Source of the DNA: a virus
Lineage: Duplodnaviria > Caudoviricetes
Direction: 5' to 3' (one strand)
Length of the DNA stretch: 64,000 bases
IMG/VR virus record: IMGVR_UViG_3300005365_000003
Location: 1-64,000 of that record
The notes beneath the pieces were generated by a model. It worked only from the letters and a program-made list of their open reading frames with translations. It searched no databases and was not told the origin of the DNA. Shown in pieces: positions 1 to 64,000 of the stretch (positions are counted from its first letter, which is position 1; every line of letters starts with the position of its first letter). The position numbers were made by a program, and so were the translations under genes.

Positions 1-160
1 GGGACAGCGTGAGGGCCAGCGTGATGGCCAGCGTGGGGGCCAGCGTGTGGGACAGCGTGTGGGCCAGCGTGGGGGCCAGCGTGTGGGACAGCGTGAGGGC
101 CAGCGTGATGGCCAGCGTGGGGGCCAGCGTGTGGGACAGCGTGTGGGCCAGCGTGGGGGA
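1..160 (+). repeat. GC-rich 12-bp tandem repeat (13 units) with an 84-bp higher-order period
   Basis: Units of form (g/t)gg(a/c)cagcgtg(a/g/t); 1-72 is identical to 85-156; encodes [DA]-S-V-[RMGW] tetrapeptides; runs off the window start. Confidence 0.95.
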
Positions 161-815
161 GTCTAAAATAGAATACAACTACTTTGCAGAGAATGGATCC
201 ATTAGAGATTATGGCTGGGTATCTTTCTATGATTTTTTTACAAAAATAGGAATCATTAACAATGATAAGTTCAATCAGTTTAAAGATACCTTATTGTCCG
301 GCATTTACGACATGGTTCAGCTTGAAGGATATTGTATTGTGTCAAATATGCCAGAGCGTATTGAAAGGTTAAACGGAAAACTTCATTGTGATCATGATTC
401 GGCAATAAAATTCAGGGACGGATATGAGCTATTTTATTGGAAAGGAGTAAATATTCCTGGATTTTGGATTAAATCTCCTGAACAAATAACATCTGAAGTT
501 ATTATAAACGAAAAGAACGCAGAAAAAAGACGCTGTCTTTTTGAAATACTTGGAGCTGAGAAGTTTGCTGAATTGCTTGGAGTATACGTTATTGACCAAG
601 ACGTAGATCAGTATAAAAACTCTATAAAACTTTATCGTACAAAGCAAAAGGACGAAATTGCTGATGAATTTATTCAATTTGCCCGTGTTGTGTGTCCATC
701 TACTATGAGAGAATACTTCCTGTGCGTTCCTGAAACATTAAATAATGTATGGGATGCGGTGGCGTGGACATTTGGCAAAACAAAAAATACTTACCAACCA
801 ATAATTGAAACATAA
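9..815 (+). CDS. DUF6745-like protein with N-terminal xSVx repeats (probably 5'-truncated)
   Basis: Repeat region, then LHCDHDSAIKFRDG..Y.WKGV, NAEKRR and VVCPSTMREYFLCVP..VWDAVAWTFG. Confidence 0.7.
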   Translation: MRASVMASVGASVWDSVWASVGASVWDSVRASVMASVGASVWDSVWASVGESKIEYNYFAENGSIRDYGWVSFYDFFTKIGIINNDKFNQFKDTLLSGIYDMVQLEGYCIVSNMPERIERLNGKLHCDHDSAIKFRDGYELFYWKGVNIPGFWIKSPEQITSEVIINEKNAEKRRCLFEILGAEKFAELLGVYVIDQDVDQYKNSIKLYRTKQKDEIADEFIQFARVVCPSTMREYFLCVPETLNNVWDAVAWTFGKTKNTYQPIIET

Positions 816-823
816 AACTAAAC

Positions 824-988
824 ATGGCGTATAAAAACGAATTAAGAAAGAAGATTAAGGCTTGTGGTAGAACTAGGAAATGGGTGGAGACACAACTTGG
901 ATATTCCAGGACAACATTTTGGAGAAGAGTTAATTCAGATTCTTTGACGAAAGAAGAAAAAGAAAAACTAAATTCACTGTTAAAATGA
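824..988 (+). CDS. Small putative HTH (Cro-like) protein, 54 aa, not in ORF track
   Basis: MAYKNELRKKIKACGRTRKWVETQLGYSRTTFWRRVNSDSL..; ATGA overlap with next gene. Confidence 0.55.
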   Translation: MAYKNELRKKIKACGRTRKWVETQLGYSRTTFWRRVNSDSLTKEEKEKLNSLLK

Positions 989-1209
989 AAATCACCCACT
1001 ACCTCATTCCCAACGGCATCTCCAAAACCGTACAGGCGAATCCACAAAAACCGCTTATTAACGACTGGTTTGCCTATATACGGAAAGAAGTATCAGAAGC
1101 CAGAATGCGGCGGCAGTGGTTACGGATCAATAAGGACAATCCGGCTTATATGTCCGCTGACTTAGAATCGTATCTACACTGGAGAAAGTGGGAGGTTAGG
1201 AATAAATAA
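985..1209 (+). CDS. Hypothetical protein
   Basis: ORF in tightly packed operon. Confidence 0.55.
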   Translation: MKITHYLIPNGISKTVQANPQKPLINDWFAYIRKEVSEARMRRQWLRINKDNPAYMSADLESYLHWRKWEVRNK

Positions 1210-1215
1210 AGCAAC

Positions 1216-1443
1216 ATGGCAAAACTAATTATTTTAACAGAAGAAATGGAGGATAGATTTATCGAATTATGGTATGATCGAAACTTTGAAACTCCTACTG
1301 ATGTATTGGAATGGCTACACAAAAGACAGGTGACACTCAAAAATAAAATAGAAGATGAAATTGCCAATGTTTTAGCTAAAGATATTTCAAGTGGACAGTC
1401 TTATTTAAGAAAAGAATTGATGAAAATATTTGATAGACTATGA
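1216..1443 (+). CDS. Hypothetical protein
   Basis: ORF in operon. Confidence 0.55.
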   Translation: MAKLIILTEEMEDRFIELWYDRNFETPTDVLEWLHKRQVTLKNKIEDEIANVLAKDISSGQSYLRKELMKIFDRL

Positions 1444-1640
1444 ATACTATTATCCACCCCACCGACATCCGCGTATTCTCCAAGCGTATGATACAGGACG
1501 AATATGCTGTTATAGCTGATAGAAAAGAAAAAGCATTATTAATATTCGACAACCTGTCCGGAGAGTTTATGGGATCAGAGGAGATGGGGGATGATACGGC
1601 GCTGAGTTTGAATTGAAATCAAAAACAAAATAACAATATA

Positions 1641-2342
1641 ATGGAAAAACACGAAAATTTAGCTAAGGCGATCATTGCAGTTATGCAGGATGTTAAGGGT
1701 ATTGAGAAGACTATGGAAGTGGGGAAAGGCGCTAATGCGTACAAAGGAGTGTCAGACAATGAGGTAAAGAGGGTTATTGGACAATCAATGGCTAAGAATG
1801 GCCTGTGTATGCTACCTGTTGGTGTTGAGGCTAAGACACAAATAGACAGATGGGAGGGAGAGGATTTTACCGGCAAAAAACGCATGAATCAATCAGTATT
1901 CACTGACGTAAAAACGAAGTATTTGTTACTTCACGAATCAGGTCAAAGCCAGGAAATATGCGGATATGGTCAAGGAGTGGATCCTCAGGACAAAGGAGCT
2001 GGTAAAGCTACTACTTATGCGCTTAAATATGCCCTACTTTACACATTCTTGGTATCTACAGGCAAGATTGATGATGCTGATGGTCATAACTCAGATTCAT
2101 CAACGCCACCACCTCCTGTCAGAAAGGTTAACAACACGAATGCCGCCACTACTACCGCTGTTGCCACGCAAAAAGAAAAAGAATTTATTGGTGATCCTAT
2201 TGGGCAAATAAAAGCAACAAAGAACACTAAAGATCTTACCGCTTTATTCAACTCAATGCCTCCAGCCCAACAACAGGCAGAGCACATAATTACAGCATTT
2301 AAAAAACAAAGAGAAACATTTACCGCTAAAACCACTAAATAA
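1641..2342 (+). CDS. ERF-family ssDNA annealing protein
   Basis: GYGQGVDPQDKGAGKATTYALKYALLYTFLV..DDAD motif; next to SSB. Confidence 0.85.
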   Translation: MEKHENLAKAIIAVMQDVKGIEKTMEVGKGANAYKGVSDNEVKRVIGQSMAKNGLCMLPVGVEAKTQIDRWEGEDFTGKKRMNQSVFTDVKTKYLLLHESGQSQEICGYGQGVDPQDKGAGKATTYALKYALLYTFLVSTGKIDDADGHNSDSSTPPPPVRKVNNTNAATTTAVATQKEKEFIGDPIGQIKATKNTKDLTALFNSMPPAQQQAEHIITAFKKQRETFTAKTTK

Positions 2343-2344
2343 CC

Positions 2345-2689
2345 ATGCTTACATACAGAGGATTTTTGAAGACAAAAGGAACTACAATTAAAGTATCTGA
2401 AAAGTTTCGCAAACGCGAACTGGTTGTTACGGATAACGCTCAGTCATACCCTCAGACAATACTATTTCAACTAACCCAAGATCGTTGTGAGTTGCTTGAC
2501 AGAGCTGAGGTTGGGCAAGAAATCGAAGTTCACTTTCTACTGAAAGGCCGCGAATGGAAGAGCCCACAGGGAGAAATAAAAACTTTCAATTCACTTGATG
2601 TATTCAGGATTGAAGTGCTGAGTGACGCTGAAACCAACTTCTCAAATGAGACTTTAGTTCCTACGCCAGATGACGACCTTCCTTTTTAA
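2345..2689 (+). CDS. DUF3127-family single-stranded DNA-binding protein
   Basis: SEKFRKRELVV..YPQTILFQLTQDRC..GREW..FNSLDVFRIE; acidic DDDLPF tail. Confidence 0.85.
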   Translation: MLTYRGFLKTKGTTIKVSEKFRKRELVVTDNAQSYPQTILFQLTQDRCELLDRAEVGQEIEVHFLLKGREWKSPQGEIKTFNSLDVFRIEVLSDAETNFSNETLVPTPDDDLPF

Positions 2690-2726
2690 CTTATTAATTA
2701 TCAATTAGTTATATAATATAAAAGCA

Positions 2727-2897
2727 ATGAAAAAAATAACGGTAATGTGGGTAAATACTCCTGATAATAAAATGTATGACAGAGAAATGAGGGTTGTTTA
2801 TTCAGATCATCAGAGATTTACCAAAGGAACAAGGTTTGATTTTGGTTTCTTAAATATTGCTAGCAACGAAGGGTATATTATATAAATACTGCCTTAA
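2727..2897 (+). CDS. Small hypothetical protein (56 aa), not in ORF track
   Basis: MKKITVMWVNTPDNKMYDREMRVV...IIILP*. Confidence 0.55.
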
Positions 2898-2901
2898 CGA
2901 A

Positions 2902-2933
2902 TATAGCCGGAGGCGTAAAAGCCTTCCGGTTAT
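2902..2933 (+). terminator. Intergenic stem-loop (terminator or processing site)
   Basis: tagccggaggc-gtaaaa-gccttccggtta; weak U-tract. Confidence 0.5.
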
Positions 2934-2945
2934 GTTTGAAGTAAT

Positions 2946-3128
2946 ATGACAATAAAATATCAAAATAAACCATTGGAATGTGGGGGAGGATGCGAGGAGC
3001 ATAAAGGAGAAGTTGTTCCTGTAACGGTATCCGGAAATGGGTGGAGTACAATTTTTGAGTTTAATTACTGCGAATCAGCTATTGAATACGACAAAAATAA
3101 TGGATGGATTGTTATAATAAAAAAATAA
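2946..3128 (+). CDS. Hypothetical protein (Cys-containing)
   Basis: ORF in operon. Confidence 0.5.
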   Translation: MTIKYQNKPLECGGGCEEHKGEVVPVTVSGNGWSTIFEFNYCESAIEYDKNNGWIVIIKK

Positions 3129-3131
3129 CCC

Positions 3132-3491
3132 ATGAAACTCACCGAAATCCCATCCACCAACTCAGTCACCAAAGAATACCTCCTCGAAGCCTTTGATGAC
3201 GGCATGCGCTTTAACTTCCAAGTATATAACGGCAAGATCGAACACGTAAATGACTTTGAGATATTCGGATGGGCGAAGGGTAAGACAATGGAAGAGGTGG
3301 TGGAGTGGACTGAGAAGAAAGAAAAAGAACACGTAGAGGAGAAGGCAAGGTGGGTTAAGTGGAAGAAAGAATTACCGTCAATCATGCAACAGCGTCAGTT
3401 ACTGTGGGACGAGGAAGACAGGAAAATAAGAGCATGGGAGGCAGAGCACTACACAGAGGGAGAGAAGGGGGAGGGGTGGTTTGCGCCTTAA
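3132..3491 (+). CDS. Hypothetical protein
   Basis: ORF in operon. Confidence 0.65.
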   Translation: MKLTEIPSTNSVTKEYLLEAFDDGMRFNFQVYNGKIEHVNDFEIFGWAKGKTMEEVVEWTEKKEKEHVEEKARWVKWKKELPSIMQQRQLLWDEEDRKIRAWEAEHYTEGEKGEGWFAP

Positions 3492-3501
3492 TTAAGCCAA
3501 T

Positions 3502-3744
3502 ATGAAACAACACAAATCAACACTTACTGATATTTCTATTGACTCTACCCACTACGGATCTGTAGATAAATACGATACTATTAAGTTATCGGATTCATCA
3601 TCTGCTATAATAATAAATAAAGTTAGAGAAGGTGAGTATGTTACCATTACAGTTATTCCGTTTGTGTTTAGCAAATACAGACTTGTTAACATGTTAAAGT
3701 TTGCTTGGATTAAGCTGAAAATATTATTTAAAATAATAAAATGA
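3502..3744 (+). CDS. Hypothetical protein
   Basis: ORF with ATGA overlap to next gene. Confidence 0.55.
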   Translation: MKQHKSTLTDISIDSTHYGSVDKYDTIKLSDSSSAIIINKVREGEYVTITVIPFVFSKYRLVNMLKFAWIKLKILFKIIK

Positions 3745-4064
3745 CAGTGTTCTATAATACGATTTCAGCTCCAGACAACGAGCTAAAGGTCTACACGGCG
3801 CAAAACGCCCGCCAGGACGACAAGATACTAGCATTCTTCCGCGCTAATCCAACTAATTCATTTACTCCGCCTGAAGTACATGATGCGCTGTTTGGCCCCA
3901 ATACGCCGGATGACAGCGTTAAGCGCTCTCTGCATACATTATCCAACTGCAAAGAACAATACCTCATAAAGCTCCCAAAGGAGTATATGAGGAAGGGGAG
4001 GTATGGCAAAAAAAATCATGTGTGGAAGTTGAGAGTTGAAAACAGTCAACTAACGCTTATATGA
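3741..4064 (+). CDS. Putative winged-helix DNA-binding protein
   Basis: KILAFFRANPTNSFTPPEVHDAL..SVKRSLHTLSN..GRYGKKNHVW. Confidence 0.5.
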   Translation: MTVFYNTISAPDNELKVYTAQNARQDDKILAFFRANPTNSFTPPEVHDALFGPNTPDDSVKRSLHTLSNCKEQYLIKLPKEYMRKGRYGKKNHVWKLRVENSQLTLI

Positions 4065-4942
4065 GACACGGGAGTCTTTTTAGTGGAATAGGAGGCTTTG
4101 ATCTTGCCGCTGAATGGATGGGATGGGAAAATATATTTCACTGTGAATGGAATGAATTTGGGCAAAGAGTATTAAAACATTATTGGCCTAACGCTAAAAG
4201 TTACGATGACATTACAAAAACAAACTTCACTATTCACAGAGGAAGCATTGACATCCTTACCGGAGGATTCCCTTGCCAACCATACTCAACAGCAGGGAAA
4301 CGGAAAGGAAAAGATGACGAACGCCATTTGTGGCCCCAAATGCTTAGAGCAATTCGGTAAATTCAACCGCGCTACGTTGTGGGCGAAAACGTTCGCGGCC
4401 TTACTAATTGGAACGGGGGATTGGTTTTCGACGAGGTGCAAGCTGACTTGGAAGCTGAAGGTTACGAAGTGCTCCCGTTTTTACTTCCAGCTTGTGCCGT
4501 TAACGCACCCCATAGAAGGGACAGGATTTGGTTTATTGCATACTCCGAGAGCTTTTCATGCAATGATGGAACACGAAATGGAAAATACTTCTCACAAGAG
4601 ATACAGAAAATCAGACCTAATGAACCTATCTCTACTGCCAACACCAACACATCGGGATTACCGTTCGGGATTCAGTCAGGACTCGGAGGCAATGAAAAAA
4701 AGACAAGAACATTCGCGGGGAGTGAATTTACACGAACATTTACAACTGGAAACTGTTTTCAAGAATTTCCAACTCAATCCCCGGTTTGTAATGGAGATGA
4801 TGGGCTTTCCTCCCGATTGGACGGAATTACCTTTCCTAAATGGAGAACAGAATCAATCAAAGGTGGAGGAAACGCCATAGTATCACAAGTGGCTTTTGAA
4901 ATATTTAAGTGTATAGAAAAAATAAACAATAATATCAAATGA
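4061..4942 (+). pseudogene. C5 DNA cytosine methyltransferase, alpha polypeptide, interrupted by in-frame TAA at 4358-4360
   Basis: Motif I SLFSGIGG, IV GGFPCQ, VI ENV, VIII HRRDRIW, X GNAIV; track ORFs 4061-4360 and 4379-4942 are in one frame (..RAIR*IQPRYVVGENV..). Confidence 0.85.
4206..4880 (+). CDS. Putative beta polypeptide of the C5 methyltransferase, in an overlapping +1 frame
   Basis: 224-codon ORF nested in alpha; carries motif IX-like LNPRFVMEMMGFPPDWT that alpha lacks. Confidence 0.7.
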   Translation: MTLQKQTSLFTEEALTSLPEDSLANHTQQQGNGKEKMTNAICGPKCLEQFGKFNRATLWAKTFAALLIGTGDWFSTRCKLTWKLKVTKCSRFYFQLVPLTHPIEGTGFGLLHTPRAFHAMMEHEMENTSHKRYRKSDLMNLSLLPTPTHRDYRSGFSQDSEAMKKRQEHSRGVNLHEHLQLETVFKNFQLNPRFVMEMMGFPPDWTELPFLNGEQNQSKVEETP

Positions 4943-5226
4943 CGCCAAAACTCTACCGCCAAGTAAGCGTATCGGACAGGTTGCCGGAGAAAGAAGGCTT
5001 TTATGATACAGAGCATGGCTTGATATGGTTTAATGACAAGTATTTTATGACTGATGCTAATCGTGAGCCTAAATATTGGTATAAACAAGTTGAATTGCCT
5101 AGTGAGGAGGAGATTGAAAAACACATTAAGGATTCTGGCATATCAGCAAAGAGTAAAATTCCGGCGTTTTTTTACAATCTAGGTGTTCGATGGGTGCTTG
5201 ATTATGTTATATTAAAAAACAAATAA
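4939..5226 (+). CDS. Hypothetical protein
   Basis: YRQVSVSDRLPEKEGFY start typical of phage accessory proteins. Confidence 0.6.
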   Translation: MTPKLYRQVSVSDRLPEKEGFYDTEHGLIWFNDKYFMTDANREPKYWYKQVELPSEEEIEKHIKDSGISAKSKIPAFFYNLGVRWVLDYVILKNK

Positions 5227-5228
5227 TC

Positions 5229-5423
5229 ATGCAACAAGAAACCCCTGTGTCCGCTTCCAAAATCTGCAACTGCTGTGGCGGCGATCCTCAGCCTCTGTCC
5301 AACTTTACTATAGACATGCGGCTTAAAGATTGCAGAACAGACACATGCAACTAATGCTGCCGAAAGCGTCTACGTAAAAAGAAGAGGGAGATAGAAGAGA
5401 GGAAGGAGTATCAGTTGTTTTAA
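5229..5423 (+). pseudogene. Small Cys-rich (zinc-binding) protein with in-frame TAA at 5352-5354
   Basis: MQQETPVSASKICNCCGGDPQPLSNFTIDMRLKDCRTDTCN*CCRKRLRKKKREIEERKEYQLF*. Confidence 0.6.
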
Positions 5424-5432
5424 ACTAAAAAT

Positions 5433-5942
5433 ATGACAATAAGCAGAACATGGGCAATGCCTAACAGTCTAACTTTCACAATTAAACCAATTAAAGAGTT
5501 AATTGAAAAGTATAAACAAGTTGCAGACGTTATAATTGATCCGTGGGCGAATAATTCAAAGATAGGAACCATTAGAAACGATCTCAATCCTGAAATGGAC
5601 ACCCAATTTCACTTAGATGCTCTTGAGTTCTTAAAATTACAGGAGCAAAATAGTGCTGATATTATCTTGTATGATCCACCTTACTCTATTTCTCAAGCAA
5701 CTGAAATGTATAAAAGTTTTGGAAAGGATAAATTAGAATTGCATGTATCTAATATGGGTTATTGGGGTGGATGCAAAAGCGAAGTAGCTAGAATACTTAA
5801 ACCAGGAGGAATTTGTATTATTTGTGGGTGGAGTAGTAATGGAATAGGATTGAGTCGCGGGTTTGAAATGATTGAAATATTGTTAGTTCCACATGGAGGA
5901 TCTAAAAATGATACTATTGTTACGGTAGAGAAAAAACTATGA
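5433..5942 (+). CDS. Small adenine-specific (amino) DNA methyltransferase
   Basis: IIDPWAN, HLDALEFL, catalytic DPPY, ARILKPGG. Confidence 0.8.
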   Translation: MTISRTWAMPNSLTFTIKPIKELIEKYKQVADVIIDPWANNSKIGTIRNDLNPEMDTQFHLDALEFLKLQEQNSADIILYDPPYSISQATEMYKSFGKDKLELHVSNMGYWGGCKSEVARILKPGGICIICGWSSNGIGLSRGFEMIEILLVPHGGSKNDTIVTVEKKL

Positions 5943-6148
5943 CAGACAAAGAACACATATTAAACTTAAACAATCTTGAGTGTTATATTGTTCCTAAAAG
6001 TGATTATGGGAAAGCTGAAATATATTTAATAAATGAAACATATTTTTTGTTTTCAATTCCTGAATTTGGAGGTAATCCAGTTTTTGAAAAAGCATTCAAT
6101 GAACATAATATTGATGAAATGATTGCGCTTTACGAATCTTGGACATAA
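5939..6148 (+). CDS. Hypothetical protein
   Basis: ORF overlapping neighbours. Confidence 0.55.
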   Translation: MTDKEHILNLNNLECYIVPKSDYGKAEIYLINETYFLFSIPEFGGNPVFEKAFNEHNIDEMIALYESWT

Positions 6149-6492
6149 TGACTAAAACAGAATCTAAGGATGATTTGATCTACATCGACCTGTGCAAATA
6201 TTTGCACGGAAAGATGCTGCTGAAAGAGGTGTGTGAGAAGCACGGCATAAAGCACAGCAGGGCGGTACACCTGGCAAACAGAATCGTTAATTACACTCCA
6301 CAGATAGGACAGCCGGATATTTATAAAACAAGCAAGCTGACGGTGGAGGAGTATGTGGCCCTAAAGTCAGAACCTGTGCTTGTTAATAAGGTTGTTAATA
6401 AGATTTCGTTCGTGGAGGAGGAGATCGCAGCGCCTATGGACGATACAACGAGGAAGAGGGTGATGGAGTTTATAAATTTAACACATATATAA
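6139..6492 (+). CDS. Hypothetical protein, possible HTH
   Basis: LLKEVCEKHGIKHSRAVHLAN. Confidence 0.55.
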   Translation: MDIMTKTESKDDLIYIDLCKYLHGKMLLKEVCEKHGIKHSRAVHLANRIVNYTPQIGQPDIYKTSKLTVEEYVALKSEPVLVNKVVNKISFVEEEIAAPMDDTTRKRVMEFINLTHI

Positions 6493-6899
6493 TGAGTGAA
6501 ATAAGAAAATTTTCAAAAGAATTAGCTGAAGAAATCGCTAGCCTGACCATGATAGACATAGATGGAATATCTATGTTGTTACAGGTAAGAATAAAATCTT
6601 CACTTCTTTTATTTATAAAAGATTATTCGATAGAAACAACCAAAAATTACTATGATTTAGTAAAACAACAAGGCAAGAACAAGGTTGGATCTAAGGAATA
6701 CCGTGAACTGGGATATGCCATCTCAGACGCTAAGTTTAAAATGAAACAGGCAAATGTTGCTCAGAACAATGTCAAGAGGGATGATAAATACTCAAAACTA
6801 CTTAACTATGTTCTGGAAAAATATGGACAGGATGTCGTTAATAATTTTCATGCTGAATGCGAAATACCGCTTCCAATATATTCAACTATTCGGAGATGA
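6492..6899 (+). CDS. Hypothetical protein
   Basis: ORF in operon. Confidence 0.6.
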   Translation: MSEIRKFSKELAEEIASLTMIDIDGISMLLQVRIKSSLLLFIKDYSIETTKNYYDLVKQQGKNKVGSKEYRELGYAISDAKFKMKQANVAQNNVKRDDKYSKLLNYVLEKYGQDVVNNFHAECEIPLPIYSTIRR

Positions 6900-6993
6900 A
6901 AATAGGCATATCCTACGCTGAAGGGCTAGTGGAGCATGACAGTATATGCCGGGCTGGGTGTAGTAGTAGTGAGGAGGTTTAAAAGCAATAAGC

Positions 6994-7170
6994 ATGAAAG
7001 TAAAAATAAAAGAAGATTGCTGGAAATGGAACTGTATGTGGTATTGTACAGAGATAGGAAATATATTCAAAGTTGATAAGACTAATAAGTATAATTGTTA
7101 TGAAGTTACACGGAAGGGTAAAGGAAAGGGATGGTGGATAGCAAAAAATCATGTAAGTATTGTGAAATGA
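6994..7170 (+). CDS. Small hypothetical protein (58 aa), not in ORF track
   Basis: MKVKIKEDCWKWNCMWYCTEIGNIFKVD..; ATGA overlap at 7167-7170. Confidence 0.55.
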   Translation: MKVKIKEDCWKWNCMWYCTEIGNIFKVDKTNKYNCYEVTRKGKGKGWWIAKNHVSIVK

Positions 7171-7580
7171 AAATAATCGAAAATATAACACTTTACAGGT
7201 GTGATTTCTGCCGGAAAGAATTAAAGCGTAAACATGCAATGGTGTCACATGAATTACGCTGCCATGCTAATCCTGTTAATTATAGGCCATGCTTAGTTTG
7301 CGAACATCTTGAACGTAGGGATATTGAGTTTGATACAGGAATATCAGAATACAGTAACTATGAACCTATTTACAGGAAAGCTAGTACATTCTATTGCAAG
7401 GCAAAAGACATTTTACTGCTACATCCAAAGACGGCTTATTTTACCGGTCCCGGGGATTTAAGTTGTGTATTGTTAGATGGCAAAGAAACAAACCAGGAAC
7501 AAATGCCTATTTCGTGTGAGGTATTTGATAGCATTGTTTTTCAAGCTACAAAAGATGCAGAAGAACTTATTAAAAAATAA
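7167..7580 (+). CDS. Zinc-finger protein (C2H2-like), start revised to 7167
   Basis: YRCDFCRKELKRKHAMVSHELRCHANP plus further CxxC. Confidence 0.65.
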   Translation: MKIIENITLYRCDFCRKELKRKHAMVSHELRCHANPVNYRPCLVCEHLERRDIEFDTGISEYSNYEPIYRKASTFYCKAKDILLLHPKTAYFTGPGDLSCVLLDGKETNQEQMPISCEVFDSIVFQATKDAEELIKK

Positions 7581-7582
7581 TA

Positions 7583-7613
7583 TTTGGATGGAAGGAAATA
7601 AGTTTTAATTTTG
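7583..7613 (+). promoter_or_regulatory. Bacteroidota-type housekeeping promoter
   Basis: TTTG (7583-7586), 19 bp spacer, TAATTTTG (7606-7613). Confidence 0.7.
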
Positions 7614-7619
7614 CTTTAA

Positions 7620-7740
7620 CTAAATATGTGTGCGCATATATTAGGGTCAAACAAAGAACGTTATTAGTCTGAGAAATCAGACGGTAAGTTTAGCCCGAAG
7701 ATTCAAGCGCACACTTGAAGCCTTCGGGTTTCTTATTTTA
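7620..7740 (+). ncRNA. Structured leader/small RNA ending in a terminator-like hairpin
   Basis: gtctga-GAAA-tcagac (7667-7682); agcccgaag..ttcaag-cgcaca-cttgaa..cttcgggtt + TCTTATTTT; 7628-7635 complementary to 7707-7714. Confidence 0.55.
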
Positions 7741-7743
7741 GGA

Positions 7744-8055
7744 CCGTATGGTTGGACGCGATTATCAAATTGATATGGCATCTACGATCATACGGAATGC
7801 GTTATAGGGGGATTCTGTATAAAGCGCAAGCGATAGTACTAAGGTAGAGGTCGCATGACAGACGGAGGGTGTATTTCCTTCGACAAGCAACTACCAGGCC
7901 ACCGGGCATACACGTTTCGCGGTGGATGCTTACAGCACTGGCAATGCCCGACGAACAGGCGTTAGATTAGAGGCTGGATGCAAGGTAATACCTAATGCTT
8001 TTCGAGGCTTTAGGAGTAATATTACTTTGCCCCAGCCCAAACAAAGGCCCTCTAA
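7744..8055 (+). ncRNA. Candidate multi-helix structured RNA (~310 nt)
   Basis: Helices 7744-7750/7789-7795, 7899-7904/7920-7925 and a long rod 7967-8055 capped by UUCG; no long ORF. Confidence 0.55.
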
Positions 8056-8081
8056 ACAATCGTTAACTAAATATATAAAAC

Positions 8082-8471
8082 ATGAGTAAAAGAAACAGAG
8101 GAAGATGGAGAGATAGGGTAAGAAAAAGAATAAATTATTTCAATAGAAAACTTGAAAAACCGTGTCGAGATGTTTTTCAATGTCAAGTAAATGAAATTTT
8201 CAATCAAACAGGAATATATTTTCTCCGACAAGGGAAAGAAATAGTTTACATAGGGCAAAGCGAATGCGTGATCTCAAGAATAGTAAATCACGTCCGCGAT
8301 ACTTCAAAAATATTCGACAGCTTTTCTTATTCACTATGTGATAAGACCGAGACTCAAAGAAGGCAAATAGAAGCATTCTTAATAAAACGCCACCAACCTA
8401 AATATAACGTTAAGTGTAAGGAGGAGCCAACTAGCGGAATTAGGGTTACATATCAGGCTATGTCCAAATAA
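8082..8471 (+). CDS. GIY-YIG nuclease with Arg-rich N-terminus
   Basis: GIYFLRQGKEIVYIGQS..SRIVNH..IEAFLIKRHQPKYN. Confidence 0.85.
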   Translation: MSKRNRGRWRDRVRKRINYFNRKLEKPCRDVFQCQVNEIFNQTGIYFLRQGKEIVYIGQSECVISRIVNHVRDTSKIFDSFSYSLCDKTETQRRQIEAFLIKRHQPKYNVKCKEEPTSGIRVTYQAMSK

Positions 8472-8529
8472 TAAACACCTGTTCATAACTATTTACCGCA
8501 TTTATAATGCTGCATATTAAAAACATCCC

Positions 8530-8537
8530 TATATTTG
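8530..8537 (+). promoter_or_regulatory. Promoter -7 element
   Basis: TATATTTG, 7 bp upstream of ATG 8545. Confidence 0.65.
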
Positions 8538-8544
8538 TATCATT

Positions 8545-8730
8545 ATGAGTAAGAGAAAAAAAAGAAAAGGTCGCCCACCGCTTCCTAAAGGAGAAAAAAA
8601 AAGTGAGATAAGATTTTTTGCCCACGACAAACATATAGACAAATGCGGTGGCGAAGAATCCGCCAAACAAATAGCCCTATCATCAATCGAAAACTTCGAA
8701 CAAAACCTGGCTGCTAACGCTAAAAAATGA
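8545..8730 (+). CDS. Small DNA-binding protein (RHH/CopG-like)
   Basis: KRKGRPPLPKGEKKSEIRFFAH. Confidence 0.6.
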   Translation: MSKRKKRKGRPPLPKGEKKSEIRFFAHDKHIDKCGGEESAKQIALSSIENFEQNLAANAKK

Positions 8731-9134
8731 AAACCATAGAACAACTTAATCAAGAAAAGCTAAACGCGATTGCCGATGGTGAGAAGCTTGGTGATTATGA
8801 ATTTAGATCAAATCTTGATGCTGATGAAAAGAAAGAAAAGAAGCTTAAAAACAAATACCGAAAACGGGTTGCTTTTATTAAATCCTGTATTCTATATTTA
8901 GAATCCAATCCCAGGGAATCTTTCGTGGTAGAAATGCGAGACGAGTGCACCAAAAGACTTGATATTTTAAATCGCAACCTCGCTTCCTGGAAAGCATCCA
9001 TGCCTCAGCATCTAATGGAGAAGATCGCAAATCCAGACAAGTACTATTACGACAATATTGGTAAAGACGAAAAGAAGGAAATAAAAAATGTTACAAATCA
9101 GTTAAAGATGATTAATCATTTATTATCTAACTAA
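8727..9134 (+). CDS. Hypothetical protein
   Basis: ORF in operon. Confidence 0.6.
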   Translation: MKTIEQLNQEKLNAIADGEKLGDYEFRSNLDADEKKEKKLKNKYRKRVAFIKSCILYLESNPRESFVVEMRDECTKRLDILNRNLASWKASMPQHLMEKIANPDKYYYDNIGKDEKKEIKNVTNQLKMINHLLSN

Positions 9135-9140
9135 TTCATA

Positions 9141-9341
9141 ATGGCTTCAATACTCATATTGACAGGCGCTACGATAGATCGCGAAACCGAGGAAGGCTAT
9201 GCTATAGGCGTGTCCTCTTATGAGGAGGAGATTCGGGTAAACAATCTTTTAGACGAAATGAAATTCGAAGCATTTGTTGCCGGAATGAACAAAAAATCAT
9301 TAGAAGAAATCCAAAACTTTTTTAACAATAAAAAACAATGA
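9141..9341 (+). CDS. Hypothetical protein
   Basis: ORF in operon. Confidence 0.5.
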   Translation: MASILILTGATIDRETEEGYAIGVSSYEEEIRVNNLLDEMKFEAFVAGMNKKSLEEIQNFFNNKKQ

Positions 9342-9499
9342 CTAAAAGAGCTGTAATCTCTAAATCAGAGAAAAAATTCAATCGCCCCAAAGGAAGTGCA
9401 TATTTTATATACACTGAGCAAGTTGTGTATAAAACACAAAATCCTGATGGAACTTTTACATCTCAAACGAGGCATGAACTAGATAAATCAAGAAGATAA
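9338..9499 (+). CDS. Small hypothetical protein (53 aa), not in ORF track
   Basis: MTKRAVISKSEKKFNRPKGSAYFIY..; ATGA overlap. Confidence 0.45.
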   Translation: MTKRAVISKSEKKFNRPKGSAYFIYTEQVVYKTQNPDGTFTSQTRHELDKSRR

Positions 9500-9504
9500 T
9501 ACGT

Positions 9505-9840
9505 ATGAGTGCTCTTTATCCTAACTGCCTCAAAGCCTACTGGGACTGGTATCGTGCGAAATTCCGCATGGAGCCACAGTTTGACGGGTCCGACGGGAAG
9601 GGGCTGAAGGCGATAGTTAAGTATTTGGACTTGCAGGAGGCCGGGGAAGAGAATGTGTTAAAGAATTTCACGTCACTACTGAATAAATACGACTCTTGGA
9701 CACCATTTCACCGGTCACAGACAAGACTAAGGCAGATAAGCGCAAACATATCAAACATAATAATTCATCTCAATGCAGGACAACAATCAGCAATTACAGC
9801 CGAAGGACTTATTGACGCATTCCGTAAAGCTACTCAATAA
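9505..9840 (+). CDS. Hypothetical protein, possible replication-initiator-like domain
   Basis: All-helical ORF paired with the next gene; position in replication block. Confidence 0.45.
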   Translation: MSALYPNCLKAYWDWYRAKFRMEPQFDGSDGKGLKAIVKYLDLQEAGEENVLKNFTSLLNKYDSWTPFHRSQTRLRQISANISNIIIHLNAGQQSAITAEGLIDAFRKATQ

Positions 9841-10519
9841 CTACCTGTCTGTTTATAGGCAAGGAGGATTGGTGGTTACGGGTAAAGAAAAAGTTACGCT
9901 GGCTGCTGTGCTGGCAGAAGGGTCGTTTGATGTTAAGAATATGGTAAAAAGAGATCAGCTAGATACTATTGCAGCATTTTACCTTATGGCACTGAAAGAA
10001 TTATGGTCCAACACATCAAATACTTTCACAAATGAATCTATAACAAGCTGCTCACTACTTATCATAAACCGTTATGGCGACTGGCATCCTAAAGAACTGA
10101 TTATAGTGCTACGTAATGGCCTGGCTGGGGCTTATGGAAAGACATTCGGAAAGGTAAATACTGATGAAGTAATGAGGTGGGCGAAGGAGTATGATGAAGT
10201 GGAGAGGACTAGATATTTTGAACTAACAAATAACAAAAAAGATGAACTAGGCTGGAATGAAATGAATCCAGATTTGCTAAAAAAAATATTTAATCCATCA
10301 AAATATGCTTCTATAAAGCCCACTTATGTCCCAAGAGAACGCACTACCCAAGAACAACTCATACAGGATTGGATGAAAGAGTTTGACAAGATGTCTTTTG
10401 AGGCTAATGGAAAACGGTGGGTTGAAGTTCCTGGGGTTGATGGTGGTGGCCATCCTGAAACATTCACTGTCGATATTGAAGAATTTTTGCAGTATAAAAT
10501 AAACCAACAAACCCAATGA
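9773..10519 (+). CDS. DUF6633-like putative replisome organiser/loader partner
   Basis: ELIIVLRNGLAGAYGKTFGKVNTDEVMRWAKEYDEVER. Confidence 0.45.
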   Translation: MQDNNQQLQPKDLLTHSVKLLNNYLSVYRQGGLVVTGKEKVTLAAVLAEGSFDVKNMVKRDQLDTIAAFYLMALKELWSNTSNTFTNESITSCSLLIINRYGDWHPKELIIVLRNGLAGAYGKTFGKVNTDEVMRWAKEYDEVERTRYFELTNNKKDELGWNEMNPDLLKKIFNPSKYASIKPTYVPRERTTQEQLIQDWMKEFDKMSFEANGKRWVEVPGVDGGGHPETFTVDIEEFLQYKINQQTQ

Positions 10520-10695
10520 CCGAACAAGAATACATAAACGTCCGCGAACTTAGCCAAGTAGTTGCTGCCAGGGAAATGCTTCGCGGGATAGTTCCAGCCA
10601 ATTCTAGGGTTATATCGTCAGATGAGCTTAAAGAAGTAGGTGAGATACTTGGAAGGTGGCAAGATGAATTGTTTAAATTAATTAAAACAGAATAA
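10516..10695 (+). CDS. Small hypothetical protein (59 aa), not in ORF track
   Basis: MTEQEYINVRELSQVVAAREMLRG.. Confidence 0.55.
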   Translation: MTEQEYINVRELSQVVAAREMLRGIVPANSRVISSDELKEVGEILGRWQDELFKLIKTE

Positions 10696-11081
10696 TGGAA
10701 ATAGAAATTATAATAGGCATTTTGTTTATCCATTGGATTGGCGACTTTGTGTTTCAGTCTGATTGGCAAGCTAAAAATAAAAGTAAAAACAATATAGCTC
10801 TTACGGCTCATGTTGCATCGTATAGTTTTTGTTGGCTTGTAGCATGCTCGATGTCTGTTTTACTAACAGATGAAAGCATACTGATAATACTTTTTCCTGT
10901 AATTACTTTTGTGCTCCATTGGATAACTGACTATTTTACTAGTCGTATAAACTCAAAATTATACGCCGAAAATAAAATACATTATTTTTTCGTATCTATT
11001 GGTTTCGATCAGATATTGCATTACGTACAACTTATTTTAACATATAAACTTTTAACATATAAACTTTTAACAACTATATGA
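10695..11081 (+). CDS. DUF3307 membrane protein
   Basis: HWIGDFVFQ, H..SY, HWITD, GFDQILH motifs. Confidence 0.85.
   Translation: MEIEIIIGILFIHWIGDFVFQSDWQAKNKSKNNIALTAHVASYSFCWLVACSMSVLLTDESILIILFPVITFVLHWITDYFTSRINSKLYAENKIHYFFVSIGFDQILHYVQLILTYKLLTYKLLTTI
11035..11072 (+). repeat. 15-bp tandem repeat (about 2.5 copies) at the DUF3307 3' end
   Basis: ttttaacatataaac x2 plus ttttaaca; encodes LTYKL-LTYKL. Confidence 0.85.
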
Positions 11082-11422
11082 TGACAACAACAAATTTCAA
11101 AGTAGGACAGAAGGTGGTGTGTGTTAGGTCTGGCGAGGCTAGTGATAGAAAACGAACAGAGACTGTTTTTGTTTACAAGGAAAAACAGTATACGATAAAA
11201 GATTTCGGGTATTTGGAAGAATCGGATGTAAATATTGCTTGTCATTGGGTTGAACTTGAAGAAGTGGAGGGAAAATGGGGTTCAAATAGATTCCGTCCGC
11301 TTGCCTACTCGCACTCCATCTCAGCAACCCTAGCGTCCACTTGTCTAAAAGAAACACAAATCGAAACCTCCGACACTCCTATAAAGGATCCAAGTCCGAA
11401 ACCCGAAAAAGAAATAGCATGA
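11078..11422 (+). CDS. Hypothetical protein
   Basis: FKVGQKVVCV start (SH3-like accessory protein). Confidence 0.6.
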   Translation: MMTTTNFKVGQKVVCVRSGEASDRKRTETVFVYKEKQYTIKDFGYLEESDVNIACHWVELEEVEGKWGSNRFRPLAYSHSISATLASTCLKETQIETSDTPIKDPSPKPEKEIA

Positions 11423-11661
11423 AATACACATTTGCAACAAATATTAACGGCAAAGGATTGACGGGCGTGATTGATGTTGAATTGGGCTCAATAGTTTGTT
11501 ATTGTTCAGAGAAGCAGTCAAAGTTAGTGTTGGAAAAGTTAAATCTATGCGAAGTGTTAACCAAAACCATCTCCGACCTCAACGCCCACATCTCCCGCTT
11601 GGGTGCTGAGAATGAGAAGCTGATGGAGATAAATGCGCAATTAAGAAAGGAAAGTATATGA
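11419..11661 (+). CDS. Hypothetical coiled-coil protein (start revised to 11419)
   Basis: ATGA overlaps at both ends. Confidence 0.55.
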   Translation: MKYTFATNINGKGLTGVIDVELGSIVCYCSEKQSKLVLEKLNLCEVLTKTISDLNAHISRLGAENEKLMEINAQLRKESI

Positions 11662-12749
11662 ATATAATTTTTAAAGCACTTGTTGGAAGTCATGCTTATG
11701 GTACAAACATAGAAGGGTCTGATTTTGACATTAAAGGAGTTTATTTGCAATCCCCCGAAGAGGTTCTTGACTTAGGGTACAGGGAACAAATTACCGTAAA
11801 TAAAGATGAGGTTTATTATGAGTTAAGGCGTTTTATTGAGTTGTGTTGTACCGGAAATCCAACTATGCTAGAGCTTTTGTATACTCCGGATGATTGTATA
11901 AAAGAGATTCATCCTTGCTTTATGAGGCTTATTGAAAATAGAGAAAAATTCTTATCCAAATCATGCAAGTTTTCTTTCGGTGGGTATGCCTACAGTCAGA
12001 TAGGAAAAGCTAAGGGGTTAAATAAAAAGATGAATTGGGAAAAAGATAAAGTAGAAAGAAAGACTATTCTTGATTTTTGCTATATACTTACTCCTATGGG
12101 ATCACAACCTATACGCGAATGGCTCAGGATTCAAAGAGGAGAAGCGACACGGCAGGAATATTATGGCGTATCAAAAGTGCCTAATTGCAGAGATATGTTT
12201 TATATTTATCCTAAAGATCAGGAAGGATTAGAGTATCATGGACTTTGCAATTCCGACGAAAGTTCAAATGAATTGCGCATGAGCAGCATTCCGGTAAATC
12301 AAATCGCTAAATGTACAGCAATGTCATACAATAAAGATGGCTATATTGAGCATTGCAAAGATTATAATCAATACCAGGTTTGGCTAAAAGAGCGCAACAC
12401 TCAGAGGTATGTTGATATTGACGAGCACGGACAGAAAATTGATGGCAAGAATTTACTTCATTGCTATAGGCTTCTTGAAACTGGAGTGGAGATAGCAAAG
12501 TTTCATACAATAAATGTACGCAGGCCAAATGCCGCTTATCTTATTGAAATACGTAAGGGGAAGCATAATCTTGAAACTCTATTGAAGCAATCAGAAAGCA
12601 AAATGGAAGAATTAAATAAAGAATTTGATTTATCTACCCTTCCGGACAAAGCGGATCGCGGATTTTTTATGTCATTAATGCCTAAAATAAGAAAAGAATA
12701 TGAATCTACCAGAAATATATCTTTGCGATATAGACGGCACTCTTGCTGA
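11658..12749 (+). CDS. Pol-beta-superfamily nucleotidyltransferase (Nuc-transf/RlaP-like, PF10127)
   Basis: VGSHAYGTNIEGSDFDIKGVY; GNPTMLELLY; KNLLHCYRLL. Confidence 0.85.
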   Translation: MNIIFKALVGSHAYGTNIEGSDFDIKGVYLQSPEEVLDLGYREQITVNKDEVYYELRRFIELCCTGNPTMLELLYTPDDCIKEIHPCFMRLIENREKFLSKSCKFSFGGYAYSQIGKAKGLNKKMNWEKDKVERKTILDFCYILTPMGSQPIREWLRIQRGEATRQEYYGVSKVPNCRDMFYIYPKDQEGLEYHGLCNSDESSNELRMSSIPVNQIAKCTAMSYNKDGYIEHCKDYNQYQVWLKERNTQRYVDIDEHGQKIDGKNLLHCYRLLETGVEIAKFHTINVRRPNAAYLIEIRKGKHNLETLLKQSESKMEELNKEFDLSTLPDKADRGFFMSLMPKIRKEYESTRNISLRYRRHSC

Positions 12750-13125
12750 TTTTAAACATCACCGGGGGCCGTTTGATGAACATAAGGTATTAGGAGACAA
12801 ACCGCTTCCTACTGTAAGGATTATAAATTCTTTAATTAGAGATGGAAATAGAATTATTTTCTTTTCTGGAAGGACAAGTAATTGTCATAAAGATTCTTGC
12901 GAGTGGATAAAAAATCATACTGGTGAATACAATCCTGAATTATATATGAGGGAGCCAAAAGATAACCGTTCAGATGATATAGTGAAAGAGGAGATGTACG
13001 ATAAGTGGATTCGAGGTAAATATGAAGTGATAGGCGTATTTGATGATCGATTGAAAGTTTGCAGAATGTGGAATAAGTTAGGATTATTTGTATTCAACTG
13101 CAATCAAGGATTAATAGAATTTTAA
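12700..13125 (+). CDS. HAD phosphatase, T4 PseT (PNK) 3'-phosphatase-domain-like
   Basis: DIDGTLA, FFSGR, LYMR..DNRSDDIVK, VFDDR. Confidence 0.85.
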   Translation: MNLPEIYLCDIDGTLADFKHHRGPFDEHKVLGDKPLPTVRIINSLIRDGNRIIFFSGRTSNCHKDSCEWIKNHTGEYNPELYMREPKDNRSDDIVKEEMYDKWIRGKYEVIGVFDDRLKVCRMWNKLGLFVFNCNQGLIEF

Positions 13126-13235
13126 TATGTCCACTTATTATCTATACACAGCAATCTTCATCCTCCTTACCTTCCTTGTGGTGGTGGGGAGGACAATATA
13201 TAATCATAGGAATGACAAGTAGTTAATATGAAAAA

Positions 13236-13568
13236 ATGTTTGGCAAGCCAAATAACCCTGAGTATGTTCTTTGTGCGGCAATTCATTTTAACGATGGCGA
13301 ACAATACGATCATCAGCCACAAAACATTGAAAGAGGGTTTGTTATGTGCGGGCGCAGGCATCATAATATATACGTTTCTGTTATGATAATCAATGGAAAA
13401 GAAATGACAGCTATTGAAAGAATGACTGAAGCAAACGGAAAGGCAATACAGGGATTTTTAACAAGCAAAGGCAGATTTTTAAATAGAGAAGAAGCCGGAA
13501 AACTTGCCTATGAAATGAAACAAACAGATAAATTAACGCACTGTTTATTTAGTGAGGATTTATATTAA
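13236..13568 (+). CDS. Conserved phage hypothetical protein
   Basis: LCAAIHF..CGRRHHN..QGFLTSKGRFLNREEA..LFSEDLY. Confidence 0.7.
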   Translation: MFGKPNNPEYVLCAAIHFNDGEQYDHQPQNIERGFVMCGRRHHNIYVSVMIINGKEMTAIERMTEANGKAIQGFLTSKGRFLNREEAGKLAYEMKQTDKLTHCLFSEDLY

Positions 13569-13574
13569 AACAAA

Positions 13575-13985
13575 ATGACCAACCCCGACTTCTCCAACTT
13601 CACCCCCTGTCCGAAGGCTGAGCCTAAACCAAAGAAGGTGTATGCTGGGTTAAAAAGGACAGCTTTAAAGAAGAAGTGGCCTGAACCAAAAGGGAAACGT
13701 GAGTTTTTCCGGTCAATATGGGAAAAGTGCGGCGGCTTGTGCATGGTTACGGGGCATCCATTTCCCATGAATAGCAGTTATTCGTACATGCACGTCCTGG
13801 CACATGGCCCTTTTGAAAGGTTTGAATTTTATGAAAAAAATGTTTTGTTTGTAAATCCGCGTATTCACACACTTTATGATAACGTAGGCAAGACTAAACT
13901 ACTTGAAGAATTTCCGGAGGCGGCGTGGATTTTTGATTTGAAAGAAATTTTGCTAATGGAATATAACCGGCTGCCGACTATTTAA
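13575..13985 (+). CDS. HNH-like (NinG/Rap-like) nuclease
   Basis: CMVTG..HVLAHG..KNVLFVNPRIHTLYD. Confidence 0.6.
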   Translation: MTNPDFSNFTPCPKAEPKPKKVYAGLKRTALKKKWPEPKGKREFFRSIWEKCGGLCMVTGHPFPMNSSYSYMHVLAHGPFERFEFYEKNVLFVNPRIHTLYDNVGKTKLLEEFPEAAWIFDLKEILLMEYNRLPTI

Positions 13986-14046
13986 ACTAAAACAAATTAT
14001 AGAATTAGAGAGACTATAAAAATATTAATCAATTAATAAATATAAA

Positions 14047-14634
14047 ATGGGGTATAGAACACACATTGGAATTATTTCAAAGAAAGAATATAATGAAATA
14101 AAATCTTTTAATCAGGAGCAACTTAATTCCTATAAGGGCAATAAAGATAAAGATGACTATATAGGAGCATGGGAAATAGCTCCATCATTATATGAGTTTG
14201 GGAAATATACAGAATTTGATGATGAAAAATTTTATAAACCATTTTGGGATAATGAAGAATTTCAAGAATACTATGAAGGCGATTTTTGGGTGGTAGAAAA
14301 AGAATTTTTGAAACATATTATTGAGCATTACAAAAACAAGGTGCTTTCATATTATGAAAATTTACTTACCGCAGATGGAATACAGGAAGAATATGGTAGG
14401 TTTAAAAAAATAACCGAAGACGGAATAAGGAACTTATCATTTGAAAAGAAGGTTGAATGGTTTGACCACATTAAAAATATTTGGTCAGAATGGAAAAATG
14501 ATTTTGCTATTGATATGACTCACAGAGAGAAAATAACAGGGAGCTGGAAGTATGAATATTCACTATTTGAATTGGCTAGAATTTATAAAACTTTTGATTG
14601 GGAAAACAATATAATGGTTTATTATGGATATTAA
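14047..14634 (+). CDS. Hypothetical protein
   Basis: Long AT-rich ORF. Confidence 0.7.
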   Translation: MGYRTHIGIISKKEYNEIKSFNQEQLNSYKGNKDKDDYIGAWEIAPSLYEFGKYTEFDDEKFYKPFWDNEEFQEYYEGDFWVVEKEFLKHIIEHYKNKVLSYYENLLTADGIQEEYGRFKKITEDGIRNLSFEKKVEWFDHIKNIWSEWKNDFAIDMTHREKITGSWKYEYSLFELARIYKTFDWENNIMVYYGY

Positions 14635-14705
14635 TTTTGTAAGGCTGTTATCATATTTCAATGTAAATCCAATTATTTTATAATTAGAAAAAGAAATATT
14701 TAATT

Positions 14706-15218
14706 ATGACCGAAACCATCTCCGCCGCCGAATACCAGGCCCGTTATGGGCGTAAGGCTACTTTAAAACTTAATCAAGAGAAGTCCGCTTCAATAAAAAA
14801 AGGCCGCTCCGCACTCTCTGAGCCACCTACAATCGACTCAATTGAGTCCGACGGCAAAATGGTCAAGATAACGCTGGCGGGGCTTATACCGGGGCTTAAT
14901 GGGAAAAATGGGCTTATGTCCGAGCACTGGAGTATGCGATTAAAGCGTAAAAAGGCAATGATGATGAGGTTAAAAGTGCTAAATCCACCTAAATTTAAAG
15001 GAATAGTTGAAATTTCATTCAAAACATACGTTTCTATATTGTCTGATACTGAAGATAATCTACCGGCAAAACGAAAGGTGTTGTATGATTGCTTTGTTAC
15101 ACTTGGGATTATAGAAGGGGATAGTCCATTTATACTTAAATCAACTCCTCCTCAGCAAATAAAGTCTAGGCGTAAGGATCAAAGGGTCGAAGTGATTATT
15201 AAATCAGTAAAACAATGA
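14706..15218 (+). CDS. RusA-like Holliday junction resolvase
   Basis: IPGLN..DTEDNL..KVLYDCFVTLGIIEGDS..RVEVII. Confidence 0.6.
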   Translation: MTETISAAEYQARYGRKATLKLNQEKSASIKKGRSALSEPPTIDSIESDGKMVKITLAGLIPGLNGKNGLMSEHWSMRLKRKKAMMMRLKVLNPPKFKGIVEISFKTYVSILSDTEDNLPAKRKVLYDCFVTLGIIEGDSPFILKSTPPQQIKSRRKDQRVEVIIKSVKQ

Positions 15219-15326
15219 GTGAATTATTATTTATTATAGGATATAAATGTCCTGCATGTGGAAACGAAGTAGGGACAGAAGGAATTGGACATGATGATCC
15301 TGTTTATTGTTTAAGGTGTCCGGACG

Positions 15327-15581
15327 GTGAATATACCGACATGGAGCCTATTTATGAAGAAGCAAATAATAATGAGGATGAGTAAAGAATTTTCATTATA
15401 CGATTCTATTGTCTCTGTTCATGAGATTGTATGTGATAACTGTTCTTTTAAGGACTATGTTCATACAAATGATTGCCATGAAGCATGCGAATACTTTTAC
15501 GAAGAAGGATGGCGTGTTCCGAGGTCAAAATGCTACTGTCCTAACTGTATAAAAAGGAAATTAAAAACAAAGAGGAAATGA
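15327..15581 (+). CDS. Zinc-ribbon hypothetical protein
   Basis: CDNC..EEGW..CYCPNC. Confidence 0.55.
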   Translation: MNIPTWSLFMKKQIIMRMSKEFSLYDSIVSVHEIVCDNCSFKDYVHTNDCHEACEYFYEEGWRVPRSKCYCPNCIKRKLKTKRK

Positions 15582-15763
15582 AAAGGTTTATTATAAAACA
15601 CTTCAAATACGAAGCAATGCAATTCAAATTCATGAGAAAGTGGATGGGTGGAGATTATTTTAAAATTCAACCTAACTTACCTATGGGTCCATTTTGGAGT
15701 GATATTATAATTACAAGCTGCCAGTCTGTATTAACAAAACGAGAATCTTATCCCACAAATTAA
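15578..15763 (+). CDS. Hypothetical protein
   Basis: ORF in operon. Confidence 0.5.
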   Translation: MKRFIIKHFKYEAMQFKFMRKWMGGDYFKIQPNLPMGPFWSDIIITSCQSVLTKRESYPTN

Positions 15764-15939
15764 AACCATAAAATTATGAGTTCAGCTTTATTAAAAAAAT
15801 GCGCAAATGTTTTAAGAGATGTTGATTATTTATTTGATGAATTAAACAATGAAATAAATAATTTAGATGAAGAATTAGGTAAAAAAGAGGATGAAATTTC
15901 AGCACTTAAAGAAAAAATACAAGAATTAACGGAAGCTAA

Positions 15940-16371
15940 ATGAGCATTTACTTAATAAAAAACCGTGCGGGTACTTTCAGTCCACTTGACGCCAGCGACT
16001 TTGAAGCCGCAAACTCTATTCCTCCTGGCAGTGTAGTGAAAGCAGAGAAAGCGCGTAATTACAAATTTTTAAAGAAAGCAATGGCTCTTCTAAATCTTGG
16101 ATTTCAGAATCAATCCGAATTTACAAACTTCGATTCCTACAGAAAGATGAAGACAATAAATGCTGGATTTTTCGATCTTGCCCCATTCGCCGTTAAAGAT
16201 CTTGCCGGAAATTATTTCACTACACAGATTCCTATCGCTCATTCTCTTGCGTTTGATAAAATGAAAGAATCCACTTTCGAAAAAGTATTCAACGCCATAC
16301 TCGATATAATTGCCTCAGACACATTAACCGCTCCTGAGCAACTAAGGAGAGAAATAGAAGGATTCTATTAA
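15940..16371 (+). CDS. DUF1367-like protein
   Basis: ARNYKFLKKAMALL..HSLAFDKMKESTFEKVFNAILDII. Confidence 0.7.
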   Translation: MSIYLIKNRAGTFSPLDASDFEAANSIPPGSVVKAEKARNYKFLKKAMALLNLGFQNQSEFTNFDSYRKMKTINAGFFDLAPFAVKDLAGNYFTTQIPIAHSLAFDKMKESTFEKVFNAILDIIASDTLTAPEQLRREIEGFY

Positions 16372-16620
16372 GATCATTCATTCGTCAACTCCTTATAATG
16401 ACAAGTCAATATCTCATCTTCCATTAAAATAGGCGGTTGTATTCCTATAGATGGCGGCAATAGTTCCAGGTTGCTTATTATTTCTTTTAGAGAACTTATG
16501 ATCTGCTCAGTAGTTCCCTTTCCTTCGATTTTAATGTGTGATTTAAACATTGTGTAAGTGGTTGGTTTAGTGATTGTTGTTATAGTTAATATCCTTTTTT
16601 GTTTTATTTTTAAAAATTGT

Positions 16621-16812
16621 TTAGTCTTTTATAAAATTTTCTCTCCTTTTGATTTGATCTAACATTCCTTCTGGATGTTCAAAGTCCAAGCATGCAAGAA
16701 ATCGGAGATTTGATAATTCCTTTTCAGTCTCAGCCCTGTTAATTTTGTCCATCATTTCGTGCTCCCGGTCAAGGGGAGACTTTAGTAGTAGGTCTTTGGT
16801 GTGGTGGCGCAT
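16621..16812 (-). CDS. Hypothetical protein
   Basis: ORF in minus-strand operon. Confidence 0.55.
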   Translation of the reverse strand: MRHHTKDLLLKSPLDREHEMMDKINRAETEKELSNLRFLACLDFEHPEGMLDQIKRRENFIKD

Positions 16813-16832
16813 GGTGAATGTGGGTTTTAAGG

Positions 16833-17111
16833 TTATGGATCAATAAAATCTTCGGTTTCTTTAGCTTCAATTTCAATTATTTTTTTATAAAGCTCTTTTA
16901 TTTGGTCTGAATCAAGATCAACTCTTACATATCTTTCGGTTTGAATATCATCGGATAGCATTTCAAAAAAAGTTATTGACTTAACGTATCCTTTATGCTT
17001 TCCTATGTTGTTTGGTTCATCCGTGTAAATGAATTTTTTATTTTCCTTAATTGCATATTGATATTCTTCAATAATGAAATCCTTTCCACTTTTTGATACA
17101 ATTGTTTTCAT
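16833..17111 (-). CDS. Hypothetical protein
   Basis: ORF in minus-strand operon. Confidence 0.6.
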   Translation of the reverse strand: MKTIVSKSGKDFIIEEYQYAIKENKKFIYTDEPNNIGKHKGYVKSITFFEMLSDDIQTERYVRVDLDSDQIKELYKKIIEIEAKETEDFIDP

Positions 17112-17267
17112 TTTATGATTGTTTTTTATAAATTTCCTTCAGTAAATTATTCAACATCTTTTCCATCATAGCCAGCTTACCCTTACATTCTGTTTTGCTT
17201 ATCACTGCCAGAAGGTCTTGCTCCTTGTCGCGGAGGTAGTCGAGGTAAAAGGGGCGGGTGTGGCGTT

Positions 17268-17675
17268 TCATAGGCTTATCCATCTTCTAATGGTTACTCT
17301 TGCAAAACTTTTATTGTTTCTTGTGAATAAACTGTTTTGACTTCCAAAATAGTTATCAGGAATCCAGTCGTTCATTTCGTGCTTAATTAATTCTTTTTTA
17401 CATAACTCCATAAGTAACTCTGAATCTCTTTGTGAAGATAATTTTTCCGGAATTTCAAACTCAAAACTTTCATTTTCATGTTTTTTTCCTAATTTGTCTA
17501 GTCCAAATACTTCACATTCACATTTTACGCATGCTAATCTAGATAAACACTGGCTTAGTTGTTCGGGCGTAAGCTTTATTTTAGCAAAAACTGTGTTTGA
17601 CAAATCATCCTCTATGTTAATTTCGGTATAGTCGCTCCCGATTAGTATACTGATTCTTGCTGATGAAAGTTTCAT
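17268..17675 (-). CDS. Hypothetical protein
   Basis: ORF in minus-strand operon. Confidence 0.65.
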   Translation of the reverse strand: MKLSSARISILIGSDYTEINIEDDLSNTVFAKIKLTPEQLSQCLSRLACVKCECEVFGLDKLGKKHENESFEFEIPEKLSSQRDSELLMELCKKELIKHEMNDWIPDNYFGSQNSLFTRNNKSFARVTIRRWISL

Positions 17676-17887
17676 ATTTTTTAGTGTTTAGTTGATTAAT
17701 TTCTTGCCCTTCGCCCTAATTTTCGTTCGGTAAATGACCGCTACCCGTGCGTCCACTTGCGTCATTATTATCATCACCTGAAATTATCCAAATAAATATT
17801 ATCACAACCCCAATAGTGAGCAGCGTACCGAATATTTTCAGGTCGTGATATGTTAAGGTCTGGAGTATTGTCATGGTGTCTGTGTTT

Positions 17888-18133
17888 TTATATCCAAAAC
17901 GTTACTTCTTCTATTTTACCGTCTATTTCGTGTATTACAGTGCTATAGTCACGTTTTAAGTGGACCACCGTATCAATGTAGTGTTTATCTACCTGAGTTG
18001 TAATACACGTCATGCGATCCTTTATCATGTGTATCCTGGCAACCTTCCCCCTATCATCCGTTAGCCCATTGGCAAAGACGTTGATTATGTGGTATGATTC
18101 GAGGGGGTTGAGGGGGCAGGATGATTTCTTCAT
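17888..18133 (-). CDS. Hypothetical protein
   Basis: ORF in minus-strand operon. Confidence 0.55.
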   Translation of the reverse strand: MKKSSCPLNPLESYHIINVFANGLTDDRGKVARIHMIKDRMTCITTQVDKHYIDTVVHLKRDYSTVIHEIDGKIEEVTFWI

Positions 18134-18324
18134 TGGAAAAGATATATTGATAGTATGATCATTATTAATACAATTACAAACAACAATTCTAATTCCAAGC
18201 CGCTAATATATGCGATCATTATAGGTTCATCAATAGAATAACTAGCGCACATAAATATTATTGGTATAATTTGACTCAAAATCAATGCGCCTATAATTCG
18301 TTTTATTATTTTATTCATATTCAT
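18130..18324 (-). CDS. Small two-TM membrane protein
   Basis: Two hydrophobic stretches. Confidence 0.55.
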   Translation of the reverse strand: MNMNKIIKRIIGALILSQIIPIIFMCASYSIDEPIMIAYISGLELELLFVIVLIMIILSIYLFQ

Positions 18325-18344
18325 AGTGTTTATTCCCGCCGGAG

Positions 18345-18728
18345 TTAGTGTTGTTTAGAGTGTCTTTTAATTAATTTGAAAGCTTCGTATTGACATTGGT
18401 GTATACCTGAATTATTTGGACCGTCCCAAGGCCCCTCTAATTGTTTTAATGCTATATAGCAGTCTTTTAAACATTCAACCAGCTCATCATAACCGTTTAC
18501 AGCAGTTACAATGCGCTGCGCGTTGGCTGATGCTTCGTATTTTCCGTATTCTCCATCTTGCATTTCTACATTAGCGATTATTTTCCCACCCGCAACTATT
18601 TTAAGGGCGTACGTTGAATATTCTCCCTTTGTATGTTTACTTTCTTTTTCCATAGTGTTTCGCGTTATGCCGCCGCCGCGTTGGTTTGGGTGGTTAGTCT
18701 TTGGTAAAACAATCCTTTTTCCGATCAA
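18345..18728 (-). CDS. Hypothetical protein
   Basis: KHTKGE..EANAQRIVTAVN pattern of phage accessory proteins; true start may be internal. Confidence 0.6.
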   Translation of the reverse strand: MIGKRIVLPKTNHPNQRGGGITRNTMEKESKHTKGEYSTYALKIVAGGKIIANVEMQDGEYGKYEASANAQRIVTAVNGYDELVECLKDCYIALKQLEGPWDGPNNSGIHQCQYEAFKLIKRHSKQH

Positions 18729-18921
18729 TAATGTATGAGTGTTCCGAACCTTCTACCTTTATTCCTAAATAATCAAAAGCATCCATTGCGGCCCATCTTG
18801 CATTTTCATAGGACTTAATATCTCCTTCTTGCTCTGAACGAGATCCAAGTCTAAGAATGTGACCTATTGCTAGGGCTGCAACTTGCTCTGCTTGTTTTTT
18901 GTTGTCAAATTTATCTTTCAT
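18694..18921 (-). CDS. Hypothetical protein
   Basis: ORF in operon. Confidence 0.5.
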   Translation of the reverse strand: MKDKFDNKKQAEQVAALAIGHILRLGSRSEQEGDIKSYENARWAAMDAFDYLGIKVEGSEHSYIIDRKKDCFTKD

Positions 18922-18967
18922 GATTTCTGTTTTTAGTGATTATTGTTTTGATTCGTCCCCTAAGGGC

Positions 18968-19010
18968 GGCGGCAAGGAGGTAATCTTAGCAGATAAACCC
19001 TCCCGCCGCC
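18968..19010 (-). other. GC-rich intergenic hairpin
   Basis: On minus strand ggcggcgggagg..atct-gcta-agat..cctccttgccgcc; no U-tract. Confidence 0.7.
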
Positions 19011-19026
19011 GTGTGCCCGTCTCTAC

Positions 19027-19896
19027 TCAGGCAGTTTTGTTGATGATGATTATACAGGTTGCTATTGTCGTTCCGCTCTCTTTAAACGCTCCGGCTGGTA
19101 CTTCCTCAATGTCTGCCCCTACTTTGTCTAGGAATCTTTTAAATGCAATCTCTTTTTTATTAGTTGAGTGCTGGAAATGTTTTGAGCAAATAGATACTAA
19201 TTTTCCGCCCTTTTTTAGTCTGGCGTACATTTCGGCAATGTGATCAATATCCTGATTCTTGCTGAATGGGGGATTTGCAACGATTCTATCAAAATGTATG
19301 TTTTTTACATTTGTAGATGTATGCGTCCCTTTTGTTATCTGATCCGCTAAAAAATCTTCTCCAAGTATTACACAGTCTTTAATTTTACTCAGAACATTTC
19401 TATTTATGTCCATCAGTTCAAAGGCGTGAACGATTAAAGAGGGACATTTATCTAACAGGGCTTTAACTATTGCCCCCTGTCCGGCTGAGGGCTCTAGCAC
19501 GGTCAAATCTCCGCTTGATATATCAGCCAACGAAACCAAGTATTTTGCTAAGTCTGGCGGAGTGGCAAAGAATTGAAACTCTTTTTTAATATTAACGCTT
19601 TCCCCACCCATTAAACGATTAATATACGGTTCTGCATCGTTAGGGAATACGAAAGAGTTTTTCTTATAAGTTGCTCCGGCATTTAATAACGCTGCGCGAA
19701 TGTCTTTGTAGTTGTCCAGCATTTCAGATGGAAGCCATACGGTATTTCCTCCGTATGTACATTTAGATAATGATTCTTGAAAGGCGTTCATGTTTTCGCG
19801 TGGCTCTATTTGTTTAACTTGTACTGGTTGCACTTTTTCTTTTTTAGCTGGTTTTGTGCGATCCATGTGCTGATTGAATTGTTCTGTTAGGTTCAT
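19027..19896 (-). CDS. N6-adenine DNA methyltransferase (class I SAM, NPPF)
   Basis: QFFATPP, VLEPSAGQGAI, IVANPPF. Confidence 0.85.
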   Translation of the reverse strand: MNLTEQFNQHMDRTKPAKKEKVQPVQVKQIEPRENMNAFQESLSKCTYGGNTVWLPSEMLDNYKDIRAALLNAGATYKKNSFVFPNDAEPYINRLMGGESVNIKKEFQFFATPPDLAKYLVSLADISSGDLTVLEPSAGQGAIVKALLDKCPSLIVHAFELMDINRNVLSKIKDCVILGEDFLADQITKGTHTSTNVKNIHFDRIVANPPFSKNQDIDHIAEMYARLKKGGKLVSICSKHFQHSTNKKEIAFKRFLDKVGADIEEVPAGAFKESGTTIATCIIIINKTA

Positions 19897-19923
19897 AATT
19901 TTGAGTGTTAAAATTGTGGTTGT

Positions 19924-20661
19924 TTATTGAGAATCGCTCATTTCTTCTTTTGTCACATTGGCATCACTTGCCAAATATTCCTTATACTCATCTTCTCCAA
20001 CTGTTCCCAGATAGTTACCTCCTCTAGTGCATATTCTAACAACTCCGGCATGATCTCCAAAACGCTCATCCTCTCTAATTTCAAAAACTTGGTTTAATTT
20101 TTCTTGATTCAATGATTTCATAGCTTCAAATATTTCTCTTGGTTTAACCCCATCTGGACGATCAAAAGTTATTTTAACTTCTCTGTATTTTCCGGGAACT
20201 CCATTGTTATACACTCCGTCTTTCCATCCATTGCCAATTGTTTCCCTTTCCCATTTAATAGAAAAATCCTTTTTAACTTTTCCGGTAAATTCATCTTGTT
20301 TTACTTCATTAATTCCCATAAGTGAATTATACATCTTCTTTTGCTCTGAATTAAGCTTATCAACGCCTCCAATCATTGCAATAAACTTCGCTATCTGCTC
20401 AGGCTTGGAATAGATGGTTACGCCAGTCCATTTAGTATGCCCTTTTTCATCCTGAAACATTACTCCTATATTGGAGTAAGTGGATTTCTTTACAGCATTC
20501 TTTCTTCCGTTCTTCGGATTGATTGTATAGCTGCAAAACCTGTCACCCTTTTTGGGCGTTGTTTCAATCCAATAGAATATTGAAGTTCTAAGTCTGAACC
20601 CATAAGGATAATCTTTTACCTCTAATGGGTTTGCTTCGGTGTAGTTGAGTAGTGGTTTCAT
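19924..20661 (-). CDS. Hypothetical protein (start revised to 20661, MKPLLNY..)
   Basis: Long ORF; DYPYGFRLRT motif; upstream leader shared with the 21425 gene. Confidence 0.7.
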   Translation of the reverse strand: MKPLLNYTEANPLEVKDYPYGFRLRTSIFYWIETTPKKGDRFCSYTINPKNGRKNAVKKSTYSNIGVMFQDEKGHTKWTGVTIYSKPEQIAKFIAMIGGVDKLNSEQKKMYNSLMGINEVKQDEFTGKVKKDFSIKWERETIGNGWKDGVYNNGVPGKYREVKITFDRPDGVKPREIFEAMKSLNQEKLNQVFEIREDERFGDHAGVVRICTRGGNYLGTVGEDEYKEYLASDANVTKEEMSDSQ

Positions 20662-20719
20662 TTGTAGAGAGTTTAATTGGTTGTTGTATACATAGTTTAA
20701 CGGAAGGGGGAGGGGAAAG

Positions 20720-20735
20720 GTTACGTTATTGTAAC
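20720..20735. promoter_or_regulatory. Putative operator GTTAC-N6-GTAAC, copy 1
   Basis: GTTACgttattGTAAC. Confidence 0.6.
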
Positions 20736-20743
20736 AATTATTT

Positions 20744-21127
20744 TTATTTATTATATTGGCTTGATTTTGTAGGGTAAAAAGTGTAAGAATTATAACCGTT
20801 ATTTTTTTCATCAGCTAATCCATTTTTTCTTAATTCCTGATAAACCTCTGAGGTGATAGAAGAATAGCTTTTTTCAACGGTTGGTGAAAATGTCATAGTT
20901 TCATATTTACCGTCTTCAAGTTGGAAAACAACCCTTTCGTTTGTATTGCCATAAAGATTAGCTTCCCATTGCCAGTAAATGATTCTCTCCTCTCTGTTAT
21001 TTGTTTCCGGATATTTTGGTTTATCAAATAAATAATCTTCGCATTTAGATTCATGCGCTCCTCCGGTTTGAATAAGGAAATTATATAGTTTTTGAGCCAG
21101 CGGAGTTAATACTGTTTCTGTTTTCAT
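20744..21127 (-). CDS. Hypothetical protein (start likely 21127, MKTETVL)
   Basis: ORF in operon. Confidence 0.6.
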   Translation of the reverse strand: MKTETVLTPLAQKLYNFLIQTGGAHESKCEDYLFDKPKYPETNNREERIIYWQWEANLYGNTNERVVFQLEDGKYETMTFSPTVEKSYSSITSEVYQELRKNGLADEKNNGYNSYTFYPTKSSQYNK

Positions 21128-21155
21128 TTTGTAGAGATTAGATGATAAATTTTTA

Positions 21156-21425
21156 TTATATTTTTGTGAATTTTGAAAATCCAATATATTTTACGTGAGT
21201 TACTTTTTCCTCCTCCTTTAAATGATAGAAATTACCCCTATCAACAAATACAATTTTACCACTATTGAGTTTTATTTCAGCTCCTGTGTGTGCTGAAATA
21301 TAAAACCCGCTTACTTCTGATCCATCAGCATGGAATAAATGATACTTACTTCCATCTAATGAAGTGTATAAGTGAGTAGTTAATCCTGTTTCGGTATCTG
21401 TGTATGTTCTTTTTGTTTTTGTCAT
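21156..21425 (-). CDS. Hypothetical protein
   Basis: ORF behind the shared leader motif. Confidence 0.6.
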   Translation of the reverse strand: MTKTKRTYTDTETGLTTHLYTSLDGSKYHLFHADGSEVSGFYISAHTGAEIKLNSGKIVFVDRGNFYHLKEEEKVTHVKYIGFSKFTKI

Positions 21426-21481
21426 TGGCGTAGAGAGTTATTGTTTATATATACCACTATAACGATAAGACTTTGATAAAG

Positions 21482-21497
21482 GTTACAATAATGTAAC
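21482..21497. promoter_or_regulatory. Putative operator GTTAC-N6-GTAAC, copy 2
   Basis: GTTACaataatGTAAC. Confidence 0.6.
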
Positions 21498-21551
21498 AAA
21501 TAATTTCATTTGTTTAATATTATAAAGATTTACAAGCATTTAAAGTAAAAT

Positions 21552-21755
21552 TTATTCCGGGGCGCACCAAATGATATGCTTTAATTTGCACTTATATCCT
21601 AGTTTGCTTAAAATTTGCTCTTGTTTATATTCGTTAAGTTGTCCTTGTTTGTACCTGTGCCTCCACTGCCTGAAAGTATTATATTCAATATCATCATCAA
21701 AATCTTTCCGCTTCATCTCAGCAAAGCAGTGTGTTATGGCTTCGTTTGTTGTCAT
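21552..21755 (-). CDS. Small putative HTH regulator (start revised to 21755)
   Basis: MTTNEAIT..IEYNTFRQWRHRYKQG..EQILSKLGY; own promoter at 21776-21783. Confidence 0.5.
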   Translation of the reverse strand: MTTNEAITHCFAEMKRKDFDDDIEYNTFRQWRHRYKQGQLNEYKQEQILSKLGYKCKLKHIIWCAPE

Positions 21756-21771
21756 AGTTATGTAACTTAAT

Positions 21772-21863
21772 GTTACAAAGATATTAAAATGTAGTCCACT
21801 TGATATATACGCAAATAATTTATTTATGTTACACCATATCAGAATAATTAATATCTTTGTCAC
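21772..21863. promoter_or_regulatory. Divergent promoter pair forming a 16-bp inverted repeat
   Basis: gttacaaagatattaa (21772-21787) vs ttaatatctttgtcac (21848-21863), 15/16 match, each containing TATCTTTG. Confidence 0.7.
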
Positions 21864-21956
21864 ATGAAACAGTTTCTAAGGCTTTACCTCCGCGTGTTCT
21901 CCCTAAAATAATAGGTGCAGTCCTCGCAGGGTAAGGCTATGCGGTAAAAAGATAAA

Positions 21957-22136
21957 ATGACATTAGGAATAGATAAGCTAACTAATGATGAATTACTAAA
22001 GGTAGTTATTGCGTGTGCTGAAATGGCGCAAACATCCATTGCGCAAGTAGCAGAAAAACTTGAAAAAAAAGATTTAGAACGGTTAGTAAATACTATAGTA
22101 AGACACAAAGAGCTTTGGAGCTCAAAACCAAAGTAA
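21957..22136 (+). CDS. Small hypothetical protein (59 aa), not in ORF track
   Basis: MTLGIDKLTNDELLKVVIAC.. Confidence 0.55.
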   Translation: MTLGIDKLTNDELLKVVIACAEMAQTSIAQVAEKLEKKDLERLVNTIVRHKELWSSKPK

Positions 22137-22162
22137 ACACACGCCCACTTATATTTTAATAA

Positions 22163-22384
22163 ATGCCAAACAAACCTTACTTAATAAGATTTAATTCCAG
22201 GGAAATAGCTGGTAAATTTTACATGTCTGATGGAAGAGAGATAAACACAGGCATTTATGAGAAATATATTAATCATATTTGTGATTTAACGCTAGAAGAG
22301 CAAGATATTTTATTTGAGGAGTATATAGAAAATGAAGAGCGTATTAACAGGATCACTGAAAACATATTTAATCTATTAAAATGA
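22163..22384 (+). CDS. Hypothetical protein
   Basis: ORF in operon. Confidence 0.55.
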   Translation: MPNKPYLIRFNSREIAGKFYMSDGREINTGIYEKYINHICDLTLEEQDILFEEYIENEERINRITENIFNLLK

Positions 22385-22602
22385 GCGAAAGATCCGACAA
22401 AGCCGACCTATTAGCCCAAAACATTAAGTCCACTTGCAGCAAATTACAGCAAGAAATGGAAGACAAGCCTTATATAAGGCCAGGTAAAGGCGAAACAAAG
22501 ATTTGGAGTAATTTAGCTGATTTAAAGGATTTGTTACCTGAAAACAAAAAGACAGGATATGCGCACTTTACTGAAGAAGATGACGGATTCTATGATTTAT
22601 AG
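22381..22602 (+). CDS. Hypothetical protein
   Basis: ATGA overlap. Confidence 0.55.
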   Translation: MSERSDKADLLAQNIKSTCSKLQQEMEDKPYIRPGKGETKIWSNLADLKDLLPENKKTGYAHFTEEDDGFYDL

Positions 22603-22890
22603 CTAAACCACAGCAAACACACGTCCGCGACACAAATAATTTAACTGCCAACCAAAACACGAAGCCCATTTGACACCAAAACCAAAGACTAAAAAGGCAG
22701 CCAAACGCAAATCAAAGGTTTGGTACAGAGTCAAACAACTAAGAGCATTACTCAAATACATGGGTAAATAGGCTTTATACTCAACACATAGGCAGAATAG
22801 CCTCCAACCATTAGACGTAAAACGAGATAAAACATAGAGAATAAGCATTAAATGCAATTGTATAGACGTTAAAGTTGCTATATTTGCGCA

Positions 22891-23094
22891 ATGACAACAC
22901 GAAAAGGCTATCTATTTAAGAAAGGCGATAAAGTATTGCCATTAGTATATCTATCACTTAAAGCCATTTGCCAGGAATATGGACTAAACTATTACAGCGC
23001 AGTAAGAGGTAAGCGGACATTTCCTATGAGGGGCGAGATAATGGAGGTTGTGATACACGGATATGGTAAGCGCGGCAAATCATTTGGCAGATAA
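22891..23094 (+). CDS. Small putative DNA-binding protein, probably leaderless
   Basis: TATATTTG at 22879-22886; SLKAICQEYGLNYYSAVRG. Confidence 0.55.
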   Translation: MTTRKGYLFKKGDKVLPLVYLSLKAICQEYGLNYYSAVRGKRTFPMRGEIMEVVIHGYGKRGKSFGR

Positions 23095-23126
23095 ATACGT
23101 ACCTGTCAGTCCACTTGGATCCAAAA

Positions 23127-23462
23127 TTAAATACCCTTCTTAGTAACACCAAACGCATTACTAACAGGAACAGCAGGCATTAACAGCAAGTCTTCCAAAG
23201 TATATCCGAAAGACAGGGCAAGCTTAGACAATATAGAAATTCCACAGAATTTAGTCTTTCCGTTGCAAATGTTATAGGCGAACGTACAGGAGCATCCAGC
23301 ACGTTTTGCAATGAATGGATAACTTAGACCCTTTTCATCCTTTAAACGCTTTATATGATTGCCTATCAGGCTAATTATAGCCATATTACTTCGCTCTATC
23401 AATTCCTCCGTGAAAGGGAGATGGGAGTAGGATCCGGAGGCAGGGATGCGGTAATTCCTCAT
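23127..23462 (-). CDS. XRE/Cro-C1 HTH regulator
   Basis: IKRLKDEKGLSYPFIAKRAGCS..YNICNGK..LSKLALSFGYTLEDLL; minus-strand TACCTTTG at 23470-23477. Confidence 0.8.
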   Translation of the reverse strand: MRNYRIPASGSYSHLPFTEELIERSNMAIISLIGNHIKRLKDEKGLSYPFIAKRAGCSCTFAYNICNGKTKFCGISILSKLALSFGYTLEDLLLMPAVPVSNAFGVTKKGI

Positions 23463-23479
23463 AACAAAGCAAAGGTACA

Positions 23480-23919
23480 AAGTTTTTTATTCAACAAAAC
23501 ATAATTTTTCTCGTTATTTAGTCAAAACATGGCTCCACGGCCAGCACTAACAGATCCTAATTAGCTTAACAAATAAATTTGTTCTATAATTTACATTATA
23601 TTAAATTGTTTAACTATTTGCGTAGGAATTAATCACTTACAAAGCACGCTTTCTATTACAACTCATTACAAAGCTAATACGACACTTTCCCTTTGAGTGG
23701 AATAACAGTACGTTAGTAAAATTATAATTGATTAAACGCGAATTGTGAGAAGATTATTTTCGCGTATTCCTGACTAAAATCTCTCATATCTGCCAGACTT
23801 GAAAAACTACTTTCAGTTTTGATGCCACCCGGTCGAAATTTTCGCGTTTTCCTTTGGCGCGCATACCCCATTCGCTATAGGCGTTATCCCCACCCATCCC
23901 CCGCACGATCCACTTATAT
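23480..23919. other. Long non-coding gap, AT-rich grading into GC-rich; possible terminus/packaging or origin region
   Basis: No ORF of 60 aa or more in track; acgcgaa..ttcgcgt inverted repeat, second ttttcgcgt, C-runs. Confidence 0.4.
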
Positions 23920-24219
23920 CTAACTCATTTCCGCCACCCACTTTCCAACCAGCTCGTCTATCTTCTCCACGCTAAACGGGTGTATTCCGAGTGACTGTCC
24001 GCAGCAACCTACTGTGCAGTGGCAAATATAAAGCCCCATGCTGTTATACGGATCGGGATTGATTAGTACACCTATCTCTGCTGTAAGATTTGACTTACCG
24101 ACAGGTGTTTTTATGAATTTGCTGTAATATACACCACCTGACTGTTTGACAAACATGGGTCTGAAGCTCCATAGGATAGTTTCTGGTTTATACCCTGCTT
24201 GTTTTAACTGTTTTATCAT
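23920..24219 (-). CDS. Hypothetical protein
   Basis: ORF in minus operon. Confidence 0.55.
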   Translation of the reverse strand: MIKQLKQAGYKPETILWSFRPMFVKQSGGVYYSKFIKTPVGKSNLTAEIGVLINPDPYNSMGLYICHCTVGCCGQSLGIHPFSVEKIDELVGKWVAEMS

Positions 24220-24608
24220 TTAAAGATTTTATCATCAATCAGTTGGCTGTAAGCTTTCATAATAACTTCGCTTTTTGACAGAATCACGGTGTAGATGTCT
24301 TCTCCCAGGTATCTGACTTGATGAAAGGTAACTTTAATATCAGTGTTGTTGTCATCTATTGACTCGATTATGGCTTTAAGATGTGATATAGAGAATGGTT
24401 GCTTTTTTGGAACAAGTGGACTCATGGGCAGTTTCTTCTCTTCAAACCACTGAGGATTATTCTCTACAAGATTAGATGAATAGCTTTTAAATGGGTTATC
24501 TTCATGAAAATAATATCTGCCATTATCTTCATCTAATTTTTTTAGTTCAGCTCCAGCTTTAATATCCGGCAGGTCTTTCTTGAGGATGTAGGTCTTTGGC
24601 TGTGTCAT
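24216..24608 (-). CDS. Hypothetical protein
   Basis: YILKKDLPDIKAG..NNPQWFEE. Confidence 0.65.
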   Translation of the reverse strand: MTQPKTYILKKDLPDIKAGAELKKLDEDNGRYYFHEDNPFKSYSSNLVENNPQWFEEKKLPMSPLVPKKQPFSISHLKAIIESIDDNNTDIKVTFHQVRYLGEDIYTVILSKSEVIMKAYSQLIDDKIFK

Positions 24609-24910
24609 TGGCTTGATGCTGTAATAGGTTTGTTAAAGTCTGTTTTTAAGTTTGTTGGAATATCGCAATCTTTCAGTCTGTCATTTACAATAGGCTTCAC
24701 ATCCCTCACATTCACCCCATCCGTCATATCCTGGCAGGCGTTGAGATCGCAAGAATTGTAATGTCGGATCCGACCCTCAGCTTCAAGTATTATTGTGAAT
24801 ATGTAATTATCATGCGCAAATGGCTCTACGCACAGCACTCTTCCGCGTCCATGCGGAGTGTTGACCCATAGCTTTAGTTCGGAGGGGAGGAATGAGATGG
24901 CGGAACTCAT
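24605..24910 (-). CDS. Hypothetical protein
   Basis: VNTPHGRG.. Confidence 0.6.
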   Translation of the reverse strand: MSSAISFLPSELKLWVNTPHGRGRVLCVEPFAHDNYIFTIILEAEGRIRHYNSCDLNACQDMTDGVNVRDVKPIVNDRLKDCDIPTNLKTDFNKPITASSQ

Positions 24911-25222
24911 GGATTTAGTTTTTTAATAAGTCTGTCAATAACAATATAGGCCATGTGTTCACACGAGGTTTTGTCGTGTTCTCCGAAATAGGATCTGATT
25001 AGTTTAAGATCCTTTATCTCCTGTGGAGTTATTTCAATTGTTATTTTCATGCCCTTTAAATTAAGTCAACACCAAACAATCTTAGCCTTACAGAGTATGT
25101 TAATATGATTTTACCGGAAAGACCGTTACGCCTTGAGAATAAGCAATTGTCGGCTTTTCTTATACTGATCCAGTTTTTAATATATGTATTATCGCGCATT
25201 AAATCGCAGTGTTTTGCTGGTT

Positions 25223-25459
25223 TCATTTTGCTTTCCTGCCTTTTTCAATAAACTCCATAACTATCCTTGATCTTAGGTCAAGGAGTTGCCGATTGGAGGA
25301 GTAGTTTATGTTTGTTATATTGGTTTCGGATTCGGCAAGTGGACGTGAGGATGCTGATGCAATGGATCTAGTTTCATCATACTTGCACTTACATGGATGC
25401 CTGTAGCATTTATCACAAAAGCCGATGTATTTGTTGTTATTATTGCTACTTTGAATCAT
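25223..25459 (-). CDS. Hypothetical protein
   Basis: CDKCYRHPCKC. Confidence 0.5.
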   Translation of the reverse strand: MIQSSNNNNKYIGFCDKCYRHPCKCKYDETRSIASASSRPLAESETNITNINYSSNRQLLDLRSRIVMEFIEKGRKAK

Positions 25460-25466
25460 TATAAAA

Positions 25467-25997
25467 TTATTTTACATACCAACTGCCACTACAATTTCTG
25501 CTTACTGCATAATCTTTATTGCATTCACAGCAATGATAACTATATGTACCTGTGGCACAATTAGGATTTGTATTGTTTCCATTCTGGTCATAAACTGGTG
25601 GATAGTAAGATAGTGTTACGATGCCTCCACCTAAAAATCTTCTTGTAGTTGCTTCTTTGCAGAAAGGGCATATAGGGATATTGTTAGCGTATGTTACAGT
25701 ATCATCATCATTATTACCATGAACTAGCGTAACATATTTTGAAACAATAAAAGGATACAACCAATATGTAGGATTTTTTTCAAAATCATATTCTGCAAGT
25801 CTATGTCTAAATATCATATTGTCTGTGTAGGAGCCTGATTCTTTAGACGTATTTGCGTAAATTATGTGTGTATCTTCTTCCGGAACATATATTCTCGAAA
25901 TTTCACATGAATCTAAAAAATAAGTTTCGTAATTTTTAATAAACTGAGCGTGAGCAGATAATTGAAATAAGCAAAAAATAAATAATAATTTTTTCAT
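25467..25997 (-). CDS. Signal-peptide protein with C-terminal Cys cluster
   Basis: MKKLLFIFCLFQLSAHA|Q; CPFC..HCCEC. Confidence 0.65.
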   Translation of the reverse strand: MKKLLFIFCLFQLSAHAQFIKNYETYFLDSCEISRIYVPEEDTHIIYANTSKESGSYTDNMIFRHRLAEYDFEKNPTYWLYPFIVSKYVTLVHGNNDDDTVTYANNIPICPFCKEATTRRFLGGGIVTLSYYPPVYDQNGNNTNPNCATGTYSYHCCECNKDYAVSRNCSGSWYVK

Positions 25998-26242
25998 ATT
26001 TTTTTTAATCCAAAAATGAAATCAGTATGTATTTCAGGTATTTTATCATGTACAATTTGTGCAATATAACATGCCGAAAGAAAAGTATTAAGACCAGGAA
26101 TAAATATTACAATTACTGCACACAGTCCAGGCTTATCATATTTCCAAAGTCCTGTTTCGTATTCTTTTTTAACATCTAAATATCCACCTATTAAAGATAA
26201 TAAATAGATGCTCCAACAAATAAATACGTGTTTATTTTTCAT
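25994..26242 (-). CDS. Small membrane protein
   Basis: Two hydrophobic segments. Confidence 0.55.
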   Translation of the reverse strand: MKNKHVFICWSIYLLSLIGGYLDVKKEYETGLWKYDKPGLCAVIVIFIPGLNTFLSACYIAQIVHDKIPEIHTDFIFGLKKI

Positions 26243-26250
26243 GATTACTT

Positions 26251-26544
26251 TTATATGTTGGGATTTTGACTTACCATCTCCATCTGTTCCTCACTATACC
26301 AGGATCCATATTTTTGAAGCGAGTATCTGTGGACACCTTGAGTAGTTGTCATTCCGCATACAATATCAACCTTGCCAACAAGTTTTGATTGCAAGTCAAA
26401 CCACCACATATTCTCATCTTCGGCTATTAATGGGAGCTTCATCTTCGGTTCGCCCGAATGTTTATTTTGCCAAATAGGATGACCATATTTAACAATCTTA
26501 ATCTTATCTCCTATACCGTATAGTGGTGGTTGTTCGCTGCTCAT
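26251..26544 (-). CDS. Hypothetical protein
   Basis: YGIGDKIKIVKYGH. Confidence 0.6.
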   Translation of the reverse strand: MSSEQPPLYGIGDKIKIVKYGHPIWQNKHSGEPKMKLPLIAEDENMWWFDLQSKLVGKVDIVCGMTTTQGVHRYSLQKYGSWYSEEQMEMVSQNPNI

Positions 26545-27020
26545 TTTGTATTTTCTTCTTTGTATTTGGCGTAGAGTTGTTCTGTAGTTAATAAATAAAT
26601 ACCTGTACTTCCTCCACTACCAGCAGGAGGGTGAGCAGTAATCTTATCTGTTGGACTTAATTTGCCTATCCACTCCGCAAACCCCACCGCCTCCTCTTTC
26701 GCCTGTTGCTGCTTTTTGGCGAGGAGAGTAACACCTATTTCTTTTAAATCATTTATCCCTTTCTCGTAAGAATCCAAATCATACAATAGATACTCTCTGG
26801 GGTCCAAAAAATTAATCAAATATCTACCACTCGGCAACTCCTCCCCCGCTACTTCCGCCAGCTTGTCGGCGTGGTAGGCTTTGTTTTCTGATTGAACGTA
26901 TCTCGTTAATTTATTAATTGCCAGTATCCTGTCAAAGCCTTCTGCTTTAAATTTAAAATCTGTGCATTCATCTAAAATTTCCAATAATTCTTTTTCTATT
27001 TCTTCAAAGGTTTTTTTCAT
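26541..27020 (-). CDS. Hypothetical protein
   Basis: ORF in operon. Confidence 0.6.
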   Translation of the reverse strand: MKKTFEEIEKELLEILDECTDFKFKAEGFDRILAINKLTRYVQSENKAYHADKLAEVAGEELPSGRYLINFLDPREYLLYDLDSYEKGINDLKEIGVTLLAKKQQQAKEEAVGFAEWIGKLSPTDKITAHPPAGSGGSTGIYLLTTEQLYAKYKEENTK

Positions 27021-27035
27021 TGAGGTTTCTGATTA

Positions 27036-27449
27036 TTATGTTAATTGCAATATTTTTTTGAGTTCAATAGCAGCGGTAATAAATTGTGACTTAAAACTTT
27101 CCCAATTAATTCTAGTGACTGTATATGCTTCTCGTTTAGTATATTCAGATACGATAAACAAACCATATCCTGTCGCTTCTAATTTTTCAGGATACTTTTC
27201 TTCATATGTAGGAATTTGTATCTGAATAGCCCTTCGTTCTTCACCTTGTTTTGTTCTTAAAAAAATCGCCAAGCGATACGGTTCTATTATTGAACACCAT
27301 GCATCCAATCCATAAGGTTTTAAATCAAAATTATTACACATAGCAAGCTGTTCAATAGGCACTTCATTTAACATCATGTTTCCGCTCAATATTTCTTCCG
27401 GCTTCTTTTTCATTTGGGTTGTTGTTTGTTGTGAATTAATCCTCCCCAT
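27036..27449 (-). CDS. Hypothetical protein (start probably MKKKPEE)
   Basis: ORF in operon. Confidence 0.55.
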   Translation of the reverse strand: MGRINSQQTTTQMKKKPEEILSGNMMLNEVPIEQLAMCNNFDLKPYGLDAWCSIIEPYRLAIFLRTKQGEERRAIQIQIPTYEEKYPEKLEATGYGLFIVSEYTKREAYTVTRINWESFKSQFITAAIELKKILQLT

Positions 27450-28108
27450 TGCTGGGCCATTGCTTTTGCGATACCAGGGAAGGTTTTACTTGAGTCATTT
27501 TGAGAAATATTTTTGAAGTGAAATGATTGTCCTCTTTTTTTACCGCCCGTGTTCGATGGCAGATATGGTTTATGATCCTGAATGAATTGAGTAGGTTTTA
27601 AACATGGTAAACCGATTAACCACAACAAGGTTTCTTTGCTAAATGGTTCTCCAAACATGAAAGGCTGTATACTTTGGGTGTGCGGAGGTAAGAAAGCAAC
27701 TTTCAAAGGGACTGGATTTTCAATAGCTATTTTACTTATTCGATGCTCTATTGCGCATTCTAAAATATTAATAAAAAATTCCCTAGCTAATTTACACTTT
27801 CTAAATCTCTCTATGTTTATGCTTGTTTCACTCATCCCACTTGGTGTTGTGTGCATCCATCGAGCTCCAGCTTTGCTCATGTACGTACATGGAGGATGCG
27901 CTATAAGCACATCCCAATCCTTTAATTTTATAGCCTCAAAAATATCCATCTGCAAATGCCACTCAGGATGTCCACCCGAACACTCTTGCAGATCGCAACT
28001 ATAAGCTTCGTGTCCTAATTCCCTGAATGCTTTGCATACTGCCTGTGATTCTTCGCATCCCACAAGTACTTTCAATTTATTCCCGTTTATTATTTCTTGT
28101 GGTGTCAT
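27410..28108 (-). CDS. Atypical phage C5 DNA methyltransferase-like protein
   Basis: VLVGCEESQAV..AYSCDL..IAHPPCTY..IENPV..KETLLWL..SKTFPGIAKAMAQQWG. Confidence 0.75.
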   Translation of the reverse strand: MTPQEIINGNKLKVLVGCEESQAVCKAFRELGHEAYSCDLQECSGGHPEWHLQMDIFEAIKLKDWDVLIAHPPCTYMSKAGARWMHTTPSGMSETSINIERFRKCKLAREFFINILECAIEHRISKIAIENPVPLKVAFLPPHTQSIQPFMFGEPFSKETLLWLIGLPCLKPTQFIQDHKPYLPSNTGGKKRGQSFHFKNISQNDSSKTFPGIAKAMAQQWGGLIHNKQQPK

Positions 28109-28117
28109 GGGTTTGCC

Positions 28118-28381
28118 TTAAAATGATGTATTATGCCTTAAGCCAACGTTTGGATTAATTTTTCTTTGAAGTTCTCTGGATAAAAATCTTCGCTCAATCA
28201 TTGCGTATGTTGAAGGGCTTACACATATTAATTTATTTTCATCATACGCCTTTTGCAATAACTCATCGTCTGTAAGATATACAAGTTTCTTTTCTTCCCA
28301 CTCAGGAACTTGAATTTTACCTATTGGAGTTTCAGCATATAAATGCTTACTAATTAAATGAGGGTTAGTTTTAATTTTCAT
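28118..28381 (-). CDS. Hypothetical protein
   Basis: ORF in operon. Confidence 0.55.
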   Translation of the reverse strand: MKIKTNPHLISKHLYAETPIGKIQVPEWEEKKLVYLTDDELLQKAYDENKLICVSPSTYAMIERRFLSRELQRKINPNVGLRHNTSF

Positions 28382-28382
28382 C

Positions 28383-28772
28383 TTACTTATTTTTTAATTG
28401 TTGCTCCCCCAACCACTTCACCGCAGCCTTTATGCCTTCGGTGGAGGCGGTGATGGGGGAATCGTATTCTTCAGTTGTGCTTCTATTTTTATTTGGGAAT
28501 ATAGTCACTCCAATAAATCCATGATTGTAATCTCTGCTTTCAATCTTTATCTTATGCTTTTCCCATAACCATTCCTTAACCTGTTGCCATAATGGAGCAG
28601 CGCAATATCCTGCATGAATATTGTAATAACCATTTCCAGAATTAGTCCAATTACTTAATCCCATTAAAGATTCTTCTCCATCTGTGTTTCTATATGCTGA
28701 AAAACAGATTTCATCAAACCCCAGTTCTTTAAGTATTTTGCTTGTTTTATAGTCGGCGAATAGGTTTTTCAT
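28383..28772 (-). CDS. Hypothetical protein
   Basis: LKELGFDE..AAPLWQQVKEWLWEKH. Confidence 0.65.
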   Translation of the reverse strand: MKNLFADYKTSKILKELGFDEICFSAYRNTDGEESLMGLSNWTNSGNGYYNIHAGYCAAPLWQQVKEWLWEKHKIKIESRDYNHGFIGVTIFPNKNRSTTEEYDSPITASTEGIKAAVKWLGEQQLKNK

Positions 28773-29155
28773 GGGGTTATTGTTTTGGGCGGTTCAGGCA
28801 AAGGCATCCAGTGTGTAACGTCTTCACATGGACAATTCCAATTATCTGAATCAAAAGTTTTTTTATCGTAAAATATTCCATCTTCCGCCCATTCCGCTAT
28901 TGCTTCTTCAGACATCAAGCGACCTATATCAGTAACTTTGTGTTTTGTAAATATAAGCACACATACGTCTTCTTCTGGCAGATTATCTTCCACCGAAATC
29001 CACCTTGATTTTTCAACTTCCATCATCAGCTCCTTAACTTCTTGTTCAGCGTATTCTTTCATGACTTCCACCAAGCTATCTTTAGCTACGAAAGGGATAT
29101 TTGGTATTTTTTTACTTAGAAGCATCTCTTCCGGTGTCTTCTTCATTTTAATCAT
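28769..29155 (-). CDS. DUF551 domain protein
   Basis: WISVEDNLPE..VTHWMPLPEPP. Confidence 0.85.
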   Translation of the reverse strand: MIKMKKTPEEMLLSKKIPNIPFVAKDSLVEVMKEYAEQEVKELMMEVEKSRWISVEDNLPEEDVCVLIFTKHKVTDIGRLMSEEAIAEWAEDGIFYDKKTFDSDNWNCPCEDVTHWMPLPEPPKTITP

Positions 29156-29610
29156 TCTTTTATTAAATATGCCTCAGGAACTATATTTATCCCATCATGC
29201 TTTTCTTGAAACAATGCGTATTTTATTCTCCACGCCCAATGATTTCCTGCTTTATTATGAAAATAATACCTATAACAGAAGTCTCCGCAAGCTGCATTAT
29301 TTTTTTCATTAACCCATATTTTTTCTGTTGCTATCCATCCACCTTGTTTTTCTGATATAAATAATTTACAAATTACTGCGTCTCCTGTATTAATCTGACT
29401 AGAAAACTGCGATCTTATGCTATCCCATGTTTCTCTGTTGGTTTCAGATTTATCTTCTTCATCCTTACGATTAGAGGCGCTACCATGCCCATCATTTTCA
29501 CGCCCAAACACCTCCATCACATCATCCACCGTCTTTTCCGGATTGTCGGATTGACAGCGGGCGATTATGGCTATGAGGCGGGAGCGGAGATTGACATTAT
29601 TGTCATTCAT
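29152..29610 (-). CDS. Hypothetical protein
   Basis: ORF in operon. Confidence 0.55.
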   Translation of the reverse strand: MNDNNVNLRSRLIAIIARCQSDNPEKTVDDVMEVFGRENDGHGSASNRKDEEDKSETNRETWDSIRSQFSSQINTGDAVICKLFISEKQGGWIATEKIWVNEKNNAACGDFCYRYYFHNKAGNHWAWRIKYALFQEKHDGINIVPEAYLIKE

Positions 29611-29870
29611 TTTTTCATATGTTTAGGCCGATCAGATAAAAGTATTGCCTGGGGATATTTAGTATTCATTGCCTTTTTATTGAACCTGTCTAATTCAAAC
29701 ATCTCAAACTTTATCGGACCGACACCAGAGATAATGTGTTTTTCTTTATCTTTCATTACCTTAATTTTCCTTATATGGTCTATATGTTTTATTCCCATAA
29801 AAGAATCAATGAAAATTTCTAATTCAGGATCAAATTTTTGTAAATGATTTATTAGTTCTCTTGCATTCAT
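29607..29870 (-). CDS. Hypothetical protein
   Basis: MNARELINHLQKFDPELEI. Confidence 0.6.
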   Translation of the reverse strand: MNARELINHLQKFDPELEIFIDSFMGIKHIDHIRKIKVMKDKEKHIISGVGPIKFEMFELDRFNKKAMNTKYPQAILLSDRPKHMKK

Positions 29871-30061
29871 GGCAATAAAATCTTACTCTCACACTCCGGA
29901 CACCTATTAAAATCCCCCACCTCTTCCGCCCCTCCTATCCACCCGCACTTGTCACACTTGCAAGGGTTGCATCTGTAGATCATTATAGAGAAAAATACTA
30001 TAGCGCAGATTATTCCTATAATCAGACCGGCAAATGCAATATATACTCCTGGCATAATCAC
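29867..30061 (-). CDS. Small membrane-anchored zinc-ribbon protein
   Basis: TM helix then CDKCGW..CPECES. Confidence 0.55.
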   Translation of the reverse strand: MIMPGVYIAFAGLIIGIICAIVFFSIMIYRCNPCKCDKCGWIGGAEEVGDFNRCPECESKILLP

Positions 30062-30540
30062 TGATTAGCTGCTGTCTTAATAACTTTCCACTTGCCTGTT
30101 TTTATGTCTTTATTTGCCATCCATCCTTCTCCTGTAACTTCCACACCAGATTTGAAAGGGATATCTGGTTGAGTGTTTTTTTCTTCAAGCCACTGATCTA
30201 TCTCTGACTTCATTTTTGAAGTGATGTATGGAGAAGTGGACGCAAGCCATATATCTCCTTGTTGGGTGTACAGATTATTGCCGGTGCTGTCTGTAACTTC
30301 GAACCAATTGTTTAAAGATGAATATTGAGAGTGTGCTGGAACACAAGCGGACAGGAATATAGTAATTCCTATAAGGAGGATTAGTATTTTCATAATTGAT
30401 TGGTGTATTAGTTTGTTTACTATAAACCTAATGGATACATTTATTTTTTGCTCTTTATAAGATTCTTTTACCTCTCTTATTTTCTTGGTGGATTCCTTGT
30501 CGAAAAGTACCGAAGCGTATATTGTTTCTTTCTTTGCCAT
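30058..30540 (-). CDS. RHH-like N-terminus in frame with a lipoprotein-like ORF (internal ATG at 30393)
   Basis: MAKKETIYASVLFD..; MKILILLIGITIFLSAC lipobox; minus-strand TATATTTG at 30545-30552. Confidence 0.55.
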   Translation of the reverse strand: MAKKETIYASVLFDKESTKKIREVKESYKEQKINVSIRFIVNKLIHQSIMKILILLIGITIFLSACVPAHSQYSSLNNWFEVTDSTGNNLYTQQGDIWLASTSPYITSKMKSEIDQWLEEKNTQPDIPFKSGVEVTGEGWMANKDIKTGKWKVIKTAANQ

Positions 30541-30619
30541 AGAACAAATATACAACTTTTTAGATACATACAACATTTGTATAAAAAATATATTTTTATT
30601 ACACTAATCAAATAATTAC

Positions 30620-30627
30620 TATCTTTG
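30620..30627 (+). promoter_or_regulatory. Promoter -7 element
   Basis: TATCTTTG, 4 bp before ATG 30632. Confidence 0.65.
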
Positions 30628-30631
30628 TGGC

Positions 30632-30901
30632 ATGGAAAAGATGTATATCCCTAAAATTCGAAAAATAAGTATAGGAGAAAACCCCATAGCCGAGAGAGGC
30701 AAGGTGCTGACTATAGAATTAGGCCAAAGATTTAATCTAGGAAAAAACAATGTCATTGTCTCGTCTATTGTAGTTGATGAAAACTCATTTTACTTCTTTG
30801 GGTGCGTTAGATATTGCATATATGTGACCAAAAATGACGAAAACGAGGTATTATGGAAAATGTTTGAACGAGTTCCTGTGTCAATTGAGTGTGAAATTTA
30901 A
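30632..30901 (+). CDS. Hypothetical protein
   Basis: KIRKISIG..WKMFERVPVSIECEI; first gene of morphogenesis block. Confidence 0.7.
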   Translation: MEKMYIPKIRKISIGENPIAERGKVLTIELGQRFNLGKNNVIVSSIVVDENSFYFFGCVRYCIYVTKNDENEVLWKMFERVPVSIECEI

Positions 30902-30910
30902 TTAAATACA

Positions 30911-31783
30911 ATGATAAAACCATTAAAAAACACCTACTTGGTATCCGCTGATCCGGATAAATATTCCAAGCGCGAATCAGGAATTAATGTGGACACCAGT
31001 TGGAATAAATACGACTGGGCTACGCAGGATGGAATCATAGAATCTGTGCCAACCTTTGTTGAAGAAACTCCGCGTGACACATCGAAGAGATACAAAACAG
31101 ACGTAGAAATATCTGTAGGTGATAAAGTCTATTTTCATCATTTTGTCGTTGCTGACGACATGAAAATAACTAGCGGTGATAAAGTTTATTACAAACTCCC
31201 TCGCTACCACATGTACTGCGTTGTTAAGAACTTAAATATCATCATGCTTGATTATTGGGTTCTTGTCTCTCCTATAATGGAAAAAGAAGAGGACATAATC
31301 AAGGAGTTTGGGACATTAAAATTATGGACAAAGACTGCGCCTGGAGAAATAAATCTTATGGGAAAGGTGGAGCATGTGTCAACCGCTGGTATAGAGCAAG
31401 GGATAAATAAGGGGGATACTATTCTTTTCAAAAAAGATTCTGAATACAAAATGACAATAGAAGGAAATGATTATTATAGAATGGAGCTGGCAAATGTTGT
31501 CGCTGTCATAAGGGACAATAAGCCATTTCCTCTCAGGGACGAGATAATTGTTCGTAATAACAGCACTAAAGAGCAGATCAGACCATCCGGGCTCATCATA
31601 CCAACAAAACCAGCCAGGGAGCAGATTGAGAAAGTAGAGGCAGTGGGGATACAGGATGAAGAAGAACAGTTTTTAGTTGGAGATGAAGTAATGTTTCATC
31701 ATCATACTGGTTCGAAGGTTGAATATGCAGGAAACAAGTATGTTGTACTCAGGCAGTTGGAGGTGATTGGAGCAATGAAATAA
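30911..31783 (+). CDS. Co-chaperonin GroES-like protein with three tandem domains
   Basis: IKPLKNTYLV..VGDKVYF; LDYWVLV..KGDTILF; PLRDEIIV..SGLIIP..VGDEVMF..YVVLRQLEVIG. Confidence 0.7.
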   Translation: MIKPLKNTYLVSADPDKYSKRESGINVDTSWNKYDWATQDGIIESVPTFVEETPRDTSKRYKTDVEISVGDKVYFHHFVVADDMKITSGDKVYYKLPRYHMYCVVKNLNIIMLDYWVLVSPIMEKEEDIIKEFGTLKLWTKTAPGEINLMGKVEHVSTAGIEQGINKGDTILFKKDSEYKMTIEGNDYYRMELANVVAVIRDNKPFPLRDEIIVRNNSTKEQIRPSGLIIPTKPAREQIEKVEAVGIQDEEEQFLVGDEVMFHHHTGSKVEYAGNKYVVLRQLEVIGAMK

Positions 31784-32000
31784 CATCCATATCTAGTGCG
31801 GTAGCTAATGCTATAATATTCTTTAATGTAATATTGTCAGCCGTACCTCTTTCAATATTATATAGTGCAGATACACTTATTCCGCTTCTTATTATAATAT
31901 CTACCGAATCCCATTCCTTTTTTTCTTTTTCTTCTTTTAATTTTGTGGAGATTCGAGTCATCAGCTCCTTAAGCAATAACTCATTTTTTATTCTATCCAT
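31749..32000 (-). CDS. XRE HTH regulator
   Basis: SGISVSALYNIERG..ITLKNIIALATALDMDVISLL. Confidence 0.85.
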   Translation of the reverse strand: MDRIKNELLLKELMTRISTKLKEEKEKKEWDSVDIIIRSGISVSALYNIERGTADNITLKNIIALATALDMDVISLLQSPPTA

Positions 32001-32030
32001 TTAATTAAATTTTTTTATAATAATTTCGAT

Positions 32031-32055
32031 TACAAATATATGATTTATATTTGTA
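32031..32055. promoter_or_regulatory. Back-to-back promoters forming a perfect palindrome
   Basis: tacaaatata-tgatt-tatatttgta; TATATTTG on each strand. Confidence 0.75.
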
Positions 32056-32073
32056 TTATAAATTCAGTACACA

Positions 32074-32859
32074 ATGTCATCTATAAATACATCCTTCCCT
32101 GTAACACAAACATCCTCTGGTGTTGTATTCGATATATGCTCAGAAGACATTAACATGGTCCTTCCTGTAAGCGGATCATCAGGAAGCAATGTGTTCTACA
32201 TGATAGACAGGTCTACTGCGGCCAATATTTTTGTAAACGAAACCCCTGCTGCGATAAAAACTGCCTCTGAAAATCTTATTCCACTTACCAATACCTCAAA
32301 CTCTACTGTATTCTATATGAATCCGGATAAGATTGCGGAACTTATAGACAATGGTAGCGGCACAAAGATCATATTTACTCCTGGTAATCAAACTACAGAG
32401 GTTTATATTGTTGACGAATCTCGTATTGTTATTAGGGCACTTATTGCAGCAGTGGGACCAGTCCTTACTCCATTCTCATATCTTATCGGAGCTCCAGGAG
32501 TTACAGGAGTTGACTACAACTTCACTTCTGCCGCAAATACAACAGAACAGTCAATACAGCTTGGCGCAACAACTATTATAGGATCAAATGATGCTGTTGT
32601 ATCAATCGTTATAGAGTGTATAACAGATATGAATGCGGCAATAACAGGGGTTTTGGATGTTGGTCGTACTTCCGGATCGGACGAATACGTCTCTTCAACT
32701 CCTTCTCCAACAGTAGGATTCCCTATATCTGTTAGTCAGACAGTATATCCGTCCACTTCTGCCACTTCTGTATACTACAGCATGACCCCTAGTGCGAACT
32801 GGAGTACCATGTCGGCAGGAAAATGGAGAGTAACAGTAATCAGAGAAAACATACAATAA
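32074..32859 (+). CDS. Putative virion structural protein (paralog A)
   Basis: S/T/G-rich; N-terminal ~125 aa similar to next gene (ETPAAI..TAS..LI.LT). Confidence 0.6.
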   Translation: MSSINTSFPVTQTSSGVVFDICSEDINMVLPVSGSSGSNVFYMIDRSTAANIFVNETPAAIKTASENLIPLTNTSNSTVFYMNPDKIAELIDNGSGTKIIFTPGNQTTEVYIVDESRIVIRALIAAVGPVLTPFSYLIGAPGVTGVDYNFTSAANTTEQSIQLGATTIIGSNDAVVSIVIECITDMNAAITGVLDVGRTSGSDEYVSSTPSPTVGFPISVSQTVYPSTSATSVYYSMTPSANWSTMSAGKWRVTVIRENIQ

Positions 32860-32878
32860 CAAATAAAAATCATATCAA

Positions 32879-33802
32879 ATGTCAGCAACATCCCGTACCT
32901 TCAACGTAACAGACTCCTCAACAGGAGCAACCCAGGATATATCCGCTATCAATATTGTTCTCGTAACAGCTGATGGATCAGGATCAAAGATCCTTTATGC
33001 GTCAACGGACTCTCCTACACCTATTCAGCTAAAGGTAACCGAAACACCGGCGGCTATCAACACAGCATCTCAATATCTGATTGCTCTGACTGATACTGCA
33101 ACATCTGGCGTGTTTTACTTAAATATTGACCGCATCAACCCGGACATTATAACTAATGGAACCGGATCCAATGTGTATTATAACATGGGATTTTCTGAGG
33201 CTCACATGTTTACGGTAAACGAATCCAGGACTGCTATCAGGACAGCTATTGCATCTGTAGCATCTGGAGGTGGAGGCGGAGCTGGTTTAACTACCCCTGT
33301 TTCTACGGTGTCTATCGTAGAATACGGTGATGGACGCGACTTTGTTACTGAGTTAACACTTACAAACTTTGTGGTAGGAGCTCTTGCTGGGGCAGCTGCT
33401 GCGCTTGGCGTAGGAAATATTGTTGCAACATATCCTGCCGGACAGCATTTTGAGTTGGTAAATTCATTTGCGGCATTGTCGTTAAAGTGCGCCGGTACAG
33501 CAGTAGCTACAGACACAGGTCTTGGATCGGTTATCGCGTCAGGAGCGGTATCTGTACTGAGCGGAACAGCGACTTTTGAAGATCGCTTAACTGGTCAAAC
33601 CATCACAACTTCCCCAACAGGCGGAACAGCGGTGTCGAACGTGCTTTGCGCAACAGCGGGTATAGGCACAGGCATATCACTCAATGTGGCGGGTAGCGTG
33701 AAGAACGTCTTCTTGAACTCAGCCGGAACTTTTAATGTAAACAACACCGGAAATCTCACTGCAACAGGGGTAATCATCCTTAAGTGGGTGAAGATGAGTT
33801 AA
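32879..33802 (+). CDS. Putative virion structural protein (paralog B)
   Basis: Shared N-terminal domain, poly-G linker, beta-rich C-terminus. Confidence 0.6.
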   Translation: MSATSRTFNVTDSSTGATQDISAINIVLVTADGSGSKILYASTDSPTPIQLKVTETPAAINTASQYLIALTDTATSGVFYLNIDRINPDIITNGTGSNVYYNMGFSEAHMFTVNESRTAIRTAIASVASGGGGGAGLTTPVSTVSIVEYGDGRDFVTELTLTNFVVGALAGAAAALGVGNIVATYPAGQHFELVNSFAALSLKCAGTAVATDTGLGSVIASGAVSVLSGTATFEDRLTGQTITTSPTGGTAVSNVLCATAGIGTGISLNVAGSVKNVFLNSAGTFNVNNTGNLTATGVIILKWVKMS

Positions 33803-33834
33803 TAAAATATTGCTTGTCGTGATTTATGGTTGTA

Positions 33835-33866
33835 AAAAGCCGGGTAGTAAAATGTTCGGCTTTTTT
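33835..33866 (+). terminator. Intrinsic terminator
   Basis: aaaagccgg..ttcggctttttt; next promoter TACCTTTG at 33870-33877. Confidence 0.8.
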
Positions 33867-33901
33867 CTTTACCTTTGTGTTAATTAAATTTAATTGACAT
33901 T

Positions 33902-34297
33902 ATGAAGCGACCAACAACTCCTATCCGAGACAAATCAATCCTGTCTTACATTGAATACCTTGAAGACAGGTTGTCTAAGTACGAAAAGTCTCCTTACGTT
34001 AAGTCTTATCTTACAGTTCTTGGTCAAATAAATGACTGGAACGATCAGCTTACTATTAAAAAAGTGATTGTTGAAGGAATGGGAGAGCAAACTGTTGGTA
34101 AAATAAATTTATTTGCCGATTCTTCCAGTAAAGAGTTTGATAGAGTACATAAATACTTCACTGAAATGAAGCCTTATTTTGAACAGCTTGCTTACCTAAG
34201 AAAGCTAATGACTACAGAGGAGAAGGAAGAGGTGAATAATAATGAAAAGAAGCCGCTATCAGAGGAAAGTGCTGAGAATTATCTTGTCAAATCATAA
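33902..34297 (+). CDS. Candidate terminase small subunit
   Basis: Helical protein immediately upstream of and overlapping TerL; positional inference only. Confidence 0.4.
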   Translation: MKRPTTPIRDKSILSYIEYLEDRLSKYEKSPYVKSYLTVLGQINDWNDQLTIKKVIVEGMGEQTVGKINLFADSSSKEFDRVHKYFTEMKPYFEQLAYLRKLMTTEEKEEVNNNEKKPLSEESAENYLVKS

Positions 34298-36465
34298 TGC
34301 TTATACCTAAGTATAATAATTTCCAACAAGAGAGAAAAATTGGTGAGCATGTTGTTTTTTTACCAGACCCACCTGATATTAAAAAAATAGCCTACCGGGA
34401 TTTACCACAAGATCAACAATTTTTCAGAAGAGTTTATTTACCTAATGATTGGAGTTCCCTTTCAAAAGAGGATAAGAATAAATTTGCTAATGAGCAGTGG
34501 GATATAAGGGGGCGGGAGGGAGAAAAGGGTGAAGGGTTTTGGTTTATGAATAACGGTAATTTAGAGTGGATGTCCCCAACGCATCACTTTTATTCTAATT
34601 GGTGGAGGATAGGAAAAGTAAAGATTCCTAAAGAATATGTGCTTGATCCAAGAGACATTTATTATCCATTCTTTACAGATGCAGATAGAGACTGGCACTA
34701 CCTAGCAGATGATTGTTATTGGAATAAGAATTGCGGAGGATTATTCACTATTGAGTTCAGGAGGGGGGGCAAAACGTACCGCTGCGCTTCTTATCAATAC
34801 GAAAAAGTTTCTAAGACGCATGATGCTAAAGGCGGAACTCAGTCACGGGATGATGCTGATAGCTACAACGTATTTGAAAAAATAATTTACGGATGGAGAA
34901 ATCTTCCTCCATTTTTCAAGCCGGTAGATACCGGGAATAACAACCCTCTTACTTCATTGATATTCGATGAACCTAAAAAGATAAGTACAAAAAATCTTCA
35001 AAAGACTTATTCTGACATTCTACACAGCTGGATAGATTACGGAAATGCCAGTGAAGGTTATTATGATGGTAAGGAGCAAATCATAAATATTCAGGATGAG
35101 ATTGGAAAAATTAATAACAAGCGAGGAATTGATCTTATAGAGAGAATACGGGTTGTTATCGAGTGCTGCTTTATTATGGGAGAGAAGGTGGGAATGGTTC
35201 TTGGAACAACAACTGTAGAAGAACAAGAAAAGGCTGGCGGAAAGCAGGCAAAGGATTTGTATACCAGGTGTACTACTATAGACGAAGAGGCTAGCAGCCT
35301 TCCAAATATATTCCCTACAGGAAAGGCATTGGATGAATTTGGCTTCACTCAGTCTAAAATGAAGAGATACTTTAGGTCATCTAATTACGGTTACCTGGGT
35401 TCTGATATTAACGGAAAATGCTTGGTTGACAGATATGGATATTCTAGGATTAAAGACGCTACAGAGCATTTTTTAAAGAGAAGGAAGAATAAAAAAGGAG
35501 CTGAATTGTCTTCAGAAAAAAGAAAGTTTCCACTTAAAATTGAAGATTGCTGGGTGAGTGATTCTAAAAAGTCGGTTTATGATACTACTAGAATTGAAGA
35601 GCAAATAGAATATAATCAGACTATTCCTAATAGTATGATTGTTACAGGTAATTTTCAATGGAAGGATGGAATAAAAGATACTACTGTAGAATGGAATCCA
35701 AGTCCTGAAGGAATGTGGAAAATTTCATGGCTCCCTAAATTTGAAGACAGAAATAAATTTGATATAGTTTATGGTAAAAAGTCTCCAAAAAACACAGAAA
35801 CAGGATGCTTTGGCTTGGACCCTTATGATAATAAAATAACTGTAGATAATCGTAAGTCGGACGCTGCTTCGTACGGCTTTAGAAAATTTGATCCAATGTA
35901 TCCAAATGAATCAGGAATATTTATTTCTGAATATGTTAATAGACCAAAACTTCCAGAGATCATGTGGGAGCAGATGATAATGCAGGCGGTTTTTTTTGGA
36001 TGGGAGATTTTAATTGAGAATAATCGCATAGGAACTATTAATTACTTTAGGATGCGTGGATTTGAGAAGTATTTAATGAAAAGGCCAGAAGAGACTAAAA
36101 ATGAATCCGGTTATGGATCAAAGAAAGAAGAAGAATATGGGATCGCTCTTTCAGGGGAAGACGCCAGGATGGCGCTTATTTATGCAACAGAAAGCCACAT
36201 TGCATCTAATGTAGGAATGATAGAAAAAGAAAATCAAACCCCTTATATGGGAAAATGTTATTTTGATAAACTGTTAAATCAATGGCTTGATTTCGATTTC
36301 GATAAAAAATGGACCGCCTTCGATTGCATGGTGGGAGCTGGTCTTGCATTACTTGGGTCACGAAAACATATTCCAAAAAAAATTGATAACAAGCCAATAC
36401 AATTATTTCAGCAATATAGAGCAAGCGGAACTGGATATGTGGCTATAAAAAACAATACAAAATAA
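34297..36465 (+). CDS. terL: Terminase large subunit
   Basis: Walker A-like EFRRGGKT, QDEIGK Walker B, nuclease GLDPYD, EILIENN, FDCMVGAGLAL. Confidence 0.9.
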   Translation: MLIPKYNNFQQERKIGEHVVFLPDPPDIKKIAYRDLPQDQQFFRRVYLPNDWSSLSKEDKNKFANEQWDIRGREGEKGEGFWFMNNGNLEWMSPTHHFYSNWWRIGKVKIPKEYVLDPRDIYYPFFTDADRDWHYLADDCYWNKNCGGLFTIEFRRGGKTYRCASYQYEKVSKTHDAKGGTQSRDDADSYNVFEKIIYGWRNLPPFFKPVDTGNNNPLTSLIFDEPKKISTKNLQKTYSDILHSWIDYGNASEGYYDGKEQIINIQDEIGKINNKRGIDLIERIRVVIECCFIMGEKVGMVLGTTTVEEQEKAGGKQAKDLYTRCTTIDEEASSLPNIFPTGKALDEFGFTQSKMKRYFRSSNYGYLGSDINGKCLVDRYGYSRIKDATEHFLKRRKNKKGAELSSEKRKFPLKIEDCWVSDSKKSVYDTTRIEEQIEYNQTIPNSMIVTGNFQWKDGIKDTTVEWNPSPEGMWKISWLPKFEDRNKFDIVYGKKSPKNTETGCFGLDPYDNKITVDNRKSDAASYGFRKFDPMYPNESGIFISEYVNRPKLPEIMWEQMIMQAVFFGWEILIENNRIGTINYFRMRGFEKYLMKRPEETKNESGYGSKKEEEYGIALSGEDARMALIYATESHIASNVGMIEKENQTPYMGKCYFDKLLNQWLDFDFDKKWTAFDCMVGAGLALLGSRKHIPKKIDNKPIQLFQQYRASGTGYVAIKNNTK

Positions 36466-36495
36466 AAACCCCGGATATTTACTTCCAGGGCTTTT
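36465..36495. terminator. Bidirectional intrinsic terminator
   Basis: aaaaccccgga-tatttact-tccagggctttt between convergent genes. Confidence 0.7.
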
Positions 36496-36516
36496 ATTGA
36501 ATGCTATGCTTTAATT

Positions 36517-36723
36517 TTACTCTCTCGAAGCCGTTTCGTCAATCCAATTTTCAACATCGGCATGCCACACTTCTTTTAATCGTTCTTCAACTGAAAGTGA
36601 ACTTAAGGCCACGTTTCCATTCTTATCGGGAACGTTCCAATCTTCAAATCGGGCTTTTCTTTTTTCAGACAACAAGTAAGAGCCAAAACTTACAAGGTCT
36701 TTTCTGTTAAAATAAGTAACCAT
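36517..36723 (-). CDS. Hypothetical protein
   Basis: MVTYFNRKDLVSFGSYLLS..VWHADVENW; minus-strand TATATTTG at 36798-36805. Confidence 0.7.
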   Translation of the reverse strand: MVTYFNRKDLVSFGSYLLSEKRKARFEDWNVPDKNGNVALSSLSVEERLKEVWHADVENWIDETASRE

Positions 36724-36838
36724 TTTGTTTTATTTTTTGATTTTGCCTACTCTTGAAAGGATTTTCGGCTTCCTCCTGCGTATATTATGCGCTTATTCAA
36801 ATATATTAAATATTTTTTTGTTCAATTAAATTATTTTA

Positions 36839-36846
36839 TACATTTG
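36839..36846 (+). promoter_or_regulatory. Promoter -7 element driving the non-coding region
   Basis: TACATTTG. Confidence 0.65.
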
Positions 36847-36852
36847 TATTAC

Positions 36853-37045
36853 CGAATCGAAATAGAAACGAGCAATGCAGGAGTGCAACTCGCCATTGAT
36901 AGATCGGTCGACAAACAGTCGTTCTATGACATACACAAACTTCCTTGAAAAGTTTGAAGTAAAAATACGGGAGGGGCAACTTTCCCTCCATATTTGGCCC
37001 TTCATAAATCTATTCAAGGTGGATTTTTGAGGGGCTTCTTATTTT
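36853..37045 (+). ncRNA. Candidate structured small RNA ending in a terminator-like hairpin
   Basis: Hairpins 36869-36892, 36899-36927, 36936-36956, 36969-36986 (GCAA loop), 36997-37035 + TTCTTATTTT. Confidence 0.55.
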
Positions 37046-37050
37046 TAGTA

Positions 37051-37259
37051 AGACAGTCCTGGCACTTCAGGAGAAACACCGGTTGGATCAGGTAATTGTA
37101 GTTTTCAGAAATACTGAAAACAAAGAATTGTATCCGCATTTAAAAACACCATTTTCACAATGGTCATTTATAATAGTTTTGGCATAATCAAAACGTTCTA
37201 TTAGGGGCTCCCAGCCACCACACGTGATGTTTTCTTATTCATAAACGAGCAAACTGTCT
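37051..37259 (+). ncRNA. Second candidate structured element (multi-branch)
   Basis: Closing helix agacagt/actgtct; hairpins 37057-37072, 37101-37121, 37148-37164, 37176-37194. Confidence 0.35.
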
Positions 37260-37336
37260 ATGTTTGTTGTGATAAAAACAAAAAAAAGAAATATTATAAA
37301 TTATTCCTACCTTTGAAGAATTAACGCAAATTCTCA

Positions 37337-39703
37337 ATGGCAGAATATGACAACAAGGCTATAATTGGTTTCCCTGACCCACTAGCTAATCCTGAAGTAA
37401 AAATAAGCTATAAATACGGACTTGCATACGCCAAAGCTATGTGGTCCGCTTACACCAGAAATCAACTATGGTGGAACGGAAGGAAGCAGCGCGATATAAT
37501 CAACAGAAAATACGCTGAAGGGCTAGAATCAATCGAGAAGTATAAGGATAGGCTAGATATGCAGGGAGATACATCATGGCTTAACCTTGATTTCAATCCG
37601 GTAACACGTATAGCTAATTTGGTCGATAATGTCGTAGGAAGGCTTATGGCCCAGGATTACAAAATACAGTGTAATCCTATTGATCCGGCGTCAAGAGCTA
37701 AGATTGACGATGCTAGAGATGCTATGAGGGCTAATATGCTTCTAAAGCCAATAAACGATGTAGTAGAACCACAGACAGGTATTTCGCTTATTCCTAAAGA
37801 TAAACCCATTCCAGAATCAGACGAAGAGGCGGATCTTTTTTTTCAGCTGAATCATAAAGCAGGGGAGTCTATTGCTATGGAAGAGGGGTTGGCAGCGGTG
37901 TTTTACAATACGGAATTTGAAGATACGAAGAGAAAAGTTATACGGGATGCAGTGGTGCTTAAAAAACTTTCTATTCATGTTAAGTACGATGAGAATTACA
38001 ACATCATCCCGGAATACGCCGATCCTGTTGACCTTGTTTATCCTTATTCAAAATATGAAGATTTCAGAAATGTTCCTTATGTAGGGAAAATCACAAAATA
38101 TACCATAGGTCAGCTTGCTCAGATGACAAATGAGTTTGATGAACCTACATTATGGAAGATAGCAAACGAACAGGCCGGTAAGAATAACAATCCTAACTGG
38201 CAATGGGGAAATACGTATGAGGGATATTATTGGGATAACCAGGTATATGCTGGGCGTCCGTATGATGATTTTAATGTAAGCGTGATGGAATTTTATTTTC
38301 TGTGCGCGGATACACAGAAGTATGTTAAGAAAGATACTTCAGGAGATAGGTTCTATTTCGATAAAAAAAATCCTAACTACAAAATAGATAAAAGCAGCAA
38401 TACAGAGGCGAGTAAGAAAAAAGAAATGCTCGAAAGAGCTGTTCAATATTTATATGAAGGGAAATGGGTTATAGGAACTGAATATATGTATGGGTATAAA
38501 AAATGCTCAAATATTCCGCGTGAAAGAAAGCTAGGTGCTTATTCTCCAAAAGCAGAGCTTCCCATCATAATGATTTATCCGGATATTTATGACATGCAGA
38601 ATAAGTCACTCGTAGAACGCCTTATCCCACATGAAGATCAGATAAATCTTATCCATCAGAAGCAGCAGCAGTTTTTGATAAAAGCAAAACCTCCAGGAGT
38701 AAAGATTGATTTAGAGGGAATGGAAAACATCACGGTTGCTATGGGTAGCGGGTCTATGACATCTATCGACATAACGAAGATGTATGAGCAGACGGGTAAT
38801 TATATTTTCAGAAGCAAGGACAAGGCAGGAAACATTATCAATAGCTCTGTTATTGAGCCGCTGGATAATGGAATAGGAAGAGGATTTATGGAACTATTCG
38901 AGGCATACAATCAGGAGCTACAGAAGATGAATGATGTGATCGGGTTTAACTCAGCTACAGATGGTTCCACTCCGGATCCAAAGAGTCTTGTTGGGGTACA
39001 GAAGCTATCGCTAAATGCAACCAATTCAGCGCTGCGTCCACTTAACTTTGCTTATATACGACTTATTGAGAGAGTATCTAAAAGGCTTACTCTCATGATA
39101 CAGGATAGTATTGAATTTGAGAATCAAGCTTTTATTAATTCTATAGGAAATCAAGCAACTAGTCTTATAAAATTAGGGAAGGATATTGCTATGAATGAAT
39201 TTGGTATCAAGGTAGAGTTATTGCCGGATGAGGAAGAGAGAGCGCAAATAAATCAGGATATTTCTATTGCTCTTGCTAATAAAGAGATCACGATGGCAGA
39301 TGCTATAATGGTTCGCCAGGTTCTTAGGCAGAATACCAAACTTGCAGAGCAATTGCTTGTGCTTAGGGAGAAAAAGAATATTGAAAATGCTAAGGCGGAG
39401 GCGGCTAATAACGCTAAGATTAACGGAGAGGAGCAGACTAAGGCGGCTCAGGCAGCAGCAGAGGCAAATACCCAATCTGCTTTAGCTATAGAAGAAGCCA
39501 AGAGAAAGACTATGCAATTTGAATATGAGTTGAAGTCAAAACTTTCAGCACAAGAACATCTGCAAAAAATGCCAGAGATTGAATTAGCTAATCAAGGTAA
39601 AATTGAAATCGCTCATAAGAACGCGGAGGGTGGAATTGTTAAGGCAGGTATTGCAGCACATGCTAGCATGAGTAAGGCAAGTGATAATAAGGAGGCGGCT
39701 TAA
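37337..39703 (+). CDS. Portal protein
   Basis: 788 aa between TerL and scaffold/capsid; crAss-like-type portal features (SWLNLDFNPV, SLVERLIP); TACCTTTG at 37308-37315. Confidence 0.8.
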   Translation: MAEYDNKAIIGFPDPLANPEVKISYKYGLAYAKAMWSAYTRNQLWWNGRKQRDIINRKYAEGLESIEKYKDRLDMQGDTSWLNLDFNPVTRIANLVDNVVGRLMAQDYKIQCNPIDPASRAKIDDARDAMRANMLLKPINDVVEPQTGISLIPKDKPIPESDEEADLFFQLNHKAGESIAMEEGLAAVFYNTEFEDTKRKVIRDAVVLKKLSIHVKYDENYNIIPEYADPVDLVYPYSKYEDFRNVPYVGKITKYTIGQLAQMTNEFDEPTLWKIANEQAGKNNNPNWQWGNTYEGYYWDNQVYAGRPYDDFNVSVMEFYFLCADTQKYVKKDTSGDRFYFDKKNPNYKIDKSSNTEASKKKEMLERAVQYLYEGKWVIGTEYMYGYKKCSNIPRERKLGAYSPKAELPIIMIYPDIYDMQNKSLVERLIPHEDQINLIHQKQQQFLIKAKPPGVKIDLEGMENITVAMGSGSMTSIDITKMYEQTGNYIFRSKDKAGNIINSSVIEPLDNGIGRGFMELFEAYNQELQKMNDVIGFNSATDGSTPDPKSLVGVQKLSLNATNSALRPLNFAYIRLIERVSKRLTLMIQDSIEFENQAFINSIGNQATSLIKLGKDIAMNEFGIKVELLPDEEERAQINQDISIALANKEITMADAIMVRQVLRQNTKLAEQLLVLREKKNIENAKAEAANNAKINGEEQTKAAQAAAEANTQSALAIEEAKRKTMQFEYELKSKLSAQEHLQKMPEIELANQGKIEIAHKNAEGGIVKAGIAAHASMSKASDNKEAA

Positions 39704-39706
39704 TCT

Positions 39707-39991
39707 TCAACTTTTTTTAGATGCCCACTTATTATAAGTATCAGCGTACTCATCCATAGTTTTTCCTTCTTTTATAACCAAGCCTACAGGAGTATCTTTG
39801 TCAACCTTTATTTTTCCATCTTCAAAGACAAAATATTCTTCTTGTATTGCCTTTAATTCTCGTTTAAATATCCTTATTAGCCCTTCGTATTTTTTATAAA
39901 ACCTATCTATCTTGCCTCTGTTGAGGTAAATATTTCCAACACTCATTTGAGAGAAATCCTTGTCGAGTGTTAGGATGTAGTTTTTTGTCAT
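39707..39991 (-). CDS. Hypothetical protein
   Basis: Antisense cassette gene. Confidence 0.55.
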   Translation of the reverse strand: MTKNYILTLDKDFSQMSVGNIYLNRGKIDRFYKKYEGLIRIFKRELKAIQEEYFVFEDGKIKVDKDTPVGLVIKEGKTMDEYADTYNKWASKKS

Positions 39992-40263
39992 TTTACAAGT
40001 TGTGTTAATGGAACATCAAGCGCTATAGCTATACGGCCAAGAACATTAGTCGTAAGTCCATTTTTGTTGTATTTATTTTTAAACATTCGATAAACATGTG
40101 TTGGTTCGGAGTCTATCCTTTTAGCTAATTCAGCTTTTAGAATATTTTTATTTTTCATTTCATCTTCTATATTTTGAAGAATCCTTTCAGTGTTATCTCT
40201 TAATGCTTTTGATATTTGTGGTCGTGTTAAATACTGCGGCTTGTTAAATTCTTGTTCTTTCAT
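39988..40263 (-). CDS. XRE HTH regulator
   Basis: EMKNKNILKAELAKRIDSEPTHVYRMF..TNVLGRIAIALDVPLTQLV. Confidence 0.8.
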   Translation of the reverse strand: MKEQEFNKPQYLTRPQISKALRDNTERILQNIEDEMKNKNILKAELAKRIDSEPTHVYRMFKNKYNKNGLTTNVLGRIAIALDVPLTQLVK

Positions 40264-40700
40264 ATAATTTGTATTTGTTGCATTATTTTTTTTAGTTCTG
40301 ATTTATTTTTTATGGTTCCATTGAAATAGTCTACTCCGTCAGGCATATCTTTTCCATCAAATATTACATACTTATCGCGTGATTTGTATAGATAAAAAGT
40401 TAAATTAACATGTTTATAACAAGCCATATTCCCGTGCATAAATATTAATGATGTCTCTTTCCATCCCAAATTATTAATATCTTCCTCGTCCAAATATTTT
40501 ACACGAATTTTATTCAGATCTAACGAAAATAAATATCCGTTAATTTTTATAGGATGTTGGCCTATTTGTTTTTCCGTCCAAACACATCTTTCTGGAGAAT
40601 TTTTTTTAATCCAATATCCGCCAGTGTGTTGCTCTTCATACTCAAATCCTACATGGAACTCATCCAATGATGGGGTATAATATTTTTGTTCTGAATCCAT
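40260..40700 (-). CDS. Hypothetical protein (start revised to 40700, MDSEQKYYTP)
   Basis: YYTPSLDEFHVGFEYE..IRVKYLD..IKNKSELKKIMQQI; minus-strand TATATTTG at 40708-40715. Confidence 0.7.
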   Translation of the reverse strand: MDSEQKYYTPSLDEFHVGFEYEEQHTGGYWIKKNSPERCVWTEKQIGQHPIKINGYLFSLDLNKIRVKYLDEEDINNLGWKETSLIFMHGNMACYKHVNLTFYLYKSRDKYVIFDGKDMPDGVDYFNGTIKNKSELKKIMQQIQII

Positions 40701-40804
40701 TATAATGCAAATATAGCACAATAACCGTAAGAACAAACTAGGTCGTAGATAATATTATTAACCAACCTAACTTTGTATTACTAACTAATTTAATTCAATT
40801 TAAC

Positions 40805-41971
40805 ATGGCAACCAACGACAATGATTTATTTAAAGAAGGACTTAGTAAGCACTTTGCAACACAAGAAATAAAAACAGAAGCTGCTCCTGAGACAGAATTT
40901 TTAGAAGCTCAGAAGCAACCAGTCGCGGTCGCCCAAGATAAAAAAATAGAAAATAAAGCTGAAACGTCGCCAAATGCGGCGGAGAAGCCTGAAGATAAAG
41001 TTGTTCTTTCTAATACTAATACAGAAACTCCGGAAACCAAATCACCGGAAGAAAAAGCTTCAGAACCTGTCAAAGAAGTCAAAATTCCAACACTTGAAGA
41101 ACTCATTGCAGAGCGCACGGAGGGAAAAATCAAGAGCTGGGACGAGATAGAAGCTAAGCTTAATGAGCCAAAACTTGAATTTGCTGATGAGCAGGTTCAA
41201 AAAATCAATGACTACATTAAGAATGGCGGTAAAATTGACAAAAACTGGCTTTACTTCCAAAGTACCGATTTTGAAAAGATTTCTGATCCATTTGAGCTTA
41301 TTTCAGAGGCTATGCGCCTTGATGAACCGGGCATAACGGATAAGGAAATTGAGTATCGAATCAAAAATGATTACAAAACTGATGATTGGTCTGATGCAGA
41401 AGGTGAGACAACTGAAGTAGAAGAGGTTATGTCGGCCAAGATGCTTAGAGAAGCAGAAAAGGCTAAGACTAAACTTAAAGAATTTCAGCAAAAATCATCA
41501 TTCGCTCCAGGACAGAAATCAGAAGTCGATTTGAAAAGAGAGGCTAAAATCAAAGAAGATGCTCAAAAAAATTGGGAAAAATCGGTTGACGAAGGAGTTA
41601 AAGGTTTTGACAAAGTTCCTGTAAAAATTGATGAAAAAGAGGTTTTTGATGTCATAGTATCAGAAGATGAGCGTAAGCCGATCAATGATATGGTCAAAAA
41701 AATGGGTTCCGAAGGATTGAATGTACTTCTGCCTAAGTTCATGGATTCAAAAGGTAATATTGATGTAAAATTATTGTTTAATTACATCTATAAAGCAGAA
41801 ACCTATGATAATGCGGTAAAAGCAGCATTAGTCCAGGGGAAAGCCAAAGGGGCATATAAAGAAGTAAAAGAGCTAAAAAACATCAATTTCACAACAGATG
41901 GACAAACATCAGCGCCAGAGCACAAAACTGTAAAAGTACAAGTAGGGGAGCAGCTTTTAGGTATCAAATAG
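40805..41971 (+). CDS. Putative capsid scaffolding protein
   Basis: Acidic coiled-coil protein directly upstream of MCP; TAACTTTG at 40768-40775. Confidence 0.65.
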   Translation: MATNDNDLFKEGLSKHFATQEIKTEAAPETEFLEAQKQPVAVAQDKKIENKAETSPNAAEKPEDKVVLSNTNTETPETKSPEEKASEPVKEVKIPTLEELIAERTEGKIKSWDEIEAKLNEPKLEFADEQVQKINDYIKNGGKIDKNWLYFQSTDFEKISDPFELISEAMRLDEPGITDKEIEYRIKNDYKTDDWSDAEGETTEVEEVMSAKMLREAEKAKTKLKEFQQKSSFAPGQKSEVDLKREAKIKEDAQKNWEKSVDEGVKGFDKVPVKIDEKEVFDVIVSEDERKPINDMVKKMGSEGLNVLLPKFMDSKGNIDVKLLFNYIYKAETYDNAVKAALVQGKAKGAYKEVKELKNINFTTDGQTSAPEHKTVKVQVGEQLLGIK

Positions 41972-42004
41972 TAAAACTAACGATTATTAACACAAGAAAA
42001 TAAC

Positions 42005-43471
42005 ATGCCAAATATTCCAAGTCTATTACAAGCCCCAACCAATCATAATTGGATGAGTTCTCAGTTCGCTGTAGCAAGCGCGCTGGATGCGGCACTATTA
42101 AAACCAAGCGTTGATACAGAGTTTATCAGACGTTATGGCGATCAGAACATGACTGGCTTCATGGAAATGCAGGGAGCAATGAATCCTGTATCAGCGCTTC
42201 AATATATCCACTTTGAAGAAGATTGGTTGCATACAATTGTAAAGGTTGTCGGACAAGCTGCCGGCGCAGCAAATGCTTCTGTGACATTCACGCTAGCTAC
42301 TTCCCCAGCATACACATACACTTATCCTACGACCGCGCAGGCTCCTTATATTTCTATTGGGCCGTCATCTACCGGCGCAACCACTAACCCGGTTCTGGTA
42401 AATGATATTATTGAGTTTCCAAATGGTATCCAGGGCCGCGTAACTGCTGTAACTACAACAACTTTTGACATATCTCCTATTCAGCTTGGAGACGCGATCC
42501 CAGCCACTACAACAAACGTATCGGAACTTATTATTATCGGTAACTCGTTTGGTGAAGGAACAGATCAGCCGCTGTCAAGAAACAGCCGCGCGTTGAAATA
42601 TACCAATAACCTTCAGATCTTCAAACGTACGCATACCACTACTGGTTCTGCTATGGGAGAACAAATCTGGTTCAAGGTTGATGGTATCAATGGCACTTCC
42701 GGGTATTTGTGGTACTACAAAGGTCAGCTTGATGAGTTCAAGAGAATGAAAAATGAGCGCGAAGTATCGCTGCTTGTTGGTCAAAAAACAACCAACACTA
42801 CTCTTGCCAATCTTGCTTCTCCTGATGAAAGCACAAACATCACTACAGAGGGCCTGATTCCGTTCATCACAAACAACGGCAACATCACCACATATTCTCT
42901 TATCAGTGGTATCCTGCTTTCTGACTTCGAAACAATGATCGCCACACAGCTGGATAAATACCGTGGTGCTAAGGAAAACACTTTATGGTGCGGTATCAAC
43001 CTTTCGCAAGGTATCGATCGCTTCATGAGGGCTGAAATGAAAAACGGAGCCATCTCTTACGGAGCATTCCAGGGATCAAAAGAAAAGGCTATAAGTTTCA
43101 ATTTTGCTTCTTTTGAACTTACCGGGTACACTTTCCATAAGAAGACTTATGATGTGTTCAATTATCCACAAATGTTAGGAGCTGCCGGTCATGGTTATGT
43201 TAACCTGGGCCTTGTTTGTCCTGCGGATAATGTTGTGATGTCGCTTGGACCTGAAAAAACCAAGACTACTGTTCCTTCTATGCGTATCAATTATCTTTCT
43301 CAAACTGGCGGAGCCGGAGGAAGCTACAAACGTGATTGGGAAGAATTTATGACAGGTGGTGCTAATGGAACCTATACTAATCAATCCGATAAGGTTGATT
43401 ACAACATGAGAAGTCATGTGGGACTCGAAGCGTTTGCTGGCAACAGGTGGATTAAGATAGTTGGCGCATAA
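42005..43471 (+). CDS. Major capsid protein
   Basis: 488 aa after scaffold; YTNNLQIFKRT..TGSA, RYGDQ; followed by strong terminator. Confidence 0.8.
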   Translation: MPNIPSLLQAPTNHNWMSSQFAVASALDAALLKPSVDTEFIRRYGDQNMTGFMEMQGAMNPVSALQYIHFEEDWLHTIVKVVGQAAGAANASVTFTLATSPAYTYTYPTTAQAPYISIGPSSTGATTNPVLVNDIIEFPNGIQGRVTAVTTTTFDISPIQLGDAIPATTTNVSELIIIGNSFGEGTDQPLSRNSRALKYTNNLQIFKRTHTTTGSAMGEQIWFKVDGINGTSGYLWYYKGQLDEFKRMKNEREVSLLVGQKTTNTTLANLASPDESTNITTEGLIPFITNNGNITTYSLISGILLSDFETMIATQLDKYRGAKENTLWCGINLSQGIDRFMRAEMKNGAISYGAFQGSKEKAISFNFASFELTGYTFHKKTYDVFNYPQMLGAAGHGYVNLGLVCPADNVVMSLGPEKTKTTVPSMRINYLSQTGGAGGSYKRDWEEFMTGGANGTYTNQSDKVDYNMRSHVGLEAFAGNRWIKIVGA

Positions 43472-43483
43472 TCAATTAGTTAC

Positions 43484-43520
43484 ATGCTGTAGTTGAATTA
43501 AAAACTCAACTACAGCATTT
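43484..43520 (+). terminator. Intrinsic terminator after MCP
   Basis: atgctgtagttga-attaaaaac-tcaactacagcat-tt (13-bp stem). Confidence 0.85.
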
Positions 43521-43564
43521 GTAATTTAAAATTAAATAATCATCATAATTAAATTAAATTTAAA

Positions 43565-44707
43565 ATGGAAACTACACTTGCAGAAGAAAAAAGGCGCTAC
43601 GGAACAATCCAGGATTTTAATCTTAAAACATCAAATCACTGGGAAAAATTGTACGTGTTCGTATTGAAATGTCAAAACGCTACTCCATCAGTTGAGGGGC
43701 GACATTATCCAAATAATTATTCCCTTAAATTGGAAGGAAAAATATTTGACAGACACGCTAAAGATAAAAACGGAAAAGTATCTCCACGTACAAGAACCAT
43801 AAGAGTTGTGCAGGGAGAGGTTAGTATATACAAAGATGAACAAACAGAAGACGGTCAGAAGCTTGAGCCAATCCGGGTAGAATTTTCTAAGGATGGCGTT
43901 AAGATAGTTGAAGCCAGGGAAGAACTGGTACTTGAATATATGCTTCGATCAAATCTTAATGAAACAAATCCAGAAAGAGATGTAAATGTTCGCCCTATTT
44001 ATGGTCTTCTTGATTTGAAAACAGGTCTTCAAAATGAGATGGAAAAAGACATGAATGAATCGAAAGCGGCAAACTGGTGTCATACAATAGATTTTAAGTA
44101 TCTAATTCGTTATGCAAGAGTTCTTGGAGTTGATACAACAAAAGATCCGGATGAGATTCGTTACGCTATGAGATATTTAGCCAAACTTGATCCAAAGAAG
44201 TTCAATAATGGCCTTGAAAATAAGCTAACACTTCGCAAGTTTGATGTACTTCAGGCTAGTGATGATGGGCTTGTTAAGATTGATTTGAGGTCAAATGCTA
44301 TTTATTGGGAGAATGGAAATCTGATTACACATGCTCCGATAGGAAAGAGTCCGGTGGATCACTTTGTTGATCTCAGCATGTCGGATTCGGCAATGGATCT
44401 TGCTTACCGAACTATGGCGCAACAGGTTAATGCAAACAATGAGGACATAAAGGTTGAAATTCCTGTTGCTAAAGTTAATATTTCTGCGCAACCTCAAGCC
44501 GGGACAACAGCCATAGCTGTTGATGTAAATACTCCTCTGGCTGATCTGGTTGATGCAGCTATAAAATCAGGAGTGGCAGTTTATCAGAAGCCGTGGATCA
44601 TGTATAATGGAAAAAAGTTTATGGGCAAGAATAAATTTGCTGTTGCTTTAGAGAATGATGCTTTACTGAAAGATGCTCTAATAAAAGCATGTTCGGCAGG
44701 AAAGTAA
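43565..44707 (+). CDS. Conserved post-capsid hypothetical protein
   Basis: IRVVQGEVSIYKDEQ..LVLEYMLRSNLN; position after MCP. Confidence 0.7.
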   Translation: METTLAEEKRRYGTIQDFNLKTSNHWEKLYVFVLKCQNATPSVEGRHYPNNYSLKLEGKIFDRHAKDKNGKVSPRTRTIRVVQGEVSIYKDEQTEDGQKLEPIRVEFSKDGVKIVEAREELVLEYMLRSNLNETNPERDVNVRPIYGLLDLKTGLQNEMEKDMNESKAANWCHTIDFKYLIRYARVLGVDTTKDPDEIRYAMRYLAKLDPKKFNNGLENKLTLRKFDVLQASDDGLVKIDLRSNAIYWENGNLITHAPIGKSPVDHFVDLSMSDSAMDLAYRTMAQQVNANNEDIKVEIPVAKVNISAQPQAGTTAIAVDVNTPLADLVDAAIKSGVAVYQKPWIMYNGKKFMGKNKFAVALENDALLKDALIKACSAGK

Positions 44708-44728
44708 TTTTTTTATAGTAGCATTTAT

Positions 44729-44773
44729 AAAAGCCCATTGTAGTGAATTGATAAGTTTTCTATAATGGGCTTT
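44729..44773 (+). terminator. Intrinsic terminator
   Basis: aaagcccattgtag..ctataatgggcttt. Confidence 0.75.
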
Positions 44774-44820
44774 ATTTATATATAAAAAAGAAATACCTTT
44801 ACGCTGTAAAAAAAATAAAA

Positions 44821-46401
44821 ATGCCTACCATCCTCACTACCCCAAGCTGGACCACCACATTCGATCTTACAACAAATCCAAAAACTTTTCTTTTTACCGA
44901 TACAACAAATTATGCAGCTGCCGGCATCCCGCTTACTGGCGTGAAGGGTAATTTTAATATAATCTCTCCTTCAGGTGTAATTATATGGAACAACACTCAA
45001 TACGATTCAAATGCGGATATCGTTGCCAATGTTAGTGTAAATAATGACTCTATCCCGCTTCCAAACCTTGCAAATCAAGCTCCAGAACAAGGAGTTTATA
45101 CTATAGCTTACAGTGTAGAGATAACAGACGGTGTTAATCCTGTTTATTTCATAGGAGATACTGAGACATATAATTTTGTCTACACATCTCCTGTTGTTTG
45201 TATTGTTCCACAAGTAGATTGTATTTCTCCTTTGTTTACGGCAGCAGACACAACTAATTACACCGTAAATTCAGTTACACCAACTATTACAAGGGAATTT
45301 ATACTTACTTATCCAACCGGATCAGGAGGCACGCCAATAATAAATAACACTTCTGCAACAATAACTACATCCACTTTCTACAATGGATTACAGGTACTCA
45401 CTGTTGATAGCGACTTGAGTTTTGAATATTCAAATTTCTTTGTTTCCGATAATGTTGTTGGAACAAAATCACAGAATGTAGATTGTTCGTTTTTTTGTGA
45501 ATTATATTGCTGCTTAAAATCTCTTAATGGTCGGATGGACTTGGCAATGGGAGTGAATGATGTTCTGTTTGAACAGTTGAGCGAGCAGTTTCAACTTGTA
45601 ATGGCAAAAGTACAACTATTATTAAGTTCTATAGATTGCGGAAAGCAAAATGATGCCAATATTTATATAGCACAAATAAAAATACTTGCAAACTGTACGA
45701 ACGATTGTACTTGCACAGACGGAACCCCATCACTTGTGACAGGCATAGGTGGAATAAATAATGTAAATGTAGTGGTAGTATCAGGCGGCGCGCCAATAAC
45801 TGTTACTCCTGTTACGGTAAGCGGAATAACTACTTATACAATATCCTTCGATCAAGTGCTAGTTACGAAAATAAACAACAGCTATAATACTGTAGTTACA
45901 AATACAGACGGAACTATAACTGTTCAGGATAGCGGTATAATATCAGATGCTAGAACTTTTGAAATCTCCGCTAATTATGTTGAATACAACAGACTTGAGT
46001 TCACTGCGCGTATTCAGTATTCTGTGCCAGGAGCTCCTGTGTGTACAATAACCGTAGGTAATACTCTTGTCAGCGGGGCAAATATGGATTCGCCAGCTGT
46101 AGTTACGAATGCTACAATAGGATTAAGTAATGGTAAATTTTTTAATAACCTATTTACTGTTTCCGGATTTATGGTTACTCCGGCTAACGATTATAAAGTA
46201 GATATTGAAGCGGTTCTTCTTGGCCTTAATCCTGCGGCAACCAATATGTATAATCTGCCGAAACAATTACTTTGTGAAGTTCTTGACCAGGCATCTGGAA
46301 CATTTAACTTCAGATTCACAGATGTAAATGGAATGCCTCTAACAAACGATTACATGACAACTACAACAGATATTAAAGTAAACATTAAAATCTCAGAATA
46401 A
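44821..46401 (+). CDS. Virion structural protein (tail/fibre-associated)
   Basis: T/N/S-rich beta protein with a Cys-rich internal segment. Confidence 0.6.
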   Translation: MPTILTTPSWTTTFDLTTNPKTFLFTDTTNYAAAGIPLTGVKGNFNIISPSGVIIWNNTQYDSNADIVANVSVNNDSIPLPNLANQAPEQGVYTIAYSVEITDGVNPVYFIGDTETYNFVYTSPVVCIVPQVDCISPLFTAADTTNYTVNSVTPTITREFILTYPTGSGGTPIINNTSATITTSTFYNGLQVLTVDSDLSFEYSNFFVSDNVVGTKSQNVDCSFFCELYCCLKSLNGRMDLAMGVNDVLFEQLSEQFQLVMAKVQLLLSSIDCGKQNDANIYIAQIKILANCTNDCTCTDGTPSLVTGIGGINNVNVVVVSGGAPITVTPVTVSGITTYTISFDQVLVTKINNSYNTVVTNTDGTITVQDSGIISDARTFEISANYVEYNRLEFTARIQYSVPGAPVCTITVGNTLVSGANMDSPAVVTNATIGLSNGKFFNNLFTVSGFMVTPANDYKVDIEAVLLGLNPAATNMYNLPKQLLCEVLDQASGTFNFRFTDVNGMPLTNDYMTTTTDIKVNIKISE

Positions 46402-46402
46402 C

Positions 46403-47929
46403 ATGAGCATGACATTGGGTTCATTTGCAAATGGTGCTGGATACGTATACGTAACAGCTCCTGATGGGGTTTCTATAATTTCTAATTTAGAAAACGACCC
46501 TCAAATATGGCAACAGGTTCAGAAGCTTGCTAATTCATCTGCATCTCTTACTGATCCTACATTGGAAAGTGATTCTACGTATGGTTATAGATTTTTTGGC
46601 AATACATCTGGATCTCAAGGAAATCTTACCGGTTCAACAGAAATGACAAGATTTTTTGTAAATCGCGGTGCGCAGACAGCAGCATACAAGAAAGCCGTTA
46701 CTATCGCTACAGGAGTAATAACATTAAACAGAGTATCAAATAATACTCTTTTATATGTTTCTACAGAAGGCGGACTGGCTGATGTTCTCGATACAATAAC
46801 AATGACAGGGGTGGTGGATAATGATACCGTTACGATTGTTGGTGCAAATTCAGGTGCTGGTGGAATTATAACAGTACCAACAGGAACTGGAAATATTTTT
46901 CTGTCCAGTTCAACGTCTTTTGTTTCCGGTGTTAGAGGAATATCATTGGTGTTGAGATATTTTTCAGCAGCTACAGCCGGATGGTACGAAGTATCGAGAA
47001 ATGCTATTTTCCCAACCGTTGCACAGCTGAGGCTTTCAGGAATAGCAGAACCTGTTCAAGGTATAAACACTACTGCTATGGGAACAAGTGGAACTACCAC
47101 TTATGTTCCTGGAACTGATAAGGGTTATCAGGTTATTACGGGATCACCTGTTTTAGTTGGCGCAATTGTGTTTGCAACAGGTGGCACTCCTATGGATGGA
47201 GATTCGTTTATTCTTGATTATAGAGCTACTCCTACTATAGGAGGTAATACAGTAACAGTTTTCGGTATTACACTTACGGCCACTCAATCAGTTCAGAAAT
47301 GTATCGTTAGAACCACCTATAATCTAACCAATACAACATGGTATTCTGTTTTGGAGGTTAATGGCAATGCGATAGATTTTGCTACTACTACACAACTGGC
47401 AACAAAAGAAGACTTGTTAGGAAATCCAGGGGGAGATGGATATATACTTTCTTCTCTCATTTCAGGAACTCGTTCTTGGATCCCTTATCCTGTAGGTGGG
47501 TCTACTTATAAATTCCTTACAACTAGTTTTTCCAAGACTAATGCAACACTCGCTTCTGTAACATCTCTAGCTCAATCAGTGCTTGCTAATAATACATATT
47601 CTTTTGAATATATATTATTCATTAGCGCTGATGTAACGGGCGGATCTCAATATAGCATACAGGGATCTGGACTTACTCCAACACTTATAATATATGAGGT
47701 AGAGCTTATCAGTAATGCAGCTACTGGTAGTTATGCTATTGCTGATAGTGCTGGAGATTTAACTACAGCTGTTGGGCAGGCCGGAACTACAGATGGAATA
47801 TGTAAAATAACCGGAACTATTTCTAGTTCAACTACCGGTACACTTATATTGAAGTTTGCTCAGAATGCAGCAAATGTAAGTAGTAGTATACTACCTGGAA
47901 GTAGAGCTACTTTAACGCAGATAGGATAA
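46403..47929 (+). CDS. Virion structural protein (fibre/spike-like)
   Basis: T/G/S-rich; C-terminal GTLILKFAQNAAN domain. Confidence 0.6.
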   Translation: MSMTLGSFANGAGYVYVTAPDGVSIISNLENDPQIWQQVQKLANSSASLTDPTLESDSTYGYRFFGNTSGSQGNLTGSTEMTRFFVNRGAQTAAYKKAVTIATGVITLNRVSNNTLLYVSTEGGLADVLDTITMTGVVDNDTVTIVGANSGAGGIITVPTGTGNIFLSSSTSFVSGVRGISLVLRYFSAATAGWYEVSRNAIFPTVAQLRLSGIAEPVQGINTTAMGTSGTTTYVPGTDKGYQVITGSPVLVGAIVFATGGTPMDGDSFILDYRATPTIGGNTVTVFGITLTATQSVQKCIVRTTYNLTNTTWYSVLEVNGNAIDFATTTQLATKEDLLGNPGGDGYILSSLISGTRSWIPYPVGGSTYKFLTTSFSKTNATLASVTSLAQSVLANNTYSFEYILFISADVTGGSQYSIQGSGLTPTLIIYEVELISNAATGSYAIADSAGDLTTAVGQAGTTDGICKITGTISSSTTGTLILKFAQNAANVSSSILPGSRATLTQIG

Positions 47930-47931
47930 GC

Positions 47932-48579
47932 ATGAACATAAACGAAGCATATACTTTTCTTAATTTCATTTCCAACAAAAATCAGTCTGGAACGGTTTCC
48001 CCGTCTCAGTTCAATCAGATGGCTACTCAGGCTCAGTGGGAGTATTTCGAGAAAGAATATGTAAAGTGGCAGACTACGCAGGATGTTACGGATGCTTTGA
48101 AAGTGTTTATTAAATCTCTCGCTACTGCCGTATCGGTAACAGGTCGCCTTCCTTATCCATCAGATTACGAACATGTAATATCTACCAGGCATTATTTCGT
48201 AAAGAATGATAACACAGGAATAGAAGTGCCTGTTAGGGAAGTAGATAATGACCAATATGCTGAGTATTTGCAAAGTGAGATTGTTACTCCAACTTTACGT
48301 TTTCCTATTTGGACAGCATACTCAGATTACATGCAATTCAAGCCTAATAGTGTTGGACTGATAACTTTTGATTATTTCAGAAAGCCAAACAATCCTGTGT
48401 GGGGGTTTACGGTAGTCAATAGTAGGCCGGTGTATGATCCGCTTACTAGCGTGGACTGGGATCTTCCAGACCAGTGTCACAACACCCTTATTTTTGAAAT
48501 GTGTAGTTATCTTGGAATTAATTTACGAGAAAACGAGTTGGTGCAATATTCCGAACTTCAAAAAAATGAGCAGAAATAA
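47932..48579 (+). CDS. Head-tail adaptor/ring protein
   Basis: MNINEAYTFLNFISNKNQSGTVSPSQFN..P..W....G..VYDP..SVDWDLP. Confidence 0.65.
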   Translation: MNINEAYTFLNFISNKNQSGTVSPSQFNQMATQAQWEYFEKEYVKWQTTQDVTDALKVFIKSLATAVSVTGRLPYPSDYEHVISTRHYFVKNDNTGIEVPVREVDNDQYAEYLQSEIVTPTLRFPIWTAYSDYMQFKPNSVGLITFDYFRKPNNPVWGFTVVNSRPVYDPLTSVDWDLPDQCHNTLIFEMCSYLGINLRENELVQYSELQKNEQK

Positions 48580-48581
48580 TT

Positions 48582-49202
48582 ATGGCTTCAAAAATTCGTA
48601 TAGCAGAGCAGAGTAGATTATTATTAGGTGGGAAACCTTCTCTCCAAGAGCTTATGTTGTATGCTAATCAGGCATACGCGACAGTAGTGATGGAGAATTG
48701 GTGGGTTAATAAATCTCAGGGAGAAAACGACATTAACGGTAATTTTATTTATGCTTTTGAAGACAATGATATTATTTTAGACGTTCCCAAAAACATTTAT
48801 TACTCAACTCTTCCTTCTTCTTTTTTAGGTAATATTCCACATGAGATGGGAATCCCGCACGTGTCGTATATGGAGAGTTATAATAAACTATTCATACGAT
48901 TAAGCAATGGTATGCCAGCGTTGTTTCAAGGATTACAATCTTCGAACTTTGATGGAAATGATACTTTTTTCGTAGAGAATAATAGAATTTATTTACCTAC
49001 AATAAATACTTCCACCTCATGCACTTCAAAACTTTTAATAAAACTTGTTGTGGCACTTGAGGGCATAGACGATCAGAAGCAAATCTCTATTCCTCCTGAC
49101 ATAGAGGCAAAAATCGTGGCAATGTGTGTAGCGATGTATTCTCAAAAACAAAATGAAACTGTTGTTCAATCTGCTCCAGTAGAAGCTGGCCGAAAACCTT
49201 AA
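48582..49202 (+). CDS. Tail ring/adaptor protein
   Basis: Position and size in adaptor cluster. Confidence 0.55.
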   Translation: MASKIRIAEQSRLLLGGKPSLQELMLYANQAYATVVMENWWVNKSQGENDINGNFIYAFEDNDIILDVPKNIYYSTLPSSFLGNIPHEMGIPHVSYMESYNKLFIRLSNGMPALFQGLQSSNFDGNDTFFVENNRIYLPTINTSTSCTSKLLIKLVVALEGIDDQKQISIPPDIEAKIVAMCVAMYSQKQNETVVQSAPVEAGRKP

Positions 49203-49211
49203 TAATAGCAA

Positions 49212-49997
49212 ATGGTACAACATACACTTTCGTCAGTCGTGCAGGAATGGTTGGTAGAAAAAGGAGAAACGAATATGAATCGTTTTGCTAAAATCTATCA
49301 GTTAAGTGTGGCATGTTTACGCGAAATTAACATGGATTCAACGGGAGTGGCTTCGGTTGCTATCCTGGACGCAAACACTACTGACTCAATAAATTTACCT
49401 CCTGATTTCGTTGGATTTATCCGTATGGCTATTGTTGACTTTAATGGCAATCTTCAGTCGCTCGGTCAAAACGACAACATAGCACTTCCTAGGTGGTATA
49501 ACTCCTGTGGCGATCCTGTTAAACTTGTGCCCACTGCTGGAATAAATGACTTGACTGGAGTTAACGTGCAACCGTTTTTTAATGGACTACAAGGATATGC
49601 TGATAACTTTCGTAATGCAGAGGCAGTAGGAAGAATGTTTGGCGTGGGTGGAGGAAATAATGTTTATGGAACATTTAGGATTGACAGGGCAAAAGGAACT
49701 GTAGTATTTGGGCACTTATTAACCAACATTCATCAAGTAGTTCTTGAATATTTATCTGATATTTCTGTTGTAGATGGGAAATATCTGGTTCATCCATTTA
49801 TGATTTCAACAATAAAAGCTTATATATCATGGATGGATATTAATGATAATGATCGTAAGGGGCTTGGAGAGAAACAGATGAAAGAAAAGCAGTATTACAA
49901 TGCTGAGAGAAAAATGAGAAGTAGGTTTCAAGCGCATACTTTGCAGGATTGGGCTCAAGCATTCCGATTTGCTAATAAAGCGGCAGTGCGTTGGTAA
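49212..49997 (+). CDS. Tail ring/adaptor protein
   Basis: INLPPDFVGFIRMA; LEYLSD; position. Confidence 0.55.
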   Translation: MVQHTLSSVVQEWLVEKGETNMNRFAKIYQLSVACLREINMDSTGVASVAILDANTTDSINLPPDFVGFIRMAIVDFNGNLQSLGQNDNIALPRWYNSCGDPVKLVPTAGINDLTGVNVQPFFNGLQGYADNFRNAEAVGRMFGVGGGNNVYGTFRIDRAKGTVVFGHLLTNIHQVVLEYLSDISVVDGKYLVHPFMISTIKAYISWMDINDNDRKGLGEKQMKEKQYYNAERKMRSRFQAHTLQDWAQAFRFANKAAVRW

Positions 49998-50530
49998 TTT
50001 TTATAATTATGAAAAAAATTATTATTAATTCAAAAACTCACGGAATAAAAAATATTTTAGTTGATGACAATGATTTTGAGATAGTGAATAAATATAAATG
50101 GACTTTAATATGTCAACCGCATTCTTTCTATGTAGTAAGAATGTCATCAAGAAAAGAAGGGAAAAGATATTTTATTCATTTGCATAGGTTTTTGATGGGA
50201 TTAGATAGGAGCGATAAAAGAATTATAGACCACATAAATCATAATGGCTTAGATAATAGGAGATGTAATTTAAGAGTGGCGACTACAGCTCAAAATAATA
50301 AAAACATTAGTCGTCACAAAGATTCATTTTCTAAATATCTTGGAGTTAACTTATATAAAGGTAATTTAAGAAAAGACGGAACTATGCCAGAAAGTAAATG
50401 GAGGGCACAATTATATAGCAATGGAAAAGCTTATCAGGTGTACTGCACATCTGAAATTAATGCCGCTCAAGCCTATAATATTTTGGCTGAAAAACATCAT
50501 GGCGAATTTGCTAATTACAATAAATCTTAA
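49991..50530 (+). CDS. HNH endonuclease with AP2 DNA-binding domain (homing-endonuclease-like)
   Basis: LHRFLMG..IDHINHNGLDNRRCNLRVAT..SKYLGV..WRAQL..AAQAYN..HHGEFA. Confidence 0.9.
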   Translation: MVIFIIMKKIIINSKTHGIKNILVDDNDFEIVNKYKWTLICQPHSFYVVRMSSRKEGKRYFIHLHRFLMGLDRSDKRIIDHINHNGLDNRRCNLRVATTAQNNKNISRHKDSFSKYLGVNLYKGNLRKDGTMPESKWRAQLYSNGKAYQVYCTSEINAAQAYNILAEKHHGEFANYNKS

Positions 50531-50532
50531 TC

Positions 50533-53500
50533 ATGCCGATTGAGAAGAGAAAATTTACTACTGGCCTCGACCAAGATAGCACACAAGAAGATGTTATTGC
50601 TACTAGCTATAGATATGCGCTTAACATACGAAGCATGTCCTCTGATGGTCAAAATGAAGGTGCGATAACTAATACAAAAGGCAACACTCTAACAGCATTC
50701 ACGCTTCCATCTGGAACTAATAAATGTATAGGATCCTATGAAGATAAAGAACGCAGTAAAATCTATTATTTTCTTTTTAATTCGACTGATAATCACTCTA
50801 TTCTTCAGTACGATTCTCCTGCTAACGCGATTACTACGGTTCTTACTAACGCTATCTTGAAGTTCCATATAAATTTTCTAATAACTGGAATAAACGTTGT
50901 AGAGCTTGATGCAGACAATCATTTGCTTTATTGGACAGACAACAACGAAGAGCCAAAGAAAATAAATATTGAGAAGGGGATCCTGCACTCTCAGGGCAAT
51001 TTTATCCAAGGATATGCTACGCCTTTTCTTGCCGACTATATTTATAGGATAAAAGCCCCAGAGCTTCATCCGCCTACATGTGCTTATCAATCCGATCCAA
51101 CCAGGAATATAAATTTATTAGAGGGACATTTGTTTCAATTTGCTACTCAGTATATATATGATGATTTTGAGCGCTCAGCTAAGTCTCCAATATCTATTCC
51201 TCCGCTTCCGGCGGTTGTGTGTGCTACAAATCCTGCTTCAAGTATTAATAACTCTATAGTCATAACATTTGAAACAGGAAGCACTATAGTTACTAAAATC
51301 ATACTTTTGGCCAGAGAAGGAAATACTGGCGATTTCTTTAAGATAGCGACATTAGATAAAGCACTTTTAAATATTGCGAGTAATACTACCAATTCATACA
51401 GTTTCTATAATGATGAGGTTTATAATTTCATTGATATAAATGAAAGTATAAAACTATTTGATAGTGTTCCGCGTAAGTCTAAGGCGCAGGAGATCATTGA
51501 TCCATCACGAATTACTGATGGTAATATTTTAGAGGGATTTGATGGTGTTGATATAAATGCACAATTATCATTAACTATTCTTCCGGATCCATCTCCTACA
51601 TTATATGGATTCAGTGGTAGAATAAATATCGGCAACTTCTTCACTACTATTCCTGATTTTATTGTAGGTCAGCCTATTCATAACATAGATGATGGCAGTG
51701 GTACTGTGTTTGGAGGGTTTGGTAATGCAGATTTTGTAAATACCGTAGGAAGTGGATTTGGTCAGACTATTCCTCTTAATGGATTTGTTGTGTATTTGAC
51801 TGGAACTCCGTATTATGCCATATCAACGCAAAGCCACCCATCTAACGTAACGTATTATGGCAATCCGGCTGATAATGTATATGATAGCAGTAGTGCTGGA
51901 AATAGGACGGCTATACGTAATGCAATTCAGGCGGGACAGGTTTATAGCGATTTTACTTTCAGTGGCATTCCTCCTGGCAAGTACATAATGCGCATTGCTT
52001 CTCATTTAACTACGCAAGCAGATCTTAGCGGAGGTAATTTAGATTGGCAAAAATCAAGCACCAATACGCTTTTAGTTTCTGAATACAACAATCATGAATG
52101 TCTGCTTGAGATCACTTCGTCAGGAGATATTATATACGGATCAACTACAGTCCCTAATGGTGGATATATTGGTAGAACTTTAATAATGGATCTTACTAAT
52201 CCTACTGTAGGGGTTGGATTTATAGATGCATCTGCTATAACCGGATATGTTACAGACAAAGACATAGTCTCTCCTTCCGGAACTGCCGGCTACCTAGCCG
52301 ACACCAGGATAGAGCTTGCTAAGGCAACTTTTGAATCATCTGGAGTAAGTTGGGCTCTGAGCAACAGCTGGAACAATGTTATGGCGGTATCTGGGTTTAA
52401 TCCTGGTATATCGGTTAATATCCCGGTAACGGATTATCCGAATCATCTTACTTACACGGATCATAATGGTTATATTTACTTTACTGCCGGAGCAAGTGGA
52501 TTTCATCTGAAAATAGATGCAGTTATTAGTGGGATATATTCTCTTAATGCTGCTAAATACGATTACGCTAGTCCCCCGTCACCGTTTGTAGATCCACCAT
52601 CTAACGGAATGAGTATGGGCATATTCAGGAGTGATGATGCCAGTGGCAATGTTGAAGCTTATTCGAGAACTATACTTAATGGAAGTGTTCAATATACCGG
52701 AGTAGGAGTTTCTGGTATATCTGTTGTGACAACTCAAGGATCCGCTACCCAAACGCTTGTTAGCGGTCAATACGAATTGCCGGTATATGTAAATACCAGA
52801 ACTGCTCCTGGCGGACTGTCCAGGGAAGGATATGTGACGTATGGGGTATCGGATAATTGCATTGCAACGTTTTCGCCATCTTCTGATTATTACAATATTA
52901 ATATTCTAACCCCATCCTCTCCTCAGACAGTATTTGTTAGCCCATATAACGGAACATATGATTACAATAACAACACCGTACTCCTTGCAACAGTAACTAT
53001 AGTTACAATACTTGGGGCTGGATCATCTGTCTCGTTTAAAAGGGGAAGTGTGTATCAAATAGGAATAGTTTATTACGATCATGGGAATAGAAGCGGGCTT
53101 ACTAATACGAATGATAATGATTTTAACACTCAGAATCCACAGGGATTATTTGGAAATAAACTAACCATTCCATTTTTTACAGAAATAAATCCAGTCACGA
53201 GTCAAATATATGGTGGAGCTCAGCCGTCAATATCATGGAGCGTATACAATCAACCTCCTGTATGGGCAACGCATTATCAGTTTGTCCGAACGCTTAACAG
53301 TGTTCCAAACAGATACCTGCAATTTACAGCTAAAAACATTGAATACACAGATGATGAGCGTACAGTTGTTCCGTACACTCAGGCAACTCTTATTGGAATA
53401 AATATTCAAAATATAGCTAACTACGCTAACTTGCACGGAGATTCAGTTCTTAATTTTGGGACCACTGGTACTACCATAAGCTTTCTTCCTGCAATAGGAG

Positions 53501-55098
53501 ACAGGATAAGATTTATAAAAGATGCTAATGGGATATTCTTTACATCATACGTTGATCTTAAAATAGTCAATGTTGATCTTGCTGGTATAGCGTATGTTAA
53601 TAATGACTTTGCTTTGGGCCAGATAGCTGCCGGATGCCTGTTTGAAATATATACTCCAAAGCTTCAATCTCCTACTCAGATTTATTATGAGATTGGCGAG
53701 TGCTATGATATAGGGAATGCCGGACTGGCAACCAGGTTTCATAAAGGCCAAACAGGAGATCAGAGCACTACGTTTATTGCTAATCCATTTGGACAGTTAG
53801 TATCTACTGTGCCGGCAACGGGAACATTTTCATCCGGCGATACATACTCCAGGATTCGCTCAATACCATTTGGTGTTACAGCTCCACCCGATCCAACTAA
53901 ATTTACCAGCATAAAAGCATGGTATATAGAGGATGCTAATTTCAGTGACTTTTTTTCAAGTAAGGTTCAGAATATTGGCAGGCCAAATAGGGTAGATAGA
54001 ACTTTCAGAGAGGTAAGGAGAAAAAGTACAATATATTATTCTGAGAAATTTGTACCAGAAACACAGCTAAATGGGCTTAGCTCAGTATATGATACATCGT
54101 TTGAGACTTATGAAGCGCAGTATGGCGGGATTCAAAAGCTTTTCAACTACAACCTAAGACTTGATTGTTACCAAGAACTTAAAGTAGGAGCTATTCCTGT
54201 CAATCAAGTTCAGTTTCAGTCTACGGCAGTAAGCGGAAGTGATGTTGTGGGGTCCACCGCAACAGTGCTTAATCCTATACGGTACTACCAAGGAGAGTTT
54301 GGGATAGGCCAAAACCCTGAAAGCTTTGCTTATTATGGAGGGCAGAGGTACTTTTTCGACTTGCAAAGAGGGGCCGTGCTTAGACTTTCTGATAATGGAT
54401 TGTTTCCAATAGATGACTACAAAATGTCAAACTATTTCACTCAGAAGTCAAGAGATATTTTGGCAACCGGAGTTCATCCGAATATTTACGGAACTTATGA
54501 TGTAAGGTTTGGCGAGTATATTCTTGCGTTCGAAACGTTTGATTATTTCATTACTACTCCTACAGGAGAAATATTAGTTCCTTTTCCAGGGGAAACAGTG
54601 GCGTTTAATGAGAAGTATAATAGTTGGGCCACTTTCTACTCTTATTTACCAGAAAACATGTGTACAAATAATGTAGACATAGTTACTTTTAAGAATGGTG
54701 GACTGTATACTCATAACAGCAATTCAACTATGAATAATTTCTATGGAGTTCAATATCCATCAGAAGTATGGGTTATAAGTAATGCTGATCCATCTAAAGA
54801 GAAAGTTATTGCTGCTATAAGTGAGGAGTGCAGGCAGACATGGGAAGCCTATGAAATCAGTACTCCCAATGGACAAATAAGTAATCTTATTGATTCAGAC
54901 TTTGAACTTCGTCAGAACATGAATTATGCTGGAGTATTGAGAGATGTAAATACGCCGAATATTACTAATCCGCTTTTCGAAGGGGATGTGTTGGTGGATA
55001 CAAATTTTCTCATAAAACTAAGAAATGGATTAACAACGTTTGTGAAGTTATATGCTGTTAATATATATTTACAAGCACAGGAAAGGAGCAACAAGTAG
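50533..55098 (+). CDS. Tail stabilisation/nozzle protein (P22 gp10/T7 gp12-like position)
   Basis: 1521 aa; YRYALNIR, LYWTDN..PKKINI, FGIGQNPESFA, WATFYSY. Confidence 0.7.
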   Translation: MPIEKRKFTTGLDQDSTQEDVIATSYRYALNIRSMSSDGQNEGAITNTKGNTLTAFTLPSGTNKCIGSYEDKERSKIYYFLFNSTDNHSILQYDSPANAITTVLTNAILKFHINFLITGINVVELDADNHLLYWTDNNEEPKKINIEKGILHSQGNFIQGYATPFLADYIYRIKAPELHPPTCAYQSDPTRNINLLEGHLFQFATQYIYDDFERSAKSPISIPPLPAVVCATNPASSINNSIVITFETGSTIVTKIILLAREGNTGDFFKIATLDKALLNIASNTTNSYSFYNDEVYNFIDINESIKLFDSVPRKSKAQEIIDPSRITDGNILEGFDGVDINAQLSLTILPDPSPTLYGFSGRINIGNFFTTIPDFIVGQPIHNIDDGSGTVFGGFGNADFVNTVGSGFGQTIPLNGFVVYLTGTPYYAISTQSHPSNVTYYGNPADNVYDSSSAGNRTAIRNAIQAGQVYSDFTFSGIPPGKYIMRIASHLTTQADLSGGNLDWQKSSTNTLLVSEYNNHECLLEITSSGDIIYGSTTVPNGGYIGRTLIMDLTNPTVGVGFIDASAITGYVTDKDIVSPSGTAGYLADTRIELAKATFESSGVSWALSNSWNNVMAVSGFNPGISVNIPVTDYPNHLTYTDHNGYIYFTAGASGFHLKIDAVISGIYSLNAAKYDYASPPSPFVDPPSNGMSMGIFRSDDASGNVEAYSRTILNGSVQYTGVGVSGISVVTTQGSATQTLVSGQYELPVYVNTRTAPGGLSREGYVTYGVSDNCIATFSPSSDYYNINILTPSSPQTVFVSPYNGTYDYNNNTVLLATVTIVTILGAGSSVSFKRGSVYQIGIVYYDHGNRSGLTNTNDNDFNTQNPQGLFGNKLTIPFFTEINPVTSQIYGGAQPSISWSVYNQPPVWATHYQFVRTLNSVPNRYLQFTAKNIEYTDDERTVVPYTQATLIGINIQNIANYANLHGDSVLNFGTTGTTISFLPAIGDRIRFIKDANGIFFTSYVDLKIVNVDLAGIAYVNNDFALGQIAAGCLFEIYTPKLQSPTQIYYEIGECYDIGNAGLATRFHKGQTGDQSTTFIANPFGQLVSTVPATGTFSSGDTYSRIRSIPFGVTAPPDPTKFTSIKAWYIEDANFSDFFSSKVQNIGRPNRVDRTFREVRRKSTIYYSEKFVPETQLNGLSSVYDTSFETYEAQYGGIQKLFNYNLRLDCYQELKVGAIPVNQVQFQSTAVSGSDVVGSTATVLNPIRYYQGEFGIGQNPESFAYYGGQRYFFDLQRGAVLRLSDNGLFPIDDYKMSNYFTQKSRDILATGVHPNIYGTYDVRFGEYILAFETFDYFITTPTGEILVPFPGETVAFNEKYNSWATFYSYLPENMCTNNVDIVTFKNGGLYTHNSNSTMNNFYGVQYPSEVWVISNADPSKEKVIAAISEECRQTWEAYEISTPNGQISNLIDSDFELRQNMNYAGVLRDVNTPNITNPLFEGDVLVDTNFLIKLRNGLTTFVKLYAVNIYLQAQERSNK

Positions 55099-55396
55099 CA
55101 TGACACAACAGTTATTATTATTCATATTGAGCACTGCCGGATTAACTATAATCCTTACAAGGAGTAAGATATTTAAGCCGGTAAGGGAGTATATTACGAT
55201 GCGCAATAAGAATAAATTTATGTCAGTTATGGATTCGATATTATCCTGTTCTCTTTGCTGTGGATTCTGGTGTTCTATGGTTGTGTATTACTTGCAGTTC
55301 AAAAATATTGATATACAGCTAGTTTTATGTACCTTTGCAGGAGCAGTGATGAGTAATTTGATTATTTCAACAATATTGTATTTAGATAGAAAATAA
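55052..55396 (+). CDS. DUF1360-like membrane protein
   Basis: IILTRSKIFKPVRE..ILSCSLCCGFW with TM helices. Confidence 0.6.
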   Translation: MLLIYIYKHRKGATSSMTQQLLLFILSTAGLTIILTRSKIFKPVREYITMRNKNKFMSVMDSILSCSLCCGFWCSMVVYYLQFKNIDIQLVLCTFAGAVMSNLIISTILYLDRK

Positions 55397-55866
55397 TGAA
55401 GGATTACTATTACATACCTGAAACCGAATATATCACAATCCTTAATGAGTGTTTTGATGCTGACAAAGAATTGCTTGATAAATATCATGTATGTGCTCCA
55501 GCCGATCTGAATACTTGCGTCCGCAAGACGTATTATGATTTAAAAACTGCCGAATCATTGAAGTTTTTTGTATTGCATTGTACAGATGATGAATCAGATG
55601 AATTGATAGGGTTTTTTGGAGTAATTAAAGAAGAAAAATACGGAGTTCTGTTTACTTTCTTTGTTAAGCCAAAATATAGGGATCAGAATACGATGGATTT
55701 CTTTTTTTCTAGTATAGAAAAAGAATTGGGAATGGATTATTATTCTGCCATCTATCTTCATAATACCCGCGCTCAAAGATTCCTCGAAAAAAATAATTTC
55801 ACTGTTGTTAATGAGATAGGTGTTGTGGGAGAAAAAAAAGATGCAATAATTTTTAAAAATAATTAA
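55396..55866 (+). CDS. GNAT-fold acetyltransferase-like protein
   Basis: LIGFFG..FFVKPKYR..IYLHNTRAQRFLEKNNF. Confidence 0.65.
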   Translation: MKDYYYIPETEYITILNECFDADKELLDKYHVCAPADLNTCVRKTYYDLKTAESLKFFVLHCTDDESDELIGFFGVIKEEKYGVLFTFFVKPKYRDQNTMDFFFSSIEKELGMDYYSAIYLHNTRAQRFLEKNNFTVVNEIGVVGEKKDAIIFKNN

Positions 55867-55868
55867 CT

Positions 55869-56624
55869 ATGCCTGTTTCGCTTTCTGCAATAAATGCCGG
55901 CATTTCTGGTGCTGTTGGTGTAGCTCAATATATTAAAGGAGCCAAGCTAGCTAAACAAAACAAAAGAGAAGACTATGAAATTCCAGAAGAAGCCAAGCAA
56001 AACCTATCTCAAGCCCAATTAAATGCTTTAGAAGGATTACCTGCTGAGCAAAAGGCTGAATACATACAAAACACTCAGCGTCAACAAAACTTTGGCCTCA
56101 ATGCTTTAGGTGATCGCAAGGCTGGTCTTGCCGGGTTAGCTACTCTTACACAACAAGGCAATGATGCAAATAAGTCATTGTTATCTATGGATGCTGCGGC
56201 AAGGCAACAGAATCAACAAGGGCTCATGGATGCGCGTACTCAGATGGCCGGATTTAAGGATAAGCAATTTGAGCTAAATAAATTACTACCATTCCAAGCG
56301 AATGCTCAGGCTGCGCAGGGGCTGAAAGGAGCAGGACTCCAGAACATAAGCGGCGCTCTTGGGTCTGTTACAAATACCCTTGAGAATAGTGCTATAGCAA
56401 AAGCTTATGGATCTGGTGGTGGATCGACAGATGGATCAGTTCCGCAAATACCCGGATCTACTCAAGCGGTTAGTGGTGATGGTGGCGGATTTGGTCAAGC
56501 TCCGCAACGCACAGATGTTATGAATCAATATCGTGTAGCTAAAATGTCCAATCCAAATCTTTCATTAGCTGACTTTATGAAAACACAACCAAATCAGGGT
56601 GGATTAAATTTGTTTAATAAATAG
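55869..56624 (+). CDS. Internal virion/ejection protein
   Basis: A/G/Q-rich helical protein after the tail genes. Confidence 0.65.
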   Translation: MPVSLSAINAGISGAVGVAQYIKGAKLAKQNKREDYEIPEEAKQNLSQAQLNALEGLPAEQKAEYIQNTQRQQNFGLNALGDRKAGLAGLATLTQQGNDANKSLLSMDAAARQQNQQGLMDARTQMAGFKDKQFELNKLLPFQANAQAAQGLKGAGLQNISGALGSVTNTLENSAIAKAYGSGGGSTDGSVPQIPGSTQAVSGDGGGFGQAPQRTDVMNQYRVAKMSNPNLSLADFMKTQPNQGGLNLFNK

Positions 56625-56626
56625 TA

Positions 56627-58015
56627 ATGGCAACAGACGCATCAAATATCAGTTCGGGTCAGGGATTAGGCGAAGCTCAAGTATTTAAGCCATACAGGTC
56701 TGACTATGGAGATGAGGTTGCTAAAATTGGCCACGCTAAACGTGCTGAAGAAAACAAACGCCAAGAAGAGGTGTTTGGTGATTTGAGTAAAGTAAAAACC
56801 GATGGTATATTCTTCAAGCATAAGCCTGTATTTGCTCAGAAACAAGCCGAATTATATGATTATGTTAAAAAGAATGTTGATAAGTTGCGCAAGGGTGACG
56901 CTCAAGCTACTATAGAATTTCATGATAGATTAAATCAGCTAGGAACAGATATTGGCCTTTCTAAGAATGTGGCTGAAAGTTATACTACTGCCGGTAAGGA
57001 CTATATGGCTAATCCGGATAAATACAGACCAGAAGTTCTTGACAAATTACATGAATTTGAAGGGTATAATAAAGAAACAGGTCAATTTGAGAATGTAGAT
57101 CCTTCGGTGATGCAACAACATACTGATTTAGCTAAAAATTTCAATCAGGCTATCCTTCCTAATTTAAAGGAATCAATACAAGAAGGCAGGAAGGTATTCG
57201 ACATGGGTGATGGACGAATCAGCACCGATGAGTTTAAAAAGCTTCCAGAAACGATTGTACGCAATAAAATAGATGCCTGGGTGTCTGATCCTGTTATTCA
57301 TGAGCAGGCGTATTATGATTATAAAAAAGCCAATCCGGATACAGAGCCTACTATAGATGACCTGAAGGAAGATTTATATCAAAAATACGGCGCTTCTCTT
57401 GTTAAAGATGAGCATAAAAAAGGACTTACTGCTGGATGGAAACCTGATTCAGGAGAATCAAAAGGAAACTACTCTGTTGAGCCTATTGTAAAAACAGTAA
57501 ATCTTAACGATCCTATTATTGATCCAAAGACTAAAGAGCCAGTTCTTGATGAGGAAGGCAATCCAACTTATCAACAAGCTGAAACTCCAGTTAAATCCTG
57601 GGAATTAAAACAAAACATTCCGATAGAAAAAGAAATATCTGCTGTTTACAATCCAGGAACATTCCAAAAAGAGAAGAACATTGGAAGTCAAAAATTCAAT
57701 ATGTCTAGTATTGTTGAGCATGTTGTTAATAAGAAAACAGGTCAACCAGTTCCTTCGTATGATGAAGCTGTAATAAATAAACATCCTGAGATATACGAGA
57801 AGAAGAAGTTTGCTAGCGGAATTATGGGTACAGGGAAAGAGGCTCGTCCGGTATATGTTCCCCTGGAAGTAGTACAACCTACCTTAAATCAAAGAAAAAT
57901 AAAACTTCAAGGAATAGATTCTGAATCTTCAAATAAAAATATAATTACTTCTAAGTCAAAAAGTGGAAAGGATATTTTTTCAGAAGATGGAGGTAAGACA
58001 TGGCAATATAAATAA
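56627..58015 (+). CDS. Internal virion/ejection protein
   Basis: Charged helical protein in ejection cluster. Confidence 0.55.
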   Translation: MATDASNISSGQGLGEAQVFKPYRSDYGDEVAKIGHAKRAEENKRQEEVFGDLSKVKTDGIFFKHKPVFAQKQAELYDYVKKNVDKLRKGDAQATIEFHDRLNQLGTDIGLSKNVAESYTTAGKDYMANPDKYRPEVLDKLHEFEGYNKETGQFENVDPSVMQQHTDLAKNFNQAILPNLKESIQEGRKVFDMGDGRISTDEFKKLPETIVRNKIDAWVSDPVIHEQAYYDYKKANPDTEPTIDDLKEDLYQKYGASLVKDEHKKGLTAGWKPDSGESKGNYSVEPIVKTVNLNDPIIDPKTKEPVLDEEGNPTYQQAETPVKSWELKQNIPIEKEISAVYNPGTFQKEKNIGSQKFNMSSIVEHVVNKKTGQPVPSYDEAVINKHPEIYEKKKFASGIMGTGKEARPVYVPLEVVQPTLNQRKIKLQGIDSESSNKNIITSKSKSGKDIFSEDGGKTWQYK

Positions 58016-61000
58016 TGGGAAACGGAACTAAAATAGTGCCCAAAGATGATCTTCCTGAATCAATTAATGTGGTTCCTGAGAATGATTTGCCTGTTTCATT
58101 AAAAAAAAAAGATTCTTCCGAACCATCCGAGACTTCATTAACCGCGTCGCCAATACCCTCCGCCGAAACCGTGCCAACAACAAGTGGTGGTGGGAATGAT
58201 GCGCAACCTTATAGTTATTCTTTTGACGAAATAAAAACTCCTGGAGAGGCTATCCTTCCAACTGCATCTACTTATGGTACGTCTACAGAAGGTAGGCCAC
58301 ATGTAGAGTTGCCAAAAACAGTTTCAGAAGTTAAGAAGGCTGGAGAGAAGCCTACGTTTAAAAACTATTTAGCAAGTGCCGGTAAAGCTTCTGGAGATTA
58401 TATTGGCAAACACTTACAGCAGACATTGCAAGGAACCGAAGAACTTGCTAAAGGAGCTAAACATGGTGGATTAGAAGGGGCGTTGGATGTTATAAAGGGA
58501 GGAGCTAATACAGCTTTTGGCGCGCTATCTTTCACTCCAATAGGTGCAGCCTTTAATGTTGTCACGGAAACGTTGGTTCCTGAAAGTGTAAATAAATGGT
58601 TGTTTTCCCCAGCCTCTTCTGTTGCCGAACTAGCCGGATATAAACCCAAAGAAGGACTAGAAAAAAAGGCTATTGAGACGGCTGATATTGTGCTATCGCT
58701 ACTAGCTATGCATCAAGCAGGGAGAGGAGTAAAAAAAGTAATAGGTGAGGGCGATTTGACTGTTCCGGCAGAAGATATTAATAAAGCTGCTTCAGATGCA
58801 CTCAAATCAAAGATTGAGAATAAGGAGTTATTGAATGTAGATGAAGCAAAACAAGTAACCGAAATTGTCAGCTCTGCTACTTCTGCCGATTTAAAGAAAG
58901 CTCTTGATGACAATACCGATAAACTTCATCCTGAGCATCATTTTGAGGACAAGGTAGTTAATATTATTGAAAAGGTTAAGGAAGATAAAAATATTGTCAA
59001 AGACATTGCGAAACTTGAAGGAGTAGATAAGTCTACTTTTGAAAATGTAATTAATACTGCAAAGCAAGCAGAACACATAACTGAGGCTGAAGCTAAGGAC
59101 TTGGTAAAATCATTTGAAAATGTCGAATCTGCTAAGGAATTAATCCCAGAAGAGCATAAGAATAATGCTAAGGTTGTTAGTCTTATGGTTGATAAGAATG
59201 AACTTCTTAATGCTAAGAAAAGCACCGATAAAGTATTTCACGAACCTATTGATAAACAAATAGAAGTGATTGATGGGAAGATAAAAAGTGCCTTGGGAAT
59301 GCCAAAAGAGGAAAAAGTGGTTGCCAAAGAGGAAAGGACAGTAGAAAAACCAGCGCCGAAAGAATCTTCTCCTATAGAAACCAAGCCTTCGCCAGAGGAT
59401 ATTGCAAAGCGAGAAGAATTTGTAACAGAACACATATCCGACCTTGAAAATTCAGGTGAAATGAGTAAGGATATTTCAAAGGAACAATATTCCAATTACT
59501 TTCGTAACCTTTATGACAGGAAACTCGTAAACAAAACTTCCAAAAAAACATCAGAAAATGAGTCAATTACCGGAACTGCCGATACAAGAACAGAAGCGCC
59601 TATTGAACCGAATGATACAAAAATCACAAGATCAGAAGGACAAGGAGTTTTGGCAGAAAGCGCTCCAGGAAGCGGAGGCGGAGGAACAGGCATTGCTTCA
59701 AAAGAATCCGCTGCCGCCATCTCAGAACCAGCAAGGGTAAAGGTTACGCATGAGGCTATAGAGGAGCGGCGTAAAGAAGCTGGACTTCCTCCTATAGAAA
59801 AACTTCCAACTGATATTAAGAAAGACTTTACTGAGGCTGCTGATGAGTTTAAGGACACTCACAAAGATTTAGCACAAAAAATAGCTACAAGTGATAAGAC
59901 TCTAAGTAGCAGGAAGGATACGTATGTTCTTGGCCTTGGTAGGGTAAAGATGTTAAAAGAAGCTAAAGAGATAAGAGAGAAAATAAAAGAAGCTGCTGAC
60001 TCAAGTGATATTGCAAAAGTAGATGAACTGAAAGTGGACTTAAAGACTGTAGAAGACAATCTTGATGTTAACGAAACTGCTATAAAACACGCTTCCTCTG
60101 AAACTGGTAAGGCCCTCCAATCATTCCAAACTGCTTTTGCTGAGGATTTGTCATTAGAGAATACTTTACTAAAGGCGCGCAGTATAGCAAAAGAAGGAAA
60201 GATTACCGATGAGCAAGTACAAAAGTTTACCGAAATATCTACCAGGCTGGAAGAAGCGCAGAAGAAGCTATCTGAGCATGAAGATAAGATAGCTAAGATG
60301 GAATCTCAAAAAGCTATTGACGATTTAGCTGCTGAGGAGAAATTAAAGAAGGGAATAGAGGAAGGCGTGGCGAAGAAGAAGTTTACTATAAAAGCTAAGG
60401 CTGTAGCAGATGAGTTCAGAAAACTAAAAACTAAACCGCCAACTTTTACTGATGCCAATGGTAATCCTATCCAAGTATTTACTGCTGGTATAACCTGGAA
60501 TGATATTATTGAAGTAGGGGCTAAGGCTATTGAGAAAACAGGAGAGATTGCAGACGGAGTGAAGGCTATGGTGGACCATGTTAAAGAACAGGATTGGTAT
60601 ACAAAACTTTCAGATAAAGACAAGCAAGCTTTCGAAGGACAATTGAAGGGTCATTTTGAGGCAGTGCAACCAAAAGAAGAAGGTGGTCGGTCTGGTATTG
60701 CTGGTGCTGTTAAAGAACTTATACGTCAAGGTGTTACCACCGAATCAGAGATTGTTTCTAGGCTAAAAGAAGACAATCCGCATATGACTGACAGACAAAT
60801 CCGTGATGAAATTTCTGGATATGGCAGATCAACAAAGCTTAATCAAGATCCTGTTGAAATAAAATACCGTGAAGTAAAAAGAGTGGCTGGACTTATTTCT
60901 AAACTTGAAGATGTAGAATCCGGAAAGCCTCCTATAAAGAAAATAACCGGGCAATCTGAGCGTACGCAGGAAGAAATTGATCTACGTAATCAGATCAATG

Positions 61001-62439
61001 AGGGCATGCAAAAACTTACCGGAGAAAAAGAGAAAAAAATTGTTACTGATGAGCAGAGATGGAAAACTAATCTTGAGCGATATAAAAGAAGGCTTTCAAA
61101 TGAACTCGTATCGCTTGAGAAAAAACGAGAGGTTAGGGATTATGAGGTAAAAAAACGCGTTATTACTCCGCTTGATAAGGAAGGAGAAGAGTTGAAGATG
61201 AAAGTGAACAAAGAGAAGGTGTTGAGACAAATGGAGTTAACAAAAATCGAACTAGAGAATAGGTCAAAGCTTCAGAAAGTTTATGATGGCGCAGTTGAAG
61301 TGGCAAATCTTCCCAGAACACTTATGAGTTCTATGGATTTTTCAGCTCCTCTCAGGCAAGGATTAGTTGCCACTGTTTCACATCCAAAACTGGCTGCTAA
61401 AGCAGGAGTAGAAATGTTTAAGCAAGCTTTTTCTCAAAAGCGATTTGACAAGTGGTTTCATGATGTAAAAGAGGACCCTCGTTATACTGAAGCAAAAAAA
61501 TCTGGCCTTCACATTGCCGATCCGCACGATCCAAGACTTACGGTAAAGGAGGAAGCTTTTATGAATAATTTAGCTCAAAAAATTCCCGTTATTGGAAATT
61601 TAATAAAAGGATCCGAAAGGGCGTATGTAGGATATTTGAATAAAATGAGGTGGGATGTTTATAATCAATTGTCGGAACAGTTATTTGTTAACGGAGAGAA
61701 TTACATAAGTCATCCAAAGCTATACAAGGGGCTAGCTGATTATGTGAACAATTCAACAGGACGTGGCAAAATAGGATCCCTGGAAACTGCTGCTCCCGTA
61801 TTAAATTCAATATTATTTTCTCCTAGGCTTATTGCATCAAGATTAAACGCTCTCAATCCTGTTTATTATGCAAAACTACCAAAGCCAGTAAGGGTTCAGG
61901 CATTAAAAGACATGGGCAAATTATTGCTTGCCGGCGGAACTGTGATGGCGCTTGCTAAGCTAAATGGGGCAAACGTAGAATCAGATCCACGTAGTTCTGA
62001 TTTCGGAAAAATACGAGTTGGAAATACCAGGTATGATATATGGGGAGGGCATCAGCAATATATAAGGGTTTTAGCTCAATTGTTGTCTGGGAAAACAAAG
62101 TCCAACGGAAAAATATATGAACTTGGAAGCAAGAAACAGTTTGGAAGGACCAGGGGAGATGTATTGCTATCTTTTGCCAGGGGTAAGCTTGCTCCGGTTC
62201 CATCTATGGCAGTAGATGCACTTGCCGGAAGGACTATAATGGGAGAAGAGGTGACACTTAAAGACGAGGCAATTAATCACTTACTTCCACTTATCTATGG
62301 TGACCTAAGTGAAGCTATGAAGGATCAAGGGGCTAAGGCTTTATTTACAGTAGCTCTTCCTTCTACATTCGGCGTAGGCGTTACAACGTATAGCCCAAAG
62401 AAAAAGATGGCTAAATATAAATTGCAGACATCACAATAA
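58015..62439 (+). CDS. Large internal virion/ejection protein
   Basis: 1474 aa; C-terminal DPRSSDFGKIRVGNTRYDIWGGHQQY..FARGKLAP. Confidence 0.65.
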   Translation: MGNGTKIVPKDDLPESINVVPENDLPVSLKKKDSSEPSETSLTASPIPSAETVPTTSGGGNDAQPYSYSFDEIKTPGEAILPTASTYGTSTEGRPHVELPKTVSEVKKAGEKPTFKNYLASAGKASGDYIGKHLQQTLQGTEELAKGAKHGGLEGALDVIKGGANTAFGALSFTPIGAAFNVVTETLVPESVNKWLFSPASSVAELAGYKPKEGLEKKAIETADIVLSLLAMHQAGRGVKKVIGEGDLTVPAEDINKAASDALKSKIENKELLNVDEAKQVTEIVSSATSADLKKALDDNTDKLHPEHHFEDKVVNIIEKVKEDKNIVKDIAKLEGVDKSTFENVINTAKQAEHITEAEAKDLVKSFENVESAKELIPEEHKNNAKVVSLMVDKNELLNAKKSTDKVFHEPIDKQIEVIDGKIKSALGMPKEEKVVAKEERTVEKPAPKESSPIETKPSPEDIAKREEFVTEHISDLENSGEMSKDISKEQYSNYFRNLYDRKLVNKTSKKTSENESITGTADTRTEAPIEPNDTKITRSEGQGVLAESAPGSGGGGTGIASKESAAAISEPARVKVTHEAIEERRKEAGLPPIEKLPTDIKKDFTEAADEFKDTHKDLAQKIATSDKTLSSRKDTYVLGLGRVKMLKEAKEIREKIKEAADSSDIAKVDELKVDLKTVEDNLDVNETAIKHASSETGKALQSFQTAFAEDLSLENTLLKARSIAKEGKITDEQVQKFTEISTRLEEAQKKLSEHEDKIAKMESQKAIDDLAAEEKLKKGIEEGVAKKKFTIKAKAVADEFRKLKTKPPTFTDANGNPIQVFTAGITWNDIIEVGAKAIEKTGEIADGVKAMVDHVKEQDWYTKLSDKDKQAFEGQLKGHFEAVQPKEEGGRSGIAGAVKELIRQGVTTESEIVSRLKEDNPHMTDRQIRDEISGYGRSTKLNQDPVEIKYREVKRVAGLISKLEDVESGKPPIKKITGQSERTQEEIDLRNQINEGMQKLTGEKEKKIVTDEQRWKTNLERYKRRLSNELVSLEKKREVRDYEVKKRVITPLDKEGEELKMKVNKEKVLRQMELTKIELENRSKLQKVYDGAVEVANLPRTLMSSMDFSAPLRQGLVATVSHPKLAAKAGVEMFKQAFSQKRFDKWFHDVKEDPRYTEAKKSGLHIADPHDPRLTVKEEAFMNNLAQKIPVIGNLIKGSERAYVGYLNKMRWDVYNQLSEQLFVNGENYISHPKLYKGLADYVNNSTGRGKIGSLETAAPVLNSILFSPRLIASRLNALNPVYYAKLPKPVRVQALKDMGKLLLAGGTVMALAKLNGANVESDPRSSDFGKIRVGNTRYDIWGGHQQYIRVLAQLLSGKTKSNGKIYELGSKKQFGRTRGDVLLSFARGKLAPVPSMAVDALAGRTIMGEEVTLKDEAINHLLPLIYGDLSEAMKDQGAKALFTVALPSTFGVGVTTYSPKKKMAKYKLQTSQ

Positions 62440-62474
62440 TAAAAACTAATTTTGTATAACATAAAACACTTCTC

Positions 62475-63122
62475 ATGAGAATCAATAAAAATAAAAACAG
62501 TTCTCCATTAAGAAAAAAGATGGCTAAATACGCTGTTGGCGGAGGAGTTGGAGATGATAAAAAAAAGACAACAGCAGTGAAGCGTTCTGGAACTGGCGAG
62601 GATAAGCCTGGCCTAAAAGCTCTTGAAGGAACTGGCGAATACAATAAACCAACATGGTCCGCATCTGGTAAGCCTTATACTGGTAAAGTGTATCTTGAAG
62701 ACAAAAAGAAAAAATATCCCATAAAAAAACCCACCCCTCCTCCAGTAGAAAGGGCAACGCCAAAATTCAGTGGTAGAAGATCTACAGCTAAGGGGTTGGC
62801 TGATGGTGGTGAAGTAGATGGGGAAGGAACTGAAACATCCGATTCTAATGAGGCGGTTATAAAGAAGGGGTCTTTTATTATTCCTGCTGCTATAAGAAGC
62901 AAGCTTAAAAACATGCTTAATTCAGGAAAGAAAGCTAACATGAATCAATCTGGTGGTATTCAGGTTAAATTAAGTAAAGGAGAGGAAGTGGTAGAGCCAG
63001 GAGAAGCAAAAGAAATAGACTCTGGATTAAAAAAAGGTGGAGTCAAGAAAGGGATAAATATGCTTGCTCCTAAATCAAGAAGAAAGTTTAGTGCTAGGCA
63101 ATTCAGAAAAAACGGCATGTAG
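62475..63122 (+). CDS. Lys-rich protein with ADGG..GTETSDS motif
   Basis: LADGGEVDGEGTETSDSNEAVIKKGSFIIPA; TAATTTTG at 62447-62454. Confidence 0.6.
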   Translation: MRINKNKNSSPLRKKMAKYAVGGGVGDDKKKTTAVKRSGTGEDKPGLKALEGTGEYNKPTWSASGKPYTGKVYLEDKKKKYPIKKPTPPPVERATPKFSGRRSTAKGLADGGEVDGEGTETSDSNEAVIKKGSFIIPAAIRSKLKNMLNSGKKANMNQSGGIQVKLSKGEEVVEPGEAKEIDSGLKKGGVKKGINMLAPKSRRKFSARQFRKNGM

Positions 63123-63181
63123 TTTTATTATAAAAATATGAATCTGAAAAATAATTAATAACTTTACCCAAAATACCGCTC

Positions 63182-63880
63182 ATGGCAAATAGAAAAAATA
63201 CATTCATAGCCGCAATCACCGATAAAAGAACTTTGCCATATAATGTGACCAAACAAGGCACTATAAACACTGTTGGAACGAATGTTCAGGGATCGGACGG
63301 GCTTACATACAATACGCTTGTTGGTGCTATTGGAATTGGAAATTTAGTTACTGGATCCACAAGCAAAGCTCATGGGGTGGTATATGCTGATAGCGGAACA
63401 GTACTTAAATTAAGTGATATTTCTGGAGTTTTTTTAGACACAGAAGTACTTACATTTACAAATACTCTTACTGGAGCAACTACCGCTACTGCTGCCGTTA
63501 ATGGAGTCCCTACATACACCTTATTCATGCAGCAGTGCGTTGTTGGAGATTTTATATACAATGATCCGCAATCCGAAGTTCACAAGATAACTTCTATTTC
63601 AGATAATATGAGTATGCAGATACAAGAAGCATTTGGATCTGATTTAACCGCACAATCATTACTTATAGTGCCGTTTATTCCTCATCCGAAAGAAATATCT
63701 GTTCTTATTCCGGCCGGAAACCCATCAGGTACTATTGATGGAGCTGCGTGGCCTGCTGGAGTAGGATATACTGCTTCAAAAATTAATCAAGGAATGACAT
63801 CAACTGGGATAGGTCAATTTATTGACCCTATAATAGTAAATGCAACAGGAACCACAATGTTAGTAGAAATAAATTATTAA
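63182..63880 (+). CDS. Putative virion structural protein
   Basis: T/G-rich beta protein. Confidence 0.6.
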   Translation: MANRKNTFIAAITDKRTLPYNVTKQGTINTVGTNVQGSDGLTYNTLVGAIGIGNLVTGSTSKAHGVVYADSGTVLKLSDISGVFLDTEVLTFTNTLTGATTATAAVNGVPTYTLFMQQCVVGDFIYNDPQSEVHKITSISDNMSMQIQEAFGSDLTAQSLLIVPFIPHPKEISVLIPAGNPSGTIDGAAWPAGVGYTASKINQGMTSTGIGQFIDPIIVNATGTTMLVEINY

Positions 63881-63884
63881 TAAT

Positions 63885-64000
63885 ATGCCATTAATACCAG
63901 AAGGAGGCGGCGGTGGAGGGGGTGGAAGCGGAACTGTAACATCCGTTTCTGTTACTACAGCAAATGGTGTTTCGGGAAGTGTGGCGACACCTACCACAAC
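63885..64000 (+). CDS. Tail fibre-like protein, 3'-truncated by window end
   Basis: MPLIPEGGGGGGGGSGTVTSVSVTTANGVSGSVATPTT. Confidence 0.55.
   Translation, partial: MPLIPEGGGGGGGGSGTVTSVSVTTANGVSGSVATPTT

Follow-up and report, generated by a model that had tools for sequence, protein, structure and literature searches.

Homing-endonuclease genes of the T-even phages are held down in several ways, namely by 5' terminators (mobE, segF), by hairpins that hide the ribosome-binding site (I-TevI, segB, mobE) and by autorepression, as in I-TevI (Edgell, Gibb and Belfort 2010, PMC2988022). Other described systems also join folded RNA to phage or nuclease genes. HEARO/omega RNA, which is large and folded, immediately precedes the compact gene for IscB, a RuvC/HNH nuclease; in processive antitermination by lambda N at boxB (the nut site), an Arg-rich peptide and a GNRA-type hairpin upstream of a terminator come together; and the large, ornate phage RNAs GOLLD (RF01998) and ROOL (RF03087) are GC-rich, end-paired and equipped with candidate pseudoknots.

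The locus described here belongs to an uncultured, Flavobacteriia-type, 75-kb phage, of which a stretch of 64,000 nucleotides (the window) was analysed. Its resemblance to the T-even arrangement is that a selfish phage nuclease gene would be held down by a 5' intrinsic terminator together with RNA structure, with expression dependent on read-through and possibly with an operator over the promoter. There are differences as well: the leader is ~460 nt long and contains a six-helix domain, whereas T4 employs a single hairpin or terminator; the terminator lies in the untranslated leader and not in the coding region; the start region is open rather than sequestered; the host is one of the Bacteroidota; and the leader is known from sequence alone. 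As with HEARO/omega RNA, a compact nuclease gene follows right after a large folded RNA, but the nuclease is of the GIY-YIG and not of the RuvC/HNH type, members of its family do not share the RNA, and there is no guide segment and there are no transposon ends. The likeness to lambda N/boxB is purely one of resemblance, as the gene for the Arg-rich protein lies 3' of the very terminator that the protein would need to overcome, no boxA-like element is present and the Arg-rich tail is unconserved in homologues. The folded RNA, at ~0.4 kb, has the general traits of GOLLD and ROOL but, unlike them, no match in Rfam.

Anatomy of the promoter and the folded region

An earlier sequence-only reading had proposed a promoter-driven, folded region without a long ORF, and this has been borne out: positions 7614-8081 (+) fold in a strand-specific manner directly upstream of a GIY-YIG gene. 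The promoter is an exact match to the Bacteroidota sigma-A consensus, TTTG-N19-TAnnTTTG. Five full matches occur in the 64 kb against 2.85 expected by chance, so the match alone carries no statistical significance, and it is the position that is fitting: the stop codon that ends the upstream ORF stands just 5' of it and the folded stretch just 3'. From the geometry of the consensus, transcription presumably starts at ~7618-7620. Between 7613 and the first codon of the nuclease the + strand has no TAnnTTTG box, nor does a terminator separate the folded RNA from the nuclease ORF, so that transcription of the nuclease has to pass through the leader; for the gene 3' of the nuclease there is a separate promoter-like TATATTTG box.

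Stop codons number 7, 11 and 7 in the three forward frames of 7620-8081 and the longest ORF inside the folded region is 55 aa; a coding reading was rejected on this stop density. The GC content of 7614-8081 is 0.46-0.51 compared with ~0.33 in the flanks. The + strand folds with a minimum free energy (MFE) of -153.8 kcal/mol (z -5.77 vs shuffles) and the - strand with -131.1 kcal/mol (z -3.25), while the 5' leader alone reaches z -4.96 and the 3' domain alone (7741-8060) z -4.63. When the whole window was scanned with GC correction, the four 300-nt windows over 7501-8100 ranked 3, 2, 23 and 24 of 638 on the + strand, placing them in the top 4% on that strand only, and were ordinary on the - strand. 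Mean pair probability is 0.85-1.0 for most helices, and 19 of the 148 pairs are G-U. All helices of the sequence-only reading are present, either in the MFE structure or within 1 kcal/mol of it; its version of H4 (7899-7904/7920-7925), for example, comes to -25.3 vs -26.3 kcal/mol for the MFE, a cost of 1 kcal/mol. The features are collected in Table 1.

Table 1. Features of the promoter, folded leader and nuclease gene (window coordinates)
Feature	Position	Strand	Remarks
Bacteroidota-type promoter	7583-7613	+	-33 TTTG 7583-7586, 19-nt spacer, -7 TAATTTTG 7606-7613; exact pattern match
Box A copy 1, TTAACTAAATAT	7616-7627	+	predicted transcript 5' end; last two bases begin ATG 7626
5' hairpin	7623-7642	+	pair probability 0.87; top GUGUGCGC (7628-7635) complementary to terminator loop
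Candidate 13-codon leader ORF, MCAHILGSNKERY	7626-7667	+	reading frame only; overlaps 5' hairpin, ends at foot of GAAA hairpin
Closing helix, 5' strand AGGGUC	7643-7648	+	pairs with 8046-8051; pair probability 0.96
Box B copy 1, CAAACAAAG	7648-7656	+	inner side of closing helix
Three-tier hairpin, GAAA tetraloop cap	7656-7691, core 7667-7682	+	pair probability 0.80-0.99
Intrinsic terminator	7692-7740	+	9-bp GC-rich lower stem 7692-7700/7722-7730; upper stem 7702-7707/7714-7719
Terminator apical region with GCGCACAC	7707-7714	+	complementary to top of 5' hairpin
Terminator U-tract, UUCUUAUUUU	3' of terminator stem, within 7692-7740	+	
H1, long hairpin	7744-7795	+	11-bp base; pair probability 0.93
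H2a and H2b	7798-7828 and 7830-7854	+	
H3, CGGAGGG/UCCUUCG	7863-7882	+	loop GUGUAU 7869-7874; pair probability 0.97
H4	7894-7941	+	AUACAC 7908-7913, candidate kissing partner of H3 loop
H5, short hairpin	7943-7963	+	pair probability 0.89
H6, 66-nt rod, UUCG cap	7972-8037	+	26 pairs; pair probability 0.90-1.00
Box B copy 2, CAAACAAAG	8038-8046	+	
Closing helix, 3' strand GGCCCU	8046-8051	+	
Box A copy 2, TTAACTAAATAT	8063-8074	+	7 nt 5' of nuclease start codon
GIY-YIG nuclease gene	8082-8471	+	129 aa; basic N-terminal helix (residues 3-24), catalytic-domain-only core

The first 125 nt bring together four elements: the promoter, a 5' hairpin, a terminator hairpin with its U-tract, and complementarity between the two loops. 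The last of these is an 8-nt Watson-Crick complement whose duplex energy is -16.4 kcal/mol; 28 of 5000 shuffles (0.6%) yield a complement of this length. Both alternative folds of this segment keep the hairpin before the U-tract, and hence no built-in anti-terminator is visible. The terminator amends the earlier picture of a ~440-nt RNA, as it sits inside the RNA ~120 nt after the promoter; the ~440-nt species would thus exist only as a read-through product. The closing helix spans the terminator and, by the same token, would form only in read-through transcripts. The same phage contains a second promoter-leader-terminator unit, in front of its portal gene, whose leader ends in the same terminator tail (TTCTTATTTT, 37036-37045) and, apart from this tail and the promoter, does not align with the nuclease leader.

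Downstream of the terminator, two sets of alternative pairings are available (7801-7811 with 8049-8058, and 7814-7818 with 7858-7862). The complementarity that had been noticed between the loop of H3 and AUACAC in H4 is real, with a 6-nt match reached in 138 of 5000 loop shuffles. Two identical box pairs, a 12-mer and a 9-mer, also mark the RNA. The 12-mer is an exact direct repeat that brackets the element and occurs only twice in 64 kb; direct repeats of at least 12 nt arose in 13 of 2000 block shuffles. Its second copy lies within an A/U-rich, mostly unpaired stretch (8052-8081) that would act as the translation start region. Bacteroidota lack Shine-Dalgarno sites, and their phages lack control through them.

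Relatives of the RNA and of the nuclease

No relative of the RNA was recovered by blastn in 'distant' mode among 50,697 GenBank phages, nor by blastn and nhmmer among all fetched loci, and there is one copy in its own genome. An 18-mer scan of metagenome contigs returned 24 stretches, all of them chance matches and none extending beyond 20 nt, and one of 185,579 species genomes returned 2 chance matches only. A single-sequence covariance model (R1) built on 7858-8040 detected nothing besides itself in 43 sources (42 fetched loci and the window), nothing in 4 loci with filters off, and nothing in 44 whole virus records; upstream of the nuclease homologues, too, it gave no match. Since no relative was found, covariation supports none of the helices and there is no sign of selection on the sequence; on such comparisons the leader is at present a single orphan sequence.

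As the sequence-only reading had supposed, the RNA is unlisted in Rfam, whether searched at the gathering score or at E 10, the latter yielding only weak, chance-level matches (isrK, E 1.6; mir-610, E 9.2). No Rfam aptamer or self-cleaving ribozyme matches the region, the tRNA and tmRNA check of the RNA gave no match, and RF01718 (Polynucleobacter-1) has none at E 10 in the region or in the whole virus genome. Known riboswitch classes were set aside for want of an Rfam match. So was HEARO/omega RNA, there being in addition no conserved RNA linked to the nuclease family. A group I intron was rejected as well: RF00028 does not match even at E 10, no host gene is split by the element, the upstream ORF has its own stop codon 40 nt 5' of the RNA with the promoter in between, and the downstream ORF has a homologue that stands alone in the closest relative phage (G001).

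The nuclease, by comparison, has many relatives, and its assignment to the GIY-YIG family proved right. The motif and catalytic residues Y46, Y56, G58, R66, H70, E97 and N109 are invariant across 36 family members, and a search with the family profile finds the N-terminal domain of UvrC (1ycz, E 2.8e-8). Of the 36 members, 29 match Pfam GIY-YIG at E <= 0.01, while the nuclease alone falls under the Pfam cut-off (16.5 vs 22.4 bits). Its AlphaFold2 model, with a mean pLDDT of 87.7 and 97-98 in the core, has the beta-beta-alpha-beta-alpha core fold; Foldseek ranks GIY-YIG domains of UvrC highest (E 2.5e-5, target TM 0.67), above R.Eco29kI, T4 EndoII and I-TevI. No NUMOD, zinc-finger or helix-turn-helix module was detected in the protein, in which only the basic helix precedes the catalytic core. 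Having no separate DNA-binding domain, it is labelled homing-endonuclease-type and not a Seg protein. The Arg-rich N-terminus to which attention had been drawn is present here (9 Arg in 43 residues) but is not a trait of the family: homologues are basic, Lys/Glu-rich and of variable length at this end, some with nearly none of it.

The family comprises 1840 representative clusters, that of the nuclease itself holding one member from one contig. A search of the species genomes with the family gave no relative, and the homologues in GenBank phages are all distant and carry the annotation hypothetical protein. Across 22 other distinct phage loci, a set that leaves out the contexts of the closest homologues (P0002-P0007), the nuclease gene mostly abuts the upstream gene or follows a short gap; the few long gaps are filled by unrelated sequences or tRNAs, and most homologues have neither such an RNA nor a long leader. 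One homologue (L115) stands directly 3' of three tRNA genes, and the long gap on the 5' side of another (L156) contains tandem repeats of 25 nt. In an unrelated, AT-rich phage (L111), a homologue 39% identical to the nuclease lies behind a non-homologous, ORF-free leader of 655 nt that is strongly folded (z -6.8 to -8.3) and end-paired, with an early hairpin and a U7 stop. Given this similar build, the association recurs as an architecture and not as a conserved RNA sequence.

The closest relative phage, with a terminase 85% identical, has neither the RNA nor the nuclease. The nuclease gene is therefore sporadic and sits as an intergenic cassette, in the manner of a free-standing homing endonuclease. 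Only the structural half of the genome is shared, the hypervariable non-structural half having almost nothing in common, and since conservation with that phage does not extend to the region around the cassette, no empty (endonuclease-free) allele was found. The neighbours at 7131-7580 and 9773-10519 are without relatives in IMG/VR; the methyltransferase at 5433-5942 has 22, with a shared neighbourhood in none.

Accounts of the folded element

The account that fits best is the regulatory leader, which the sequence-only reading had listed among its alternatives. Put tentatively, as a possible rather than a probable reading, the element is a self-contained, free-standing homing-endonuclease-type GIY-YIG cassette with an unusually long, folded, cis-acting leader. 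The leader most likely controls the amount of nuclease made, a function worded here with reserve because no relative of the RNA was found. The host-type promoter would start the RNA near 7618, and the first 120 nt would fold into the 5' hairpin, the GAAA hairpin and the terminator, whose apical loop could pair with the top of the 5' hairpin. Most transcripts would stop at 7740, which would keep nuclease expression low or dependent on a read-through factor, and in this way the leader may set the dose or timing of the nuclease. RNA that reads through would gain the GC-rich six-helix domain (7741-8060), the long-range helix would close the whole leader into a compact body, and the last 30 A/U-rich bases would be left open for the ribosome. 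The 320-nt domain might serve transcript stability, offer a platform for the read-through factor, or act as a conformational switch in which 8046-8058 changes between its two possible partners.

What is established comprises the match to the promoter consensus, the folding statistics, the build of the terminator, the complementarities and the identity of the nuclease; that termination takes place, that the leader governs dose or timing and whatever the 320-nt domain does are inferred. The fold with its strand specificity, the promoter, the internal terminator, the 8-nt complement and the want of another promoter for the nuclease support the leader reading, as does the known control of T-even endonuclease genes by 5' terminators, hairpins and autorepression. 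So do the second unit with the same tail before the portal gene, the similarly built leader of the homologue in the AT-rich phage and the sporadic occurrence of the nuclease gene. Against it count the failure to find a relative of the RNA, the promoter match that is not significant by itself, the terminator hairpin kept in both alternative folds, the homologues, most of which lack a long leader, and the 320-nt domain, for which no function follows from sequence and which is, to our knowledge, much larger than any described endonuclease leader.

It is unlikely, if by no means far-fetched, that the RNA is instead an independent phage noncoding RNA gene with its own promoter, at whose 3' end a selfish GIY-YIG gene landed and now rides on its transcription, a neighbour and not a partner. 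The paired ends, high GC content and good definition of the element are like those of stable RNAs, and no separate promoter serves the nuclease gene. Homing-endonuclease genes are known among structured RNA genes: T4 segB reportedly lies within a tRNA cluster, and one homologue here comes right after three tRNA genes. The second copy of the 12-mer falls exactly at the junction of RNA and nuclease, as an insertion scar might. A terminator inside such a gene, with none at its 3' end, is however hard to accommodate, and relatives would be anticipated for an RNA gene that is of use, whereas this one was in none of the other phages searched, the closest relative included. The different RNA at the same position in the AT-rich phage is a better fit to a cassette-specific leader.

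It seems improbable that the 3' domain is a relic or a product of chance, a foreign GC-rich piece carried in with the mobile cassette and functionless, with only promoter and terminator mattering. The lack of relatives in the collections searched, the location in the hypervariable half of the genome and the flanking exact repeats, as expected of microhomology insertion, speak for this. Opposed to it are the z-score of the domain alone, its strand asymmetry and high pair probabilities, and the long-range helix that ties it to the leader 5' of the terminator.

Very unlikely is a signal at the level of DNA, in which the twin 12-mers at the start site and before the ATG are repressor operators or, in a second version, the locus is an RNA-primed replication origin, where a transcript running from the promoter into GC-rich sequence initiates DNA synthesis; this estimate is for the two versions jointly. 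The predicted start site lies under the first copy of the 12-mer, where operators classically sit, and the next gene (8545-8730) looks like one for a small DNA-binding protein whose N-terminal arm is basic. The tandem repeats before another GIY-YIG homologue point the same way, and I-TevI represses its own promoter through an operator that resembles its homing site (PMC2988022). Operators would nonetheless account for the boxes and not for the 320-nt fold, whose strongly strand-specific, G-U-rich signal indicates RNA and not duplex DNA or a DNA hairpin. Neither iterons nor an AT-rich unwinding element are present, the cumulative GC skew has no turn at 7.6-8.1 kb, and the single-stranded DNA origin once suggested has no positive support.

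The proposal that had made the locus attractive, an RNA and GIY-YIG ribonucleoprotein or conserved module, is scarcely credible: the Arg-rich helix would bind the GAAA hairpin or the large domain, with the leader as an RNA subunit that guides, activates or restrains the nuclease by supplying target recognition or an on/off switch, and the co-transcription of RNA and gene, the GNRA-capped hairpin of a kind bound by Arg-rich peptides, the 9 Arg at the helix and the want of a recognisable DNA-binding domain beyond it are consistent with this, but the RNA has no relative and accompanies neither the family nor most of the 22 loci collected as a check on linkage, Arg-richness is unconserved and basic tails are equally expected for DNA binding, a terminator intervenes, and the single-copy RNA has no guide-like segment seen to match another site and no match to HEARO or another guide-RNA family. 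Were it true, this would be the first RNA-dependent GIY-YIG nuclease.

Implications for phage nuclease control

Phage homing-endonuclease genes need enough expression to spread, but not so much that the phage is harmed. If the leader reading is true, phages of Bacteroidota use a far more elaborate device to this end than the hairpins, weak terminators and autorepression of T4, namely a terminator gate near the promoter, equipped with loop-loop pairing, and behind it a folded body of 320 nt that closes onto the 5' end. The leader would then be a concrete and compact candidate for a factor-dependent read-through switch. Together with the leader of the homologue in the AT-rich phage and that of the portal gene, it would suggest a general transcription-gating design in these phages.

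A folded RNA with a predicted internal terminator

The stretch at 7614-8081, ahead of the GIY-YIG nuclease gene, is indeed non-coding, as the sequence-only reading had held, with no long ORF, 7-11 stops per forward frame and a GC content of 0.46-0.51 versus about 0.33 in both flanks. Folded as RNA, the + strand reaches a minimum free energy of -153.8 kcal/mol (z -5.77) and the - strand -131.1 kcal/mol (z -3.25), and the 5' 125 nt (z -4.96) and the 3' 320 nt (z -4.63) are each significant by themselves. When all 300-nt windows of the 64 kb were scanned on both strands with GC correction, the four windows over 7501-8100 ranked 3, 2, 23 and 24 among 638 on the + strand and did not stand out on the - strand. 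Every helix named previously lies in the minimum-energy fold or no more than 1 kcal/mol from it, and the suggested loop complement GUGUAU/AUACAC is present, a 6-nt match that also arises in 2.8% of loop shuffles. Pair probabilities in the helices are mostly 0.85-1.0 and 19 of the 148 pairs are G-U, which suggests an RNA transcribed off the + strand rather than a DNA structure. The structured RNA candidate is real.

The promoter proposed for it was recovered as an exact TTTG-N19-TAATTTTG match, a pattern found 5 times in the window versus 2.85 expected; what makes the match convincing is where it lies, not these counts. The earlier summary did not mention the intrinsic terminator that follows, a strong hairpin then UUCUUAUUUU. 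Promoter and terminator thus bound a unit of ~120 nt, so that the nuclease gene, like the 320-nt domain, would be reachable by read-through only. No TAnnTTTG box occurs on the + strand from 7613 to 8530, and no terminator was found between the 320-nt domain and the nuclease ORF. The sequence topping the 5' hairpin, GUGUGCGC (7628-7635), is exactly complementary to the apical region of the terminator, GCGCACAC (7707-7714), in a duplex of -16.4 kcal/mol that is reached in 0.6% of shuffles. Within the first 125 nt, both alternative folds keep the hairpin before the U-tract; hence the gate is visible, and no built-in anti-terminator is seen. A long-range helix between AGGGUC (7643-7648) and GGCCCU (8046-8051), with a probability of 0.96, bridges the terminator and closes off the entire leader, and its 3' segment pairs alternatively with 7801-7811 if the 5' part is absent.

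Features at the nuclease locus
Feature	Position	Strand	Remark
Upstream ORF	ends 7580
12-mer TTAACTAAATAT, copy 1	7616		predicted transcript 5' end
Small ORF touching the first word copy	7626-7667		13 codons
Intrinsic terminator	7692-7740	+	hairpin and tail
12-mer TTAACTAAATAT, copy 2	8063		7 nt before nuclease ATG
Nuclease ORF	8082-8471	+
61-codon ORF	starts 8545		downstream of nuclease

Repeated words and other elements of the window

The exact 12-mer TTAACTAAATAT has only two copies in the 64 kb, and a second repeated word pair, CAAACAAAG, lines the closing helix. A short word is likewise present twice in the leader before the portal gene of the same phage and in L111, a phage locus carrying a nuclease homologue. 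In all three leaders, the first copy is at the transcript 5' end and touches a small ORF at its start codon, and the second precedes a later start codon by 6-7 nt. In the portal leader, the 10-nt word AAACGAGCAA is repeated exactly and in direct orientation, at 36866-36875, overlapping an ATG near the transcript 5' end, and at 37243-37252, 7 nt ahead of an 18-codon ORF and its ATG; in L111, a 14-nt word recurs with 12/14 identity, once at the 5' end and once 6 nt ahead of the ATG. Such pairs could stem from a doubling of translation start regions, from operator DNA, from scars of insertion or from chance, and we give them little weight since the words are AT-rich and the cases only three. An imperfect 11-nt inverted repeat, TAATATTTGGA/TCCAAATAATA (10/11), borders the cassette, with one arm (7578-7588) at the upstream stop codon and promoter and the other (8463-8473) at the stop codon of the nuclease; with 8 such pairs in 1.4 kb, it may be chance.

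Elsewhere, the most over-folded 300-nt window of the + strand is 44501-44800 (GC 0.34, MFE -87.8, GC-corrected z -4.07), which lies over the 3' end of ORF 43565-44707 and the gap that separates it from the ORF at 44821, with a promoter-like TAAATTTG at 44632. Above the gathering score, Rfam yields a single match in the window, a DUF805b RNA (RF02914, 43 bits, E 7e-9) on the minus strand at 36744-36778, just upstream of the portal-leader promoter.

The nuclease, its homologues and the genomic setting

The GIY-YIG gene call is correct. The single protein scores below the Pfam cut-off; its family, which comprises 1840 representative clusters in an exhaustive HMMER search, keeps the catalytic set invariant across an alignment of 36 members, 29 of which match Pfam GIY-YIG, and the family profile matches the UvrC nuclease domain (E 2.8e-8). 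An AlphaFold2 model (pLDDT 87.7) shows an N-terminal helix besides the expected core, with the UvrC GIY-YIG domain as its nearest structure. The N-terminal tail of the family is commonly basic, Lys/Glu-rich and variable, and the 9 Arg in 43 residues are peculiar to this nuclease, the single member of its cluster. A search of 185,579 species genomes with the nuclease family gave no relative. The gene that follows carries its own promoter-like box, TATATTTG at 8530, ending 7 nt before the ATG, so its mRNA is possibly nearly leaderless. The start of this gene resembles that of the nuclease gene (8082-8103 versus 8545-8566, 22 nt, 82% identical), and the N-termini are alike too (MSKRNRGR and MSKRKKRKGR). 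In its 61-aa product (8545-8730), a basic arm leads into an apparent ribbon-helix-helix start, and the relative phage has a stand-alone homologue.

Linkage of the RNA to the nuclease family did not hold up across 22 distinct further loci from IMG/VR, most of whose nuclease genes directly adjoin or overlap the preceding ORF or leave short gaps; one GC-rich upstream 'gap' proved to be a methyltransferase gene. Long ORF-free stretches precede two of the 22. That of L111 (1697-2350, 655 nt, z -6.8 to -8.3) has an early hairpin with a U7 terminator and paired ends, and matches no Rfam family; the locus, on an AT-rich contig of a phage unrelated to ours, has no relatives in IMG/VR. The other, L156 (1243-1862, 620 nt, z -3.4, GC-rich 3' half), contains two 25-nt tandem repeats (1413-1437 and 1450-1474, 88% identical) and looks more like iterons or operators than the window RNA. 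Neither resembles the latter by BLAST or covariance model, and no relatives of it were found in the collections searched. At another of the 22 loci, L115, three tRNA genes (2053-2276) lie directly 5' of the homologue, recalling T4 segB, which sits among tRNA genes.

The IMG/VR record spans 74.7 kb with direct terminal repeats, and the genes around the nuclease are small, on the + strand and mostly without known function. The closest phage, G001 (terminase 85% identical), shares the structural half of the genome at 60-85% protein identity and almost nothing of the non-structural half, the first 30 kb (1-30000), which is a mosaic of unrelated small genes; it has neither the folded RNA nor the nuclease. 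Terminase and portal genes are ~3.5 kb apart in G001 (L160, about 9480-13015) versus 0.9 kb here (36465-37337), which indicates an insertion there, at the position of the portal leader of this phage.

A putative cis-acting leader

We tentatively favor a predicted elaborate regulatory leader, orphan in RNA sequence and acting in cis, of a selfish nuclease cassette. Several lines lead us to it: ahead of its portal gene this phage has another promoter-leader-terminator unit, whose terminator tail is the same; homing-endonuclease genes of T4 are restrained through 5' terminators, hairpins in the RNA and autorepression (PMC2988022); and the L111 leader is alike in architecture although unrelated in sequence. 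The main rival, in which the RNA is a gene of its own and the nuclease gene came to lie next to it, has its analogies in segB and L115 but is weakened by the terminator inside, the lack of one at the 3' end and the failure to find any relative, and we consider it unlikely. That RNA and nuclease form a ribonucleoprotein, as first proposed, is very improbable: adjacency and an Arg-rich helix are all that speak for it, the Arg-rich tail is peculiar to this protein and the RNA is unlike the upstream stretches of homologues.

Read as a cis-acting leader, the locus has the layout of a self-contained cassette, in which a host-type promoter would be followed by a short leader with its terminator, a long folded untranslated region, an open A/U-rich start region and a small selfish-type nuclease, whose dose or timing the leader may set.
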